The notes under the pieces were generated by a model. The model searched no databases. It saw nothing but the letters and a program-made list of their open reading frames with translations, and was not told the DNA's origin. A stretch of DNA of 64,000 nt from Acidobacteriota bacterium (GTDB lineage Bacteria > Acidobacteriota > Vicinamibacteria > Vicinamibacterales > UBA2999): the NCBI GenBank assembly GCA_947503365.1, contig CANNDT010000004.1, positions 14,375-78,374 on the forward strand, in the 5' to 3' direction. The translations under genes and the position numbers were made by a program. Every line of letters starts with the position of its first letter. The first letter of the stretch is position 1. Shown here piece after piece: positions 1 to 64,000 of the stretch.

Positions 1-67
1 CGTGCAGGCGGACGAGGACTTCCGGGCCTGGCTCGCGGGCGAGCAGGCCTCGACGACTCGTCCGTGA

Positions 68-550
68 TCACATCAACAGGGTGGCGGCGGTGAGCGCAAG
101 TCCCAGGATCAGGAGCCACATCGGCTGCGCTGACGAGCCTGGGTCTGCCGAGGCCGGTGTATCGGCCGCGGCGGCCGCACTGACGCGCCCCATCGCACTG
201 AACGCAGCGCCGAGCGCGGCGAGCAGCAGGAGCCAGCCGAGCGCGAGCGCGATTCGGACCGGTGTCGAGGCCAGAGGGATGCGCCAGCCAAGGAGCATCA
301 CCGACGCGATCCAGCCGACCATGCTGGCGCCGGCCAGGAGCCGCAGCCGCGCGATCTCCCGATCGGCAGCCTGCCCGCGCAACTCGAGGCGCAAGGCCTC
401 GTCTACCCGCCGGCGCTGCTCGTCGACCTGAGCGCGGTCGAGCTCGAGGCGCGCGCGGTCCATCGGGAGTGAGCCTTTGAAACGCCGCGCGGCGGCGCCC
501 AGCACGACTACCGCCTCGAATGCCCTGGCCAGGGTGCCGAAGACCATCAT
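68..550 (-). CDS. hypothetical membrane protein
   Basis: 160-aa ORF with GC-rich third positions. A charged R/E/L-rich segment is followed by three hydrophobic stretches (MVGWIASVMLLGW, IALALGWLLLLAALGAAF, MWLLILGLALTAATLL). No family recognised. Confidence 0.4.
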   Translation of the reverse strand: MMVFGTLARAFEAVVVLGAAARRFKGSLPMDRARLELDRAQVDEQRRRVDEALRLELRGQAADREIARLRLLAGASMVGWIASVMLLGWRIPLASTPVRIALALGWLLLLAALGAAFSAMGRVSAAAAADTPASADPGSSAQPMWLLILGLALTAATLLM

Positions 551-611
551 GCCCTCAGCTGTTCAAGAGTCGCGCCGCCCGGGCGCCGTGGCCTTGGCGA
601 AGGCGGCGACC

Positions 612-2471
612 CTACTGCGAGCTCAGCCACGCCTCGCGAAACCGCTGCTGAGCTGCCGTTAACGGCTGGCCCGCAGTCTCGGCCGGTACCACCTCCTGCC
701 GCGGATCGGCGGTCAGCCGCAGTGTCGACGTGACACGCTGCCCCTGTCGCTCGAACACGATTGGCACCATCGTGCCGGGCTGCCTGCCGCGGATGGCCGC
801 CTCGAAATCGGCCGCCGATCGCACCGGTACTCCGCCGATCGAGACGATCAGATCGTCCCGATCGAGGCCAGCTGTGTAGGCGGGAGAGTCGAAGGGCGCG
901 GCCGAGGTCAGCCGGGCGCCGCCGCTCGCATCCTGCAGCCGCAGCTGGCCGGCGAACGCCCGTCCCTGGTTCACAGGCCGCATGAGCAGGCCGGCCTGGG
1001 CCAGGAGCGCGGCGTAGTCCACCACGTCGTGACCCTGGATGTATCGGGCGAAGAAGCCCTCGGCGAACTCACGGTTGCCGGACACCTTGGTCAACGCACC
1101 TTTCAGATCGTCCATCGTGTACGGACGCTCGACGTACCCCGGCCGCGTGCCCGGCTTGCCGTGCTGCTGCCAGAGCTCGCGCATGAAGTGGTCGAGGGTC
1201 ACGGCGCCGTCGGAGCGCCCGCGCAACGTCAGGTCGAGCCCGATGCCGAGCGCGCCACCCCACGTGTAGTACGAGATGAAGGTGTTCTCGAAGTTCGTGC
1301 GGTCGATCGCCGCGGCGGCATCGACAAAGGGGGCGAAGCGGCTCATCTCCTCGGCGGTGCGCACCCGGCGGCCTGGGCTGGCGATGGTCGTGCTGATCAT
1401 CTCCCCCAGCTCGGCAGCGAAGTCGGCAACGCTGGTCAGCCCGGACCGCCGCAGCACGAGCGGACCGTAGTAGTTGGTGAACCCTTCGGCCAGCCACAGT
1501 TCGCCCGACATGTTCGCTTCGTCGAAATTGAACGGTTCGAGCGAGCGGGGGCGTATCCGTTCGACGTTCCACGAGTGAAAGAACTCGTGCGAGACCGTAC
1601 CGAGCAGATCATCGCGCCGGGCTCGAATCGACCCGGTCGAGGTCAGGATCGTGCTGTTGCGATGCTCCATGCCGTCGCCGTTTGCCCACGGCAGGTAGTC
1701 GGCGATGAACGTGTAGGTCTCGGCATCAAACAGCGCAAACTCGCCGAAAACGTTGCGCGCCTCGCGCACGACCTTCTCCACGTCACGCGCAAACCCGTCG
1801 AGCTCGGCGTCGCTCCCCTCGTGGTGCACGGCCACCCGGAACGTCGGGTTGCGGGCACCCTCGGCGACGCGGAACGTCCGCAGGGCAAAGGCGCTGAACT
1901 CCGACGGGCTGTCCATCAGGTACTGCAGGTTTGGCGCGGTGTAAGTAAAGGCGTCCGCCGTCGGGAAGAGCTGCGTGGCGACACGCCAGCTGGTGCCGGC
2001 CGGTGGTTCGAAGCGCACCGTTGCCGGCCGATCCTCAAGGCCGCGCGCCCACATCAGCGCCGACGGCATGTTGATGTGCGCGTGGCTCGAATCGATCGAC
2101 AGATACGTGCCATCAGTCCGATCGCCGTAAACACGATAGCTGACGCGAACGGCGGGGCCGGGCTGCGCGACGTGCCACTGGTGCGGGTTCGGCCGCGTGG
2201 CGATCAGTGCCCGACCACCGGCGTCGGTGATGGTGACGGCGAACACGTTCTTGGCGAACTCGTGGAGCGCATAGCGGCCCGGCGACGAGCGGCTCATGTG
2301 CAGTTCCAGCGGCCCAGGCGGCAGGTCGGCGAGAGACATCTCGACCTGCATCCAGCGATGCTCGCGCTCGGGAAACGTCAGCCGGTAGGTGACGGGTGAC
2401 TGGGCAAACGCGACGTCGGCATTCGCCCACGCGAAGAGTACGAGGAGCAGCAGGAGGGGCCGTCTGCGCAT
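612..2471 (-). CDS. secreted M61-family metallopeptidase (glycyl aminopeptidase-like) with C-terminal PDZ domain
   Basis: 619 aa. Signal peptide LLLLLVLFAWANADVAFA; zinc motif HEFFHSWNVERIRP typical of M61; PDZ-like C-terminus (LDRDDLIVSIGGVPV). Confidence 0.85.
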   Translation of the reverse strand: MRRRPLLLLLVLFAWANADVAFAQSPVTYRLTFPEREHRWMQVEMSLADLPPGPLELHMSRSSPGRYALHEFAKNVFAVTITDAGGRALIATRPNPHQWHVAQPGPAVRVSYRVYGDRTDGTYLSIDSSHAHINMPSALMWARGLEDRPATVRFEPPAGTSWRVATQLFPTADAFTYTAPNLQYLMDSPSEFSAFALRTFRVAEGARNPTFRVAVHHEGSDAELDGFARDVEKVVREARNVFGEFALFDAETYTFIADYLPWANGDGMEHRNSTILTSTGSIRARRDDLLGTVSHEFFHSWNVERIRPRSLEPFNFDEANMSGELWLAEGFTNYYGPLVLRRSGLTSVADFAAELGEMISTTIASPGRRVRTAEEMSRFAPFVDAAAAIDRTNFENTFISYYTWGGALGIGLDLTLRGRSDGAVTLDHFMRELWQQHGKPGTRPGYVERPYTMDDLKGALTKVSGNREFAEGFFARYIQGHDVVDYAALLAQAGLLMRPVNQGRAFAGQLRLQDASGGARLTSAAPFDSPAYTAGLDRDDLIVSIGGVPVRSAADFEAAIRGRQPGTMVPIVFERQGQRVTSTLRLTADPRQEVVPAETAGQPLTAAQQRFREAWLSSQ

Positions 2472-2510
2472 GGAGCGGATGCTAGCATGCGGCCCCGCAG
2501 GGCCGACGCG

Positions 2511-4043
2511 TCAGGGAAGACCGACGTGGACGCGCTGCTCTAGCGTGTCGAATCCTGTCGACGCCGCCGGCTCAGGCCAGATCAGGGCCACCGCGAGGGC
2601 GACGGCAAACGACAGCGGAATCGACACCAGCCCGGGGTTCCGCAGCGGGAACGGCGCGGCGGCGTTCTTCAGGATGTCGATCTGGATGGTCGGCGACAGG
2701 TAGATCAGGAGCAGGCTCGACGCGGTCCCGATCAGCATGCTCGCCTGCGCCGCCCTGGTCGTGAAAGGACGCCAGAAGATCGACAGGACGAGGGCCGGAA
2801 AGTTCGCGCTGGCGGCGATCGCGAACGCCAGGCCGACCATATAGGCGACGTTCTGCCCCTTGAACGCGATGCCGAGCACGATCGCGATGATACCGAGCAA
2901 CACCGTCGATCCACGGGCAACCCGCAACTGCTCCTGGTCAGACGCCGACCCGCCACGCACGACATTCACCCAGAGGTCGTGCGAGAGCGCCGCCGCACCG
3001 GCGAGCGTCAACCCGGCAACAACGGCGAGGATCGTCGCGAACGCCACCGCCGAGATGAAGCCGAGAAAGCTCTGGCCGCCGACCGCTTCCGCGAGGAGCG
3101 GTGCCGCCATGTTGCCGCCGGCGTCGATCGCCCGAATCGCCGGCTGCCCGACGATGACCATCGCGCCGAAGCCGAGGATGAACGTCAGCAGGTAGAAGAA
3201 GCCGATGAACGCGGTAGCGTAGGCCACCGATGTGCGCGCCGTCTTCGCATCGGGCACCGTGTAGAAGCGCATCAGGATGTGCGGCAGGCCGGCGGTGCCG
3301 AGCATCAGCGCGAGGCCGAGCGAAATGGCGTCGAGCGGATCCGACACGAGGCGCCCTGGGCCCAGCACGGCGCCGCCGTACTGGTCCGCCGCGGCGGCAA
3401 AGAGGTTCAGCGGGTTCATGCCGAACGGGACGAGCGCCAGCACGGCGAGTGCGAACGCGCCGCACAGCAGCAGCACCGCCTTGACGATCTGCACCCAGGT
3501 CGTCGCGATCATGCCGCCGAAGAGGACATAGGCCAGCATCACCACGCCGACGATCAGCACCGCCGTCTCGTACTCGAGGCCGAAGAGAAGCCGAATCAGG
3601 TTGCCGGCGCCGACCATCTGCGCGATGAGATAGAACGACACGACGGCGAGCGAGCCGATGGCGGCGGCGATGCGGACCGGCCGCTGCCGCAGGCGAAACG
3701 CGACCACGTCCGAGAAGGTGTACTTGCCGAGGTTGCGGAGCGGCTCGGCGATGAGGAACATCACGATCGGCCAGCCGACGAGGAAGCCGATCGAGTAGAT
3801 CAGCCCGTCGAAGCCCGACAGCGCCACCAGGCCGGCGATGCCGAGAAAACTCGCCGCGCTCATGTAGTCGCCGGCCAGGGCCAGCCCGTTCTGCAAACCG
3901 GTGATCTTCCGGCCGGCCGTGTAGAACTGGTCGGCGTTGCGCGTCCGGCGCGCGGCAACGTAGGTGATGCCGAGCGAGATCGCGACGAACAGGAAGAACT
4001 GAAAGATGGCCAGGAGGTTCGGCTCGCCGAGCGTGCTGCTCAT
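2511..4043 (-). CDS. actP: cation/acetate symporter ActP (sodium:solute symporter family)
   Basis: 510 aa, polytopic. The N-terminus ([29 protein letters not shown]) is typical of ActP. Its ATG overlaps the stop of the DUF485 gene (ATGA), as in yjcH-actP pairs. Confidence 0.9.
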
Positions 4044-4339
4044 TGCTCGTCCCGGCGCTCGTCCCGGCGCTCGTCCCGGTACGCGGCAATCGCGTCGTCG
4101 TAGGTCGTATTCGCCCAGCGCACGTAAATCCAGATGAGCGCCCAGGCGGCCACGATCACCAGCACGCCGAGAAGGATGCCGACGCTCAGGCCCGGCGTGA
4201 CCGTTCGGGTGAGCAGCGGCTTGGCGTAGGCGATGAGCAGGATGAAGCCGACGTAGAGCACCGTCATCACCAGCGTGAGGGTGCCGGCGATCCGGCGGCG
4301 CGACGAATCGAGGTTCCTCAGCGCGTCGGTTCGGGTCAT
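4040..4339 (-). CDS. DUF485 (YjcH-like) small inner-membrane protein
   Basis: 99 aa with two hydrophobic helices, immediately upstream of and overlapping actP. The C-terminal tail [12 protein letters not shown] is encoded by a 3 x 12-bp tandem repeat. Confidence 0.8.
4045..4080. repeat. 3 x 12-bp tandem repeat (GCTCGTCCCGGC) at the DUF485 3' end
   Basis: Read directly: gctcgtcccggc gctcgtcccggc gctcgtcccggt. It encodes the RDER repeats on the minus strand. Confidence 0.85.
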
Positions 4340-5307
4340 CGCCCAGGAGTATAGGGGACCACGGGTAGTGGACGGCCCCGGTATCTCGCCAGCGTGCGGT
4401 GGACCACGTCTCCCATCATGTCGAGAAACATCGGGTCGTCATTGACCGCCGCCGCGCGCGCCATGGGCAGTCCGGCCTCGGCGCAGGCCTGCGCCGCTTC
4501 GTGATCGAGGTCGTAGAGCACCTCGATGTGATCGCAGACGAACCCGATCGGGCACAGCACCGCTGCGCCCAGTCCAGCCGCACGCTCCTGGCGCAGATAG
4601 GCGCAGACGTCCGGCTCGAGCCACGGATCGCCAGGGCGGCCGCTCCGGCTCTGATACACCAGCGCCCAGTCTCTGCCAACGCGGGCGGCAATCGCGCGCG
4701 CCGACGCTTCGAGTTGTTCGCGATACCGGCTCCTGTCGGCCATGCTCGTCGGGATGCTGTGCGCCGTAAAGACGATGCGCGCGCCGGGCTGCAACTCGCG
4801 CGGCAGGCGAGCGAGCGCCTGTTCGACGTGCTGAGCGTTGGTCTCGATGAACTGCGGATGGTCGAACCAGCTCTCGACGTAGGTCACGTTGATGTCGCCC
4901 GGGCGGGATGCGCGTAACTCGGCGCGGGCCGCCGCCACGTTCTCCCGGTACTGCTCGCAGCTCGAATAGGAGTGGTGCGGCGCGGCGATGAAGCCGATCG
5001 CGTTCCGCACCCCATCGTCGTACATCTGCCGAAGGGTGTCGGCGAGGTAGGGGTGCCAGTTGCGCATGCCGACGTAGACCGGGAGCGGCCGGCCCGCGGC
5101 CGCCAGGCGCACGCGGAGTCCATCCGCCTGCCGCTGGGTCAGGTCGGTAATCGGCGAGACGCCGCCAAACTGTTCGTAGTGATGCGCGACTTCTTCGACC
5201 CGCTCCGGGGAGACACGGCGTCCGCGGAGCACGTTGGCGAGAAACGGGGGGACATCGCCCAGGCCTTGTGGACCGCCGAAGGCGATGAGAAGAACGGAAT
5301 CGAACAC
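4336..5307 (-). CDS. hemH: ferrochelatase
   Basis: Ferrochelatase-like throughout ([44 protein letters not shown]). The start is trimmed to GTG 5307 because the longer ORF (to 5433) overlaps rpoZ. The stop overlaps the DUF485 ATG (ATGA). Confidence 0.85.
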
Positions 5308-5317
5308 GTCGAGGATT

Positions 5318-5509
5318 CTAGAGGAGAGAGGCCACCGGGACGGGATCGGCCTTGGCCACCTTGCCGGTGGCAACCTCGATCTGCGCCGTCGTGATGACCT
5401 TGTGCCCGACCGCGACACGGGGGATGCAGCCACGCATCAGCTGCTTGGCGCGGAGCGAGGAAACGATGACGAACTCGAACTGGTTCATGCCGACGGGACG
5501 TTCAACCAC
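5318..5509 (-). CDS. rpoZ: DNA-directed RNA polymerase subunit omega
   Basis: VVERPVGMNQFEFVIVSSLRAKQLMRG resembles the omega N-terminus (xxRFxLVxxAAxRAxQL). GTG at 5509 follows AGGTAGGA; alternative ATG at 5488. The rest of the listed 121-aa ORF is antisense to tRNA-Ser. Confidence 0.7.
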   Translation of the reverse strand: MVERPVGMNQFEFVIVSSLRAKQLMRGCIPRVAVGHKVITTAQIEVATGKVAKADPVPVASLL

Positions 5510-5603
5510 GTGGTTCCTACCTGCGATTTCCCGCGATCGCCTGACGCGTATTTCCGCTGCTACAAAAGGACGACCGCTGGTCGCTGACGGGAACAGAGGG
5601 AGT

Positions 5604-5697
5604 TGGCGGTGAGGCAGGGATTCGAACCCTGGGTACAACTTTAAGGTCGTACAACGGTTTAGCAAACCGCCGCTTTCGGCCACTCAGCCACCTCACC
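5604..5697 (-). tRNA. tRNA-Ser (anticodon GCU), long variable arm, encoded CCA
   Basis: Hand fold: acceptor GGTGAGG/CCTCACC, anticodon stem GCGGT/ACCGT with loop TTGCTAA, T-arm CAGGG-TTCGAAT-CCCTG, discriminator G then CCA. Confidence 0.9.
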
Positions 5698-5725
5698 GCG
5701 CGAGCCTTTAAGTATATGACACGGG

Positions 5726-7225
5726 CTACTCCAGCCAGTCGAGCGAGCGGGTGACGGCCTTTTTCCAGTGCCGGAGCATCCGCTGCCGCTCCTCGTCCTG
5801 CATCCCGGCCTGCCAGCGCCGGCTTTCGACCCATCGCGAGCGCAGGTCATCGAGATCGCGAAAGACCCCCGCCGACAATCCGGCCGCGAAGGCGGCGCCG
5901 AGCGCGGTGGTTTCCCGGATTGCCGGTCGCACCACCGGACGATCGACGATGTCGGCCTGGAACTGCATCAGGAGGTCGTCATCGGTCATCCCGCCGTCGA
6001 CGCGCAGGGTTTCGAGGTGTACGCCGGAGTCCTGCTCCATCGCCTGCAGCACCTCCCAGGTCTGAAACGCCGTCGCCTCGAGCACGGCACGCGCGAGATG
6101 TCCGCGGTTGGCGAATCGCGTCAGGCCAACGATAGTCCCGCGGGCGTTGTCGTTCCAGTACGGTGCGTACAGACCCGAAAACGCCGGCACGAAGTAGACG
6201 CCGCCGTTGTCGGGCACCGTGCGCGCCAGGGTTTCGATGTCGGCGCTGGTCTGAATCAGCCCGAGGTTGTCGCGCATCCACTGGACGAGCGCGCCGGTGA
6301 TCGCGACGCTCCCTTCCAGCGCATAGCGAGCCGGCTCGCTGCCAAACCGATACGCCACAGTCGTCAACAGGCCGCACTCCGAGCGGACCGGCGTGTCACC
6401 CGTGTTCATCAACAGAAAGCATCCGGTGCCGTAAGTGTTCTTGGCGTCGCCGGGGTTGAAGCAGGTCTGCCCGACGAGCGCCGCGTGCTGGTCCCCGAGG
6501 ATGCCAGTGATCGCCACACCCTGCACCGGCTCCGCTGCCGCGACGCCGTAATGCTCACTGCTCGAGCGAATCGACGGCAGCATGGCCCGCGGTATCTCGA
6601 AGATCGCCAGCAGCCCCGGATCCCATTCCAGCGTGCGCAGATTCATCAGCTGAGTCCGGCTCGCATTCGTCACGTCCGTGACGTGCACGCCACCATGGGG
6701 GCCGCCGGTGAGTTGCCAGAGCAGGAAAGTGTCGATGGTACCGAACAGCGCGTCACCGCCGTCCGCAAGGGCGCGGGCGCCCGGCACATGGTCGAGGATC
6801 CAGCGAAGTTTCAACGCGCTGAAGTAGCTTGACGGCGGAAGGCCGGTGCGATTGCGGAAGTAGTCCGCGCCGAGGCGACCGGCGAAGATCGCAACCTCGT
6901 CAGACACCCGTGTGTCCTGCCAGACGAGCGCATTGCAGAGCGGCGCGCCGGTGTGGCGGTTCCAGACGACGGTGGTCTCGCGCTGATTGGTGATGCCGAT
7001 GGCGGCGAGATCGGCGGCGACCAGGCCCCCGGATCGCAAGGCAGCGGCGATTACCGTCTGGGTGTTCCGCCAGATCTCGACGGGGTCATGTTCGACCCAA
7101 CCGGCCTGCGGGTAGATCTGCCGGTGCTCCAGCTGCGACTCCGCCACTACCCGGGTGGACTCGTCGAACACGATGAAGCGGGTGCTGGTGGTGCCCTGAT
7201 CGATGGCTCAGAGATAGTGCGGCAT
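5726..7225 (-). pseudogene. glpK: glycerol kinase with an in-frame TGA at codon 6 (7208..7210); otherwise full length
   Basis: The 481-aa ORF is GlpK-like ([23 protein letters not shown]). Upstream in the same frame: ATG(7225) CCG CAC TAT CTC TGA GCC ATC GAT CAG GGC ACC ACC AGC = [13 protein letters not shown]. The ATP-binding DQGTTS motif therefore lies upstream of the only downstream start (GTG 7171). Confidence 0.75.
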
Positions 7226-7237
7226 CGATCCGGCGAG

Positions 7238-8883
7238 CTAGCGCCCAACGTCGAGCGTCTCGCGAACCCTCACCAACAGCCGGTCGGGTGAAAACGGCTT
7301 CTGGAGAAAGGCGATGTCGGCGTCGAGCACGCCGGAACTGACGATCGACTGATCGGCGTAGCCCGACGTGTAGAGCACGCGGAGCGAGGGCCGTTGCGCC
7401 AGCAGGAGCCGTGCGAGGTCACGGCCGCTCATCCTGGGCATCACGACGTCGGTGAAGAGCAGATGAATCGGCGCGCTGTGGCCCCTGGCCAGCTCCAGCG
7501 CGGCGGCACCGCAATCGGCGGCGAGCACCGTAAGCCCTGCCGCTCGAGCGTCGCCCGCGCGACATCGCGAACCGCGTCCTGATCCTCGACGACCAGAATC
7601 GTTTCGGTGCCCTCGAGCCGCTTCGGCAGCACCGCCGGCGGCGCCTCCTCGGCGCCGCGCGCAGCCTGCGGCAGATAGACCTTGAACGTCGTGCCGCGGC
7701 CGACTTCGCTGTGCACCCAGATCGATCCGCCGCTCTGTTGCACGATGCCGTAGACCGTCGCCAGGCCGAGCCCGGTGCCTTGCCCCGGCTCCTTGGTTGT
7801 GAAGAACGGCTCGAACAGGCGCCCGCGCGTGGCCTCATCCATGCCGATGCCCGTGTCGCTCACCCCGATCATCGCGTGGGCGCCTCGTGAGCTGCCGGGA
7901 TGGTGCTCGGCGTACGCGGTGTCGATGATGACCGTGGCCGTCTCGATCGTCAGCGTCCCGCCCCCGGGCATGGCGTCGCGCGCATTGATCGCCAGGTTCA
8001 TCAACACCTGTTCAATCTGCCCGGGATCGGCGTTCACCCGCTTGAGTGTGGGGTCACAGCGGGTGACCAGCTGCACCTGCGCGCCGAGCGTGCGCCGCAA
8101 CAGTGTTTCCATCCTGCCGATGAGGACGTTGAGATCCAGGCTCTGCGGCTGCAGGATCTGCTTGCGGCCGAAGGCGAGGAGCTGGCGCGTCAGCGCCGAG
8201 GCGCTAAGAGCGGCGTACAACACCTGTTCAACGTCCTGGCGCACGCGATGGTCCGGCTCGAGACGGGCGAGCGTCAGCTCGGTGAAGCCGATGATGGCCG
8301 TCAGCAGGTTGTTGAAGTCGTGGGCGACGCCGCCGGCGAGCTGGCCGATCCCGTCCATCTTCTGCGCCTGGCGGAGCTGCATCTCGAGCTGGTGGCGCTC
8401 GGTGACGTCGATGCCGACGCCGGCCGTGCGCACCGGAACGCCCCGCTCGTTGTAGATGGCGCGCCCGATCTCGTTGACCGCGTGCTCGCTGCCGTCGGGC
8501 CAAATCGTCTGGTAGACGACGTTCCAGTCGCGACGCTCGCGAACCGCGCGGTCGATCGCGTCGCGGACGACCACGCGTTCATCCGGGTGGACGTGAGCGA
8601 GGAACGCTTCGACCGTCCCGGGAAACGTATCGGTATCGACGCCGTGGAGCGCCTTGAGTTGCGTGGACCATCGGCCAGTGCCGGTGGTGAGATCGGTTTC
8701 CCACGTCCCGACGCCCGCCGCCTCGAGGGCGAAACGCATGCGATCTTCCGTCTCACGCAACGCGTCCTCGGCCCGCTGCCGCCGGGTGAAATGCCGCGAG
8801 AAGCGGCGCACGGCGAACGCGGTCACCAGGATCAGTGCCAGGAGCAACAGGGCAAGCAGACGCGCGTCGTCGGACCCCACCAT
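7238..8883 (-). pseudogene. hybrid sensor histidine kinase / response regulator (TM-PAS-HisKA-HATPase-REC), receiver domain split by a 1-nt frameshift near 7530
   Basis: H-box [11 protein letters not shown]; ATPase motifs NLAINARDAMP, DTGIGMD, GQGTGLGL. The receiver starts TILVVEDQDAVRDVARATLERQGL in one frame and continues (T)VLAADCGAAALEL...LLFTDVVMP...YTSGY...FLQKPF in ORF 7238..7528. N-terminal start uncertain (ATG 8883 or 8937). The ORF part above 8937 is antisense to gltX. Confidence 0.8.
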
Positions 8884-8946
8884 CACTGAATAGGAATAGT
8901 AGGCCACCACGCGGCCAAATTGCCGGTACCAGCCCATAATTGCCGT

Positions 8947-10281
8947 GTGGTCCCGCGCGTTCGCTTTGCTCCATCCCCCACAGGTTTTCTGCACGTCGGC
9001 GGCGCCCGGACGGCGCTCTTCAACTGGCTGTACGCCAGGCGCCACGGCGGGACGTTCGTGCTGCGCATCGAAGACACCGATGTCGAGCGCTCGTCCGCCG
9101 ACATGGTGACGGGGATCCTTGAGGGCCTCCGGTGGCTCGGGTTGACGTGGGACGAAGGTCCCGACACGGGCGGACCCCACGCGCCATACTTTCAGTCCGC
9201 CCGCTACGACCGGCATCGGGCCGCCGCGCAGCGACTGATCGATTCGGGCCGCGCGTATCACGATGAGGGCGCGGTCCGCTTCAAGGTGCCCGACGGCATC
9301 GTCGCTTTCGACGACGTCGTGCATGGGCGGATCGAGTTCAACGGCGCCGACCTTGAAGACTTCGTCATCGTCCGATCCGATGGCCATCCGCTCTATCACC
9401 TGTCGGTCGTGGTCGATGACATCGACATGCGGATCACGCACGTCATCCGCGGTGACGATCACATTTCGAACACGCCCAAGCACGTGCTGCTGTTTCACGC
9501 GCTCGGCGGAACGGTGCCGGTGTTTGCCCACGTGCCGCTCATCCTCGGCGCGGACAAGAAGCGTCTGAGCAAGCGGCATGGTGCCACCTCGGTGACCGAG
9601 TACCAGCGGCAGGGCTACCTTCCCGAGGCGATGACCAATTTTCTCGCGCTGCTCGGGTGGTCACCGGGCGACGATCGCGAGCTCATGTCCCGGGAGGAGC
9701 TCGTCGCCGGATTCGCCCTGGAGGGCATCAGCGGCGGGAACGCCGTGTTCGACACGACGAAGCTTGATTGGATGAACGGGCAGTACATCGCGCGCCTGCC
9801 GATCGCCGCCCTGGCGGCGCAGGTCACCCCACTCCTCGAGGAAGCAGGTCTCTGGCCGGTCGTCGGCGAGCGCGCCACGCCGGCGTGGCTTCATCGTCTG
9901 CTCGAGTTGCTGCGGCCGCGCGCCAAGCGCCTGACGGACTTCGCCGGGCAGGCCAGGCCGTTTCTCGCTGATACCGTCGAGTACGACCAGGAGGCGGTAG
10001 AGAAGCACCTCCGTACGCCAGGCTTGGACGGCCACCTCGGCGCGCTCCTGACGGCGCTCCGTGACGCTGCACCATTCGATGACCCACATGTGGAACTGGC
10101 GGTGCGAGGAACGGCAGAACAGCGTGGCGTGAAGCCAGGGGCCCTCATCCATGCAGTGCGGGTAGGGATTACCGGCCGCACGACCAGTCCCGGGATCTTC
10201 GAGTCGATCGTGCTCCTGGGGCGAGAGCGGACCCTGGCCCGCCTCGAGCGGCTCGTCGTCTTCGTAGCGACCCAGATCTAG
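8947..10281 (+). CDS. gltX: glutamate--tRNA ligase
   Basis: VRFAPSPTGFLHVGGARTALFNW (HIGH-type) and KRLSKRHG (KMSKS-type). Start placed at GTG 8947 (VVPRVRFAPSPTG); TTG 8920 is possible. Confidence 0.9.
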   Translation: MVPRVRFAPSPTGFLHVGGARTALFNWLYARRHGGTFVLRIEDTDVERSSADMVTGILEGLRWLGLTWDEGPDTGGPHAPYFQSARYDRHRAAAQRLIDSGRAYHDEGAVRFKVPDGIVAFDDVVHGRIEFNGADLEDFVIVRSDGHPLYHLSVVVDDIDMRITHVIRGDDHISNTPKHVLLFHALGGTVPVFAHVPLILGADKKRLSKRHGATSVTEYQRQGYLPEAMTNFLALLGWSPGDDRELMSREELVAGFALEGISGGNAVFDTTKLDWMNGQYIARLPIAALAAQVTPLLEEAGLWPVVGERATPAWLHRLLELLRPRAKRLTDFAGQARPFLADTVEYDQEAVEKHLRTPGLDGHLGALLTALRDAAPFDDPHVELAVRGTAEQRGVKPGALIHAVRVGITGRTTSPGIFESIVLLGRERTLARLERLVVFVATQI

Positions 10282-10406
10282 TTTTTCCCTAACGAATTCG
10301 CCTTCAGCACGCCCAAACAGGCCGACCGGCCTGGTCTTTCCTGGCTCTTCCATATAACCGCTAAGTTCCTTTATTGATGAGGGTTACAAGATTCCATTTT
10401 GAGCCG

Positions 10407-10422
10407 TGGCACCTCGGTTGCA
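10407..10422 (+). promoter_or_regulatory. sigma-54 (-24/-12) promoter candidate
   Basis: TGGCAC-CTCGG-TTGCA is an exact fit to TGGCAC-N5-TTGCW. It lies 73 nt upstream of the KGG gene start in a non-coding gap. Confidence 0.55.
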
Positions 10423-10494
10423 GCCGAAAGCGGAGCAAGAGCACCTGCGAACCGGCATACGGTTCCGGGACGAGTGACAGTTGAGGAGGTAAGT

Positions 10495-10755
10495 GTGGCT
10501 AAAGAGGATCGCGGATTCGCCTCGATGGACCGGGCCAAGCAGAAGGAAATTGCCAGCAAGGGGGGCAAGGCTGCGCACCACAAGGGCACCGCTCACGAGT
10601 GGACCAGCGAGGAGGCGCGCGAAGCGGGCCGCAAGGGCGGGATGGCCAGCCATCAGCGGCGCAAAGAGCAAGTCGGCGAGCAGGGCGGCGTCACGCCGGA
10701 CGTGGATGGCCGCGCCGAGCGCCCCGCCGACGATCAGAACAGGCAGATCCGGTAA
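10495..10755 (+). CDS. KGG-repeat general stress protein (YciG/GsiB-like)
   Basis: GTG 10495 lies 5 nt after GGAGG (10485-10489). Repeats ASKGGKAAH and GRKGGMASH sit in a small, highly charged protein. Confidence 0.75.
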   Translation: MAKEDRGFASMDRAKQKEIASKGGKAAHHKGTAHEWTSEEAREAGRKGGMASHQRRKEQVGEQGGVTPDVDGRAERPADDQNRQIR

Positions 10756-10779
10756 GCCATCGGACTGCGTCTTTTCGTC

Positions 10780-10822
10780 AAGCGGCCGCGGCGCTCGTTG
10801 CGTCCGGCCGCTTCTTCTTTGT
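10780..10822 (+). terminator. rho-independent terminator candidate after the KGG gene
   Basis: 9-bp GC-rich stem AAGCGGCCG / CGGCCGCTT with further internal pairing, followed by CTTCTTCTTTGT. Confidence 0.55.
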
Positions 10823-10864
10823 ACAATTGGGGGTTCCTGCATCCGCAGGACTCGCGACCAGTAC

Positions 10865-10938
10865 TGGGACGTCGTTCAACGGTAGGACACCTGCCTCTGG
10901 AGCAGGTTATTGGGGTTCGAATCCCTGCGTCCCAGCCA
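10865..10938 (+). tRNA. tRNA-Gln (anticodon CUG), encoded CCA
   Basis: Acceptor TGGGACG/CGTCCCA (U1:A72, typical of bacterial tRNA-Gln); anticodon stem CCTGC/GCAGG with loop CTCTGGA; T-loop TTCGAAT. Confidence 0.9.
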
Positions 10939-11345
10939 ATTTCCACTTTCATTGCCGTCGGCCAGCAGGTCGAACGGCTTAACGTAAGTAACTGAAAGAC
11001 TTCCGCGATCGAACGTGCAGTTCGATACCAGCGTTTTCAGCAAACGCGCCTGTTCGTGCGAATCCTGCCGAATAAACAGATTGTGGGCGCTTCTCGCGAG
11101 TTCTAAGATTTTCGAGCCTGTGGCACCGTAGTCGTGGCTTGCCTTCTCGTGCTTCGCTGTCTCGCGGCGGACCGCTGCGAGTTCGGATTCCCACTCACCT
11201 GACTTCCGGAGCCACAACTCGTCGGTGATCCGACCCGCGATTCTGTCCTCGTACGAGCGATCCAGCTTCGCTTGCACAGCGAGGTAATTCTGTTGAAGCT
11301 GCATCAACGCTGTTCGGTGGAACCGCTCCTTGTCGTCCTTGCTGT
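10939..11345 (-). pseudogene. C-terminal fragment of a large serine recombinase (N-terminal catalytic domain missing)
   Basis: LDRSYEDRIAGRITDELWLRKSGEWESE...SKILELARSAHNLFIRQDSHEQARLLKTLVSNCTFDRGSLSVTYVKPFDLLA matches the coiled-coil/C-terminal region of recombinase-family proteins. Only about 135 aa remain. The frame runs on into the antisense of tRNA-Gln. G+C is lower than in the flanks. Confidence 0.7.
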
Positions 11346-12259
11346 CATGCAGGGCCTCCGCGATCCAGTCCGACGACGCCGCCGAGGGCGGCATGGCCAC
11401 CGACGACGAGGTGCGCGCTAGCGCGTTGCGTCAGCCCGAGCGCACGAACCAGGAACGGCACGTACGAGAAACTCGTCGCCACGCCATTGACCCACGAGTC
11501 TGATTCCTGGATCTGTCCGCCGCTGCAGTAGCGACCGCCCCTCACCGACATGAAGTAGGTCGTGGTCGCCAGCGTTTCGTCGGTCGCGAGCTTCTTCACC
11601 GAAATTTCGGCGCCCTCGATGCCGGCGAGGCGATCGGCGTCGGTGGTCAGGTCTTTCAGGAACACGCCGTACTGGCTCGCCACGACTGTGGCGGGTTCGG
11701 GGGTCAGGGTCTCCGAAAACCTCAGCCACCCGTCTTCGACCATGTCGGTGGGGGCGTACCCCGGGAGATCGAGGCTGCCGAAATACAAACCTTCGACCGG
11801 GCCATCGGGTGCCCGAGTCACCACTTCGACCGCGGTCTTGCAGCGCTCGGCGAAGACGCCGCTCATCGCGCGCTGTCCCTGGAGCGCGGTGGCCACCAGG
11901 GCCACGGCACCGAAGACGACCAGTCCAGGAAGAGCCATCGCCGTGAGCAACGACCACCAGGGCTTCGCTACCGTGTTGTCGGGGAACCTCCGCCTGAGCA
12001 CCCGGGCGACCCACCGGGTGCCGACGAGCGCAACCACGATGTACGCAAGGATCGGCAGGCCGGCCATGAACGCCGAGAGGAGCACCAGGCCGTACAGCAT
12101 GCTGGCCAGGGCGGGCAGCGGAGCGACGTCGATCGCGCACGACGCCACCTGCATGGAGCCTTCATTCCACCCGGAGCAGTTCCCCATGATGACAAGCGGG
12201 GCGAGAAAGAACATGACCGCGACCGACGCGACGAGGAGACGACGCTGGAGTTTCGTCAT
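11345..12259 (-). CDS. hypothetical membrane protein (about 4 TM helices plus a 170-aa soluble C-terminal domain)
   Basis: 304-aa ORF with host-like GC3. N-terminal hydrophobic helices. No family recognised. The last codons extend into the low-GC recombinase remnant. Confidence 0.5.
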   Translation of the reverse strand: MTKLQRRLLVASVAVMFFLAPLVIMGNCSGWNEGSMQVASCAIDVAPLPALASMLYGLVLLSAFMAGLPILAYIVVALVGTRWVARVLRRRFPDNTVAKPWWSLLTAMALPGLVVFGAVALVATALQGQRAMSGVFAERCKTAVEVVTRAPDGPVEGLYFGSLDLPGYAPTDMVEDGWLRFSETLTPEPATVVASQYGVFLKDLTTDADRLAGIEGAEISVKKLATDETLATTTYFMSVRGGRYCSGGQIQESDSWVNGVATSFSYVPFLVRALGLTQRASAHLVVGGHAALGGVVGLDRGGPA

Positions 12260-12369
12260 AGCGCAGAGATTCTTGCCCAGAAAACGTGGGATGGCTATGA
12301 ACAGCTGTCCCTCGGCCTCGTGGCCGGCGCCGCGGCCGGCCGCGGTCTCTCAACCGGGCGTCGTCGCAC

Positions 12370-12983
12370 GGCGATTTCATCTACACGCAGGAGCAGCGCG
12401 GCGACGATGAGGTCGTCTCCAGCTATAGCCTCCGCACCGGCGAGCCGGTGTGGAGACATCGCGATGCCGTCAGGTTCTGGGAGTCGAACGGCGGCGCCGG
12501 GCCCGCGCGGCACACCGACCCTGTCCAATGGCCGCATCTACGCGTTGGGGGCAACCGGCATACACCGCCACCGGCAATCAGCGCTGGCTGGGTCCGACGG
12601 GCGGCTCCGGCTACAGCTCACCGCATCTGCTGACAATCGACAACGTCCCTCAGATCGTCCTGCTCACTGTCGGCGATGCACTGGGCGGAAAAGGCAACCG
12701 CCGGATCGCGGTCACGCACGAAGCAGGCGGATGGCGCGTCACAGAGCGCTGGACGTCACGCGGGCTGAAGCCGTACTTCAACGACTTCGTCGTGCACGAG
12801 GGCCACGCGTTCGGCTTCGACGGCCGCATCCTCGCGTCCATTAATCTCGAAAACGGCGAGCGCGCGTGGAAGGGTGGACGCTACGGCCACGGCCAGCTCG
12901 TGGTGCTACCGGAGCAGGATCTGCTGCTGGTGCGCAACGACGAGGAGATGGCCGCGTTCCGGCTGCCCGTCACGAGCCGCTGA
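12370..12983 (+). pseudogene. PQQ-like beta-propeller repeat protein, 5'-truncated, with at least two frameshifts and an internal deletion
   Basis: Homologous pieces lie in three frames. Frame 1: [44 protein letters not shown]. Frame 2: [22 protein letters not shown]. Frame 3: [23 protein letters not shown]...HEGHAFGFDGRILASINLENGERAWKGGRYGHGQLVVLPEQDLLLV. Confidence 0.7.
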
Positions 12984-13029
12984 CAGGCTTTTCCGGAAAC
13001 GGACGGTTTTTCGCTCCAAACGTATATAG

Positions 13030-13066
13030 TTGGCGGGCGGCGCTCACCCTTGGCGGGCGGCGCTCA
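13030..13066 (+). promoter_or_regulatory. two perfect 17-bp direct repeats (TTGGCGGGCGGCGCTCA) with 20-bp period, between a TATAGT box and the RBS of the 13084 gene
   Basis: Read directly at 13030-13046 and 13050-13066. TATAGT is at 13025-13030 and AGGAGG at 13066-13071. Confidence 0.45.
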
Positions 13067-13083
13067 GGAGGAAATAGAGGACT

Positions 13084-13650
13084 ATGCGCATCACCACCAC
13101 GCTCAGTGTGTTTTTCGGGCTGTTTGTCGCCGCGAGCGCCGCGTCGGCCCAGGCCCCGGCCCCGGCCCCGCTGCCAATCACCAATCCGACCCCAGGCTGC
13201 ACGGCAACGCCGGCGCAGATCGAGCAGGTCCGGCAGGCCGGCATCGCGTTCACCCGCAGCACCGGCGCTGCGCGCGTCGCGCTCGCTGACCCGAGCTACA
13301 AGCAGCACAACCCGGCCTTCGTCAAAGGCGCCCGGGAAGCGGGCATGACCGACTACGACTACTTCAACGCACGCTTCGGTGGCCCGCCGGCGGCTCGCGC
13401 GGGTGGCCCTCCACCCGCCGGCGCCGCGCCCGCGCCGCCGCCGGGCAACCCGACCGAAATCGTCATGGTCGAGTGCGACATCGTCACGATCATCCACAGG
13501 AACAATCGCCAGGATCCGACCGCGGCTCCCGGCACGTTCTACGAGGTCTTCACCTTCGACACGTTCCGCGTGCGCAACGGCAAGCTCGTTGAGCACTGGG
13601 ACGGCGCGGTCATCAACCCGCCCGCACCGGCCGGCGGCCGCGGCAACTAA
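13084..13650 (+). CDS. secreted SnoaL-like / NTF2-fold protein with an internal Pro/Ala-rich insert
   Basis: AGGAGG RBS; signal peptide MRITTTLSVFFGLFVAASAASAQA. The C-terminal IVMVECDIVTIIHR...FYEVFTFDTFRVRNGKLVEHWD is typical of SnoaL-like domains. Confidence 0.6.
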   Translation: MRITTTLSVFFGLFVAASAASAQAPAPAPLPITNPTPGCTATPAQIEQVRQAGIAFTRSTGAARVALADPSYKQHNPAFVKGAREAGMTDYDYFNARFGGPPAARAGGPPPAGAAPAPPPGNPTEIVMVECDIVTIIHRNNRQDPTAAPGTFYEVFTFDTFRVRNGKLVEHWDGAVINPPAPAGGRGN

Positions 13651-13670
13651 CAGGCGAAACCGCCGCCACA

Positions 13671-14426
13671 GTGGCAACACCGAAGGGGCCCCGGGATTCC
13701 GGGGCCTCCTTCTCCCACTCCTCCAAAGGTCGCCTCACGGTCCGCGACCGCGATCGGTTTCCAGGCGACTCACTCTTCGATCGCATCGCTCGCGCCGTCT
13801 GCGAGGCGGGCTACCTGCCGCGCAAGGAACTGTACGAGGCGTGGGAGGTGGCGCGGCGGGTGCGTCGGCGCTTCCGGGGCGGCCGCATCGTCGATCTCGC
13901 TGCCGGGCACGGTCTGCTCGGACAGATTCTCCTCATCCTGGATAACTCTTCCCCCGAAGCGATCCTGGTCGACACCAGCCTCCCGCCGTCCGCCACCAAG
14001 CTGCGGGCGGCGCTCGCCGACGCCTGGCCCCGGCTCCACGCGCGCGTCGTCGCCCAGACGCGGCCCTTGGATTCAGTCGATCTGGAGGGCGGCGATCTCG
14101 TTGTCTCGAGTCACGCGTGCGGTGCGATGACCGACGTCATTCTCGAGCGCGCCGTCGCGGCACAGGCGCGCGTCGCCGTACTGCCCTGCTGCCAGGACCT
14201 GGCGTTGAACGACGATGGCGGGCTGTCTGGATGGATGGACGCCGCGCTGGCGGTGGACGCCGTGCGCGCCATGCGACTCGGGCAAGCGGGATATCGCGTG
14301 TGGACGCAGACAATCCCCGCCCAGATCACGCCAAAGAACCGGCTCCTGATGGCGGCACCTGGCCAGCAGAATGTGAGCATCGCCGGGACGCTCCCGGATG
14401 ACGACCCCGAAGGCCGGCCAGAGTAG
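13671..14426 (+). CDS. putative SAM-dependent methyltransferase (Methyltransf_32-like)
   Basis: RIVDLAAGHGLLGQIL (motif I-like) and SSHACGAMTD...VAVLPCC resemble the HACGxLTD...PCC pattern of that family. Start uncertain. Confidence 0.55.
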   Translation: MATPKGPRDSGASFSHSSKGRLTVRDRDRFPGDSLFDRIARAVCEAGYLPRKELYEAWEVARRVRRRFRGGRIVDLAAGHGLLGQILLILDNSSPEAILVDTSLPPSATKLRAALADAWPRLHARVVAQTRPLDSVDLEGGDLVVSSHACGAMTDVILERAVAAQARVAVLPCCQDLALNDDGGLSGWMDAALAVDAVRAMRLGQAGYRVWTQTIPAQITPKNRLLMAAPGQQNVSIAGTLPDDDPEGRPE

Positions 14427-14452
14427 CCTGGGCGTCTTCGCCATCGACCCCC

Positions 14453-14596
14453 GACCTCGCGGTGACGTTCACGCCTCCCATGAGCGTTCAGGTCGATCAG
14501 CCGGTTGGCTACAACGTGCGCGTGAAGAACGTCGGCCACAAGAGCGCGACGGGAGTGAAGCGTCAGCATGTATCAGGTCTGCTTCCCCTAAATTAG
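14453..14596 (+). pseudogene. relic of a DUF11/CARDB-type repeat domain gene
   Basis: A frame without a start codon reads DLAVTFTPPMSVQVDQPVGYNVRVKNVGHKSATGVK, resembling the DLxVTxT...V..G....Y.I.V.N.G...ATGV repeat signature. It sits in an otherwise unassigned 195-nt gap. Confidence 0.4.
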
Positions 14597-14620
14597 CGCT
14601 GATTACGCAAGAATACAGGG

Positions 14621-15040
14621 ATGCCTCGACGTTACTGGTTGATGAAATGCGAGCCGTCCGCTTACACGATCGACGACCTCGCGCGTGACGGCACGACGCA
14701 GTGGGACGGCGTCCGCAATTATCAGGCGCGCAATTTCATGCGGGACGACATGCAGGTCGGCGACCCGGTGCTCTTCTACGCGTCCAATGCCGAACCGTCC
14801 GGTGTGACAGGGCTCGCCCGGATTGCGCGAGCTGGGTATCCGGAGCGCGACGCCACCTGGTCGATGGTGGACGTGGCGTTCGTGGAACGCTTCGATGCGA
14901 TCGTGCCGCTGGACACGCTCAAGCGAACGGCAGGCCTGAAGCAGATGGTGGTGACCCAGAAGGGAAGCCGGTTGTCGATCCAGCCGGTCAGGAAATCCGA
15001 ATACGACATCGTCGTGCGTGTTGGACGCCGACGCCCTTAA
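14621..15040 (+). CDS. EVE domain protein
   Basis: YWLMKCEPSAYTIDDLARDGTTQWDGVRNYQARNFMRDDMQVGDPVLFYAS is a close fit to the EVE (DUF55) N-terminal signature. Confidence 0.85.
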   Translation: MPRRYWLMKCEPSAYTIDDLARDGTTQWDGVRNYQARNFMRDDMQVGDPVLFYASNAEPSGVTGLARIARAGYPERDATWSMVDVAFVERFDAIVPLDTLKRTAGLKQMVVTQKGSRLSIQPVRKSEYDIVVRVGRRRP

Positions 15041-16011
15041 TGGAGACTCCGATGAGACGTCTGTCCCGTGCCTGCTTCGTCTCTGGCCTGCTGCTCGTCG
15101 CGGTGTCAGCGCAGGCCCAGGTGCTGCGCACCGCTGACGCCACCCTGCGCGGGTTCCGCGAGAACGACTTCCCCCGCATCATCACGCTGGCCGAGAACGT
15201 CTATGCCTACGAGGACCTGAACGGCGACCTGGGCTCCAACCTGGCGTTCACCACCAACAGCCTCATCGTCGTCACGACGGAGGGAGTGGTCGTGGTGGAT
15301 GGACAGGGGAGCGTGGCGAAGACGCGCCGGCTCGTTGAGGAGATTCGGAAGCTGACGCCGCAGCCGATCCGGTATGTGGTGATCGGAGCCGACCATGGCG
15401 ACCACGTCGCCGGCAACAGCGCGTTCCCGCCGAGCGCAACCCTGATCGCGCATCCCACCTCGAAGAAGGTGATCGAGGCGATGGCGGCACGGCCGGCGCA
15501 GGCTGGGGTCCCACCGATGCCCGTGCCACAGGAGACCGTGTCGGATCGGCGCGTGTTGCGCCTTGGCGGCACCGAAATGCAGATCCTGTTTCTCGGCCGG
15601 GCGCATACGGGCGGCGACCTCCAGGTATTCCTCCCGCGCGAGAACATCCTGTTCATGAGCGAGGTCTTCTTCAACCGGCTCTACCCTTCCGTCGGCGGCA
15701 GCCGCAGTGCCTACCCGATTGAGTGGATCGACACGATCAAGAAGGCACAGGCGATGAACGCGGCGATGTACGTGCCGAATCACGGCTTTGTCGACAGCGC
15801 AGCGGTGCTCAAGGAGGAGCTCGACAACTTCCGGCGCGCGCTCGAGAACCTCGTCGCGGAGAGCCGGCGCATGCACGCGGCCAGGGTGACTCTCGAGAAC
15901 GCGCCGCGCCTGATCAACCTCGGCGAGTTTCAGTACTGGTATCGGGCAGCCAACAACATGCCAGACGCGGTGCGGCAGGTCTACCTGGAGATCGAAGGGA
16001 AACTTCCCTGA
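15040..16011 (+). CDS. secreted MBL-fold metallo-hydrolase
   Basis: ATG overlaps the EVE stop (TAATG). Signal peptide MRRLSRACFVSGLLLVAVSAQAQ; metal motifs GADHGDHVAGN and RAHTGGDLQVFLP. The upstream part of ORF 14701..16011 was discarded as overlap with EVE. Confidence 0.8.
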   Translation: METPMRRLSRACFVSGLLLVAVSAQAQVLRTADATLRGFRENDFPRIITLAENVYAYEDLNGDLGSNLAFTTNSLIVVTTEGVVVVDGQGSVAKTRRLVEEIRKLTPQPIRYVVIGADHGDHVAGNSAFPPSATLIAHPTSKKVIEAMAARPAQAGVPPMPVPQETVSDRRVLRLGGTEMQILFLGRAHTGGDLQVFLPRENILFMSEVFFNRLYPSVGGSRSAYPIEWIDTIKKAQAMNAAMYVPNHGFVDSAAVLKEELDNFRRALENLVAESRRMHAARVTLENAPRLINLGEFQYWYRAANNMPDAVRQVYLEIEGKLP

Positions 16012-16018
16012 GCGGCAG

Positions 16019-17206
16019 CTACAACTGGCGCAGCGCCGCCGGAATCGGCAGCCGCGCCGCGCGAATCGCCGGCAGCAAGCCGCCGATGAGTCCCATGGCC
16101 AGGGCGTAGACCAGCCCGGTCACCAGCAACTGCGGCGTGACGCGAAAGGCGAACGCCACCTGGCTGAACGTCTGGAAGTTCATGGTCGACGTCTGGTAGC
16201 CGTTGAACCCGACGTAGGCACCGACGCCGCCGATGATGCCGCCGATGGCGCCGAGCACCAGCGACTCTGCGATCACCGACACGAGGACGGCGCTGGTGTC
16301 GAAGCCGAGCGCGCGCAGCGTCGCGATCTCCCGCGAGCGTGTGGCAACAGCCGTGTACATCGTCAGGATGGCGCCGAACACCGCGCCAATCCCCATCAGG
16401 CCGGCGATGCCGAACCCGACGGTCTGAATCAGCCGCGTCAGCGTCTGCGACTGGGCGGTGTAGTACTCGCTCTCACGGCGAACCGACACGTTCAGCTGAG
16501 GGTTCGCGGTGAGCCCGTCGCGAAAAGCGTCGAAGGAGTCGGCTGACTCCAGCCGGACGAGCACGGACTGGTAGGTGTTGCCGCGGCGGTAGGCGCCCTG
16601 CAGGGTACGCGCATCGGCCCACAACTCGGTCTCGGACACCGCGCCGTCCGCCTCGAAGACACCGACCACCTGCCACCGGTTCTGGCCAGAAATGATGGTG
16701 TCCCCGACGTTCGTGTTGACGAACTGTCCGTTGGCGCCGCGGCCGACAATGATCTCGTTGGTGCCGAACTGCAGCATCCGGCCTTCGATCAGAGACACTT
16801 CCTCGCGCACGGATACTCCGGCTGGCTCGATCCCGCGCATCGGCACATTCGCCGATGACAACGTCGAGCGCTTCGGGAGGTCGATGATCACGTAGAGTTC
16901 GGCGGACGCCTGGACGGTCCCGCCTTCCCTGCGGATACCAGTCCCCTGTTTGATCAGGTCGACGCCCGGACCATCGAAGCCGCTGGTCATCTCCGAGTCG
17001 GCACCGCTCCGCATGACCAGCGCGCGCACCGGCGAGCCAGAACCTTCCATCGCCGCCGAGAAACCGGCCGCGATCGAGAGCACCGAGACGAACACCACGA
17101 CGACGCCGGCAATACCGATGATCGCCACGCCGGACGAACTGAGCCGTGAGGGAATCGTCCGCAGATTGACCGCCATCACCGCGAAGGTCTGCCTGAACCA
17201 GCCCAT
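16019..17206 (-). CDS. ABC transporter permease (MacB-like periplasmic domain + FtsX domain)
   Basis: 395 aa with an N-terminal TM helix, a large periplasmic domain and a C-terminal FtsX-type 3-TM bundle (REIATLRALGF). Confidence 0.85.
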   Translation of the reverse strand: MGWFRQTFAVMAVNLRTIPSRLSSSGVAIIGIAGVVVVFVSVLSIAAGFSAAMEGSGSPVRALVMRSGADSEMTSGFDGPGVDLIKQGTGIRREGGTVQASAELYVIIDLPKRSTLSSANVPMRGIEPAGVSVREEVSLIEGRMLQFGTNEIIVGRGANGQFVNTNVGDTIISGQNRWQVVGVFEADGAVSETELWADARTLQGAYRRGNTYQSVLVRLESADSFDAFRDGLTANPQLNVSVRRESEYYTAQSQTLTRLIQTVGFGIAGLMGIGAVFGAILTMYTAVATRSREIATLRALGFDTSAVLVSVIAESLVLGAIGGIIGGVGAYVGFNGYQTSTMNFQTFSQVAFAFRVTPQLLVTGLVYALAMGLIGGLLPAIRAARLPIPAALRQL

Positions 17207-17207
17207 C

Positions 17208-18355
17208 TCAGGCCCTCCTGAGCGCGTCGGTGATGCGGAGGCGCATCGCCCCCACAGCCGGCAGCACGCCAGCCAGGAACCCCATCGCGATCATCAGCGC
17301 AACGCCGGTGGCGATGTCGCGGGGCGGTAAGGCGAAGATCGGCAGCAAGCCACCGGTCGGGTCGCCGCCCTGCACGATCAACCAGGCAGCGCCCAGCCCG
17401 AGGCCGCCGGCGACGAGAACAATGAACAGCGATTCAGCGAGCACCAGGCCGAGGACGGCGCCGCCGGAAAAGCCGAGCGTCTTGAGGACGGCCAGCTCGC
17501 TCGTGCGTTCACGGACTGACTGCGCCATCGTGCTGGCCGCCACCAGACCAAAGATGAACAGCACCGTCGATGCGATCGCGATCATGATCGCGCCGATGTC
17601 GCCAACCTGTTTGGCAAACCCCTCGACAAACCCCTTTTCGGTCGTCGTCTTGGTTTCGGCCGACGAATTCGCGAACATCTCATCGAACGTACGGCTGAGC
17701 TCCAGCGATTTCGCCGGGTCGGCGATCTTGACGACGTACCAGCCGATCTGCCCCTCGCCTTCGGCGCGGTTCTCGTCGAGGTAGTCGTACTGGAAGAAGA
17801 GCTGAGTCTTGTCGACGGCGTCCCCACCGTCGTAGATGCCCGAGACGTTGAACTCCCAGGTCTGACCACCGCCCTTCGGCTGCCAGATTGTCGCGGTCAA
17901 CGGGATACGATCGCCGACCTTCCAGCCGAATCGCGCGGCGATGTCCTTGCCAACAATTGCGCCCTGGCGATCGGCCAGCCACGCTTTCTGCTGATCGGCG
18001 GGGATGATGAACTCCGGGTAGACGGCCATGAACGTCTCCGGGTCCACTGCCATGTTGGCGAAGAAGTTGGCCGGATCCTGATACACGCCGCCGAACCAGG
18101 TCTGGTGCGACACCAGCTCGACGCCGTCGGTCTGCTGGAGCCTGGCCTGATAGGAGATGGGAAGCGGCATGATCAGGCTGACCTTGTGGATCAGCACGAG
18201 CCGGTCGATGCCGGCGATGTCGACGCCGAAGCTGAACGACGTACGGATCGTCATCAGGATCCCGAAGAGCATGAACGCCACGAAGATCGACAACAGCGTG
18301 AACGTCGTCCTGAACTTCCGTCGCCAGATGTTCTTCCAGACGAGCGGCAGGAATT

Positions 18356-18359
<4 letters not shown>
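17208..18359 (-). CDS. ABC transporter permease (MacB-like/FtsX)
   Basis: 383 aa with the same architecture (MKFLPLVWKNIWRRKFRT..., RTSELAVLKTLGF). One nt separates it from the downstream permease. Confidence 0.85.
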
Positions 18360-19048
<689 letters not shown>

Positions 19049-19065
19049 AGTCGCAGCTACCCGGC

Positions 19066-20289
19066 TTACGGTCTGACGACAACGCTTGCGCCGGCGGCCA
19101 AAGCCGGCGGCGGCGACAGCACCACACGTTCGCCGGCGTTCAAGCCAGCCAGTACTTCCAGTTGATCGCCATCCACGCCGCCGGTCCTGACCGCGCGGCG
19201 ATCGACCACGCCATTGGCGACCACAAACGCGTACGACTGGTCATTCACTGTCCGGATCGCCGCGCGCGGCACCAGCGTGACGGCCCTGGCGACGGCTCCG
19301 GCGCCGGCAGCCGATTCGCGCAGGAACGTCACCTTCACACCCATGTCCGGCAGAATCCGCGGATCGAGCGCATCGAAAGCGATGCGTACCAGGACGGTCG
19401 CCTTCTGGCGATCGGCGGTCGGTACCATCGTGATCACACGCGCCGGGATCTCCCAATCCGGGTAGGCGTCGAGCACGGCCTTCACCGGCTGACCCGGCGT
19501 CACCCGATTGATGTAGCTCTCGTTGACATCGACTTCGATCTCCAGCGACCGCATGTCGACGATGGTGCAGATGCCGGTGCGGGTGAAACCGCCGCCGGCC
19601 GACACTGGCGACACCATTTCACCGGGCTGGGCGTCTTTCGAGATCGCGACGCCGCTGAACGGTGCCCGGATGACCATGTCATCGAGGCTGGTGCGCTGAA
19701 ACTCTGCCTGCCGCTCGGCCACCAGAACCTGCTGACGTGCGGCGGCGATCCGCGCCTCGAAGGAATCGACCTGCGCCTGCCCCGCCTCGATCTCAGCCTG
19801 GGTCGACAGCCCGTCCTTGATCAGGCGACTGAGCCGGGCGAGCGTCACCCTGGCCTCGTCGAATCGCACTTCGTTCTCTCGAACCGCTCGCCTGGACGCT
19901 TCGGTCTGCGCCTCAGCCAGCGCCAGCGCCGCCCGTGGCGTCGCGTCATCCAGCCGCGCCAGGACCTGGCCCTGGGTCACGGCCATGCCCTCTTCGACGT
20001 TGATCTCGACAACCTTGCCGGTCACCTTCGACGACACGGTGGCCCGGCGGCGCGCAGCGACGTAGCCGGACGCGTTGAGCACCGAGGCCTGCGTGCCCGC
20101 CTCGCGGGCGGAGACGGTGGCCGTCTCCACCTCGAGGGGCTGGACGCGCGTCTGCCAGCGCCATACCCCAGCGGCCCCGGCGAGGAGCACGATCGCCAGC
20201 AGGAGCCAGACCGGCCAGCGGCTGCCGCCGCGCCGCTCAGGTTCGCGCTCGATGCGCAGGGCCGCGAGTTCATTCTTGAGATCGGACAT
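19066..20289 (-). CDS. efflux periplasmic adaptor subunit (HlyD/MacA family)
   Basis: 407 aa with an N-terminal anchor, lipoyl-like and coiled-coil segments (AQVDSFEARIAAARQQVLVAERQ). It heads the ABC operon. Confidence 0.85.
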   Translation of the reverse strand: MSDLKNELAALRIEREPERRGGSRWPVWLLLAIVLLAGAAGVWRWQTRVQPLEVETATVSAREAGTQASVLNASGYVAARRRATVSSKVTGKVVEINVEEGMAVTQGQVLARLDDATPRAALALAEAQTEASRRAVRENEVRFDEARVTLARLSRLIKDGLSTQAEIEAGQAQVDSFEARIAAARQQVLVAERQAEFQRTSLDDMVIRAPFSGVAISKDAQPGEMVSPVSAGGGFTRTGICTIVDMRSLEIEVDVNESYINRVTPGQPVKAVLDAYPDWEIPARVITMVPTADRQKATVLVRIAFDALDPRILPDMGVKVTFLRESAAGAGAVARAVTLVPRAAIRTVNDQSYAFVVANGVVDRRAVRTGGVDGDQLEVLAGLNAGERVVLSPPPALAAGASVVVRP

Positions 20290-20361
20290 GGTCGGCTGGA
20301 TCAGTATAGCCAGCGGGTTTGACGCAGACCGCGACGGCCTGTTCCCTCGTCAGGACCGGGG

Positions 20362-20937
20362 TCAGGCGCGGCCCGCGAACTCCCGCGTTTCGGTGTGGAC
20401 CTTCACCCGCTCGCCCTCTTTTATGAAGAGGGGGACTCGAATCTCCAGTCCGCTGTCGGTCGTGGCTGGCTTGGTGACGCCGCCGCTGGCGGTGTCGCCG
20501 CGCACGCCCGGCTCGGTGCTGGTGACGGTCATCTCGACAATCGCCGGGAACTGCAGGCCGATCGGCGCGCCGTTGTACTTCTGCACCTGCAGAATCAGGT
20601 TGTCGACGAGCAGTTTCGCATCCTCGCCGAGGACGTCGCCGCGCAGCGTCAACGTCTCGAAGTTCTCCTGATCCATGAAGTGATACCCGTCGCTATCCGA
20701 GTAGAGATAGGCGGCGCTGATCATCTCGAGATCCGGCTCGTTGAATTTCTCCCCGGCCTTGAATGTCTTGTCGAAGACCGCCCGGGTCAGCAGGTTCCGC
20801 ATCTTCAGCCGGACGAGCGTCTGCCCGCCTCGAGCTGTCGGCTTGGAGATCTCGACGTCCAGGCAGTGGTAAGGCGCGCCCTCGAACTCGAAGTACATCT
20901 TCCGCTTGATCTCAATCGCTTCCAGCATTCCGGCCAT
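20362..20937 (-). CDS. efpL: elongation factor P paralogue, YeiP/EfpL-like
   Basis: 191 aa with EF-P architecture. The loop reads SKPTARGGQTLVRLKMRNL instead of the canonical KPGKG. The C-terminus REFAGRA resembles YeiP RYMGRAD (from my recollection of E. coli YeiP). Confidence 0.75.
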   Translation of the reverse strand: MAGMLEAIEIKRKMYFEFEGAPYHCLDVEISKPTARGGQTLVRLKMRNLLTRAVFDKTFKAGEKFNEPDLEMISAAYLYSDSDGYHFMDQENFETLTLRGDVLGEDAKLLVDNLILQVQKYNGAPIGLQFPAIVEMTVTSTEPGVRGDTASGGVTKPATTDSGLEIRVPLFIKEGERVKVHTETREFAGRA

Positions 20938-20978
20938 AGCTGTCCATTCTATGGCTGGAGCGTGTTCCGGAGGGTGCT

Positions 20979-21365
20979 TTAGCGCGCGTCTGGGGCGACG
21001 GGCCGGGCCTGCGCCGGCAGGGTCGGGGTCGTCTGTACGCCGGCGCCGGCCGTCCCGCGCGGTGATGCGTACCAGCCGCGCGACAGGTAGTCGGTCATCG
21101 TCAGCAGCAGCAGAATGGCGAGGAAGAAGAACGCCATCCCGACCACCATTTTCGTCAGGCGGCTGCTGTACTTCACGTGCATGAAGAACAGGATGACGAG
21201 CGTCGCCTTGGTGATCGCGATCGCCAGGGCGACCGGGAAATTCATCAAGCCGAGATCGATGAACGCGACGCCGATGGTGACGCCGGTAAGCACCATCAGC
21301 GCGCCGAAGATCGCGTAGTACATGCTCTTCGGAGAAACGTGTCCGCCGGCTGCGTGTTCTGACAT
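20979..21365 (-). CDS. ctaF: cytochrome c oxidase subunit IV (caa3-type small subunit)
   Basis: 128 aa with 3 TM helices (YYAIFGALMVLTGVTIGVAF, ATLVILFFMHVKY). Last gene of the oxidase string. Confidence 0.75.
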   Translation of the reverse strand: MSEHAAGGHVSPKSMYYAIFGALMVLTGVTIGVAFIDLGLMNFPVALAIAITKATLVILFFMHVKYSSRLTKMVVGMAFFFLAILLLLTMTDYLSRGWYASPRGTAGAGVQTTPTLPAQARPVAPDAR

Positions 21366-21368
21366 GGC

Positions 21369-22055
21369 CTATACGACCCGGTGAACCCGATCCACGAGGT
21401 ACAGGAGCGGGAACAGAAAAATCCAGACGATGTCGACGAAATGCCAGTAGAGGCCTGACATTTCAACCGGCGTATACCACTGGGGCGAGAAGCGCCCCTT
21501 CCACGCCATCCAGGTGATCACACTCATCAAGACGAAGCCGATGAGCATGTGGAGCGCGTGGAGCCCGGTCATCGCGAAGTACAGGGAGATGAAGATCTCG
21601 ACCTGCGCGGCATGCGGCCCCTCGAAGTGGAAGTTCGCGCCGGGGATGTGGCCGAGGTCGTACTTGTGCTTGTACTCGAAGAACTTGATGACGAGGAACG
21701 TGAGCCCGAGGAGCATCGTCAGGATCAGCCAGGTGACCGTCGACTTGCGGCCGCCGGTCTGCGCCGACCGCACGGCAAAGGCCATCGTCAGCGAGCTGCC
21801 GATCAGCACCGCCGTGTTGATGCCGCCGAGCATGATGTCGAGCTCGGTGCTGCCCTCTGACCACGCCTCCGGGTACCACACCCGATAGAGCAGGTAGGCC
21901 ATGAACAGGCCGCCGAAGAACATGACCTCGGTGACGAGGAACAGCCACATCCCGAGGGTCGAGGCCTCGAGCTGCTGCTCCATCGTCTCGAAGTGATGGG
22001 CATGCGCCGGATGATGAGCGTGCGCGTCGGCGTGCGCGGCTAGAGCCTCAGGCAA
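21369..22055 (-). CDS. ctaE: cytochrome c oxidase subunit III
   Basis: 228 aa of heme-copper oxidase subunit III type ([34 protein letters not shown]). Confidence 0.9.
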
Positions 22056-23664
22056 CTTTCATCTCCCGCTTCGAATACTCGTAGGCGCCCTCGGTCACCA
22101 CCGGCGTCACCGCGAAGTTCTCGGGGATCGGCGGTGACTGCGTCGTCCACTCGAGGCCGGTCGCCAGCCACGGGTTCGCGCCCGCCTTCTCGCCCTTGAA
22201 GAACGACCAGGCCAGATACCCGAGGCAGAGCATGTAGCCGGCGCCGAGCACCGTGGCTCCGGCCGACGACAGCACGTTCAGCACCTGAAACTCCGGCGGA
22301 TACATGTGATACCGGCGCGGCATCCCGAGGTAGCCGAGAATGAACTGGGGAAAGAACGTCAGGTTGAAACCGACGAAGACGAGCAGCGCCGACAGCGACG
22401 ACAGCGTGTCGTTGTACATGCGGCCGGTCATCTTCGGCCACCAGTAGTGGAGGCCAGCGAAGTAGCCCATGATCGCGCCGCCGACCATGATGTAGTGGAA
22501 GTGCGCGACGACGAAATAGGTGTCGTGGATGTGCACGTCGAGGCCGAGCGAAGCGGTGAAAAGACCGGTGAGGCCGCCGACCAGGAAGAGGCCGAGGAAG
22601 CCGAACACCCACATCATTGGCGACTTCCACCAGATGGCGCCACGATACAGCGTCGCCGTCCAGTTGAAGACCTTGACAGCGGACGGAATGGCGACCGCGT
22701 AGGTCAGGAACGAGAACACCATCGCGGAATACGGCGAGATGCCGGCCACGAACAGGTGGTGTGCCCACACCAGGAAACCGAACACGGCGATCGCCAGGCT
22801 CGAGAACGCCACGAACGAATAGCCGAAGACGGTCTTGCGCGAGAAGCAGGCGATGACCTCGCTGATGGCGCCCATCGGCGGCAGGATCATGATGTAGACG
22901 GCCGGGTGCGAGTAGAACCAGAAGAGGTGCTGGAAGAGCACCGGATCTCCGCCGAGCGCCGGGTTGAAGATGCCGAGGCCGGCGACCCGCTCGAGGAAGA
23001 GCATCAGGACGGTGATCGCAATCACCGGCGTGCCAAGGATCTGCACGAGGCTCGTCGCGTAGACCGCCCAGACGAACAGCGGCAGGCGGAACCAGGTGAG
23101 CCCCGGCGCGCGCATCCGGTGAATCGTCACCATGAAGTTGAGTCCGGTCAGGATCGACGAGAAGCCGGTGATGAAGACGCCGAGCCCGGTCAGCGCGACG
23201 TGCGAGGGCGAGCCAGACGTGCTGTAGGGCGGATAGAACGTCCAGCCGGTGTCTACCCCGCCCTGAATCAGCGCGGTCAGGGTGAACGCCAGCCCGATCA
23301 CGAATACATACCAGCTGATCAGGTTGATCGTCGGGAACGCCACGTCCTTGGCGCCGAGCTGCAGCGGCAGCACGAAGTTGCCGAGAATGGCCGGTACCGC
23401 CGGGATCAGCACGAAGAACACCATCATGATCCCGTGCATCGTGAACATGCGGTTGTAGGTGTCGGCCGACACGAGGTCCCCGCCCGGGGTCGCCAGCTCA
23501 ATGCGAATGCCGGCGGCGAAGAGCGCACCAATCAGGAACGCGATGGTGACGACGACCATGTACATCAGACCGATGCGCTTGTGGTCCTTCGTCAGCAGCC
23601 ACGACGCGACGGTCGTCCTGACGTTCAGGTAGTTGACCGGTGATTCTGCAACCGTTGTCGTCAT
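22048..23664 (-). CDS. ctaD: cytochrome c oxidase subunit I
   Basis: 538 aa with [25 protein letters not shown] and HFHYIMVGG heme/CuB ligand regions. Confidence 0.95.
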
Positions 23665-23673
23665 GTCTGGTGC

Positions 23674-24678
23674 CTACCTTCGCTCGCCCTGGGATTGTGC
23701 GGGTGGTGTCGCGGCCGGTGCCGCGTTCGTCTGCGTCGTCTCGCCGCCGGAGAGCGACTTGATGTGCTCGATGAGGCTCATCACGCCGTCTTCGTTCACC
23801 AGCCCCTGGAACGTCGGCATGAGCGGCTGATAGCCCTCGACGAGCTTCGTCTGCGGCGTCAGGATCGACTCGCGGATGTAGGTCTCGTCGGCGATCACCT
23901 TCTGGCCGTTGGCCAGCGTGACCTGCGAGCCGAAGACGCCCTGGAGCGAAGGCCCACGGCCGGTGCCGTCGCTGACGTGACACGTGGTACACGCCAGGTC
24001 CTGGAACAGCTGCTGGCCGCGCGCCTGCATCGAGCCGCCGGCCGTCGTGCCACCACCCGACAGCCACGCCTGGTAGTCGTCCTGCTCCATCACGTAGACG
24101 GTGCCGATCATCCCGGAGTGGCTCGTGCCGCAGTACTCGGCGCAGAACAGGCGGTACTCGCCCGTCTTGGTCGCCTCGAACCAGATCGAGCTGTAGCGGC
24201 CCGGGATCGCGTCGGCTTTGACGCGGAACGCCGGAATGTACAGGTCGTGCAGCACGTCCTCGGAGGTGAAGGTCACTTTCACCGCGCGGCCGACGGGCAC
24301 GTGGAGCGTGTTGATCTCACGCTGGCCGTCGGCGTGCTGGAAACGCCACATCCACCGCTTGCCGGTCGAGTAGATCTCGAGTGTCTCAGCCGGCGGCCGG
24401 ATGATCTGAAAGAAGACGACCGTCGACCAGACGAAGATCGCGATCGCCACAAAGAACGGAATGAGCGACCACCCGATCTCAAGCGGGACCGATCCGGTAA
24501 TCGGGGCGCCGACCTTCAGGCCGGTGGGATCGCGGTACTTGATCGCGAAGTAGCCCACGAGCACGACCACGAGCAGCGCAAAGAACGCCGTGACCGCCAG
24601 GATGAAGAAGTACAGGGCGTCGACCTTCGGCGCGAGGGTCGAGGCCTGGACCGGAAACAGCGGGATGCCGGACAACAT
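23674..24678 (-). CDS. ctaC: cytochrome c oxidase subunit II with fused C-terminal cytochrome c (caa3 type)
   Basis: CuA motif CAEYCGTSHSGM; C-terminal heme c site CTTCH. Confidence 0.9.
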   Translation of the reverse strand: MLSGIPLFPVQASTLAPKVDALYFFILAVTAFFALLVVVLVGYFAIKYRDPTGLKVGAPITGSVPLEIGWSLIPFFVAIAIFVWSTVVFFQIIRPPAETLEIYSTGKRWMWRFQHADGQREINTLHVPVGRAVKVTFTSEDVLHDLYIPAFRVKADAIPGRYSSIWFEATKTGEYRLFCAEYCGTSHSGMIGTVYVMEQDDYQAWLSGGGTTAGGSMQARGQQLFQDLACTTCHVSDGTGRGPSLQGVFGSQVTLANGQKVIADETYIRESILTPQTKLVEGYQPLMPTFQGLVNEDGVMSLIEHIKSLSGGETTQTNAAPAATPPAQSQGERR

Positions 24679-24682
24679 AGTT

Positions 24683-25558
24683 TTAGAGGCGCCCCTCCGC
24701 GGGCAGGCGCGGTTCCTGGCGCCGCGTCAGCAGCATGACGCCGAGGATGAATGCCACCGTCAGCACGCCGCCGGCGCGGATCAGGTTCTTGATCACGACG
24801 CCGTAGCGGCCGCTCAGAGGGTCGTACTGAAAACAGAACAGGAGCAGCTCGTCGACCGGGGAGCCGATGTGCCCCTGGCTTGATTCGACCAGCGCCATGC
24901 GCAGCTCGCGTGGCGAATACTCGATTCCGTAGAAATAGCGCGACAGCAGTCCTTCGGGGGTCACCACGAGCAGGCCGCTGACGTGGGCGAACTGCTCCGT
25001 CTGCTCGTCCCACTTGTAAGTGAAGCCCGCCGCCGAGGCGACGCGCCGGACCGTCGCTTCATCTCCGGTCAGCAGGTGCCAGCCGGCCGCGGTGTCCTGC
25101 TCCGTCCAGTATTCCAGGTGCGTGCGCTCCTTCTCGAGCGCCGCGGCGGGCGTGTCGCGCGGGTCGAAGCTGACGAGCACGACGTCGAAGTCCTTGCCGG
25201 CCTCGAACGACAAGGCGCGCAACGAGGCCGACAGCCCATTCATCACCTGGATGCAGAGCATTGGGCACTGGAAATAGACAAAGGCCAGGATCACCGGCTT
25301 GTTGCCGCCGAAATACTTGCCGAGCGGAACTGAGGCGCCGTGCTCATCCTTAAGCACCGCATCGAGCGGCAGCGGCTGGCCGAGACGCTGCGCGAAGGTC
25401 ATCTCCTTCAGCGATGCGGGGCGCGTCTCCGCCGTCATCGCCGGCGTCTCGGAGAAGCCCTTGAGGAAGTTCGGGCTCTGGGCTGACGCCCCGGCAATGC
25501 AAAATGCAAAATTCAAGATGCAAAATGCCGCGCCGATGACACGGGCGTGCGCGCTCAC
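24683..25558 (-). CDS. SCO1/SenC family copper chaperone
   Basis: Thioredoxin-fold protein with CPMLC (CxxxC) in FVYFQCPMLC. Positioned between the ACIII and oxidase genes. Confidence 0.85.
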   Translation of the reverse strand: MSAHARVIGAAFCILNFAFCIAGASAQSPNFLKGFSETPAMTAETRPASLKEMTFAQRLGQPLPLDAVLKDEHGASVPLGKYFGGNKPVILAFVYFQCPMLCIQVMNGLSASLRALSFEAGKDFDVVLVSFDPRDTPAAALEKERTHLEYWTEQDTAAGWHLLTGDEATVRRVASAAGFTYKWDEQTEQFAHVSGLLVVTPEGLLSRYFYGIEYSPRELRMALVESSQGHIGSPVDELLLFCFQYDPLSGRYGVVIKNLIRAGGVLTVAFILGVMLLTRRQEPRLPAEGRL

Positions 25559-26082
25559 TGTCTCCGCCGTTCCATGACGCGTCCGGCGCTCGAGTCTGAG
25601 GCGAAGGTTCCCGGCGTCTCCGCAGGCTGTGCCGGATCCGCGACGCGCGACGGCAGTCCCTGGGCGAGGACCTTGCGCATCGCGTCCTCGATCGGAATGT
25701 ACACGCCGCCCGTGTTCCTGTCGACCCAGCCGTAGCCGTGGAGCGTGGCCTCTTCCTGCACGCGGAACTCGTAGATCTCGTTCTCCGGGAACTGCTGGAG
25801 CCTGGGCGCCGCCGGGAGCGAGGGCTCACGGCTGACGGCCAGCGGATAGCGGGGCTCCGAGCGCTCCATTGCCTGGTCGATCATCAGGTTGTAGGCGAGC
25901 CCCAGGCCGATATGGATCACCACGGCCGACACGACCAGCCAGAAGCCAAACTTGGCGATCGTCCAGACGCTGGCGTCGGTGTGCTCGTACCCGGCGCCTG
26001 CAGGCGTCTCAAAGTACTGGGCGTCGGCACCAGTGAAGTCAGCCGGGTCGGGCGGCTCGGAGGCGAAATCGTGATGCGCCAT
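25555..26082 (-). CDS. single-TM membrane protein in the ActG position (ActG-like, hypothetical)
   Basis: ATG 26082 shares one nt with the actF stop (TGATG). One TM helix (FGFWLVVSAVVIHIGLGLAY) precedes a soluble tail. The rest of ORF 25555..26541 overlaps actF and was discarded. Confidence 0.5.
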   Translation of the reverse strand: MAHHDFASEPPDPADFTGADAQYFETPAGAGYEHTDASVWTIAKFGFWLVVSAVVIHIGLGLAYNLMIDQAMERSEPRYPLAVSREPSLPAAPRLQQFPENEIYEFRVQEEATLHGYGWVDRNTGGVYIPIEDAMRKVLAQGLPSRVADPAQPAETPGTFASDSSAGRVMERRRQ

Positions 26083-27311
26083 CAGTGACCCCCCGTGGTC
26101 TCGAGCGACTCCCGCAGATACGGGTCGCCGATCGCAAAGAGCGGGCGCTGCTTCAGCTGGGTGCAGAACATCCAGACCCAGAGCCCGCCAATGGCGAGCG
26201 GCGCCGCCAGGTCGAGCCAGTGCACGAAGAAGTGGCTCGCGTGCTCGCCGGCCTCGAGATGCAGGTTCGCCCCGGTCGACGCGAACTCGGGGGTGATCAT
26301 CATGAACAGATCGGCGAACCGCATGAACAGCAGCCACAGCGCCACGAGGACCAGCCGGTGCGGCATGCGCTTCCGATCGCGCGACAGGAGCAGGAGCCAC
26401 GGCACGACGAAATGGAACATCACCAGAAAGAGCGCCAGGTACTGCCACCCGTTCGTCGTGCGGGTGATCATGTACGGCACTTCTTCGACCAGGTTCGCCG
26501 CGTAGGTGAGCAGGTACTGCGAGAAGTTGAAGTAGGCCCACAGCATGACGAAGGCGAACGTCAGCTTGCCGAGGTCATGGAAGTGGTTCGGCTTGAGGAA
26601 GCCGGCCATTGGCGCCTTGCCGACCAGGAAATGGGCAACGACGATGGTGAAGGCCAGCGCCGACAGCCCTTGCCCGCCGAGCAGCAGGAAGCCGAACAGC
26701 GTCGAGTACCAGTGCGGGTTGAGCGCCATGATCCAGTCGATGCCGGCGAAGGTAATCGTCAGCCCGTAGAACACCAGGCCGAAGCCGGAGAGGCGCTGGA
26801 TCGAGGTATTGACGGCCACATCGCCGGTGTCCTGGAGCCTGGACCAGCGGCTAAGCAGCACCGACAGCGTAATCCAGCCGCCGAAGTAGAACACCGCACG
26901 CGCGATCCAGAACGGGGCGTTCAGGTACGGCGCCCGGTGATTCAGGATGTGATCGCTGGCGACGAGGTCTGGATGGGCCCACGGATAGAGCGTGCCGATC
27001 CCGAACAGGATCGGCAGGAACAGCAGCGCCAGCAGCGGCAGCGTTCGGCTCGACGCCTCGAAGATCCGGCGGAAGATGCCCCAGGCGCCGCCCGACAGGT
27101 GCTGCACCATCAGCAGCGCCAGCGAGCCGAGTGCGATCCCGAGAAACAGCATGTAGGCGACCAGCCAGGCGCGGAAGAAATGGTCGCGATCGAGCAGGAA
27201 TCCGGCGGCGCAGGCGACGAGGCCGACGACGCCGACGACGAGCGCGCGCGAGCGCGGCACGTCGATTTCCGCGGGAGCGGTGTAGGTAGTCTCGACGCTG
27301 TTCACGGTCAC
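26082..27311 (-). CDS. actF: alternative complex III subunit ActF (NrfD/PsrC-like membrane subunit)
   Basis: 409-aa polytopic protein, the second NrfD-like protein of the cluster. Confidence 0.8.
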   Translation of the reverse strand: MTVNSVETTYTAPAEIDVPRSRALVVGVVGLVACAAGFLLDRDHFFRAWLVAYMLFLGIALGSLALLMVQHLSGGAWGIFRRIFEASSRTLPLLALLFLPILFGIGTLYPWAHPDLVASDHILNHRAPYLNAPFWIARAVFYFGGWITLSVLLSRWSRLQDTGDVAVNTSIQRLSGFGLVFYGLTITFAGIDWIMALNPHWYSTLFGFLLLGGQGLSALAFTIVVAHFLVGKAPMAGFLKPNHFHDLGKLTFAFVMLWAYFNFSQYLLTYAANLVEEVPYMITRTTNGWQYLALFLVMFHFVVPWLLLLSRDRKRMPHRLVLVALWLLFMRFADLFMMITPEFASTGANLHLEAGEHASHFFVHWLDLAAPLAIGGLWVWMFCTQLKQRPLFAIGDPYLRESLETTGGH

Positions 27312-27982
27312 GGGGCCTCCTGCGCCGGCGCGGTCGTGGCGGCGCCCGCCTCGCCCGGTTCCGCACCCTGCACACGATCGAGGTCGGCGCGGCGCTCTGC
27401 CGGCACGTCAGCAACCGTGGCGGCGCGGCTGGCCTGCACCGCCCGGATGTAGGCGGCAATCGCCCAGCGATCCGCAACCGGCACCTGCGCCGCGTAGTCC
27501 TGCATCGCGCCGAACCCGTGCGTCATCACGTCGAAGAAGTAACCGACCGGCGCATTCCGCAGCCGCTCCTCGTGAAACGACGGCGGCTGCCGGAACCCGC
27601 GCTGGACGATCATGCCGTTGCCGGTGCCGGTGCGGCCGTGGCACGGCGCGCAGAACACGTTGAAGCGCTCCTGGCCGCGGGCCATGACGGCGGCGGTCAC
27701 CGGCATCGGAAAGACCTCGGCCGGACGCCCATCGACGACACCTTCGTACAGGTGCCGATCCGAATTGAGCTGACCGCGGGCAACGGTGTTCGGCACCGGC
27801 TGGCGCGACGCCGCGCCGTTACTGAAAAAGGTCGACGCCTCGAGCGCGTCGTAGCGTGGCGCGTCGTGCATGTCCTGACGGCATGCGGCAACCACCAGAG
27901 CGGAGCACGCGACGACGACGAGCGCCGCGAAGCGCCTGCGCGCCGACTGCCCACTGCCCACTGCCGACTCTTTACGGCGCAA
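27308..27982 (-). CDS. actE: alternative complex III subunit ActE (monoheme cytochrome c, lipoprotein-like)
   Basis: Heme site CAPCHG; lipobox-like LVVAAC near the N-terminus. Confidence 0.8.
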   Translation of the reverse strand: MRRKESAVGSGQSARRRFAALVVVACSALVVAACRQDMHDAPRYDALEASTFFSNGAASRQPVPNTVARGQLNSDRHLYEGVVDGRPAEVFPMPVTAAVMARGQERFNVFCAPCHGRTGTGNGMIVQRGFRQPPSFHEERLRNAPVGYFFDVMTHGFGAMQDYAAQVPVADRWAIAAYIRAVQASRAATVADVPAERRADLDRVQGAEPGEAGAATTAPAQEAP

Positions 27983-28520
27983 CTTCAGTCACTCCCAGCG
28001 GATGAAGACCCATGAGGAACGTCTCGGTCGCCTCGCGATCGAAGCGCGGATCCGCCGCCTCGATGCAGAGGAAGAAGCGATCGGTCGAGGCACGGGCGAA
28101 CGCCGGCACGTTGAAGACCGGGTGGTACGGCTGGGGCAACTTGTTGAGCGCCCACATGCCGAAGAAACAGGACAACGCCGCACCGAGCACGGTCAGCTCG
28201 AACGTGACCGGGATGAACTGTGGCCAGCTGTGCATCGGGCGGCCGCCGATGTTCAACGGATACGCTATCGTCGATGCCCAGTACTGGAGGCCGTAGCCGG
28301 CCGAACCACCGAGGATGCCGCCGAGCAGCACCAGCTTCGGCAGCCGCGTTTTCTCAAGGCCGAGCGCCTCGCTCAACTCCTCGATCGGAATCGGCGAATA
28401 CGCGTCCATCTTGCGGTAGCCGGCCAGGCGCGCCTGCTCGGTCGCCGCGACGAGCGCCGTCGGGTTGTCGAACTCGGCCATCAGGCCGTGCAGCACCGGT
28501 GTGGGTTCGCTATGCGACAT
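27972..28520 (-). CDS. actD: alternative complex III subunit ActD (DUF3341)
   Basis: LHGLMAEFDNPTALVAATEQARLAGYRKMDAYSPIPIEEL followed by two TM helices. Confidence 0.85.
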   Translation of the reverse strand: MSHSEPTPVLHGLMAEFDNPTALVAATEQARLAGYRKMDAYSPIPIEELSEALGLEKTRLPKLVLLGGILGGSAGYGLQYWASTIAYPLNIGGRPMHSWPQFIPVTFELTVLGAALSCFFGMWALNKLPQPYHPVFNVPAFARASTDRFFLCIEAADPRFDREATETFLMGLHPLGVTEVAP

Positions 28521-28523
28521 GCA

Positions 28524-29927
28524 TCACCCGTGGTGCTCCGTCTTCAGCTTGGCTTCCGGCGTGATCGTGCGCATTTCGAACATCGCCAGCGCCGGCAGGA
28601 AGCGGACGAAGAGGAAGAACAGCGACAGGAACAGACCGATCGTTCCCGCGAACATCGCGAAGTCCCAGCGCGTCGGGCTGTACATGTCCCATGACGAGGG
28701 CAGGAAGTCGCGGTGGAGGCTGGTGACGATGATGATGAAGCGCTCGAGCCACATCCCGACGTTCACCAGCAGCGACAATACGAACAGCAGCGCGATGTTG
28801 TCGCGGACCTTGCGGAACCAGAACAGCTGGATCATCCCCGCGTTGATGGCGATGAGCGACCAGTAGAACGGCGCGTATGGTCCGCCCATCCGGTTGTTCA
28901 TCATGTACTGCTCGTAGATGTTGGAGCTGTACCAGGCGAAGAACACTTCGTTGGCGTAGCCGTAGGCGACGATCATCCCCGTCACCAGCATGACCTTCGT
29001 CATGTTGTGGATGTGGCGCATCGTGATGAAGCCGTCGAGGTTGTAGAACTTCCGCAGCGGGATCGCCAGTGTCATCACCATCGCGAAGCCGGAGTAGATC
29101 GCACCGGCAACGAAGTACGGCGGGAAAATCGTCGCGTGCCACCCGGGCAGCACCGAGACCGCGAAGTCGAAGCTGACGACCGAGTGGACCGAGAGCACCA
29201 GCGGCGTCGAGATACCGGCGAGCAGCAAATAGGCCATCTCGTAGCGGTGCCAGTGACGCGCCGACCCACGCCAGCCGAGCGCCAGCATGCCGAAGATCAC
29301 CTTGGAGGTCCGTGACGTCGCGCGGTCGCGCAGCGTCGCCATGTCCGGCACGAGGCCGGTGAACCAGAACAGCGCCGACACCGTGCCGTAGGTCGACACG
29401 GCGAACACGTCCCAGATCAGCGGACTGCGGAACTGCGGCCAGAGCCCCATCGTGTTGGGGTACGGGAACAGCCAGTAGATCGCCAGCCAGGGCCGCCCGG
29501 TGTGGAGCAGGGGAAACATCGCCGCGCAGGCCACCGCGAACAGCGTCATCGCTTCCGCGAAGCGGTTGATTGACGTGCGCCACTGCTGCCGGAAGAGCAG
29601 CAAAATTGCCGAGATCAGCGTGCCGGCGTGGCCGATGCCGATCCACCAGACGAAGTTGATAATGTCGAACGCCCAGCCGACCGGGACGTTGTTGCCCCAG
29701 ATGCCGATACCCTCCAGCAGGAGCTTGCCGATCGTCACGTTGAGGAGCATCAGCAGCAGGAACGCGATGGCAAAGCCGAAGAACCAGCCAATCGGCGTCC
29801 GCTTCGTGAGGACGATGTGGCTGATCGAGTCGGTGACCGACTCGAACGAGTGCCCGGGCTCGATGACCGCGGGCGTGCGCGCACGCAGCGCCGTCAGCGC
29901 GGCGGCGTCGCTCGTCGGTTCAGCCAT
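28524..29927 (-). CDS. actC: alternative complex III subunit ActC (NrfD/PsrC-like quinol-interacting membrane subunit)
   Basis: 467 aa, about 10 TM helices, NrfD-like. Confidence 0.9.
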   Translation of the reverse strand: MAEPTSDAAALTALRARTPAVIEPGHSFESVTDSISHIVLTKRTPIGWFFGFAIAFLLLMLLNVTIGKLLLEGIGIWGNNVPVGWAFDIINFVWWIGIGHAGTLISAILLLFRQQWRTSINRFAEAMTLFAVACAAMFPLLHTGRPWLAIYWLFPYPNTMGLWPQFRSPLIWDVFAVSTYGTVSALFWFTGLVPDMATLRDRATSRTSKVIFGMLALGWRGSARHWHRYEMAYLLLAGISTPLVLSVHSVVSFDFAVSVLPGWHATIFPPYFVAGAIYSGFAMVMTLAIPLRKFYNLDGFITMRHIHNMTKVMLVTGMIVAYGYANEVFFAWYSSNIYEQYMMNNRMGGPYAPFYWSLIAINAGMIQLFWFRKVRDNIALLFVLSLLVNVGMWLERFIIIVTSLHRDFLPSSWDMYSPTRWDFAMFAGTIGLFLSLFFLFVRFLPALAMFEMRTITPEAKLKTEHHG

Positions 29928-32900
29928 CAGCCTTCACTCCCCGCCGGCGCGGCGCCGGACGGCTCGAGCTCGGTGTTCGGGTTCCGCACCACGGCCATGT
30001 ACGTCGTTCGCGGCCGCGTGTTCAGCTCCTCGAGCAGACCGTAGTTGAGCGGGCTCTTCTTCAGCTGCGCCACCTTGCTGTTCGGATCGTTGATGTTGCC
30101 GAACACGATCGCCTCGGTCGGGCACGCCGACTGGCAGGCGGTGACCACTTCGCCGTCGCGGATCTCGCGATCCTCGAGCTTGGCGGTGACGCGCGCCTGG
30201 TTGATACGCTGCACGCAGTAGGTGCACTTCTCCATCACGCCGCGGCTGCGGATGGTCACGTCCGGGTTGCGCTGCAGCTGCAGGCTCGGCGTGTCGAAGT
30301 CCGAGTAGAGCAGGAAGTTGAAGCGGCGGACCTTGTACGGGCAATTGTTCGAGCAGTAGCGGGTGCCGACACAGCGGTTGTAGGTCATGTCGTTCAGACC
30401 TTCGTCGCTGTGCGTCGTCGCCGCCACGGGGCAGACCACCTCGCACGGCGCCTCCTCGCACTGCTGGCAGAGCATCGGCTGGTGGTAGGTCTCCGGGTTC
30501 TCGATATCGCCGGTGTAGTAGCGGTCAATGCGGAGCCAGTGCATCTCGCGGCCGTTGAGCACCTGCGCCTTGCCGACGACCGGGATGTTGTTCTCGGCGT
30601 GACACGCCACGACGCAGGCGTTGCAGCCGGTGCAGACGTTCTGATCGATTGCCATGCCCCACGCGTACCCTTCGTACTTGTGCGGCTTGTACATGTTGAA
30701 GGTGGGCGGGATCTCTTCCGCCATCTTGTGTGCGAACTCGTGATCGGCTTCGAACTGCGTGGTCGTGCCGACGCGAATCAGGTTGCGCCCTTCGAGCGAC
30801 CAATGATCCTGCGTGCAGGCGAGCTCGTAGGTGTCGCCGGTCTTGGACAGCTCGACACCGGTCAGAATGTCTGGCGCCGTAGAGGTTCGCAAGGGGTTGA
30901 CGTTGAAGCCCAGGCCGTTGCCGACACGTCCGGCACGGCTCCGTCCGTAGCCCAGGTGCAGCGTCAGGGTGTCGGGACCATGTCCCGGCGCCAGCCAGAC
31001 GGGAATCCGCACCGACCGGTCACCCTGCTTCAACTCGACAATGTCACCGCTGACCAGATTGAGACGGAGGGCGGTCGCCGGCGAGATCAGCGCCGCGTTG
31101 TCCCATGTCAGCTTGGTCAGTGAATTGGGCAGTTCCTGGAGCCAGGCGTTGTTGGCGAAACGGCCGTCGTAAATGCTCGGGTCAGGACGGAAGGCAACTT
31201 CGAGCGTCTGGCCACCCTGGGCCACCGGACTGGCGGCCGGAATGGCGGCCTGCAACGACACCGTCCGTGCAGCGAACGCCGTGTCGGGGATCAGGCCGTC
31301 GTGCAGCCACTTGCGCCACGCCGCGTCGAACGGCGACTTTGCCGCCGCGGGCGTAAAGGTGGCCGGCGTGTTGTTCACCGGAGCCGCGGCGCCGTTTGCG
31401 CTTGCCGGCGGCAGTGCCTGCGGCACGGCTGAGGCCGTCGGGGCAAGTGGGGCCGCGACCGGCGCGACGACCGCGGTCGTGTTCCGCGCCGGCGTCGGAC
31501 TCTGCGTCGAGAGGGTCGTCTGCGCCGCCCAGTACGCGCGCACCAGGTCGAAGCCCGAACGCTCGCCGTTGGGCCCGATGGCCGAGATCACTTCGTGCAC
31601 CGACTTCCCGCCGTAGAGCGGCGCGATCATCGGCTGGACGATCGTCGCGGTGCCGTCGTTGGAGCGGACGTCGCTCCAGGTCTCGAGGAAGTGCGCTTCC
31701 GGGATATGCCAGTGGCACCGTGCCGCGGTTTCATCCTCGTAGAGACCGAGGTGCGCGCGCAGGCCGACTTTGTCCATCGCCGTCGTGAAGTTCAGGTCGG
31801 CCGGCGAGGAGTAGACCGGGTTGGCGCCCAGGATCAGCAGGAAGTCCACCGTGCCGGCGTTCATTTCGCCGACCAGGTCGCGGAGGGCGGCCAGCTGGTT
31901 GCTCGGCTGCGCTTCGGCCGTCGTTGTGTAGGTCACGGTCGCCCCGATATTGCCAAGCACATCGTTCATCGCGTGCGCGAGCACGTGAACCACCGCGGGC
32001 TGACCGTCGCCGGCGATGACGAGGCTCTTCCCTCGCGTGGCCTGCAGGTCCTTGACGAGCGGGGCGATCCAGCGCGTGGCGGCGTCCGACACCGTCGCGG
32101 CACTTGCGCCGGCGACGCCGAGCTGCGCCGCAACGGCGCGGGCGAAGGTCTCGATCTCGGAGGCACGCAGGGGCAGATGGTGATCGGCCTTGGTGCCGGT
32201 ATTGGTCGGCGTGCTCTCGACCGCGTAGAGACGGCACGTCTGGCCGCGCTCCCCTTCGATCCGCCGGCGCGAGGCGAAGGCGCGCGCGTGCTTCAGGCCG
32301 GCTGCACCCTGGCAGAGGAACTCGGCGTCCAGGGACAGGATGACGTCCGCCTTGTCGATGGCGTACTGGGCATCGACGTATTCGCCGAACGCGAGACGAC
32401 TCCCTTCGCGGGCGTTGTGCCGGCCGAGCGGCTCCCACTGCACCCACTTGGCCTGCGGGTAGGCGGCGAGGAGCTCCTGGATCTGGGCCTCCAGCGTCGG
32501 CGAGGCGACCGTCTCGGTGAGGATGCGGAGTCCGCTCCCCTGCTTGGCCTGCTGCGCCGTCATGATCGGGCGCACCGCGGTGGCGAACGCGCTGAACGGT
32601 CTGATCTCGCCGAGGTTGGACAGCGTCTGCGAGCGATCGGGATCGTAGAGGCCGAGGATCGCCGCCTGCGCGAAGAGGTCCGTCGCGCCGCGGCTCGACG
32701 GATGATCCGGATTACCTTCGATCTTCGTCGGGCGCCCTTCGTGGGTCTCGACCAGCAGCCCCATGCCGGCGCCGTTCATCGTCATCGCCGTCGCATAGAA
32801 CAGCGGCTTCCCCGGGACGAGCTCCTCCGGCTGCCGCACGTACGGGACGAGCTCCTCGTTCGGCTGGCGCGTGCAGGCGCTGACGCCGGCGAGCGCGAGC

Positions 32901-33118
32901 GACGCACCCATCAACTTCAGGAAACCACGGCGCCCGACCGGATCGAGCCACTCGGATGCGTTCCGCGGGAATTCGCGGTGGAGGAACTCCTTGAATTCCG
33001 TCGTCTCGGCGATCGCTTCGAGGCTGCGCCAGTACTCGCGCCCGCGGGTGCCTTCGAGCCTAGCGCGGAGCGCCTCGATGTCGGTCAGTTCGTTCATGGG
33101 CGGTGTCATCGGTGGCAC
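29927..33118 (-). CDS. actB: alternative complex III subunit ActB (molybdopterin-oxidoreductase-like domain fused to a 4Fe-4S ferredoxin domain), Tat-exported
   Basis: 1063 aa. Tat signal RRGFLKLMGASLALAGVSAC; Cys clusters CTGCNACVVAC, CQQCEEAPCEVVCP, CVGTRYCSNNCP and CQSACP. Confidence 0.9.
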   Translation of the reverse strand: MPPMTPPMNELTDIEALRARLEGTRGREYWRSLEAIAETTEFKEFLHREFPRNASEWLDPVGRRGFLKLMGASLALAGVSACTRQPNEELVPYVRQPEELVPGKPLFYATAMTMNGAGMGLLVETHEGRPTKIEGNPDHPSSRGATDLFAQAAILGLYDPDRSQTLSNLGEIRPFSAFATAVRPIMTAQQAKQGSGLRILTETVASPTLEAQIQELLAAYPQAKWVQWEPLGRHNAREGSRLAFGEYVDAQYAIDKADVILSLDAEFLCQGAAGLKHARAFASRRRIEGERGQTCRLYAVESTPTNTGTKADHHLPLRASEIETFARAVAAQLGVAGASAATVSDAATRWIAPLVKDLQATRGKSLVIAGDGQPAVVHVLAHAMNDVLGNIGATVTYTTTAEAQPSNQLAALRDLVGEMNAGTVDFLLILGANPVYSSPADLNFTTAMDKVGLRAHLGLYEDETAARCHWHIPEAHFLETWSDVRSNDGTATIVQPMIAPLYGGKSVHEVISAIGPNGERSGFDLVRAYWAAQTTLSTQSPTPARNTTAVVAPVAAPLAPTASAVPQALPPASANGAAAPVNNTPATFTPAAAKSPFDAAWRKWLHDGLIPDTAFAARTVSLQAAIPAASPVAQGGQTLEVAFRPDPSIYDGRFANNAWLQELPNSLTKLTWDNAALISPATALRLNLVSGDIVELKQGDRSVRIPVWLAPGHGPDTLTLHLGYGRSRAGRVGNGLGFNVNPLRTSTAPDILTGVELSKTGDTYELACTQDHWSLEGRNLIRVGTTTQFEADHEFAHKMAEEIPPTFNMYKPHKYEGYAWGMAIDQNVCTGCNACVVACHAENNIPVVGKAQVLNGREMHWLRIDRYYTGDIENPETYHQPMLCQQCEEAPCEVVCPVAATTHSDEGLNDMTYNRCVGTRYCSNNCPYKVRRFNFLLYSDFDTPSLQLQRNPDVTIRSRGVMEKCTYCVQRINQARVTAKLEDREIRDGEVVTACQSACPTEAIVFGNINDPNSKVAQLKKSPLNYGLLEELNTRPRTTYMAVVRNPNTELEPSGAAPAGSEG

Positions 33119-33756
33119 GTCGAGCAGCTGGTGAGCGACTTGATGCCGTATTCCTGCACGAGCTGCGGCCCGAGTTCCGCCTGTGGAACCGGCGGACGAT
33201 AGCCCATCGTCGTGATCTCACTGCGCGGGCGGACGTATTTCTCCGGTGCCCGGTGGCAGTCGAGACACCACTCCATCTGCAGCGAACTCTGCTGCAGCAT
33301 CAGAGGCATCTGATCGACGCGGCCGTGGCAGGTCTCACACCCCATCCCCTTCTTCACGTGGATGCTGTGATTGAAATAGACGAAGTCCGGCAGGTCGTGC
33401 ACGCGGACCCAGCGGAGCGGGGTGTCGTTGCGGAAGCTCGCCCGCACCGGCTCGAGAATCGGCGCGGTGTTGAAGATCTGCGAGTGGCAGTTCATGCAGG
33501 TCTTGGTCGGCGGAATCCCGGCGAATGCCGACGTCTCGACCGACGTGTGGCAGTACCTGCAATCGATACCGTCGTCCAGCACGTGATGCCGGTGGCTGAA
33601 CTGAATCGGTTGCTGGATGATTTCCTGCTGCCGCGTCGCGTACGACGAGCGGCCGAGCACCATGACGAGCAGGAGCAGGCTCCCGACCAGGGCCAGCGCG
33701 CCAAACAGGCTGACCTTCGAGAGGGTGTTGGCGCTGCGTTGGAATATCTGCGACAT
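33106..33756 (-). CDS. actA: alternative complex III subunit ActA (pentaheme cytochrome c)
   Basis: Five CxxCH sites: CRYCH, CMNCH, CETCH, CLDCH, CSTCH. N-terminal membrane anchor. Confidence 0.9.
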   Translation of the reverse strand: MSQIFQRSANTLSKVSLFGALALVGSLLLLVMVLGRSSYATRQQEIIQQPIQFSHRHHVLDDGIDCRYCHTSVETSAFAGIPPTKTCMNCHSQIFNTAPILEPVRASFRNDTPLRWVRVHDLPDFVYFNHSIHVKKGMGCETCHGRVDQMPLMLQQSSLQMEWCLDCHRAPEKYVRPRSEITTMGYRPPVPQAELGPQLVQEYGIKSLTSCSTCHR

Positions 33757-34051
33757 CAGATTGAAAGCCCGCGTGTCCGAACAGGCATCCGCCTACACTG
33801 GGCGTGCAGAAAGAGGCTGCGTGTCGAACCGTTTGTATTTCGAGTGACCGCGATTGAGTTCTACCACGTTGTGAAAAAAGGATCAAACTGGCAGCGTCGC
33901 GGAATCGCCCATGAAACAGGCCGATTTTATGCGACCACCGGGGGGCGGTGTGGAGATTCTTTTTGGCGTGTTTCGCGTGCTGGAACAGGCCGGTCGTCTG
34001 GATGGATGAGTTGGTTAGCTCCCGGGGCAATGTTGGTTAGAATGCCAGCCA

Positions 34052-34501
34052 ATGAGTGACCGTAAGTACCGCGTGCGCGGCTATCAGGATGATGACCGGG
34101 ACCGGCAGCCAAAAGGGCCGGCGCGGCCGGCGCCTGAGCCGGGCGCTCCAGCTGGAGCCCGGCGGATTTCGGGCCAGGACGGGCCGAAAGCGCTGAACAT
34201 GCCCGGCTTCCGCCAGGTCATCAAGTGCACGCAGTGCGGGAACGGTGTGGCAACAGAGATCGTGGCGGACAGCCGGTGCCCGCGTTGCGGGACCGACATG
34301 CACGCCTGCGCTCAGTGCGGATCGTTTGACCCCGGCAGCCGGTTGGAGTGCATGCAGACGACGCTGACGGTCAGAATTTCCCCAAAAAACACCCGGAATG
34401 CCTGCACGCTCTTTGAGCCGCGGGTGACGGTGGAGCGGGAAACCACCGCTCCACGGGCCAACGACGCCCGCACCGCATTCGACGATCTCTTCAATTTCTA
34501 G
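34052..34501 (+). CDS. hypothetical zinc-ribbon protein
   Basis: 149 aa with a basic/acidic N-terminus followed by CTQC-N13-CPRC-N5-CAQC. No named family recognised. Confidence 0.6.
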   Translation: MSDRKYRVRGYQDDDRDRQPKGPARPAPEPGAPAGARRISGQDGPKALNMPGFRQVIKCTQCGNGVATEIVADSRCPRCGTDMHACAQCGSFDPGSRLECMQTTLTVRISPKNTRNACTLFEPRVTVERETTAPRANDARTAFDDLFNF

Positions 34502-34505
34502 GCAA

Positions 34506-35168
34506 ATGGCACTCCTGTCCGAGGAGGACCGCCAGACGGTCCGGGGGCGCCTGTCCACCCTGACCGCGCCGGTCACCCTGCTCTTCTTCACCCAGACCAT
34601 CGGCGCCCCGGAGACCGCCCTGGTCGCCCGGCAGATCCTCGACGAGCTCGTCTCCCTGAGCGACCGGTTGTCGCTGGAAGAAGTGAATGTCGTCCTCGAA
34701 AAGGAACGGGCGGCCGCGTTCGGCATCTCGGGGATTCCGGCCGTGGCGGTGCTGCGGGACGGGACTGATACGCGAATCCGGTTTCTTGGCGCCCCGGCGG
34801 GCTACGAGTTCATGTCACTGGTCGAAGCCGTGATTCTGGCCGGCACCGGAGATTCGGGACTGTCAGAGGAAAGCCGCCAGTTGATCGCCGAACACGTGAC
34901 CGGTCCGCTCGACATCAAGGTCTTCGTGACGCCGACCTGCCCCCACTGCCCCAGGGCCGTGACCCTCGCGCACAAGATGGCGATCGAGAACGCGAACATC
35001 ACCGCCACCTGCGTCGAAGCGACCGAGTTCCTCGACCTGTCCAGACAGTACCGGGTGACCGGCGTCCCGAAGACGATCGTCAACGGCACGATCGAAATCC
35101 TCGGCGCCGTGCCGGAAGACACCTTCGTGCGGACCGTGGTGATGCCCGAGGGATCGCAGACCGAGTAG
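34506..35168 (+). CDS. thioredoxin-fold protein disulfide oxidoreductase (glutaredoxin-like, two-domain PDO type)
   Basis: 220 aa. The C-terminal unit carries FVTPTCPHCPRAV; the N-terminal unit lacks CxxC. Confidence 0.75.
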   Translation: MALLSEEDRQTVRGRLSTLTAPVTLLFFTQTIGAPETALVARQILDELVSLSDRLSLEEVNVVLEKERAAAFGISGIPAVAVLRDGTDTRIRFLGAPAGYEFMSLVEAVILAGTGDSGLSEESRQLIAEHVTGPLDIKVFVTPTCPHCPRAVTLAHKMAIENANITATCVEATEFLDLSRQYRVTGVPKTIVNGTIEILGAVPEDTFVRTVVMPEGSQTE

Positions 35169-35173
35169 CGATT

Positions 35174-35240
35174 CGAGGGAGAGGGATTCGAAACGTCGTC
35201 CGTCGAACGCCTTGGCACGCGCCAACTCGGACCTCTCTCC
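35174..35240 (-). pseudogene. decayed tRNA-Ser-like relic (both ends retained, middle missing)
   Basis: The minus strand reads GGAGAGAGGTCCGAGTTGG...GTTTCGAATCCCTCTCCCTCG. The 5' part matches tRNA-Ser(UGA) GGAGAGATGGCCGAGTGG at 14 of 16 positions. The 3' part shares the 14-mer TTCGAATCCCTCTC. It is about 63 nt long and the acceptor and T stems no longer pair. Confidence 0.45.
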
Positions 35241-35258
35241 GATTGAGTGGACGTCACG

Positions 35259-35990
35259 TCATCGGAACAGGAACAGGGCGGAAATCGTTGCGAGCCCCAG
35301 CGTCACGACCTCGAACACGCGCTGCGACATCCGGCGCAGCAGACCGAACCCGGCAAGGGCGCCGACAACAACCAGTGGGGCCATGAGCGCGTCGTAGGTC
35401 ATGGACGCGCGGCTCAGCAGGCCATTGACGGCGTAGATCGGCAGCTTGGCGATGTTGACCACGAGAAAAAACCAGGCGCCGGTCGCGACGAGTTTCTCCT
35501 TCGGCATCCGCTTCAGCAGAAGGTAGCTGGCCATGACCGGCCCAGCCGCATTCGCAATTGTGGTGGCGAATCCGGCGACGACCCCGTACACGGAGGCCGG
35601 CCCATGCCGAACGGCGGAGGGACGCCGGCGCTGCAGAACGGTGAGTACGACCATTGTCAGAACGATGACGCCGAGCACCCGTCGCAGCACGCTGTCGTCC
35701 ATCCGCAGTGCCACGCCGCCGAGCAGCATGCCGGCCGCGACCCAGGGCACGAGCGACAGCAGTTCGCGCGCCTCGGCGTGGCGGCGCCAGTACCAGACCG
35801 CAAACACGTCGCCGACGATGAGCAGCGGGGCCGTCCAGGCGGCGGAGTAGCGCGAATCGCCGACGGTGAAGACCATCAACGGCACCGTGAGCGCGGCAAG
35901 GCCGGGCGCGCCGGTCTTGGCCACGCCGATCATCAGTGCGCACGCGGCGCCGAGTGCCCACTGCCAGGGTTCTAGGGAGGGTAACGTCAC
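35259..35990 (-). CDS. sulfite exporter TauE/SafE family membrane protein
   Basis: 243 aa, about 7-8 TM helices, with the internal duplication typical of DUF81/TauE. Confidence 0.85.
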   Translation of the reverse strand: MTLPSLEPWQWALGAACALMIGVAKTGAPGLAALTVPLMVFTVGDSRYSAAWTAPLLIVGDVFAVWYWRRHAEARELLSLVPWVAAGMLLGGVALRMDDSVLRRVLGVIVLTMVVLTVLQRRRPSAVRHGPASVYGVVAGFATTIANAAGPVMASYLLLKRMPKEKLVATGAWFFLVVNIAKLPIYAVNGLLSRASMTYDALMAPLVVVGALAGFGLLRRMSQRVFEVVTLGLATISALFLFR

Positions 35991-36018
35991 CGTCTAATGT
36001 TGCACAGCGGAGCAAAAA

Positions 36019-36108
36019 TGGCGGAGAGAGAGGGATTCGAACCCCCGGGCCCCTTTCAGAGCCAACGGTTTTCAAGACCGCCGCCTTAAACCACTCGGCC
36101 ATCTCTCC
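36019..36108 (-). tRNA. tRNA-Ser (anticodon UGA), long variable arm, encoded CCA
   Basis: Acceptor GGAGAGA/TCTCTCC; anticodon stem GCGGT/ACCGT with loop CTTGAAA; T-arm GGGGG-TTCGAAT-CCCTC. Confidence 0.9.
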
Positions 36109-36148
36109 CAGGCACGAAGCACCAGGCACCAGGCACTGGACGTGATGA

Positions 36149-37435
36149 CTATCTTCGCCGAATCACGTCCAGGCCGTCCATGAACGGCCGCAGCGCCGGC
36201 GGCACCACCACCGACCCGTCCTCCTGCTGATAGTTCTCGAGGATCGCGATGAGCGTGCGGCCGACGGCCAGGCCGGAACCGTTCAGCGTATGAGCGAACT
36301 CCGCTTTACCGGTGCCGTCGGGACGGAACTTGATGTTCGCGCGGCGCGCCTGGAAGCCCTCGGTATTGCTGCAGGACGAGATCTCGCGATACGTCTGCTG
36401 GCTCGGCAGCCATACCTCGATGTCATAGGTCTTCGCCGACGCGAAACCCATGTCACCGGTGCAGAGCAGCATGGTCCTGTAGGGCAGCTCGAGCCGCTGC
36501 AGCACTTCCTCCGCGTTCGACGTCAACCGCTCGAGCTCGTCGTACGAGCGATCGGGGGTAGTGAACGCCATCAGCTCCACCTTGTCGAACTGATGCTGCC
36601 GGATCAAGCCGCGGACGTCGGAGCCGTACGATCCGGCCTCACTCCGGAAGCAGGGTGTGTAGGCGGTGTAGCGGATCGGCAGGTGGCGGCCGTCGACGAT
36701 CTCGCCGCGGTGCATGTTCGTCAGCGGCACTTCCGCCGTCGGCACCATGTAGAGATCCCAGTCACCGGCGATCTTGAAGAGGTCCGCTTCGAACTTCGGC
36801 AGGTTCCCGGTGCCGGTCAGCGATGCGGTGTTGGCCATGAAGGGTGGTTCGACCTCGGTGTAGCCGTGCTCCTTCGTGTGGAGATCGAGCATGAAGTTGA
36901 TCAGCGCCCGCGCCAGCCGCGCCCCGGCGCCGACCAGCACCGTGAACCGCGCCCCCGCGATCTTCGTGCCCCGCTCGAAGTCGATGATGCCGAGCGCCGG
37001 TCCCAGATCCCAATGCGCCTGTGGCTGGAAGCCCAGCTCGCGCGGCGTGCCGACGCGGCGCACCTCGACGTTGTCGGCGGCGCTCTTCCCCGCCGGGACG
37101 CTTGCGTGCGGCAGGTTCGGGATGGCGAGCAACCCACGGTTGCGCCGCTGCTCCAGCGCATCGAGCTCGACGCTGAGCTGCTTGATCTGCTGGCTGCGAA
37201 GACGATTCGCCTCCTGCACTGTCCCGATCTCGAGACCCTGCCGGCGTGCGCGCGCGACCTCGTCACCGGAGGTGTTCTGTTCGCGCTTCAGCCCCTCGAC
37301 CTCCGGGAGCAGCCGGCGGCGGCGAGACTCCAGCGCCGCGAGTTCCTCGAGCTCGGCGGTCAAGTCGACGCCGCGATTGCGGAGTCCCGCGCGGACACTG
37401 TCGAGGTTGTCTCTGAGGAGGGCCGGATCGAGCAT
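36149..37435 (-). CDS. serS: serine--tRNA ligase
   Basis: Start trimmed to ATG 37435 ([22 protein letters not shown]). Class II motifs [23 protein letters not shown] and [18 protein letters not shown]. Confidence 0.9.
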
Positions 37436-37460
37436 AAGTGTTGAGTTTATCTGAGATACG

Positions 37461-38366
37461 ATGGCTGGCATGGACCGCCCGATCCGCAAGGCCGTCTTCC
37501 CCGCCGCCGGGCTCGGCACCCGGTTTCTCCCCGCCACCAAGGCCCAACCCAAGGAAATGCTGGTCCTCGTTGACAAGCCGGTCATTCAGTACGGGGTCGA
37601 GGAAGCGGTCCAGTCCGGCGTCGACAACATCGTCATCGTCACCGGGCGCGGCAAGAATGCGATCGAGGACCATTTTGATGTGGCGGTCGAGCTCGAGAGC
37701 TACCTCGAACAGCGCGGTAAGGTGGCGCAGCTCGAGGAGATCCGCAATATCTCCCGCCTGATCAACGTCTCCTACGTGCGCCAGGGCGAGCCGCTCGGCC
37801 TTGGCCACGCGGTGCTCGTCACGAAGAATCTGATCGGCGACGAACCGTTCGCGGTCGTCCTGGGAGACGACGTGATCGACGCCGATCCGCCGGCGCTGAA
37901 ACAGATGATCGACGTCTACCACCGGGTGGGCGGGCCGGTGCTGTGCGTTGAACGCGTGCCGGTTGAAGACGTCTCGAGCTACGGCATCGTCGCCATCGAT
38001 GAGTCTGAGGAGCTCGGCCGCGGCGTCTACCGCGTCAAGGATCTGGTCGAAAAGCCGAAGCGCGACGAGGCGCCGTCGAACCTGGCGATCATCGGCCGCT
38101 ACATCCTCACGCCCGATATCTTTCCGGCGCTCGAGGCGACGACCAACGACGGCGCGGGCGAGATCCAGCTCACCAACGGCCTGCGCCGTCTGTTGAAGGA
38201 CCGCCCGATTTATGCGTGTGAGGTGGATGGGGTCCGGCACGACACCGGCAACAAGCTCGGCTTTCTGAAGGCGATGGTCTACTTCGCCCTGCGGCGGCCG
38301 GATCTCTCGGAACCGTTCCGCCGCTACCTCTCGACACTCGACTTGAAGGTCGGCGCCGACGTCTAG
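37461..38366 (+). CDS. galU: UTP--glucose-1-phosphate uridylyltransferase
   Basis: [25 protein letters not shown] and the VEKP motif region (DLVEKPK). Confidence 0.9.
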
Positions 38367-38369
38367 GCT

Positions 38370-38762
38370 CTATTCCTTGGCGGCTGGCTTGGCCGAAGGG
38401 GTGCTGTCGGTCTTGCTCGCGGTGTCGCTCTTGGTTGTCTCGCTCTTCCCTGAGTCGCCTTTGCCGGAATCGCTTTTCGCGGCGTCAGTTTTCGCAGCGT
38501 CGGTTTTCGCAGCGTCGCCACTCGCCGCCGAATCGCTTTTCGCGGTCTTCTCGCTCCCACCCGCGTCAACGGTCCCTTTCTTCGCGTAGTCGGTGATGTA
38601 GAACCCAGATCCCTTGAACTGGATCGCCGGCGATGACAGCAGGCGCCGCACCGGCCCCTTGCCGCACTTGCGGCACACCTCGACGGCCGCATCAGAAAAT
38701 GACTTCTGGATGACCTCGAACCGCTGGCCGCACGCCTCGCACTCGTACTCATAGAGGGGCAC
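38370..38762 (-). CDS. FmdB-family zinc-ribbon protein with a low-complexity K/D/A/S tail
   Basis: GTG 38762 starts (M)PLYEYECEACGQRFEVIQ...CRKCG (CxxC...CxxC). The tail contains the AAKTDAAKTDAAKSD repeats. Confidence 0.75.
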   Translation of the reverse strand: MPLYEYECEACGQRFEVIQKSFSDAAVEVCRKCGKGPVRRLLSSPAIQFKGSGFYITDYAKKGTVDAGGSEKTAKSDSAASGDAAKTDAAKTDAAKSDSGKGDSGKSETTKSDTASKTDSTPSAKPAAKE

Positions 38763-38766
38763 GTGA

Positions 38767-40479
38767 CTACTCCAGCACCGCGTCCGCGTTGTCACCGAGC
38801 AGGAGCTGGCGGTGCGCCCAGAAGGGGGCGCTCCCCTGCTGCAGCACCGCATCGTGGAACGTCTTGAGCGAGAACTTCCCGCTCTGGCGTTCCTTGTAGT
38901 CGTTGCGAAGTTTCAGCATCATCAGCTTCCCTGCCGAGTAGACCAGATAGGTCGGATCGAATGTGCCGCGCTCGGCTTCCCGGCGCGCGGTGGCTTCCTC
39001 GAGGAACGCCTCGTCTCTGAAGAACCGCATCCCCTGCTCCACCGACAGGTCTTCGCAGTGCAGACGGATACAGACGATGAAGCGCGCAAGGCGGACGAGC
39101 GCTTCCCCCAGTTGCCCGAGCTTGAGCGTGGCATCGCCGCGGTGGAAGCCGGCTTCGATCATCATGTGCTCGCAGTAGTGCGCCCACCCTTCGACGAAGG
39201 ACGCTGGTGCGAAGAAGATCGACTTGCGGGTCTTCGACTCGACCTTCCGCAGGTGCTGATAGTGGAGGAAATGCCCGGGGAACACCTCGTGAATCGAGAT
39301 GTTCCAGAGGGTCGGCAGGTTGAAGTCGCGCAGGTGCTCCTTCTGCCGCTCCGCCGGCCAGCTCCGATCGGCGTCGGTGAGATAGTAGTAGGCGCGGCGC
39401 GGCTTTGCTTCGAAGGGCCCTGGCGTCCACATGCTGGCGGAGGCCCAGCGATAGAAATCCGGTGAGGGCGCCACCACCACTGGCTCGCCATCGGGAATCG
39501 ACACGATCGCCTGACGCTGGAGAAACTCCTCGAGTTCCTTCACCTGCGCCTGCGCGGTCTTCACGAGTTCGCCGGTCGCGGGCTGCTGCTCCTTCATGGC
39601 GCGCCAGGCCGCCATCGGATCGGCGCCATTCATCTTGCCGGCGACCGATCGGAACTCCTCCTGCACCAGGTGCAACTCGCGCTCGGCGATGGCGAGCAGG
39701 CGGTCGGCGCTGAGGGAAAGTCCCTCGTCCAGCTTCAGCTTGCGCTCGAACTTCTCGCGACCGAGACGGAACGACGCCTTCGCGCGCGGCGCGAGGTCGG
39801 TTTCGAGAAACTCGATATAGCCCTTGATGGCCGCGGCGGCTTCGGTCGATGTGTCGGCGAGGTCGCCGAGGATGTGCAGGTCGTCGAGTGAGGAAAAGGC
39901 GCGCGGCAGATCGGACTCGATGAACTTCAGCGCCCCCCGCCACGTTTCGAGGCCGACCTTGACGAAGATGCCAGGGCACTCCTTGACGTTGTCGCGCGCG
40001 GCCTGCACCAGCCGCGGCACCTGCCGAAGCTTCGAGGCGACGCGGCGGGCCCGCTCCGCTTCCGGCGCGTAGGCAAAGAGCGCCTGCGTCGCGAGGCTGG
40101 TGCCGATGATCTCGGCGTAGAGCTGCGGGCTGCGCTCCGCCGGACGGATCTGCTCGAGGTCGAACATCCGCCCTTCGACATCGGCCGCCAGAATCCCGTG
40201 GTCGACGCGGTCGGACGGGGAGAGGTGCTGCGAATCGATCTGGTGAAGCCGACGCGAAAAACCCGCCAGTGCCCGTACGTGGGCATCGGTCGCCGTCCGG
40301 CTCAGATCCTCCAGCAGGTCGTCATGCAGGTGGACGCCGTCCAGGCTGGCGTTACTCGGGTGCACCTCGTGGAGGTACGCGAGATAGTCGTCGACGAAAT
40401 GGGGAAAGGGCTCCGATGGGTGCATGCGACTGTCATGGCGGCGCTCTGTCTCGTCTGTCGGTGAGCGCGCATCCCGCAA
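38767..40479 (-). CDS. DUF885 family protein (metallopeptidase-like fold)
   Basis: 570 aa. IHEVFPGHFLHYQH is characteristic of DUF885. Confidence 0.85.
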   Translation of the reverse strand: MRDARSPTDETERRHDSRMHPSEPFPHFVDDYLAYLHEVHPSNASLDGVHLHDDLLEDLSRTATDAHVRALAGFSRRLHQIDSQHLSPSDRVDHGILAADVEGRMFDLEQIRPAERSPQLYAEIIGTSLATQALFAYAPEAERARRVASKLRQVPRLVQAARDNVKECPGIFVKVGLETWRGALKFIESDLPRAFSSLDDLHILGDLADTSTEAAAAIKGYIEFLETDLAPRAKASFRLGREKFERKLKLDEGLSLSADRLLAIAERELHLVQEEFRSVAGKMNGADPMAAWRAMKEQQPATGELVKTAQAQVKELEEFLQRQAIVSIPDGEPVVVAPSPDFYRWASASMWTPGPFEAKPRRAYYYLTDADRSWPAERQKEHLRDFNLPTLWNISIHEVFPGHFLHYQHLRKVESKTRKSIFFAPASFVEGWAHYCEHMMIEAGFHRGDATLKLGQLGEALVRLARFIVCIRLHCEDLSVEQGMRFFRDEAFLEEATARREAERGTFDPTYLVYSAGKLMMLKLRNDYKERQSGKFSLKTFHDAVLQQGSAPFWAHRQLLLGDNADAVLE

Positions 40480-40502
40480 TAGTACAATAACCGCCCCTGC
40501 GA

Positions 40503-41348
40503 ATGACCGGCACGCTGTTCCTCGTCGCCACGCCGATCGGGAACCTCGAGGACATCACCCTGCGCGCCCTGCGCGTGCTGCGCGAGGTGGACGTCATCGC
40601 CGCCGAGGACACCCGACGGACGAGCCGGCTGCTGGCTCATCACGGGATCGACACGCCGAGCGTCAGCTTTCACGAGCACAACGCCCGGAATCGCGTGCCG
40701 CAACTGCTCAGTCGTCTGGAGCGGGGCGAGCGGGTGGCGGTGGTGAGTGACGCCGGAACCCCTTCGATTTCCGACCCGGGTCTGGAACTTGTTCAGGCCT
40801 GTATCGAGAAGCGGATTGCCGTCGACCCAATCCCGGGTCCAAGCGCACCGCTGGCTGCCGTCGTCGGCTCAGGTTTCCCTTTGATTCCTTGGACTATTTT
40901 CGGTTTCGCACCAAATAGGTCAAAAGATAGAAAAAGATGGCTGTCGGAGCTGGCGAGGATCCCTCACACGGTCTGTTTCTTTGAGGCTCCGCACAGGGTG
41001 AGGGTGACGTTGACCGAGGCAGTCGATGTGTTGGGTGAAAGACCAATCGTGGTGGCTCGCGAACTCACTAAGGTCCATCAAGAGTTCCTCAGGGGCACCG
41101 CGAAGGAACTCGCGAACGCTCTGATCGCTCCCAAAGGCGAGTTTACGGTCGTCGTCGGACCGGCGCTAGTGCCAGAAATTCAGTCAGACCCTGCGCCAGA
41201 TCGTGTTCTGGCTGATGAGTTTTGGCTTATAACCAATAATGGCGAGGTGGCAAGAAGAGATGCGATCAGCCAAGTTGCCAAGCGGCACAATCGACCTGCC
41301 AGAGACGTGTATGCGGCCGTCGAGCGCCTTAAGTCATCTGTTGAATGA
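40503..41348 (+). CDS. rsmI: 16S rRNA (cytidine1402-2'-O)-methyltransferase
   Basis: GTLFLVATPIGNLEDITLRALRVLREVDVIAAEDTR. The 3' half has markedly lower G+C. Confidence 0.9.
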   Translation: MTGTLFLVATPIGNLEDITLRALRVLREVDVIAAEDTRRTSRLLAHHGIDTPSVSFHEHNARNRVPQLLSRLERGERVAVVSDAGTPSISDPGLELVQACIEKRIAVDPIPGPSAPLAAVVGSGFPLIPWTIFGFAPNRSKDRKRWLSELARIPHTVCFFEAPHRVRVTLTEAVDVLGERPIVVARELTKVHQEFLRGTAKELANALIAPKGEFTVVVGPALVPEIQSDPAPDRVLADEFWLITNNGEVARRDAISQVAKRHNRPARDVYAAVERLKSSVE

Positions 41349-42748
41349 CCAATAACGAGGTGCATGTCGTAGTCCTGGCGGCTGGCCAGGGGACGCGGAT
41401 GAAGTCAGCGCTGCCAAAGGTGCTGCATCCAATCGCCGGCCGTTCTCTGATCGAGCACGTGCTTCGCACGGCCCGGACGGTGTCGCCGGCATCGATCACG
41501 CTCGTCGTGGGACACAAGGCGGAGATGGTGCGAAGCCACCTGGCCACCCAGCCCGACCTTCAGTTTGCGCTTCAGGATCCCCAGCTTGGAACGGCCCACG
41601 CCGTTCAGCAGGCCGAGCCGGCGCTGATGGGGCGCACGGGCACCCTGGTGCTGCTCTCCGGCGACGTTCCGCTGCTGACCCCATCCACGCTCACGAGGCT
41701 CCTGACCGCCCATTCTGCGGCCAGTGCGGCCGCGACCGTCATAACCGCGGTGGTCGAACGCCCTTACGGCTACGGACGCATCGTCCGGCACGACGGCCGG
41801 ATCGCACGCATCGTCGAAGAGCGCGACGCCACGCCGGACGAACGCAGGATCCACGAAATTAACAGCGGCATCTACGCCTTTGACCTGGCGACCTTATTCG
41901 AGGCGCTGCGCGCGGTCGCCTCGCAGAATGCCCAGGGCGAGTACTACCTCACCGATCTGGTGGGAATCTACCGGCGCCGCAAGCTGCCAGTCGAAACACT
42001 GGTCGTCGACAACCCTCAGGAGATCCGCGGCATCAACAGCCGGACGGAACTCGCGGAAGTGAGTAGGATCGTGAGACAGACCAAGAACGAGGAGTTGATG
42101 GCCGCCGGGGTCACCATTGTCGACCCGGCGACGACCTACATCGACCCGGACGTCGAGATCGGTGCGGACACGGTGATACACCCGGGTGTGGTGATCGAGG
42201 GACACACGCGCATCGGGGCCGCCTGCGAGATCCAGGCGCACGTCCGCATCTGCGATTCGGAAATCGCCGATCGGGTCACGATCAACAACTTCTGCCTCAT
42301 CGTTGGTGCGCGGGTTGCAGATGGGGTGTCGGTTGGCCCCTTCGCCCACCTTCGTCCGGAGACGAACGTGGGCGCCGGAGCGAAGATCGGCAATTTCGTG
42401 GAGTTGAAGAAGACGACGCTTGGTGCAGGATCCAAGGCCAGCCATCTGAGCTACCTCGGCGATGCGACCATCGGCGCCAACGTCAACATCGGCGCCGGCA
42501 CTATCACGTGCAACTACGACGGAGAAAAAAAGCACGAGACGGTGATTGAAGACGGCGTCTTCATCGGCAGCGACTCGCAGTTGATCGCCCCCGTGCGTGT
42601 GGGGAAGGGCGCCTACGTCGCCGCCGGCTCGTCGATCACCGGGGATGTCCCCGCCGGCTCACTGGGCATCGCCCGCGGGCGCCAGACGAACGTCGAGGGG
42701 TGGGTGGCTCGCAAGAAGAAAGCTCAGGGCTTAGGCCCCAAGCCCTGA
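41345..42748 (+). CDS. glmU: bifunctional UDP-N-acetylglucosamine diphosphorylase / glucosamine-1-phosphate N-acetyltransferase
   Basis: [20 protein letters not shown]; C-terminal left-handed beta-helix hexapeptide repeats. ATGA overlap with rsmI. Confidence 0.9.
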
Positions 42749-42749
42749 G
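42723..42749 (+). repeat. perfect 10-bp stem hairpin (CTCAGGGCTT-aggcccc-AAGCCCTGAG) covering the last codons and stop of glmU
   Basis: Read directly. The TGA stop (42746-42748) lies in the 3' arm, and the glmS ATG follows 11 nt later. Confidence 0.6.
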
Positions 42750-42759
42750 GCCTGTATTT

Positions 42760-44604
42760 ATGTGCGGAATCATCGGCTACATCGGCTCCAAGCCCGTCGT
42801 CCAAGTCCTGATCGAAGGGTTGCGACGAATGGAGTATCGCGGCTACGACTCCGCGGGCGTGGCGCTGGTCAGCCCCGAGGGGATCGCGGTGCGCCGATCG
42901 GCGGGGAAGCTCATCAACCTCGAGAACGCGGTCCGCGATGAGCCGGTCGATGGCCTGTACGGCATCGGCCACACGCGCTGGGCGACGCACGGCCGGCCGA
43001 CGGAGGAGAACGCCCACCCGCACCGCGACTGCACCGGCCGCATTGTCGTCGTGCACAACGGCATCATCGAGAACTACCTGGAACTGAAGAAAGAGCTTCA
43101 GCAACAGGGGCATGTGTTCAAGACCGAAACCGACACCGAAATCGTCGCGCATCTCGTCGAGCGGGAGACGAAGACGGACGGCCTCGAGAACGCCGTGCGC
43201 CGTGCCCTGACGCTGATGCGCGGGATGTTTGCGCTGGTACTGGTGTCGGTCGATGATCCGGAGAAGATCGTCGCCGTCCGCAATGGCCCGCCGATCGTCA
43301 TCGGTCTCGGCAAGGATGAATTCTTTGTCGCGTCCGACGTCCCCGCCATCCTGGCGCACACCCGCGACGTCGTCTTTCTCGGCGACGAGGAGATGGCGAT
43401 CATCACCCGCTCCGGCGTCGAATTCACCGACTACCAGGGGAAGGCGGTGTCCAAGACGACGCAGCGCGTGCTGTGGGACCCGATCGCCGCAGAGAAAGGG
43501 GGCCACAAGCACTTCATGCTCAAGGAGATCTATGAGCAGCCCAGTGCGGCCCGCGACACGATTCTCGGCCGCGTCTCGCTGGAACGTGGACAGATCTTTC
43601 TGCCCGACCTGAGCATCTCTCCGGACGCGTTCAGGGCGCTGCAGAAGGTCACCATCGTCGCGTGCGGCACGTCGTGGCACGCCGGTCTTGTCGGCAAGTA
43701 CCTGATCGAGGCGCTCGCCAGGGTGCCCGTCGAGGTCGACTACGGCTCCGAGTACCGCTACCGCAACCCGATCCTCGCGAAGAATGAACTGACGGTTGTC
43801 ATCACGCAGTCCGGCGAGACGGCCGACACGCTTGCGGCCCTTCGGGAAGCCAAGCGCAAGGGCGCCAGCAGCGTCGCCATCTGCAACGTCGTCGGCAGCA
43901 TGGCCACGCGGGAAGCCGACGGGACGGTCTATACCCATGCCGGCCCAGAGATCGGGGTCGCCTCGACCAAGGCCTTCACCTCGCAGCTGGTCGCACTGCA
44001 GTTGCTCGCGCTCTACATGGCCCAGGTGCGCGAGACGCTCACGAAGACCGAGATTCGCGGCCACATCGAAGAGCTCCTGCAGCTGCCGCAGGTCATCGAG
44101 CAGGCGATCAAAGCGTCGGCAGCGGTGGAGCGCGTCGCGGAGAAGTTCTACAACCGCACCGATTTTCTGTTCCTCGGCCGCGGCATCAACTATCCGATCG
44201 CGCTCGAGGGCGCGCTGAAGCTGAAAGAGATCTCCTATATCCACGCCGAGGGGTACCCGGCGGGCGAGATGAAGCACGGCCCGATCGCGCTGATCGACGA
44301 AAAGATGCCGGTCGTGGCGATTGCGCCCAACGATCATGTCTTCGAGAAGATGATCGGCAACGTGCAGGAAGCCAAGGCGCGCGGTGGGGCAGTGATCGCG
44401 ATTACGACGGAGGGCGATCCGCGCATGGCGGGGGTGCTCGACACCGCCAACGATGTGATCCTGCCGATGCCGGCGACGACGCCGCTCCTCACGCCCGTTG
44501 TGATGACGATCCCGTTGCAACTGCTCGCGTATCACATCGCCGTGCGGCGCGGCTGCGACGTCGATCAGCCGCGCAACCTCGCGAAGTCGGTGACCGTCGA
44601 GTAG
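42760..44604 (+). CDS. glmS: glutamine--fructose-6-phosphate aminotransferase
   Basis: MCGIIGYIG (Cys nucleophile after Met); two SIS domains; canonical C-terminus KSVTVE. Confidence 0.95.
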
Positions 44605-44714
44605 GCCGGCTGAAGCCGGCCTCCACGTGCGATCCTGCGTACGAAGATCCTGCGTACGTTGATCCTGCGTACGAAGATTCTGCGTACGTAGGGGCCGACT
44701 TCAGTCGGCCCTAC
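44601..44714. repeat. REP/REPIN-like doublet: two GTAG-headed hairpins flanking a 4 x 15-bp tandem array
   Basis: GTAG-GCCGGC-TGAA-GCCGGC (44601-44621); GATCCTGCGTACGAA x4 (44631-44690); GTAGGGGCCGAC-TTCA-GTCGGCCCTAC (44688-44714). Confidence 0.7.
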
Positions 44715-44723
44715 AATGGAGGC

Positions 44724-46991
44724 TTGGATCTCCTCTCCAGCCTCAACCCCGAACAACAGGAGGCGGTCCTTCACACGGAAGGACCGCTTCTGATTCTGGC
44801 CGGTGCCGGATCGGGCAAGACCCGGGTTATCGCACACCGCATCGCTCACCTGGTCAGCTCCGGTATCGCCGATCCGGGACGCGTCCTCGCTGTCACCTTC
44901 ACGAACAAGGCGGCGCAGGAGATGCGGACGCGTGTCGAGACGCTCCTGCAGGTCGACTGCCGGCAGATGTGGATCTCGACGTTTCACGCGCTGTGCGCGC
45001 GCCTCCTGCGCCGGGAAGCACCCCACATCGGCCTGTCGCGCGACTTTGTCATCTACGATTCGACCGATCAGCTCAGCGTGATGAAACAGGCGCTGAAGCA
45101 GATCGGCACCGACGACAGCAGCCTCGCGCCGCGCCTCGCGCTCTCGCGGATCAGCCATGCCAAGAACCGGATGGAAGGGCCCGAGACCTTCACCGCGAAC
45201 TCCTGGAACCCTCGCGAGGAACAGATCGGCAAGCTCTTCGCGATCTACGTGAAGGCCTTGAAGGAGGCCAACGCGCTCGACTTCGACGATCTCCTCCTCA
45301 AGACGGTGGAGCTGTTCGAGACGTCGGAACACGTCCGCGATCGCTATGCCGAGAAGTTCCAGTTCCTGATGGTCGATGAGTACCAGGACACCAACCGTCC
45401 GCAGTACCTGCTCGTGCAGCGCCTGGCCGCCCGGCACCGGAATCTGGCGGTCGTCGGCGACCCGGATCAGTCGATTTACAAGTGGCGCGGCGCCGATCTC
45501 AAGAACATCCTTGATTTCGAGCGCGATTTTCCAGAAGTCAAGGTCGTCAAGCTCGAACAGAATTACCGGTCGACCCAGGTGATCCTCGATGCCGCGTCCG
45601 GTGTCATTGCCCAGAACCGCAATCGCAAGGAGAAGCGCCTCTTCACCGAACGAGAGGGCGGCGCCAAGATCCTGCTGTACCGCGCCGCGGACGACCTCGA
45701 CGAGGCCGAGTACATCGCCCGGAGCGCACGAGCGGCGCTTCATGACGACGTCGAGAACACGGTCGCGATTCTGTACCGGACCAATGCCCAGTCGAGAACA
45801 CTGGAAGACGCCCTGCGCAGAGCCGGGACGGCGTACAAGATCATCGGCGGTGTCCGCTTCTACGAGCGCAAGGAGGTCAAGGACGCCCTCGCTTACCTGA
45901 AGCTGGTCCTGACTCCCCACGACAACGTTAGCCTGCGGCGGGTCATCAATGTGCCCGCGCGCGGCGTCGGGAAGGGCGTGATGGAGTCGCTCGAGGCGGT
46001 TGACCTGCCAACCGACGCTGACGTGCCGCCCCTCCTGTCAGGGCTTCAGCCGGCGGCCACCAACGACTCGCTTTGGGTGCGTCTCGTTCACGCCGTCGAC
46101 AAGCGGCTCCTCGCGCCGCGTGCCCTCACCTCGCTGACCACGTTCCGCGATCTGCTGGCGTCGCTCACGGCAATCGCCAGCCAGGAGTCGGTGTCTGTGG
46201 TCCTCGCCAAGGTCCTCGACCAGAGCGGTTATCTGCGGGATCTGCGCGAAGAACACAGCGAAGAAGCCGAGGGGCGCATCGAGAACCTGGCGGAGCTGGT
46301 GTCGGCAGCACGTGAGTACGAAACTCGGAGTCCGGAGCCGTCGCTCGGCGGCTTCGTCGATCAGCTCTCGCTCCTGTCGGACGCTGATGAGCAGTCGGGC
46401 ACCCAGAACGCCAGGGTGCTGATGATGACGTTGCATAGCGCCAAGGGGCTCGAGTTCCCGGTCGTCGTCATCAGCGGTCTCGAGGAGGGACTCTTCCCGC
46501 ACTCCCGCTCCGCGGACGATGAGGCGGAACTGGAGGAGGAGCGACGCCTCTGCTACGTCGGGATCACCCGCGCTGAACGCCGGCTGGTACTTACGTCCGC
46601 CGCCAGGCGCCGGGTGTTCGGCGAGTATCAGTCATCGGAGCCCTCGCGCTTCATCGAAGAGATCCCACCCGCGCTTATTGAAGAGGTTCCGTCGAACTTC
46701 GTCTCGCCGTACTCCTCGTCTTTTTCGCAGTACCGATCGTCGGGGTACGGGAAGGGCAGCGGCTACCGCGGCCGCACGCGCGAGGAGACGCCGTCGTATT
46801 CGTACGAGGATGAGGATCAGTCAGTACCCGGGGGCCTGAAGCCTGGACTGCGCGTCAAGCATGCGCAGTTCGGGATCGGCACGGTGCTGAGCGTCGAGCC
46901 TCTCGACGACGACACCAAGCTCGTCGTCCGGTTCAACACCGTCGGGCAGAAGACGCTCCGCGCGAAGTTCGCGAAGCTGGAAGTCGCGTAG
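44724..46991 (+). CDS. pcrA: ATP-dependent DNA helicase PcrA/UvrD
   Basis: LLILAGAGSGKTRVIAHR (Walker A), VDEYQDTN, and a C-terminal Tudor-like tail. TTG start. Confidence 0.9.
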   Translation: MDLLSSLNPEQQEAVLHTEGPLLILAGAGSGKTRVIAHRIAHLVSSGIADPGRVLAVTFTNKAAQEMRTRVETLLQVDCRQMWISTFHALCARLLRREAPHIGLSRDFVIYDSTDQLSVMKQALKQIGTDDSSLAPRLALSRISHAKNRMEGPETFTANSWNPREEQIGKLFAIYVKALKEANALDFDDLLLKTVELFETSEHVRDRYAEKFQFLMVDEYQDTNRPQYLLVQRLAARHRNLAVVGDPDQSIYKWRGADLKNILDFERDFPEVKVVKLEQNYRSTQVILDAASGVIAQNRNRKEKRLFTEREGGAKILLYRAADDLDEAEYIARSARAALHDDVENTVAILYRTNAQSRTLEDALRRAGTAYKIIGGVRFYERKEVKDALAYLKLVLTPHDNVSLRRVINVPARGVGKGVMESLEAVDLPTDADVPPLLSGLQPAATNDSLWVRLVHAVDKRLLAPRALTSLTTFRDLLASLTAIASQESVSVVLAKVLDQSGYLRDLREEHSEEAEGRIENLAELVSAAREYETRSPEPSLGGFVDQLSLLSDADEQSGTQNARVLMMTLHSAKGLEFPVVVISGLEEGLFPHSRSADDEAELEEERRLCYVGITRAERRLVLTSAARRRVFGEYQSSEPSRFIEEIPPALIEEVPSNFVSPYSSSFSQYRSSGYGKGSGYRGRTREETPSYSYEDEDQSVPGGLKPGLRVKHAQFGIGTVLSVEPLDDDTKLVVRFNTVGQKTLRAKFAKLEVA

Positions 46992-47084
46992 CCGCAACGC
47001 AAAGCTGAAGCTTTGCGCCACAGAAGCGTACGTAGGGCAACTCTTCAGTTCGTACGTGGGGCAAAGCTTCAGCTTTGCCTAGGG
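46988..47084. repeat. REP/REPIN-like doublet, variant stems (CGCAAAGC-TGAA-GCTTTGCG ... GGCAAAGC-TTCA-GCTTTGCC)
   Basis: It fills the whole gap between convergent pcrA and gyrA and shares the CGTACGTAG core and the TGAA/TTCA loops with the other copies. Confidence 0.6.
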
Positions 47085-49580
47085 TTGTGGCTCGGCGTCA
47101 GGCTCGCCGCCGTCGGCGACCACTTCGTCTTGTTCCGCCAGGCGGGCGATCGACACGGCTCGATCGTCACCCTCGGTGTCAATGATCGTGACGCCCTGCG
47201 TGGCGCGGCCGATGGTCCGTACGTCCCGTGCCGCCATCCGCAGCGTCTTGCCCTGCTGCGAAATCACCATCAGCTCGTCGTCATCGGTCACCTGGAGCAC
47301 GCCAATCACCTTGCCGTTGCGCTCCGACGTCTGGATGTTGATGATGCCGGTGCCGCCACGCGACTGGACGCGGTACTCCTCGAGCTCCGTGCGCTTGCCG
47401 TATCCCTTTTCGGTGACGGCGAGGATGGTGCCGCCGGGAATCAACACCTCCATCCCGACCACCGCGTCGCCTTCGCGGAGCATGATGCCGCGGACACCGC
47501 CTGCGGTGCGGCCCATCGAACGCACGTCCGACTCGGGGAACCGGATCGACATGCCGTCGCGAGTGCCGATAAAGATCTCATGGGTGCCGTCGGAGATCTG
47601 CGTCGCGATGACCGCGTCTCCCTCTTCGACGTCCATGGCGATGATGCCGCCGACCCTCGGGTTGCTGAAGGCCGTCAACTCCATCTTCTTTACTTCGCCG
47701 CGCGTCGTGCCCATGACGATGAACCTGTTCTCCTCGAACTCCTTCACCGCGATCATCGCCGCAATGCGTTCGCCGTCCTGCATCGAAACCAGATTGGCGA
47801 TCGCCTTGCCCCGGCCGTCCGGCCCGACGTCAGGAATCTCGTAGACCTTCAGCCAGTAGGCGCGGCCGCGGTCCGAGAAGATCATGATGTACGCGTGCGT
47901 CGAGGCGACGAACAGGTGACTGACGAAGTCCTCGTCGCGCGTGCGCATGCCGATGCGCCCCTTGCCACCGCGGCGCTGGCTGCGGTAGCTGGTGATCGCG
48001 GTCCGTTTGATGTACCCGGTGTTGCTGACCGTGATCGCCATGTCTTCTTCGACGATCAGATCCTCCCGGCGGAACTCGCCCTCGTCCGGCAGGATTTCGG
48101 TACGTCGATCGTCGCCGTACTTGTCGCGGATACGCGTCAGCTCATCGATGATGATCTGCATCAGCAGCCGGCTGCTCGACAGGATGGCCAGCAGCCGCTC
48201 GATCACCTTGAGCAGCTCCGCGAGCTCGTCGAGGATCTTCTGCCGCTCGAGGCCTGTGAGGCGCTGCAGCTGCATGTCGAGGATCGCCTGCGCCTGGATC
48301 TGGCTGAGGCCGAACTGCGCCATCAGGCCATCACGCGCTTCTCCCGGATTCTTCGCCGCCCGGATCAGGGTGATCACCGCGTCGATGTGATCGAGCGCGA
48401 TCTTGAGCCCCTCGAGGATGTGGCGGCGCGCCTCGGCCTTGCGGAGCTCGAACTCGGTGCGGCGGCGAACCACCTCGCGCCGGAACTCGACGAAGTTGTC
48501 GATCAGCTCGACCAGCGACAGCACCTTCGGTTGCCCACCGACGATGGCGAGCATGATGATGCCGAAGCTGGTCTGCAGCTGCGTGTGCTTGTAGAGGTTG
48601 TTGAGGATGACCTCGCCGGCCTCGCCGCGCTTCAGGTCGATGACGATCCGCATGCCGTCACGGTCGGACTCGTCACGAAGATCGGAGATGCCCTCGAGCG
48701 TCTTTTCCCTCACCAGGTCGGCGATGTGCTCGATCAGCCGCTTCTTGTTGACCTGGTATGGGATCGCATTGACGACGATCGACTGCCGGTCGGCTTTCTT
48801 GGAGACCTCGATCTCCGCCCGCGCCCGCATCAGCACTGAGCCGCGTCCGGTGAGCAGAGCCTGGCGGATGCCGTGGCTGCCGACGATGTAACCGCCGGTG
48901 GGGAAGTCAGGGCCCTTGACGAACTCCAGCAGCTGCCGCTGCTTCTCCGCAAGCGTCGGCGGCACCTCGCCGAAGCCGCTCTCGATCGTCCAGATGGCGG
49001 CGTCGATCACCTCGCGCATGTTGTGCGGCGGGATATTGGTCGCCATGCCGACAGCAATGCCGGTGGATCCGTTGACGAGCAGATTCGGGAACGGCGCCGG
49101 GAGAACCGAGGGCTCCTCAGTGGTCTCGTCGTAGTTGGGGACGAAGTCGACGGTCTCTTTGTCGAGATCCGCCATCATCTCGTCGGCGAGCGCCTTCAGG
49201 CGGGCCTCGGTGTAGCGCATCGCCGCCGGCGGGTCGCCGTCGATGGAGCCGAAATTTCCCTGTCCGTCGGTCAACAGATAGCGCAGGTTGAAGTCCTGGG
49301 CCATGCGGACGAGCGTGTCGTAGATCGACGCATCGCCGTGGGGATGGAAGTTTCCCATCACCTCGCCGACGATCTTCGCGCACTTGCGGTAGCCGCGCGT
49401 CGACGACAGCCCCATGTTCTTCATGCCGTACAGCACGCGCCTGTGCGCCGGCTTGAGGCCGTCGCGGACGTCGGGGAGCGCTCGCCCGATGATTACGCTC
49501 ATCGCGTAATCCATGTACGAGCGCTTCATCTCGTCTTCGATGTTGACCGGTATGCGGTTCTGCGGCGTCGATGTGGTCAT
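47079..49580 (-). CDS. gyrA: DNA gyrase subunit A
   Basis: 833 aa. [10 protein letters not shown] (active-site Tyr region); C-terminal beta-pinwheel repeats. Confidence 0.97.
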
Positions 49581-49587
49581 GAGTTAC

Positions 49588-49611
49588 GAGCCGGCTCAAG
49601 CCGGCCCCTAC
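49588..49611 (-). repeat. solo REP-like unit (minus strand GTAG-GGGCCGGC-TTGA-GCCGGCTC)
   Basis: It lies between the gyrB stop and the gyrA start. 26 of 28 positions are identical to the left half of the mnmE copy. Confidence 0.55.
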
Positions 49612-49622
49612 GTACCGTTGGT

Positions 49623-53388
<3,766 letters not shown>

Positions 53389-53677
53389 AGGCGTGCGATG
53401 ACCTCGGCGCGGATCGGGTGTCCGCTGTAAGAGAAGGGTCTCTACTGGGTTTGTTCTTCTCTTAAAGAGAGGATCTAGAAGAGATAAGGAATTATAGAGA
53501 ATATAAGGTGCTGTGTAAAACCCTAAATGCGGCGATAAGCCTTTACATTTCAACGATTTGCGGTGTGGATATTTCTGTGCGATCGACCGTCGCACACGGT
53601 GCGCGATCTGTGGGGAAATGGGACATCCCTAAACGTGCACAGCCGGCGTTGATGAGGGGCTGTGGACGCCTTCGGAT
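53389..53677. other. candidate oriC (AT-rich unwinding region plus DnaA-box-like 9-mers)
   Basis: 53461-53520 hand-counts at 19/60 G+C. TGTGGATAT (53564-53572) matches the TGTGGATAA consensus at 8/9. Weaker boxes: TGTGGGGAA (53609-53617) and TGTGGACGC (53661-53669). Confidence 0.6.
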
Positions 53678-55018
53678 TCAGCGGATTGATTCCAGAAAAC
53701 TACTCATCAGGCTGTTGAAATCTGTGTCGGTCCGGCGCATTTGTTGGACCTTCTTGATGGAGTGGATCACCGTCGAATGGTGCTTGCCACCAAAGCTTCG
53801 GCCGATTTCCGGAAGCGAGGCATGCGTCAGGTTCTTACACAGATACATCGCGATCTGCCTCGGCATCGCGACTGACTTCGAGTTGTTGCGCGACTTTAAC
53901 TCGGCAATCTTCAACTGGTAGTACTCCGAGACGAACTTCTGGATGGTCTCGATCGTGATGGCTTTCTCGTCCTGGTCCATCACGTTTCTCAGCACTTCCT
54001 GCGTCAGGTCCATGGTGATCTCACGCCCGGTGAGCGAGGCGTAGGCAATCAGCCTGATCAGGGATCCTTCGAGCTCGCGAATGTTCGACTTGACCCGCCC
54101 AGCCATGTACATCGCCACGTTGTCAGGGAGCGGGACCGCTTCGGTCTCGGCCTTGCGCTTCAGAATGGCGACCTTGGTTTCGATGTCCGGCGACTGAATG
54201 TCGGCGATCAGGCCCCATTCGAATCGTGATCGGAGCCGCTCCTCGAGGTTGGGAATCTCGTGCGGCGGATGATCGCTGCTGATGACGATCTGCTTCTGCG
54301 CGTCGTAGAGCGCATTAAACGTGTGGAAGAACTCGGTCTGCGTGCCTTCCTTACCAGAGACAAACTGAATGTCGTCCACCAGTAGGATGTCGACGCTTCG
54401 GTAGCGCTCCCGGAAGTCCAGGATACGGTCGTAGCGAAGGGCGTTAATCATCTCGTTCATGAAGCGCTCGGACGAGATGTAGGTGAGTTTCAACCCCGGA
54501 TCGTGCTCGAGGACGTACTGCCCGATCGCGTGCATCAGATGCGTCTTGCCCAGACCCACTCCACCATAGATGAACAACGGGTTGTACGAGCGCGAGGGCG
54601 CTTCGGCAACCGCGCGGCAGGCGGCGTGGGCAAACTGGTTGGACGAGCCGACGATGAAGGTATCGAAGGTGTAGCGGAGGTTGAGCCCGCCCTGCGCCGT
54701 GGCCGGGTCGGCTTCGGTCACCACGCTGTGAAAAGGCGGTGCGACCGGCATATCCACGGGGGGAGCAAGCGCCGGTGAACCATCAGCCAGGAAGACCAGC
54801 GTCGCGTCAGGGCGCCTTACCTCAGCAAGGGCCTCCGACAGGACCACCGAGTAGTGTTTCGTCAGCCAGTCCTTGAAGAGTACGTTCGGCACGCGGACAG
54901 AGATCGACTGGCCCCCGTCGGCGACAAACGACGTCGGCTTGAACCACGTGTAGAAACTGTGACGATTTACTTTGGTTTCGATCCGGGTGAGGATTTGGTC
55001 CCAGATGCTGGCGTCCAT
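53678..55018 (-). CDS. dnaA: chromosomal replication initiator protein DnaA
   Basis: 446 aa. GGVGLGKTHLMHAIG (Walker A), LLVDDIQF, C-terminal HSTVIHSIKKV DNA-binding helix. Confidence 0.97.
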   Translation of the reverse strand: MDASIWDQILTRIETKVNRHSFYTWFKPTSFVADGGQSISVRVPNVLFKDWLTKHYSVVLSEALAEVRRPDATLVFLADGSPALAPPVDMPVAPPFHSVVTEADPATAQGGLNLRYTFDTFIVGSSNQFAHAACRAVAEAPSRSYNPLFIYGGVGLGKTHLMHAIGQYVLEHDPGLKLTYISSERFMNEMINALRYDRILDFRERYRSVDILLVDDIQFVSGKEGTQTEFFHTFNALYDAQKQIVISSDHPPHEIPNLEERLRSRFEWGLIADIQSPDIETKVAILKRKAETEAVPLPDNVAMYMAGRVKSNIRELEGSLIRLIAYASLTGREITMDLTQEVLRNVMDQDEKAITIETIQKFVSEYYQLKIAELKSRNNSKSVAMPRQIAMYLCKNLTHASLPEIGRSFGGKHHSTVIHSIKKVQQMRRTDTDFNSLMSSFLESIR

Positions 55019-55052
55019 ACGTTAAGAACCCTAAACAAACCAAGCCTCCCCG

Positions 55053-55117
55053 TTTTCCACAGTTTTTTCAACAGTTGTGGAAATCTTGGGCGAGGAACCG
55101 AATCTGACGCAGGATAA
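55053..55117. promoter_or_regulatory. DnaA-box-like sites upstream of dnaA (inverted pair plus one)
   Basis: TTTTCCACA (55053-55061) and TGTGGAAAT (55076-55084) face each other 14 nt apart. GCAGGATAA (55109-55117) is the reverse complement of TTATCCTGC. Confidence 0.5.
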
Positions 55118-55174
55118 CGTCTGGGGCCGGGGATCGCGACTCTAGCACAAACCAAATTCGCCGATCCGCTTTCG

Positions 55175-55204
55175 TTGACACATTTCTGGGCCCCAGACTA
55201 GTAT
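55175..55204 (+). promoter_or_regulatory. sigma-70-like promoter candidate for the rpmH operon
   Basis: TTGACA (55175-55180), 18-nt spacer, TAGTAT (55199-55204). It lies about 80 nt upstream of the rpmH ATG. Confidence 0.5.
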
Positions 55205-55284
55205 TGGTAGTTCCGCCTGTCGCAGGGGCGGCCAACCACCGGCGGGTCCAAAGTTCAAGACCCGGCGCTCACGTCAGGGAAAGC

Positions 55285-55449
55285 ATGGCCAGGTCGAAAA
55301 AGGGCAAGCGCACATTTCAACCCAACACCCGCCGCCGCGCCAAGACGCACGGCTTCAGGGTACGGATGTCTACCAAGAACGGCCGCATCGTGCTTGCGCG
55401 GCGCCGAGCTCGTGGACGTAAGAAGCTGACGGTCGCAGACGAAGGATAA
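55285..55449 (+). CDS. rpmH: 50S ribosomal protein L34
   Basis: [43 protein letters not shown]. Confidence 0.9.
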
Positions 55450-55458
55450 GTATCTGTA

Positions 55459-55857
55459 ATGCAAGCCTTTAGGCTTGCCGAGCGGGTTCGGGTCAGGCGT
55501 GAGTTCGAGCGCGGCTATAACCAGGGCGCGCGGATTCACGGCCGGTTCATGACCCTCTTCGTGGTGCCCAATGGCGGCACCAGCCCACGCATGGGTGTCT
55601 CCGCGACCAGGAAACTCGGGTCGGCCGTCGAACGAAATCACGCGAAGCGCCTGGCGCGCGAGTTGTTCAGGCGCCGTAAGGTCACTGCCGGCGTCGATAT
55701 CATCATCGTGCCGCGCCGGGAAATGCTCGATGCACCCTTCTCCACCCTCGAAGCCGACTACCACGCCACCCTCGATCGCCGCGATCGCGTCCGTCCGGGC
55801 AGCGGGCCACGCCCGCCCAGCGGTAAGCCTCGTACTGGCGGCCGTTCGCGCGTATAA
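55459..55857 (+). CDS. rnpA: ribonuclease P protein component
   Basis: 132 aa, basic. FRLAERVRVRREFE...ATRKLGSAVERNHAKRLARE is typical of RnpA and follows rpmH. Confidence 0.85.
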   Translation: MQAFRLAERVRVRREFERGYNQGARIHGRFMTLFVVPNGGTSPRMGVSATRKLGSAVERNHAKRLARELFRRRKVTAGVDIIIVPRREMLDAPFSTLEADYHATLDRRDRVRPGSGPRPPSGKPRTGGRSRV

Positions 55858-56032
55858 GATCCTTATTTCTCCATTATTTACAGGCTGTTGCCGATTTCAG
55901 CCGTCGTGTGCGGACTACATGGCGGAAGCGGTCAGCCTTCATGGCGTGTTGAAAGGCGTGTGGCTCGGCCTGCTTCGCCTCGCACGCTGCCAACCCTTTG
56001 GTCGCCACGGGTTCGATCCCGTCCCGCAGTAG
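55730..56032 (+). CDS. yidD: membrane protein insertion efficiency factor YidD
   Basis: AVRAYKILISPLFTGCCRFQPSCADYMAEAVSLHG is the YidD signature. Start uncertain: ATG 55730 is the only canonical start upstream of the domain, and it overlaps rnpA in another frame. Confidence 0.65.
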   Translation: MHPSPPSKPTTTPPSIAAIASVRAAGHARPAVSLVLAAVRAYKILISPLFTGCCRFQPSCADYMAEAVSLHGVLKGVWLGLLRLARCQPFGRHGFDPVPQ

Positions 56033-56039
56033 CCCCTTC

Positions 56040-57785
56040 ATGGAACGCAGGACCCTCATCGCGGTTTTTCTGTCTTTCCTGGTCTTGTACGCCTACCAGG
56101 CTTTTTTCGCGCCACCACCGCCCCCTCCGGCCGCGACTGCGACAACAGCGCCGGCCGCGGCGCCGACGACAGCAACCGCTGTGGCTGCGCCCGCGGCTGC
56201 GGTGCCCTTGGCGGCTGCGGCTGCCCCTGCCGCCGTTGAGCCGGCGGCTGTCACCGGCGACACAACCGAGCGCGAGATTGTCGTCGACACCGCATCGGTC
56301 CAGGTGGTGCTTTCCAACCGCGGCGCGCGGGTGATCCACTGGCGGCTGAAGGCGCACCTCGATACGGCCGGGCAGCCGGTCGACCTGGTGCCGTCGGACG
56401 TGCCGGCGAATCAGCCCTCGCCCTTCGCCTTGCGCGTGGACGACGAGGAGTTGACGCGCCGGATCGGCGCGGCGCTCTATCGGGTCAGCGGCGACACCGG
56501 CGGGCGAGTTGACGCGACCACGAATGCGGCGACGGTCGTGTTCGAGTTCGAGGACGCGGCGGGCGTGCGCGTGCGGAAGGAGTTCCGCTTCGACCCAGCC
56601 AACTACATCGTGGCATTCACGGCGTCGGTCGTAAACGGGGGCACGACGCTGAATCCCACCGTGCTCTGGGGCCCGGGCCTTGGCGACGCCGGTGCATCGG
56701 CTGGCGGAGGCAGTTTCTTCACCGGTAACGCCGTCCAGCCGCCGGAAGCCATCTACGAGGTTGGCACCGACGTCTCGCGCGTCGCGGCCGGCGACTTTGC
56801 GGAACAGCCGCAGCAGAACGGCAAGTTCCGTTTCATCGGCATCGACGATCACTATTTCCTCGCGGCGGCGCTGAACCCGGGGCAGACTCGCGCGGAGTTC
56901 CGATCCCTGACGCTGCCAGGCCCCGGTGATACCCAGCGCCTGTACGTCACGCAGGAGCTGCGTTTCGCACAGCCGCCGCAGAACGTCCGCTTCTTTGTCG
57001 GCCCGAAGCAATTCGATCTGCTCCAGTCCATCGACACCGAGCTGGTCAAGTCGATCAACTTCGGCATCTTCGCGTGGCTGGTGCTGCCGCTGCTCAGCGC
57101 CCTGAAGTGGATCTACAGCTACGTCGGCAACTACGGCTGGTCGATCATCTGGCTGACCATTCTCATCAACCTCGTCATGTTCCCGCTGCGCCACAAGACG
57201 GTGGTGTCGATGCGGAAGATGCAGGCACTGCAGCCGCAGATGAAGGCGATCCAGGATCGCTACAAAGATCTAAAGGTCACCGACCCGGCCAAGCAGAAGA
57301 TGAACACGGAGGTCATGAACCTCTATCGCGAGAAAGGCGTGAACCCGGCGAGCGGCTGCGTGCCGATGCTGCTCACCATGCCGGTGCTGTTTGCGTTCTA
57401 CTCGCTGTTGTCACAGGCGATCGAACTGCGAGGCGCGCCGTTTACGGGCTGGATTCACGACCTCTCGCAGTTCGACCCCTACTACGTGACCCCGCTCCTG
57501 ATGGGCGCCTCGATGTTCTGGCAGCAGAAGATCACGCCGACGACCGCCGATCCGGCCCAGGCCAAAGTGATGATGATCATGCCGGTGGTCTTCACCTTCA
57601 TGTTCATCAAGTTCCCGAGCGGCCTGGCCATCTACTATTTCGTGAGCAACCTCTGGACGATCGGCCAGCAGTACTTCACGAACTGGCTGATTGGTCCGGC
57701 CGTGGCGCCGGCGCCGCGGCCGCCGGCAGAGCGCAAACTGAAGAACGCCGGCGCCGGCAAGACGAGCGCCGCCGACAAGACGTAA
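56040..57785 (+). CDS. yidC: membrane protein insertase YidC
   Basis: Start at ATG 56040 (MERRTLIAVFLSFLVLYAY). Large periplasmic domain, then NYGWSIIWLTILINLVMFPL, MQALQPQMKAIQDRYK and GCVPMLLTMPVLFAFY. Confidence 0.9.
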   Translation: MERRTLIAVFLSFLVLYAYQAFFAPPPPPPAATATTAPAAAPTTATAVAAPAAAVPLAAAAAPAAVEPAAVTGDTTEREIVVDTASVQVVLSNRGARVIHWRLKAHLDTAGQPVDLVPSDVPANQPSPFALRVDDEELTRRIGAALYRVSGDTGGRVDATTNAATVVFEFEDAAGVRVRKEFRFDPANYIVAFTASVVNGGTTLNPTVLWGPGLGDAGASAGGGSFFTGNAVQPPEAIYEVGTDVSRVAAGDFAEQPQQNGKFRFIGIDDHYFLAAALNPGQTRAEFRSLTLPGPGDTQRLYVTQELRFAQPPQNVRFFVGPKQFDLLQSIDTELVKSINFGIFAWLVLPLLSALKWIYSYVGNYGWSIIWLTILINLVMFPLRHKTVVSMRKMQALQPQMKAIQDRYKDLKVTDPAKQKMNTEVMNLYREKGVNPASGCVPMLLTMPVLFAFYSLLSQAIELRGAPFTGWIHDLSQFDPYYVTPLLMGASMFWQQKITPTTADPAQAKVMMIMPVVFTFMFIKFPSGLAIYYFVSNLWTIGQQYFTNWLIGPAVAPAPRPPAERKLKNAGAGKTSAADKT

Positions 57786-57794
57786 CGGAGAAGC

Positions 57795-58250
57795 GTGGAC
57801 GCAACCCTCACTCACCAGATCACGACGTTCGTGCAGAATGTGGCGAGCGCCATGGGCGCCAGCCTGACGACGACGGTCGAGGAAACACCCGACGGCACGC
57901 GCATTAACCTCGAAGGGGAGGATGGCGGCATCCTTGTGCGGCGCGACGGCGAGGGCCTGCAGGCGCTTCAACACGTCGTCGCCACCGCCTTTCGTCGCCA
58001 GCTGGGCGACGACACGCGCATCGTCATCGACTGCAACGGATTCCGGCGTGACAAGGACGCCGAGCTGAAGCAGATGGCCCAGTACAACGCCGGGATCGCA
58101 AAGCGCGACGGCATCCCGCAGGAAATGGGGCCGCTCAATCCTTACGAACGGCGCATTGTGCACCTGGCGATCGCGGAGGATCCGGCGGTCAGCTCACAGA
58201 GCATCGGCGATGCGTTCATGAAGACGGTCATCATCTCTTCGAAGCGGTAA
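57795..58250 (+). CDS. jag: Jag/KhpB-like RNA-binding protein (KH + R3H)
   Basis: R3H segment LNPYERRIVHLAIAEDPAVSSQSIGD. Conserved position after yidC. Confidence 0.8.
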   Translation: MDATLTHQITTFVQNVASAMGASLTTTVEETPDGTRINLEGEDGGILVRRDGEGLQALQHVVATAFRRQLGDDTRIVIDCNGFRRDKDAELKQMAQYNAGIAKRDGIPQEMGPLNPYERRIVHLAIAEDPAVSSQSIGDAFMKTVIISSKR

Positions 58251-58260
58251 TCTTTGGTGA

Positions 58261-59643
58261 GTGGCGTTTGCAACTGACGACTCCATCGTTGCGATAGCCA
58301 CACCATCCGGCCGCGGCGGGATCGGCGTGGTGCGGATCAGCGGTCCCAACGCGCTCACCATCGCCCGGCAGATCCTCGATCACAAGAGCTCGCTGACGCC
58401 GCGCTATGCGACCGTGACTCGCGTGACGAGTGGGACGGCGCAGGACGAGGTGGTCGCCACCTACTTCAAATCTCCGCACTCCTACACGGGAGAACACGTG
58501 GTCGAAATCAGCGCGCACGGTAGCCCCGTCGTGCTGCGCGGGATCGTCCGCGCCGCAATGGATGCGGGCGCCCGGCTCGCCGAGCCCGGAGAGTTCACGC
58601 TGCGCGCGTTCCTGAACGGCAAACGCGATCTGGTGCAGGCCGAGGCGGTCGGCGATCTGATTGCCGCGGCGACGCCGCTCCAGGCGAGGATCGCATTCGA
58701 CCAGCTTGAAGGCACGCTGACAAAGCAGATTCGGGAGATCGATGGCCCGCTGTTCGAGCTGATCGCGAGGCTCGAAGCGTCGCTTGATTTTGCCGACGAG
58801 GGCTATCACTTCGTGGCGCCTCAAGAGGCCGTTGCGACGTTGCGCACCGCGATCGCTCGGCTCGATGACCTGCTGGCGGACGCGGGCCGTGGCCGCATGA
58901 TCCGGGACGGCGCCACCCTGGTGATAGCCGGGCGAGTAAACGTAGGCAAGTCAAGCATTTTCAATAAGTTAGCAGGTTCAGAGCGAGCCATAGTCACGGC
59001 GATTCCTGGCACCACGCGTGACCTCGTTACTGAGGCGATCGACATCGAGGGCCTCGCAGTGTCGGTGGTCGACACCGCCGGATGGAGAGACACCCGGGAT
59101 GTCGTCGAGCGCGAAGGCGTGGCGCGCGGCCAGCAGGCGCGGGCCGTCGCCGGCCTGGTCCTCATCGTGCTCGATCGCAGCGAACCGCTCACCGAGGACG
59201 ATCGTCGACTGCTCGAGCAGACGGCGGGACAGCGGCGCATTGTCGTTCTCAACAAGTGCGATCTGGAGCCAGCCCCGGGCCGGCTCAAGCCGGCCCCCAC
59301 GTACGTAGAGGCCGACTTCAGTCGGCCTGAGGCGATCGAAGTCTCCGCTGTCACCGGCGCCGGGATCGATGAGCTCCGTCGCGCCATTGCATCGGCGTTG
59401 ACCGGATCCGAGGTCCTGCGTGACACCGCGGCGATTTCCAACGTGCGGCACATCAAGCTGCTCGAGGATGCGCGTGAACACCTGACGCGCGCGCACAGCG
59501 CGGCGGAAGCCGGCGACACGCCAGAGGAGTTTCTCCTGACCGATCTCCAGGCAGCGCGTACGAGCTTCGACGAAGTGGTCGGCGTGCGTACGAGCGAGGA
59601 TGTGCTGTCGCACATCTTCGCGACCTTCTGTATCGGAAAGTAG
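58261..59643 (+). CDS. mnmE: tRNA modification GTPase MnmE
   Basis: G1 GRVNVGKSSIFNKL, G3 DTAGWRD, G4 LNKCD, C-terminal CIGK. GTG start. Confidence 0.95.
   Translation: MAFATDDSIVAIATPSGRGGIGVVRISGPNALTIARQILDHKSSLTPRYATVTRVTSGTAQDEVVATYFKSPHSYTGEHVVEISAHGSPVVLRGIVRAAMDAGARLAEPGEFTLRAFLNGKRDLVQAEAVGDLIAAATPLQARIAFDQLEGTLTKQIREIDGPLFELIARLEASLDFADEGYHFVAPQEAVATLRTAIARLDDLLADAGRGRMIRDGATLVIAGRVNVGKSSIFNKLAGSERAIVTAIPGTTRDLVTEAIDIEGLAVSVVDTAGWRDTRDVVEREGVARGQQARAVAGLVLIVLDRSEPLTEDDRRLLEQTAGQRRIVVLNKCDLEPAPGRLKPAPTYVEADFSRPEAIEVSAVTGAGIDELRRAIASALTGSEVLRDTAAISNVRHIKLLEDAREHLTRAHSAAEAGDTPEEFLLTDLQAARTSFDEVVGVRTSEDVLSHIFATFCIGK
59277..59328. repeat. REP/REPIN-like doublet inside the mnmE ORF
   Basis: GGGCCGGC-TCAA-GCCGGCCC CCACGTACGTAG AGGCCGAC-TTCA-GTCGGCCT. 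27 of 28 positions match 44683-44710 and 26 of 28 match 49588-49615. Confidence 0.65.
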
Positions 59644-59655
59644 CGGGAAGCAGCG

Positions 59656-61521
59656 TTGACCTTCGACGTCATCATCATCGGCGCCGGTCACGCGGGAGTT
59701 GAAGCCGCGTACGCCGCGGCTCGTCTCGGTTGCAGCGTCGGTCTGTGCACGCTCTCGCGCGACACCGTCGCGCACATGCCGTGCAACCCGGCCGTCGGCG
59801 GCACGGCAAAGGGCCATCTGGTTCGGGAGATCGATGCCCTCGGTGGTCTCATGGGGCGGGCCATCGATGCCACGGGACTGCAGTTCAAGCTCCTCAATCG
59901 ATCCCGCGGACCGGCGGTGTGGTCTCCCCGCGCGCAGGCCGACAAGCGACGCTACTCCGACTGGGTCAATGCCACGCTGAGCGATGAACCGAACATCACC
60001 TGGATTCTCGGCAAGGCAGGGCGGATTCTCACGAGCCACGGTCGCGTCAACGGGCTCGCGATGGAAGACGGAGAGCGCCACCACTGTTCGTCCCTGGTGG
60101 TGACGACGGGGACGTTCCTGAATGGACTCATCCACATCGGCCGCGAGCAACGGCCCGCGGGACGTCACGGCGAGGCGCCGTCACGCGAACTCGCCGAATC
60201 GATCAGATCGCTGGGCTTCGCCGGCGGACGACTGAAGACCGGCACGCCTCCAAGGCTCGATCGAAAGAGCATCGATTTTGATGCGCATGTCAGCGACGGA
60301 CTGTGGGCCGAAGAGCGTGGTGACGCTGCGCCGGTGCCGTTCTCCTTCGGGACAACCACGCCGCTGACAAACACGATCTGCTGCTGGTTGCTTCACACCA
60401 ATGAACGCGTGCGCGACCTGGTGCGAAGCCGGATCGACCAGAGTCCTCTGTACAACGGGCAGATTCACGGCATCGGCCCCAGGTACTGCCCGTCCCTCGA
60501 AGACAAAATCATGCGATTCCCCGATCGGGAGCGGCATCAGGTCTACCTTGAGCCGGAAGGAGTCGACGCTGACGAGATCTACGTCAACGGGTTTTCAATG
60601 TCGCTGCCGTGGGATGTGCAAGAGGAGCTCGTTCACGCGCTGCCCGGCCTCGAGGATGCGGTGATGCTGCGGCCTGGGTACGCCGTGGAGTACGACTTCA
60701 TCCAGCCGACGGAGCTCCGATCGACCCTCGAAACGCATCGGGTCGAGGGGTTGTTCTTTGCCGGGCAGATCAACGGCACATCCGGCTACGAGGAGGCAGC
60801 GGCCCAGGGAATCATGGCCGGGATCAACGCCGCGGCCCGCGTGCGCGGGGACCGACCGTCGACGCTGGGGAGAGACGAAGCCTATATCGGGATTCTGATC
60901 GACGACCTTGTCACCAAGGGCTGCCTTGAGCCGTACCGGATGTTTACGTCCCGTGCCGAGCACCGGCTGCTGCTGCGCATCGACAACGCCGATTTGCGAC
61001 TCACTCCACGAGGACGGGAGCTCGGCCTGGTCGGCGATGAGCGATGGGCGACCTTTGAGGAGCGCCGCGGTCGCTACGAGTGGAATCTCTCGATGCTGGA
61101 GCGGACGACCGTGAGGGCCGGAAGCGGCGAACGGATGCCAGCCGCGCGGTTCCTGAGGCAACCGGGAGTTCGACTGGAGCCGCTCGCCGAGGCCCAGGGG
61201 CTACCGTTGGCGCTCTCAACCCACGCGAGAGAGCTGGATCTCGCGAGCGTTGAGACGTCCCTCAAGTACGAGGGGTATTTGAAGCAGGAATCCGCGCGCG
61301 CCGATCGCCTCAGGCGCGAAGAGCGCAAGAGAATCCCGGAGGCGTTTCCGTTTTCAGGAGTGCCTGGCCTGTCACGTGAGGCTGTCGAGCGGCTCTCGCA
61401 GGTAAGACCGGAGACCCTTGGACAGGCGTCCAGAATTCCCGGAATGACCCCGGCGGCGGTCGCCACCCTCAGCGTATTTCTCTCGCGTTTTTCGCCTTCC
61501 GCGATACCGTCGAGCTCGTGA
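59656..61521 (+). CDS. mnmG: tRNA uridine-5-carboxymethylaminomethyl synthesis enzyme MnmG (GidA)
   Basis: 621 aa. [16 protein letters not shown] (FAD), [33 protein letters not shown] start. Confidence 0.95.
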
Positions 61522-62162
61522 CCAGCGGCGAGTTCCAGGAACGGCTGGCCCTTCGGGCGCACGCGGCCGGGGCCGCGCTGACCGAGCCGTTGGGAGAGCG
61601 CCTGGAGGTCTACTTCCGGCTGCTGGAGAGCTGGAACGAGAAGATCAACCTCACCGCGCTCCCACTCGCCGACCCCACAGCCGAAACCCTGGATCGCCTG
61701 CTGATCGAGCCGCTCGTCGCGGCGCACCATGTCTCATCGTCGGCGCGGAGCCTCGTTGACATCGGCAGCGGCGGTGGTTCTCCAGCACTCCCGCTCGTGC
61801 TGGCAGCCCCACAGTTGCGCCTGCTGATGGTCGAATCCCGCACCCGCAAATCGGTATTCCTCCGCGAGGCGGTGCGTGCCCTGGAACTCGACGGGGCGGA
61901 GGTTGCCACTGCGCGCTTCGAGCAACTTCTCACCGACCCGGCCCATCAGGAGACGTACGACCTGCTCAGCATCCGCGCGGTCAGAGTCGAAGCCGATGTC
62001 CTTTCCCGGCTCCAGGAATTCGTCAGACCTGGCGGCCAATTGTTTCTCTTCCGCGGGGACGCCCTCGACGCGCAAATTGCCGTCCAGAGCCCTCTGGTTC
62101 GGCGAGCCATGCACCAGCTGACGGCGACCTCAGCCAGCCACCTCGTCATCCTCTCGAAGTAG
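61518..62162 (+). CDS. rsmG: 16S rRNA (guanine527-N7)-methyltransferase RsmG (GidB)
   Basis: [10 protein letters not shown] and [13 protein letters not shown] (SAM motif). 4-nt overlap with mnmG. Confidence 0.9.
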
Positions 62163-62182
62163 CGCGGCGCCCGGGAGCAGGA

Positions 62183-62198
62183 CGTTCCACGTGAAACG
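62183..62198. promoter_or_regulatory. parS site (CGTTCCACGTGAAACG)
   Basis: 14 of 16 positions fit the consensus TGTTNCACGTGAAACA; both mismatches are the outermost bases. Confidence 0.7.
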
Positions 62199-62221
62199 CT
62201 CGAACATTCGCCATGTATTCG

Positions 62222-62237
62222 TGTTCCACGTGAAACA
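62222..62237. promoter_or_regulatory. parS site (TGTTCCACGTGAAACA)
   Basis: Exact fit to TGTTNCACGTGAAACA, 39 nt from the first site. Confidence 0.85.
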
Positions 62238-62244
62238 AATTGGC

Positions 62245-62273
62245 TTGACACTCTATTAGTTGGGTACTAGAGT
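62245..62273 (+). promoter_or_regulatory. sigma-70-like promoter candidate for parAB
   Basis: TTGACA (62245-62250), 17-nt spacer, TAGAGT (62268-62273), immediately after the second parS. Confidence 0.45.
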
Positions 62274-62317
62274 TTGCGTGTACACACTAAACAGTGATGT
62301 CAATGGGAATTGGTCAC

Positions 62318-63115
62318 ATGACAGACAACGTCTTTTCGCAGCTCCGTGGCCGCGTTGTGGCCGTCGCCAACCAGAAGGGTGGCGTCGGCAAGACCACTAC
62401 GGCAATTAACCTCGCGACCTCGCTGGCGATGGATGGCCACCGGGTCCTGCTGGTGGACGTCGATCCCCAGGGCAATCTGACGAGTGGCGTCGGCCGGAAG
62501 GGCGATCGCGCCGACGGCGGCACGGTCTACGAAGCGCTGTTGACCGATGCGGCGCCGGACGCGTTCCTGCTCGAGACCAAGGTCGAAAATCTTTTTCTGA
62601 TACCGGCCGATCGCAATCTGACCGGCGCCGAGATCGAACTGGTCTCCATGCCGGCCCGCGAGCATCGTCTGCGGCGCGTGCTGACCCCGCTGCGCGATCG
62701 CTTCGAGTTCATCTTCATCGATTGTCCGCCGTCGCTCGGCCTGCTCACGCTGAACGCCCTCGTCGCCGCGGATGCGGTCCTGATCCCGCTGCACTGTGAA
62801 TACTTCGCACTCGAGGGGCTCGCCGATCTGGTCGGCACCATGCGGCGCGTCAGAGGGGCGCTGAATCCCTCGCTCGACATCGAGGGCGTGCTGCTGACGA
62901 TGTACGACGATCGCACGAATCTGGGTCAGCTCGTCGCCCGCGACGTGCGCGACTTCTTCAAGGAGAAGGTGTTCAACACGATCATTCCGCGCAACGTGCG
63001 GCTCGGCGAGGCGCCGAGCCACGGCGTGCCCGGTGTCGTCTACGACGCGAAGTCACGCGGCGCCGCCGCGTATTTTGCGCTCGCGAAGGAATTGCTCGCA
63101 CGCCGCGCGGCGTAG
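62318..63115 (+). CDS. parA: chromosome partitioning ATPase ParA (Soj)
   Basis: [20 protein letters not shown] (deviant Walker A). Start could also be 62294, 62297 or 62303. Confidence 0.9.
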
Positions 63116-63118
63116 GAG

Positions 63119-64000
63119 ATGGTGAAGGGGATGGCGATGATTGAGAGAAGACCCGCACTCGGCAAAGGCCTCAGCGCGCTCATTCCGGATGCGCCCGAAC
63201 CGATGGTCCGCTCCGGAGCGACCGACATCGATATCGATCTGATCGCGCCCAACGAACGGCAGCCGCGGCTGCAGATGGACGACGCGAAACTCGAGGAGCT
63301 GTCTCGTTCGATCAAGGCGAACGGCGTCATCCAGCCGATCCTGGTTCGCCGCACTGGAGCCACCTTCCAGATCATCGCCGGCGAACGCCGCTGGCGCGCG
63401 GCGCAGCGCGCCGGGCTCCTCAAGGTGCCGGTCGTCGTGCGCGACATGCCGGACGGCTCGGAAAAACAGCAACTGGAGCTGGCGCTCATCGAGAACATCC
63501 AGCGCGAGAATCTGAACCCGGTCGACGAAGCCCTCGCCTACCAGCGGCTGGCCGAAGACCATGCACTGACTCAGGATCAGATCGCCGCGGCGGTCGGCAA
63601 GGACCGGAGCTCGGTGGCGAACTACCTGAGGCTCCTCAAGCTGCCAGATGAGGTGCGTGCCGACCTGTCCGGCGGAGCCTTGTCGATGGGTCACGCCCGC
63701 GCTCTTCTGGCGCTGCCTGATGCGGCGGCGCAGCGGCAGGCCGCCCGTGAAGTCATCTCGCGCGCGCTGTCGGTCCGCGAAACCGAAATGCTGGTCAAAC
63801 GGCTCGTCTCCGGCAGGGTCCGGGGCTCAGGGCCCAGGGCTCAGGACCCACCAGCTCAGCCAGACGTGCACACGCGGGCGGCGGAAGACCGGATGCGCTT
63901 CGCCCTCGGAACGAAAGTCCGGATCGTCCGCCGGGGAACGGCCGGCACGGTCGAAATCGCCTTCGCTTCAGAAACCGAGCTGAACCGGATCTACGAGCTC
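63119..64000 (+). CDS. parB: chromosome partitioning protein ParB (Spo0J), 3'-partial at the window edge
   Basis: Open frame to the window end: RPALGKGLSALIP, IQPILVR, IIAGERRWRAA, HTH LTQDQIAAAVGKDRSSVANYLRLLKLP. Start at 63119, 63131 or 63137. Not in the ORF track because no stop codon is reached. Confidence 0.9.
   Translation, partial: MVKGMAMIERRPALGKGLSALIPDAPEPMVRSGATDIDIDLIAPNERQPRLQMDDAKLEELSRSIKANGVIQPILVRRTGATFQIIAGERRWRAAQRAGLLKVPVVVRDMPDGSEKQQLELALIENIQRENLNPVDEALAYQRLAEDHALTQDQIAAAVGKDRSSVANYLRLLKLPDEVRADLSGGALSMGHARALLALPDAAAQRQAAREVISRALSVRETEMLVKRLVSGRVRGSGPRAQDPPAQPDVHTRAAEDRMRFALGTKVRIVRRGTAGTVEIAFASETELNRIYEL

Follow-up and report, generated by a model that had tools for sequence, protein, structure and literature searches.

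Inverted REP hairpins enclosing a 15-nt tandem array occupy the glmS–pcrA spacer of a soil acidobacterium

We found that the spacer between glmS and the following helicase gene of an acidobacterial genome consists almost entirely of two GC-rich hairpins in inverted orientation that enclose a 4 × 15-nt tandem array (positions 44601–44714 of the 64,000-nucleotide stretch of DNA that we analysed, hereafter the window). The most probable reading, to which we assign a probability of about 0.75, is that an inverted pair of REP units with inward-facing tags was inserted here and that its linker was later amplified locally. The arrangement is the 'TT dimer' of Di Nocera nomenclature and the iREP-linker-REP of Ton-Hoang. 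Elements of this kind are known, but the lineage has been little studied, and the amplified middle is a modestly new twist.

The host is a soil acidobacterium of the order Vicinamibacterales, and the element sits between glmS and a gene for a PcrA/UvrD-type helicase. The glmS gene (42760–44604, + strand; ORF 42700–44604) has its likely ATG start at 42760 (MCGIIGY...) and a TAG stop at 44602–44604; it scored 851 bits against TIGR01135 (cut-off 418), with the match beginning at residue 22. The helicase gene (44724–46991, + strand) starts with TTG at 44724 and scored 846 bits against TIGR01073, slightly under the 911-bit cut-off. Of the 119 bases between the two genes, about 110 are occupied by the element. 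What follows it is the native pcrA leader, TACAATGGAGGC, retained together with the TTG start (44712–44726, + strand); it matches the 3' portion of the short spacers that relatives have (...TAGAATGGAGGC ttg).

The source is a metagenome-assembled genome of 189 contigs, 95% complete and with 8% estimated contamination, and short repeats in such an assembly might have been collapsed or expanded. However, an identical spacer with four units is present in a second assembly record (ENA ERZ28613056, scaffold_972), where it lies on a different contig (45 kb versus 96 kb). Moreover, the 60-nt array is shorter than the read length, and reads can be placed because the units differ among themselves. An assembly artefact is thus very improbable, and the first-pass annotation of a hairpin doublet and a 4 × 15-bp array filling the spacer held on re-reading the sequence. 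The idea that the contig (C4) is a contaminant out of a REP-rich relative was not supported; the genome's family B units also occur on it.

The left hairpin (44603–44622; C4:58977–58996) belongs to the - strand. On the + strand it reads AGGCCGGC-TGAA-GCCGGCCT and on the - strand AGGCCGGC-TTCA-GCCGGCCT, and the unit is inverted because the family loop is TTCA, 3' of the tag. Its tag, GTGG, corresponds to CCAC at 44623–44626 on the + strand (GTGGAGGCCGGCTTCAGCCGGCCT matched on the - strand), within an inner tag region or linker, CCACGTGC (44623–44630), that reads GCAC-GTGG and then the stem on the - strand. The right unit (44688–44714, + strand) is in direct orientation, with the tag GTAG at 44688–44691, the hairpin GGGCCGAC-TTCA-GTCGGCCC at 44692–44711 and a 3' extension (C)TAC to 44714. 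Both units therefore carry the mark of a REP, a short GC-rich hairpin with GT[AG]G at its 5' foot (GTAG on the right, GTGG on the left).

Between them, the array (44631–44690, + strand) is contiguous and in phase, with units at 44631–44645, 44646–44660, 44661–44675 and 44676–44690 that read, in order, GATCCTGCGTACGAA, GATCCTGCGTACGTT, GATCCTGCGTACGAA and GATTCTGCGTACGTA. Each unit is a 5' tag region without a hairpin (GATCCTGCGTACG plus 2 nt), and the higher-order structure is a 30-mer present twice. TRF fitted a period of 15 with 3.9 copies (88% matches, score 95) and, better, a period of 30 with 2.0 copies (96% matches, score 111). The 15-mers had been described as each containing GATC and CGTACG; CGTACG is indeed in all four units, while GATC is in units 1–3 and reads GATT in unit 4.

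The predicted DNA fold of the element reached -35.8 kcal/mol (z -6.2) and the RNA fold of 151 nt reached -74.4 kcal/mol (z -5.8); none of 200 shuffles equalled either value. In the minimum-energy DNA fold, the left unit pairs with the right unit, the arms matching at 16 of 18 positions, and the array is predicted to pair with itself into a third hairpin. On mRNA, the element would make three stable hairpins, of which the first begins at the stop codon and the last stops 12 nt short of the TTG at 44724. The sequences that follow the hairpins are CTCCAC and TACAATGG, with no U tract of the kind that marks an intrinsic terminator, and a promoter and terminator scan of 44300–45000 returned no terminator-like or promoter-like site. 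In a permissive scan of 40–50 kb, no Rfam family reached its gathering score; the sole hit, mir-BART20, scored 24.8 bits (E = 0.24) where 70 bits are required, and is put down to chance.

The first-pass annotation had proposed a GTAG-tagged REP element, and a genome-wide census confirmed this. With a unit defined by a GT[AG]G tag, a stem of 7 bp or more and a TT[C/T/G]A loop, the genome contains 153 perfect-stem units and the reversed-sequence control contains none. Among 4-nt hairpin loops genome-wide, TGAA and TTCA far outnumber all others, and the family polarity places the GT[AG]G tag 5' of a hairpin with the loop TTCA. Across this superfamily, the tag and the TTCA/TTTA loop are constant, and the stems are many, different and self-complementary; in many of the genomes such units lie beside RAYT (Y1 HUH) genes. 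A long 5' extension (GATC...CGTACGTAG) was rejected as a family consensus, as there is no conserved position upstream of (CGTA)CGTAG. The stem class of this element has 6–9 copies in the host genome, mostly on its own contig. It was found in 14 of 61 genomes of the family and in none of the controls, with 6 copies counted in the host and, in related genera, 141 in G019, 64 in G023 and 63 in G053, and exact 25-mers of the class recur in many Vicinamibacterales metagenome-assembled genomes.

Y1_Tnp matches were confined to two contigs of the host genome, C2 and C9, and the window, as the annotation had noted, is free of RAYT genes. A single bona fide RAYT was found, on C2; it scored 107.6 bits against NF047646 (cut-off 80) and has intact HVH and YYDH motifs. 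The motif is thus not restricted to a few loci in a genome devoid of a repeat family and of RAYT-like genes. The expectation that a RAYT gene would be flanked by such units held in part: the C2 gene has tagged hairpins on both flanks, in opposite orientation, but they belong to a different stem class (family A), and the matching class was found in a relative, where a RAYT (G024:C2, 111 bits) is flanked by GTGG-GGGCCGGC-TTTA-GCCGGCCC. Searches of the 95%-complete host assembly by HMM and tblastn did not find a cognate RAYT for the element's class; tblastn returned the C2 gene only, at 39% identity to the class-C RAYT. Among relatives, there are at least 17 RAYT-type loci in 9 genomes, a count that includes hits scoring below the NCBIfam cut-off as well as one gene represented by two overlapping loci, and each has a stem class of its own, combined with the common tag and loop.

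The synteny of glmS and pcrA is conserved among relatives, and in 14 of 20 of them the spacer measures only 4–25 nt and ends ...TAGAATGGAGGC ttg. The element was therefore inserted, with the ancestral TAG stop on one side and the ribosome-binding region of pcrA on the other; its exact breakpoints are uncertain because the closest comparators belong to different genera. The glmS stop is TAG in 18 of 20 related genomes, seven of them with GAG-TAG, with or without an insert. Judged from these comparisons, the TAG is ancestral, and the left REP adjoins the glmS stop but does not supply it. This bears on the proposal that the left unit is headed by a GTAG overlapping the stop codon. The outer GTAG (44601–44604, + strand) is indeed composed of the final G of the glmS codon GAG and the TAG stop, but it is not the tag of the left unit, which is the inner GTGG; the outer GTAG belongs to a conserved glmS end (...GAG/GAA-TAG) that also occurs in relatives without the insert, and here it doubles as the complement to the unit's 3' CTAC extension. 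One genus has an independent single REP in the same gap, and palindromic inserts have settled there independently in at least five genera. Mobilisation or cleavage by a RAYT has indirect support from presence and absence at orthologous sites and from patchy copy number; no transposition or excision event was seen directly.

A compact inverted pair, which the annotation had correctly described, lies in frame inside mnmE (59277–59330), with stems GCCGGC on the left and GCCGAC on the right, the same two stems as in the element, and a core CCACGTACGTAG. The spacer had been read as a simple expansion of this 12-nt core. We found instead that each 15-mer copies the right REP's 5' tag region (GATCCTGCGTACGTAG), while the hairpin itself was not multiplied. 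The doublet had also been likened to a REPIN, and in the predicted DNA fold the two inverted REPs do form one long hairpin. A REPIN in the sense of a doublet replicating at fixed spacing was nevertheless rejected: at 80 Vicinamibacterales loci, the linkers of inverted pairs range from 12 to 128 nt, all four orientations are present (36, 24, 21 and 19), and the compact doublet with the 12-nt core occurs in only 2 of 61 genomes.

The data show that a REP pair was inserted into an ancestral glmS–pcrA spacer of about 20 nt, between the TAG stop and the pcrA ribosome-binding region, leaving both genes intact. They also show the history of the repeat: the right-hand REP had its 5' tag region (GATCCTGCGTACGTAG), minus the hairpin, duplicated; the two copies diverged (GTAG to GAAG and GTTG), and the resulting 30-mer was duplicated once more. 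The mechanism of amplification is inferred, as is any effect on expression; hairpin-associated replication slippage has, in our estimate, an even chance of being right. In the host genome, 25 of the 153 REP units (16%) touch a tandem repeat of period 10–45, compared with 34 of 978 other perfect hairpins (3.5%) and 2.1% of random windows (Fisher p = 1.6e-8). This 3–5-fold excess of tandem repeats at REPs relative to other hairpins argues that more than plain hairpin slippage is at work. The majority of the repeats at REPs are 15–21-nt partial units at the 5' or 3' foot, and the C2 RAYT gene carries 17-nt stutters on both flanks. A parallel was found in a related genus (G016), where an inverted pair with other stems encloses a 20-mer × 5.1 array at a non-homologous locus. 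The 20-mer contains GATCCCGCGTACGTAG, and its core is nearly equal to that of the 15-mer; the parallel carries ascertainment bias because it was found by similarity search. No further REP-linked copy of the array turned up in 61 family genomes or in the metagenome scan.

The excess of repeats at REPs and the stutters beside the RAYT gene would also suit amplification by the enzyme itself, in which a RAYT binds the REP, cleaves single-stranded DNA at C/T (C|T) sites in the linker or iREP and joins the ends by strand transfer. We regard this as the main alternative, although the odds are against it. The same tentative standing applies to the two forms it might take, rolling-circle-like local amplification in which the stretch from one cleavage site to another is gained or lost, or precise excision of hairpins from a direct REP array that leaves the linkers in tandem. 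Every 15-mer has a C|T site (CC|TG in units 1–3, TC|TG in unit 4), and the G016 units contain GC|TAC, but such a dinucleotide in a 15-mer is expected by chance. The excision form is consistent with direct REP arrays in relatives, whose 15–19-nt linkers of like composition, such as GAGATCGTACGTGG and GAAGATCCGTACGT, are approximately what the 15-mers would be if hairpins were removed. The E. coli enzyme TnpA_REP cleaves and strand-transfers in vitro (PMC3333891). On the other hand, no cognate enzyme for the element's stem class was found in the assembly, and ordinary duplication explains the higher-order 30-mer equally well. We know of no RAYT that has been seen to yield products of excision or strand transfer in vivo.

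A broader and more doubtful proposition is that the hairpin-less tag arrays (the 15-mer × 4 here and the 20-mer × 5 of G016), together with the 15–21-nt half-REP stutters at some 10–16% of REPs, were left in vivo by RAYTs that cut DNA and transferred strands at C|T beside a bound REP. In that case they would record, in nature, how RAYTs amplify and remodel REP clusters, and a RAYT could act on stem classes beyond those on its own flanks, the tag and the TTCA loop being the only constant parts.

A selected cis-regulatory function for the array is unlikely. It could act as a series of sites for a protein (GATC and CGTACG, repeated every 15 bp) or as an RNA structure that would make pcrA expression independent of glmS or protect the 3' end of glmS, and three strong predicted RNA hairpins between stop and start codons, as well as the repeated colonisation of the gap, speak for such a role. 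By analogy, REPs in E. coli reportedly stabilise upstream mRNA and, when they lie within about 15 nt of the stop codon, lower translation of the upstream gene. Yet the array is private to the host lineage, most relatives have no insert at all, there is no U tract, promoter-like site or Rfam family, and the units are already decaying (GAAG, GTTG, GATT). We also considered whether the array is translated, extending the helicase at its N terminus by (DPAYE/V)4. The frame of the helicase does stay open across the whole spacer (DPAYE-DPAYV-DPAYE-DSAYV), and in a metagenome scan for two adjacent 15-mers, which gave three matches, none of them REP-linked, one contig had a 15-mer GATCCTGCGTACGCC repeat that resembles a coding DPAYA repeat. 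However, this extension is hardly credible and was rejected, as the stretch is made of REP hairpins, there is no ATG, GTG or TTG in frame upstream of the TTG at 44724, and nearly every relative's helicase aligns from the same (M)DLL... N-terminus, right after the short spacer.

This REP pair shares many features with the GTAG REPs surveyed by Di Nocera, De Gregorio and Rocco (2013, PMC3733652). These have a GTAG/GTGG tag at the foot of a 7–9-bp GC-rich stem with a short loop; they occur as singletons, dimers and clusters, including dimers with tags inside and variable spacers and heterodimers with different stems; their termini often coincide with TAG stops; some copies lie in frame inside genes; and they are associated with tyrosine transposases. 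In that survey, Acidobacteria appear with TIR-flanked tyrosine transposases only, whereas the Vicinamibacterales genome studied here has bona fide REP-flanked RAYTs. In contrast to the REPs described there, the TAG here is ancestral rather than REP-supplied, and the spacer is a tandem array of a hairpin-less tag region, of which no description was found in that paper. Direct and inverted REP clusters occur in relatives, and the element itself has the iREP-linker-REP arrangement with an amplified linker that is typical of BIME-type clusters. Ton-Hoang et al. (2012, PMC3333891) reported that E. coli TnpA_REP needs a 5' GTAG, cleaves C|T in iREPs (also inside CTAC) and linkers, and by strand transfer builds tandem copies and linker variants in vitro. 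The BIME-2 and atypical BIMEs and the REPtron (PMC3333891) resemble our case in local tandem amplification, in linkers and copy numbers that differ between strains and in a RAYT bordered by its own REPs. They differ in that the whole REP-linker-iREP module is amplified in BIME-2, compared with a 15-nt linker/tag piece without a hairpin here; furthermore, E. coli REPs need a mismatch whereas the stems here are perfect, and the RAYTs here are known from sequence. The REPINs of Pseudomonas (Bertels and Rainey 2011, PMC3116915) likewise consist of two inverted REPs that fold into one long hairpin and are associated with single-copy RAYTs, but here the spacing is not conserved, no doublet type is in excess, the tags point inward and the compact doublet is nearly unique.

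The order examined here, a soil acidobacterial one, displays the full REP/RAYT pattern with a signature of unusual clarity, namely a constant GT[AG]G tag, a constant TTCA/TTTA loop and stems that differ with each RAYT gene, and is therefore a good natural data set for what a RAYT reads. To our knowledge, REP/RAYT studies have been almost confined to Proteobacteria, and enzyme-driven local amplification in REP/BIME biology has been proposed from in vitro work and never seen in vivo. The strong enrichment of partial-unit stutters at REPs over other hairpins is a simple, countable trait that could tell replication slippage from such amplification. For annotation, elements of this type can fill gaps inside operons, adjoin stop codons without supplying them and sit in frame in essential genes. 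Other units were found nearby in the window. The gap after the helicase gene (46992–47081) holds an inverted pair with GCAAAGC stems, TGAA/TTCA loops, CGTACGT[AG]G tags and a 24-nt partial-unit duplication, and a solo unit at 49588–49616 reads GGTACGTAGGG-GCCGGC-TTGA-GCCGGC on the - strand. A 16-mer, GATCCYGCGTACGTAG, is no general appendage of the family and clusters in two arrays only.

The glmS-pcrA spacer (window 44601-44714) carries two inverted hairpins with four 15-mers between them, and its sequence exactly matched the layout described in the first-pass annotation. The glmS 3' end reads ...GTC GAG TAG, with the stop at 44602-44604. On the + strand the left hairpin, from 44603, reads AGGCCGGC-TGAA-GCCGGCCT, then CCACGTGC. 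The four in-phase 15-mers (GATCCTGCGTACGAA, GATCCTGCGTACGTT, GATCCTGCGTACGAA and GATTCTGCGTACGTA) occupy 44631-44690, and the right hairpin, GTAG-GGGCCGAC-TTCA-GTCGGCCC-TAC, is continuous with the last of them and ends at 44714, the helicase start (TTG, 44724) lying nine bases past this end. The flanking genes were identified as glmS (TIGR01135, 851 bits) and a PcrA/UvrD-family helicase gene (TIGR01073, 846 bits, slightly below the cut-off). Folded as DNA, the element reached -35.8 kcal/mol (z -6.2 versus shuffled controls), and its two hairpin units paired together; the RNA fold reached -74.4 kcal/mol (z -5.8) and comprised three hairpins, the middle one being the array. The spacer is identical in a second public assembly (ENA ERZ28613056, a 45-kb scaffold), so an assembly artefact is unlikely.

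Counting as a REP unit any perfect stem of at least 7 bp with a TTCA, TTTA or TTGA loop and GT[AG]G at its 5' foot, we found 153 units in the whole source genome (G000; 4.69 Mb, 189 contigs, 65% GC) and none in its reversed sequence, a genome-wide family that upholds the REP identity first proposed from the sequence alone. TGAA and TTCA were by far the most frequent 4-nt hairpin loops in this genome. About 110 units belong to family A (stems CGCGCACCC, CGCGTGGCC and similar), 25 to family B (stem GTCCGSC, usually with the longer tag CGTACGTAGT) and 2, both inside the window, to a GCAAAGC class. Family C (GGCCGGC/GGCCGAC), the class of the element, has 7 perfect units, 4 of them on the element's contig, or 6-9 by looser patterns. 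Most G000 copies with GGCCGRC stems lie within 33 kb of contig C4 (58977-92173; window 44603 onward, past the window end), at glmS/pcrA, after pcrA, at gyrB/gyrA, in mnmE, at C4:81520-81590 and at C4:92146, with only about 3 elsewhere; this clustering suggests local hopping or local duplication. The pair at C4:81553 is a hybrid of a family C left unit and a family B right unit. Of 61 genomes sampled from the taxonomic family, 47 lacked the family C pattern, and three genera carried 141, 64 and 63 copies (all reversed controls 0). As far as sequence can tell, this spread is patchy and burst-like, as expected of repeats that depend on a REP-associated Y1 transposase (RAYT).

A genome-wide RAYT search, suggested by the first-pass annotation, located one bona fide REP-flanked gene, on contig C2 (NF047646, 107.6 bits, cut-off 80; HVH and YYDH motifs visible). 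Family A hairpins lie on both sides of it in opposite orientations. In its flanks (L002, 1160-1225 and 1940-2010) the family A distal arm GTCGCGTGCCC (locus + strand) is repeated about three times with a 17-nt period, and each run ends in a complete family A hairpin. A second, RAYT-like gene on C9 (L001, G000:C9:24882-28205) scored 67.7 bits with NF047646, below the cut-off; it has an apparent long N-terminal extension and is flanked by GGGGTCAGACCCC/GGGGTCTGACCCC palindromes, not GTAG hairpins. No family C RAYT was found in the G000 assembly. Among relatives, at least 17 RAYT-type loci with flanking hairpins were found in nine genera, a count that takes in some sub-cut-off NCBIfam matches and one gene represented by two overlapping loci. 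Every locus has a stem class of its own; GT[AG]G is always upstream, one side shows the loop TTCA/TTTA, and the opposite side shows the inverted form, TGAA/TAAA ... CTAC/CCAC. The RAYT on G024:C2 (111 bits) has the flank GTGG-GGGCCGGC-TTTA-GCCGGCCC, which is family C, and one G023 RAYT has family B flanks that include a five-fold direct array of period 37. Judged from these comparisons, the REP/RAYT reading passes its main tests.

Synteny of glmS and pcrA is kept across the taxonomic family and order, and among 20 relatives 14 have a 4-25-nt spacer, with TAG-ACGACGGTAGAATAGAGGC-ttg as the typical sequence. The final 12-13 nt of the relatives' spacer (TA[G/C]AATGGAGGC) are kept here directly after the right hairpin; the native pcrA leader is thus retained, and an element of ~107 nt sits between it and the stop codon. 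Of the 20 relatives, 18 close glmS with TAG, including 7 with GAG-TAG, with or without an insert, indicating that the GTAG is ancestral and is abutted by the REP. It had been described as the head of the left unit, and its overlap with GAG and TAG stands, but it is not the REP's own head. It may have been used as a landing site or as the sequence complementary to the 3' CTAC extension of the unit; GTAG termini have already been noted to fall frequently on TAG stops (Di Nocera et al. 2013, PMC3733652). In G007 the same gap is filled by one REP of independent origin and different stem, three other genera have unrelated palindromic inserts there, and one more has a long insert with little symmetry. 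This gap tolerates structured inserts or attracts them. Those in G006 (L007) and G022 (L011) are unrelated 83-115-nt sequences with long inverted repeats of short tandem units, for example GTCAAAGGTCAAAGGTGGAAGG..., and that in G019 (L004) has 121 nt and little evident symmetry; they would represent further types of palindromic element.

The first hairpin begins at the last base of the glmS stop codon, and the third ends 12 nt before the TTG start (9 nt with the TAC extension included); no U tract was found at the element's hairpins. REPs in E. coli protect mRNA 3' ends, and a REP no more than about 15 nt from a stop codon lowers translation there. On that basis the output of glmS and pcrA may plausibly be altered to a modest extent. 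Because most relatives have no insert and the units are decaying, we favour a selfish or neutral element that the host tolerates.

The polarity is the same at all RAYT flanks and in all abundant copies, with the tag on the 5' side of a hairpin that has the loop TTCA/TTTA. The left unit of the element has the loop TGAA and is therefore inverted, with the inner GTGG as its tag (- strand match GTGGAGGCCGGCTTCAGCCGGCCT), so the pair has its tags inside. The inverted doublet had been read as a REPIN, which replicates as a unit at fixed spacing. We rejected this: in 80 Vicinamibacterales loci neighbouring units took all four orientations (36, 24, 21 and 19 times), tag-inside pairs had linkers of 12 to 128 nt with no favoured length, and the compact pair with a 12-nt palindromic core occurred in only 2 of 61 genomes (once in G000, in mnmE, and once in G023, as five tandem repeats). 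The arrangement is a mosaic of single units, like the BIMEs of E. coli. The element and the mnmE pair share the same heterodimer, GCCGGC left and GCCGAC right, a hint that this particular pair was copied whole on one or more occasions.

The mnmE pair (window 59277-59330) is in frame and encodes PGRLKPAPTYVEADFSRP between the NKCD (G4) and SAV (G5) motifs. This loop is ~5-14 residues shorter in 23 relatives and varies greatly among them, so the pair occupies a tolerant site. In the gap after the helicase gene (46992-47081) we found a variant pair with GCAAAGC stems, the same loops, CGTACGT[AG]G tags and a 24-nt duplication of tag, half stem and loop; the stop of a - strand gene (CTA, 47079-47081) directly adjoins the hairpin, the same geometry as at glmS. 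At L040 (G023:C77:9050-9540) a ~110-nt unit, which combines a compact REP pair with a ribosome-binding site, the ATG and the initial ~10 codons of the gene downstream, stands five times in tandem, placing four decoy gene starts ahead of the real one.

The last 15-mer of the element plus one base, GATTCTGCGTACGTAG, is the tag region of the right REP, and the other three have this sequence, too, with GAAG or GTTG in place of GTAG. What was multiplied in tandem is therefore the tag region, with no hairpin. TRF fitted the array with period 15 (3.9 copies) and better with period 30 (2.0 copies, 96% matches); this match and the a-b-a-b' order indicate that a 15-nt duplication was followed by divergence and then by a 30-nt duplication. 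The array has parallels. One in G016, 5.1 copies of a 20-mer containing GATCCCGCGTACGTAG, one base off the element's sequence, lies at another locus, between an epimerase-type gene and a PBP1A gene, where two family B hairpins with their tags inside enclose it; a shorter version occurs in G020. The linkers of direct REP arrays in relatives are 15-19 nt long and similarly composed, for example GAGATCGTACGTGG and GAAGATCCGTACGT. A 15-mer, GATCCTGCGTACGCC, repeated more than seven times at L221 (Ga0123338_10000167, 2700-2830) inside an apparently coding DPAYA repeat was rejected as a related array, the likeness being by chance and without a REP link.

Such stutters were in excess at REPs. In G000, TRF repeats of period 10-45 touched 25 of 153 REP units, against 34/978 for other perfect hairpins and 2.1% for random windows (Fisher p = 1.6e-8); with periods limited to 10-24, 15/153 and 33/978 were touched (p = 9e-4). 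Most of these repeats are 15-21-nt partial units. The tag, with or without the 5' arm, is repeated before the hairpin on C39, C65, C34, C93 and at C4:13442, and the 3' arm after it at both RAYT gene flanks and on C100, C125 and C175; a 24-nt case is the copy that follows the helicase gene (47027-47072).

Two processes could account for the array. Slippage of replication at a stalled hairpin calls for no enzyme and would explain duplications that start or end at a hairpin foot or loop, on either side; we put the probability that it made the array at about 50%. RAYT cleavage and strand transfer, the second, is the less likely of the two. The E. coli enzyme, TnpA_REP, binds REPs via the 5' GTAG, cleaves single strands at C|T, both within the inverted partner (also inside CTAC) and in linkers, and yields tandem products and linker variants by strand transfer, from which rolling-circle-like local amplification was proposed (Ton-Hoang et al., PMC3333891). 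An enzymatic contribution is favoured by the 3-5-fold higher frequency of tandem repeats at REPs than at other hairpins, the stutters on both RAYT gene flanks and the C|T in each 15-mer (CC|TG in units 1-3, TC|TG in unit 4), although this dinucleotide has low information content and the absence of a family C RAYT from G000 weighs against it.

GTAG REPs, tag-inside dimers with variable spacers, stop-codon overlap and intragenic copies have been described (PMC3733652), as has local amplification of BIMEs (PMC3333891). For Acidobacteria the Di Nocera survey listed only TIR-flanked tyrosine transposases (PMC3733652), whereas the Vicinamibacterales studied here have a REP/RAYT system, which may be new. 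The amplification of a hairpin-less tag piece and the measured excess of partial-unit stutters at REPs may be new as well.

Exact family C 25-mers also occur in MAGs labelled as other phyla; the REP/RAYT pair could have spread horizontally, or contigs could have been mis-binned. The 25-mers were found in the Acidimicrobiia MAG VFYY01 (L108, L151 and L174, including long direct arrays) and in a Chloroflexia (L118), a Burkholderiales (L156) and a Thermoanaerobaculia MAG (L143).

Follow-up and report, generated by a model that had tools for sequence, protein, structure and literature searches.

Head-to-head REP units with GTAG/GTGG tags in the G4–G5 loop of MnmE from Vicinamibacterales

Palindromic repeats between and within genes

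The BIMEs of E. coli lie outside genes, have defined spacer motifs and bind IHF or gyrase. Palindromic repeats also occur inside genes, the closest described case being the GTAG-REPs of Di Nocera, De Gregorio and Rocco (2013, BMC Genomics 14:522; PMC3733652): their intragenic in-frame dimers encode 20–30 aa, and their hosts include DnaE2 and tRNA-related enzymes, with no entry for mnmE, trmE or GTPase in the supplement of that survey. In the REPIN–RAYT systems (Bertels and Rainey 2011; PMC3116915), two inverted REPs act as the unit, a single-copy RAYT gene is flanked by REPs, and the populations persist vertically over the long term while staying near a master sequence (PMC8049555). A third parallel is offered by the Rickettsia palindromic elements (RPEs; Ogata et al. 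2000, 2002), which the summaries in PMC10969869 and PMC3733652 present as palindromic selfish repeats of about 100–150 bp in reduced intracellular genomes, inserted in frame in housekeeping genes at fold-compatible positions, translated with a conserved peptide of their own, shared at orthologous sites by related species and decaying over time, with no established link to RAYTs.

Here we analyze a REP pair lying in frame in mnmE, the gene for a tRNA modification GTPase, in a 64-kb window (the whole stretch of DNA studied, 64,000 nucleotides) from a member of the Acidobacteriota. Like the GTAG-REPs of PMC3733652, its family consists of short GC-rich hairpins with a GTAG tag, often paired as inverted dimers, that lie mainly between genes, only a minority being in frame in known ones; RAYT genes flanked by the repeats are likewise found, here on related contigs. 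Both the Acidobacteriota/Vicinamibacterales host and mnmE fall outside that survey, and to it the mnmE case adds the occupation of the same loop in dozens of species, together with stem covariation and in-frame indels at the strain level. The kind of element, an intragenic GTAG-REP dimer, is already known. REPINs resemble it in the paired inverted units, in the persistence near a master sequence and, going by related contigs, in the REP-flanked single-copy RAYT; however, classical REPINs are extragenic and form one long hairpin, whereas the mnmE doublet forms two local hairpins, is translated and has a spacer of highly variable length. By analogy, the mnmE element would seem to work like an RPE, yet it is not a member of that class, being a 52-nt REP dimer, from free-living soil bacteria (Acidobacteriota), whose family is associated with RAYTs; it is without a conserved peptide, as its residues follow the stem covariation. 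The alternating orientation, variable spacers and arrays of its family (window positions 44603–44711; related contig L131) recall BIMEs and REP clusters, but the sequences of the E. coli BIMEs, which lie outside genes, are unrelated to the mnmE REPs.

Architecture of the element and its host gene

The host ORF (58261–59643, forward strand; 460 aa) is identified as mnmE by the Pfam domains TrmE_N, MMR_HSR1 and MnmE_helical on its orthologues, by the match of Thermotoga maritima TrmE (1xzp; E = 9e-90) and by full-length matches to 1xzp, 9hip, 3geh and 3gee; the motifs GRVNVGKS, DTAG, NKCD, SAV and FCIGK, the last with the C-terminal CIGK, are present in its protein. The G4 motif NKCD (59251–59262, forward strand) and the G5 motif SAV (within SAVTGAG; 59344–59352, forward strand) bound a loop of 27 aa, a length within reach of the 19–23 residues of this loop in solved MnmE structures.

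The original prediction of a 52-nt nested palindrome between G4 and G5 is borne out to the nucleotide: positions 59277–59328 read GGGCCGGC-TCAA-GCCGGCCC, CCACGTACGTAG, AGGCCGAC-TTCA-GTCGGCCT. On the forward strand, the left hairpin (59277–59296; 8-bp stem, 4-nt loop) is read as GRLKPA and the right one (59309–59328) as (E)ADFSRP. The central spacer CCACGTACGTAG (59297–59308, forward strand) holds the tags of both units around the palindrome ACGTACGT, with CCAC (the reverse complement of GTGG) belonging to the left unit and GTAG to the right. Both hairpins are perfect, giving two 20-nt units with 8-bp stems and 4-nt loops, as in short GC-rich REP palindromes. The right unit bears the GTAG tag itself and the left one a GTGG variant, and in 16 mnmE-resident units the tag region never varies at G3, T4 and G6. 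The units are inverted and 12 nt apart, with the 52-mer self-complementary at 40/52 positions; its minimum free-energy structure is two separate hairpins, not one long one, and as single-stranded DNA the segment folds with −20.3 kcal/mol (z = −3.8). Together the two units make up a head-to-head REP dimer with GTAG/GTGG tags.

Between NKCD and SAV, the 52 nt are read as the peptide PGRLKPAPTYVEADFSRPE. The predicted absence of a stop or a frame change holds; as a correction to the figure of about 17 codons, 52 nt do not divide evenly into codons, which leaves the exact inserted length undefined. When the site is mapped on MnmE structures and an AF2 model of only moderate quality (mean pLDDT 67), residues 332–357 fall in a low-pLDDT coil between β5 and β6, and the loop holding the REP pair is accordingly predicted to be unstructured. 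The segment can be translated in frame, with the ORF and all G motifs intact, and would be read through as part of a presumably functional MnmE.

The REP family in the window and in related genomes

The right half of the element (59300–59327) is identical to positions 44683–44710 at 27/28 sites and the left half (59277–59304) to positions 49588–49615 at 26/28, reproducing the matches originally reported, and the other window copies are indeed intergenic, with Pfam confirming the adjoining genes as glmS, pcrA/uvrD, gyrA and gyrB. The former match belongs to a REP pair in the glmS–pcrA spacer (44603–44711), whose hairpins (44603–44622 and 44692–44711) are separated by four 15-nt tandem repeats, and the latter to a single REP in the gyrB–gyrA spacer (49588–49607; GAGCCGGC-TCAA-GCCGGCCC plus CTAC). 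An intergenic pair between the convergent pcrA and gyrA (46998–47079), which has a variant stem (GCAAAGC) with loop and tags unchanged and folds into one long hairpin (z = −7.8), was missing from the initial list. In all, the 64 kb contain 7 hairpin units, distributed over 4 sites and having loops and tags in common; 5 of the units are intergenic. Allowing up to 3 mismatches, each hairpin pattern has 6 matches in the window, inclusive of both-strand matches to palindromes, which exceeds chance, as shuffles lead one to expect 0.20 and 0.03. Shuffle statistics are used here in place of a reversed-sequence background, which had given 51 control against 59 real hits of the REP scanner, most of the control hits coming from a single conserved coding site that recurs in orthologous loci. 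An Rfam scan returned three tRNAs only and no family at the mnmE site.

Beyond the window, at least 120 metagenome stretches match the tag–stem–loop pattern. Among the matches listed, about 5–8% of roughly 135 sampled copies lie within Pfam-confirmed ORFs; the family is hence dispersed and predominantly extragenic, both in these samples and in the window. None of the 120 metagenome REP loci listed is an mnmE locus, so that the exact pattern must have missed the mnmE copies. The family has in-frame members hosted by MetH, a DnaE2-like Pol III alpha subunit, GlgE, a Ser/Thr kinase, DUF6351 and NDH2, and all stop-free frames are used by such intragenic copies. With these cases and the precedent of PMC3733652, the earlier argument that REPs are extragenic by definition, and an intragenic copy therefore unusual, was overstated.

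We also uncovered RAYT genes in relatives. Contig L131 carries a Y1_Tnp gene (Pfam PF01797, E = 1.2e-9) between inverted arrays of CGTAGYGTCCGGCTTCAGCCGGAC; its product shares 28% identity with E. coli RayT. A second RAYT, on L214, has 3 REPs on one side and 4 on the other, with the stems GTCCGCC and GTCCGGC, the very variants found in mnmE of L082 and L022. This RAYT family has 1123 relatives, some annotated as RayT and one from a Vicinamibacterales MAG. tBLASTn recovered no RAYT in the 64-kb window or in the mnmE loci, the only ones being those of L131 and L214; the flanks of L082, L085 and L002 hold no other REP copies. The RAYTs on related contigs suggest that the REP family is of the RAYT-mobilized kind (IS200/IS605-like Y1 transposase) and widespread in Vicinamibacterales. 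If so, RAYT-type REPs would be active and abundant in a dominant, uncultured soil lineage.

Occurrence, constraint and turnover at the mnmE site

Of the 121 nearest MnmE orthologues, 49 have REP-derived peptides (GRLKPAPT.. and ..GAGFSRP) in the G4–G5 loop, and on a rough neighbor-joining tree the REP-positive orthologues cluster in the clade nearest the window. Outgroup orthologues have loops of 12–21 aa of the LPxAW... type without REP peptides. A lineage-specific insertion, as originally envisaged, is thus supported by the sequences against distant relatives (12–21 versus 27 aa), but it is not specific to this genome; the repeat-free relatives do not carry the same segment with protein-like, synonymous variation. 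The loop measures anywhere between 10 and 55 aa, with polymorphism at the strain level, and the spacer between the REP units varies widely. The reading frame is near-constant in REP-positive orthologues (GRLKPAP.. / ..GAGFSRP); the start of the REP varies from 1 to 7 aa past NKxD. The ancestral LPxAW/F motif survives in some subclades; inside the clade, a number of members without REPs have loops of the ancestral type (e.g., LPEAWRMNGRICV), and short forms retain REP footprints (e.g., SRL|EGVEV). Decayed copies are seen in L003, L007 and L088, and a different palindromic repeat sits in the loop of L047 and L056. In L084 (P0040), the left REP is seemingly read in another frame (GPAKAGHYV), probably through sequencing error, as dnaA and other genes are fragmented there; this locus was left out of account.

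Across the 16 mnmE-resident units, 94.6% of stem cells of the alignment pair and 3/7 stem pairs have changed on both sides (GC↔TA, GC↔CG↔AT), with a covariation score of 0.326 versus 0.089 in shuffles (0/500 shuffles reach 0.326). The stem changes alter the encoded residues (GRLKPA, VRLKAD, VRLKPD). Mean column identity is 84% for the REP units, in an alignment ascertained on recognizable copies, as against 41–62% at 4-fold sites of the same genes. These patterns point to a constraint on DNA base-pairing and not on the peptide.

Turnover is in frame. The window and L001 are 98.98% identical over 5.2 kb, their sole indel being 24 nt inside the spacer CCACGTACGTAG; between L212 and L213 there is a deletion of 78 nt, at whose bounds lies the 8-nt REP arm AGCCGGCT; and partial tandem duplications of 18, 21 and 27 nt are found in L002, L089 and L087. 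The window copy resembles its orthologue in L005 as closely as it does the paralogous copies, a comparison that does not separate conversion from inheritance.

Origin of the mnmE REP pair

We propose that the mnmE REP dimer is most likely a selfish insertion tolerated by a permissive loop, and not a domesticated module. A REP copy would have landed in the short, variable G4–G5 surface loop of the G domain and survived because it kept the frame, brought no stop and met a loop that accepts extra residues; it would therefore be translated as part of MnmE. REP arms and tags would then cause slippage in frame, partial tandem duplications and deletions from one arm to another, making the loop hypervariable, while selection would remove out-of-frame or stop-containing states. 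The resident copy would be held near the family consensus most likely by re-insertion or gene conversion from the REP population of the genome. As regards the original alternative of a tolerated or domesticated repeat, toleration fits, whereas domestication lacks support because the loop spans 10–55 aa, is strain-polymorphic and conserves base-pairing rather than a peptide. A point against the tolerated insertion is that hairpins stay near-consensus at the orthologous site despite saturated synonymous sites, which is also expected if the hairpin is under purifying selection for a function.

Whether a single insertion, made long ago in the ancestor of a Vicinamibacterales subclade, was inherited vertically and maintained in situ, or several insertions or hot-spot re-seeding took place, bears on this history; the single event is conceivable, though we lean against it. 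It would account for the grouping of REP-positive orthologues nearest the window with none in outgroups, for their near-uniform frame and for the SRL|EGVEV footprints in short forms. However, the junctions differ, with the REP beginning 1 to 7 aa after NKxD, LPxAW/F persists in some subclades, REP-free members with loops like LPEAWRMNGRICV lie within the clade, the other repeat in L047/L056 shows independent hits on the loop, and the tree behind the grouping is rough.

An unlikely alternative is that the loop is a selected, long-lived “safe harbor” for REP–RAYT, or a hairpin cassette with a DNA or mRNA function, in which an intragenic REPIN would be kept by purifying selection or directed re-seeding over an order-level clade. 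If true, a housekeeping GTPase loop would be a hypervariable, repeat-encoded module, and this would be the first REPIN maintained within coding sequence over deep time.

It is rather improbable that the hairpin pair or its peptide is a domesticated element kept by selection, candidate roles being an mRNA structure tuning mnmE/mnmG expression or co-translational folding, a DNA site for gyrase or nucleoid proteins close to the origin, or a loop modulating the MnmE GTPase cycle. The near-perfect hairpins with compensatory changes at one site in many species with saturated 4-fold sites would fit such a function, as would the dnaA/DnaA-box region ~4 kb from the mnmE site and the persistence of REP-like hairpins at the orthologous atpG–atpD spacer, the latter with a possible RNA-level role of the family. 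Yet the element is absent in many close relatives and all outgroups, has been deleted between relatives whose mnmE genes are about 91–95% identical in nucleotides with nothing else changed, is tolerated in decayed form (L003, L007, L088) and sits in a strain-variable loop with an unconserved peptide; the same REPs enter unrelated proteins in any open frame, and Rfam has no match.

An ordinary fast-evolving protein loop, with the palindrome due to chance or GC-rich codon bias, is highly improbable and effectively refuted: the G4–G5 loop does vary across MnmE and short palindromes are frequent in GC-rich coding DNA, but neither accounts for the 27/28 and 26/28 matches to intergenic copies, the excess over shuffles, the tags and loops shared with RAYT-flanking REPs or the stem covariation. 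Finally, although repeats can mislead assemblers and the related contig L084 has obvious frameshift errors, an assembly or sequencing artefact such as a chimeric join at the repeat is scarcely credible when the architecture recurs in independent ENA, NCBI, JGI and Logan assemblies, always in frame with colinear mnmE on both flanks, and L001 matches the window along 5.2 kb.

As a tolerated selfish insertion, the element would indicate that RAYT-type REPs can build and reshape a loop of a conserved housekeeping enzyme. Its orthologues, which show intact dimers as well as single units, partial tandem duplications as well as decayed copies, and a deletion footprint with a REP arm at its bounds, would then form a natural time series of selfish palindromes entering, persisting in and leaving coding DNA, and they permit testing of the renewal of fixed-site REP copies by conversion or re-insertion. 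In annotation, REP-encoded peptides such as GRLKPAPTY and GAGFSRP call for caution, since they turn up in unrelated proteins of these genomes and might be taken for protein motifs. The predicted tryptic peptide across the element in MnmE is LKPAPTYVEADFSR.

An in-frame REP dimer in the G domain of MnmE

The 52-nt palindrome at 59277-59328 is best explained as a selfish REP (short palindromic repeat) dimer tolerated in a permissive loop of MnmE; the idea, also entertained in the original prediction, that it has been domesticated there is unsupported. The element reads GGGCCGGC-TCAA-GCCGGCCC, then CCACGTACGTAG, then AGGCCGAC-TTCA-GTCGGCCT, and lies within an mnmE ORF (58261-59643, forward strand; 460 aa) whose product best matches T. 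maritima TrmE among solved structures (1xzp, E = 9e-90); further full-length MnmE structures rank next. Pfam domains TrmE_N, G-domain and MnmE_helical recur in all 120 relatives listed, out of 8000 scored database relatives. It is read as PGRLKPAPTYVEADFSRPE between the G4 (NKCD, 59251-59262, forward strand) and G5 (SAV, 59344-59352) motifs in an open frame, while frame +0 runs into the TAG of the GTAG tag; because the 52-mer is palindromic, one reverse-strand frame encodes the near-identical peptide GRLKSASTYVGAGLSRP. Folded as single-stranded DNA, it adopts a two-hairpin structure (-20.3 kcal/mol, z = -3.8). The original prediction was correct as to the in-frame palindrome, in element sequence, ORF and G4-G5 position, and the similarities that it reported (27/28 to 44683-44710 and 26/28 to 49588-49615) are exact.

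Each of the two hairpin patterns has six matches in the window at three or fewer mismatches, whereas dinucleotide shuffles predict 0.20 and 0.03. That the remaining copies are intergenic, as had been claimed, is borne out by the genes flanking them: glmS (42700-44604), the PcrA/UvrD helicase gene (44724-46991), gyrA (47079-49580, reverse strand) and gyrB (49623-52214, reverse strand). All units share a common anatomy, namely GT(A/G)G, 1 nt, a 7-8-bp GC-rich stem, a T-N-N-A loop and the complementary stem. In mnmE two such units stand face-to-face, tags inward, around the palindrome ACGTACGT, the same architecture as that of GTAG-tagged REPs and REP dimers (PMC3733652). An additional pair at 46998-47079, between the convergent pcrA and gyrA, uses another stem (GCAAAGC), with loops and GTGG/GTAG flanks unchanged, and folds into a single long REPIN-like hairpin (-35.8 kcal/mol, z = -7.8). 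In the glmS-pcrA spacer, four 15-nt tandem repeats (GATCCTGCGTACGWW; 44631-44689) occupy the space between two REP hairpins and reiterate the tag-proximal sequence CGTACG.

Association with RAYT transposases

No RAYT gene was found in the 64-kb window. In JGI metagenome contigs, CGTRGNGKCCGRCTTCAGYCGGMC matched at least 120 stretches. One of these, on a related contig (L131), bears an ORF of 170 aa with 28% identity to E. coli RayT and a Pfam Y1_Tnp match (E = 1.2e-9); about 10 tandem CGTAGYGTCCGGCTTCAGCCGGAC units lie on one side of it and at least four inverted units on the other. Of the 1123 relatives of this RAYT at E <= 1e-10, several have the annotation RayT or REP-associated tyrosine transposase, and one is from a Vicinamibacterales MAG. 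A second RAYT, on a 333-kb contig (L214), has three REPs upstream and four downstream, with stems GTCCGCC and GTCCGGC, the two variants composing the mnmE dimer in two further loci (L082 and L022). On these related contigs, the family thus forms a bona fide REP-RAYT system. These REPtrons (RAYT gene plus flanking REP arrays) span 1236-2250 on L131, where the array period is 31 nt, and 9890-10620 on L214; in both, the final codons and stop codon of the RAYT ORF lie inside the first downstream REP.

The G4-G5 loop and its turnover among relatives

In an AlphaFold2 model of MnmE (mean pLDDT 67, moderate only), residues 332-357 form a coil of low confidence, flanked by a strand ending in G4 (326-331) and another running into G5 (358-360). 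The G4-G5 segment counts 23 residues in T. maritima MnmE, 19 in E. coli MnmE and 27 here, and the alignment gaps are therefore only 4-8 residues. By inference from Ras-like G domains, this segment presumably lies on the face opposite the switch regions that mediate G-domain dimerisation.

The closest relatives are from uncultured Vicinamibacterales, and their loops range from 10 to 55 aa. In a loop-masked NJ tree, the clades further away carry LPxAW......V-type loops of 12-21 aa, in which no REP trace was found. Among the 121 sequences of the surrounding clade, REP-derived peptides correspond to both halves in 20, the left only in 19 and the right only in 10; any such peptide occurs in only 5/79 GTDB species representatives. 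The DNA of eleven REP-bearing orthologues displays a left hairpin, CYAC(GTACG), a variable middle, (CGTAC)GTRG and a right hairpin, with stems GGCCGGC, GGCCGAC, GTCCGCC, GTCCGGC or TTCCGGC. The junctions are heterogeneous, in that the REP starts 1-7 aa past NKxD and ancestral-type REP-free loops (e.g., LPEAWRMNGRICV) are nested in the REP-bearing clade; this suggests more than one insertion event, a point that the coarse NJ tree cannot settle.

The loop also varies in length between close relatives. Locus L001, 98.98% identical to window 57017-62183, differs by a sole indel of 24 nt (8 codons, GSGPAPMY) in the central spacer, which duplicates the 3' arm and tag. In two other loci (L212 and L213), whose mnmE genes share about 91-95% nucleotide identity, the loop differs by an in-frame segment of 78 nt with an 8-nt direct repeat, AGCCGGCT, at its bounds; the left hairpin contributes this repeat as its 5' arm, the right hairpin as its 3' arm. 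The short allele retains one copy and the peptide footprint SRL|E.VEV, also seen in four proteins nested among REP-bearing sequences (P0035, P0045, P0089, P0098); we read this difference and footprint as the product of arm-to-arm deletion. L002, L089 and L087 contain partial tandem duplications, whose periods are 18, 21 and 27 nt. All these length changes are multiples of three, a limit from which intergenic arrays, such as that of L131, are free.

In two loci (L047 11042-11191; L056 1623-1742), the same loop contains an in-frame duplication of an unrelated palindrome, about 42 nt long (core CCACGCACAGTCCGCGTGG), encoding GLHPTTHSPRGGDP repeats; no further copies were found among 211 loci. Therefore, the loop was struck independently by another element. 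A REP unit with one stem mismatch, GTGGGGGCCGGCTTCAGTCGGCC, lies at L090 583-606, in the N-terminal domain of that locus's own mnmE (371-1855; 494-aa protein P0068), suggesting a second permissive site in MnmE. In L084 (contig_EHDLDABF_35472), the frame is shifted across the mnmE REP and dnaA is broken into three ORFs, both probably through indel errors in this assembly; hence, its protein P0040 is unreliable.

DNA-level constraint and the origin of the dimer

We aligned 16 mnmE-resident units, tag first, limited to recognisable units, decayed copies being present in L003, L007 and L088. Pairing is kept in 94.6% of stem cells, and three of the seven stem pairs changed on both sides (GC↔UA in 8/16 units, GC↔CG↔AU at another pair). 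The covariation score of 0.326, against 0.089 in shuffles, was reached by 0/500 shuffles, and all slid controls collapse. The stem changes recode the peptide (GRLKPA, VRLKAD, VRLKPD, GRLKSA); constraint acts on the DNA and not on the peptide. Mean column identity of these recognisable units is 84%, whereas identity at the 4-fold degenerate positions of these genes is 41-62%, i.e., saturated at GC3 ~0.8. The simplest explanation for near-consensus units despite such divergence is that copies from the genome's REP population renew them, perhaps by inserting again at an existing REP or by converting it; purifying selection acting on the hairpin could also have kept them. With a selfish, tolerated dimer, the element would have been gained in one or few ancestors of a Vicinamibacterales subclade and later remodelled as its hairpins mediated slippage and its arms recombined with each other, selection on MnmE letting through only in-frame, stop-free loop states.

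Other in-frame copies and persistence of REP sites

Among the roughly 135 pattern matches listed from a metagenome sample, none is in mnmE and six lie inside ORFs with Pfam domains on both sides of the insert: a MetH activation domain, a DnaE2-like Pol III alpha, GlgE, a Ser/Thr kinase domain, DUF6351 and NDH2. Another three or four hosts are probable (a DEAD helicase, an OB-fold protein, Wzy_C and a TAT-signal region). Every stop-free frame is used (GRLKPA.., GPAEAGHY, RSVRLQPD, V.SGFSRT), and one copy is in the third frame (SWRPTSVGL), opened by a GTGG tag; use of all stop-free frames is the prediction of random insertion filtered for ORF integrity. In six species (L012, L015, L018, L030, L039, L050; ~18.8-19.0 kb), the orthologous atpG-atpD spacer holds REP-like tagged hairpins with differing stems, and may be a conserved intra-operon hairpin site. 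Hence, sites that persist while their stems turn over are characteristic of the family at large, mnmE being no special case.

The rarity of intragenic REPs was overstated in the original prediction: Opitutus, Thauera, Stenotrophomonas and others have in-frame intragenic GTAG-REPs, often dimers coding 20-30 aa, in hosts that include DnaE2 and tRNA-related enzymes (PMC3733652), and the classical in-frame palindromic elements are the Rickettsia RPEs (PMC3733652, PMC10969869). The supplement of the GTAG-REP survey (PMC3733652) has no mnmE entry, and we found no literature on REPs in Vicinamibacterales. What is added here to a known phenomenon is an unusually deep comparative series and strain-level length polymorphism.

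Other conserved sites near mnmE

An inverted pair of DnaA-box-like 8-mers (TTTCAACAGTTGTGGAAA; 55066-55083) has a conserved counterpart, TTTCCACAGNTGTGGAAA, in most related loci, where it lies about 3.2 kb upstream of mnmE; the pair probably marks the dnaA-rpmH/oriC region. A parS-consensus site, TGTTCCACGTGAAACA (62222-62237), lies downstream of rsmG/gidB and before parA, with GTGTTCCACGTGGAACAC at this position in relatives. Near the rpmH/rnpA region, the perfect hairpin GCAAGCCTTTAGGCTTGC is identical at 55461-55478 and in a 69%-identical relative (L003 7121-7138).
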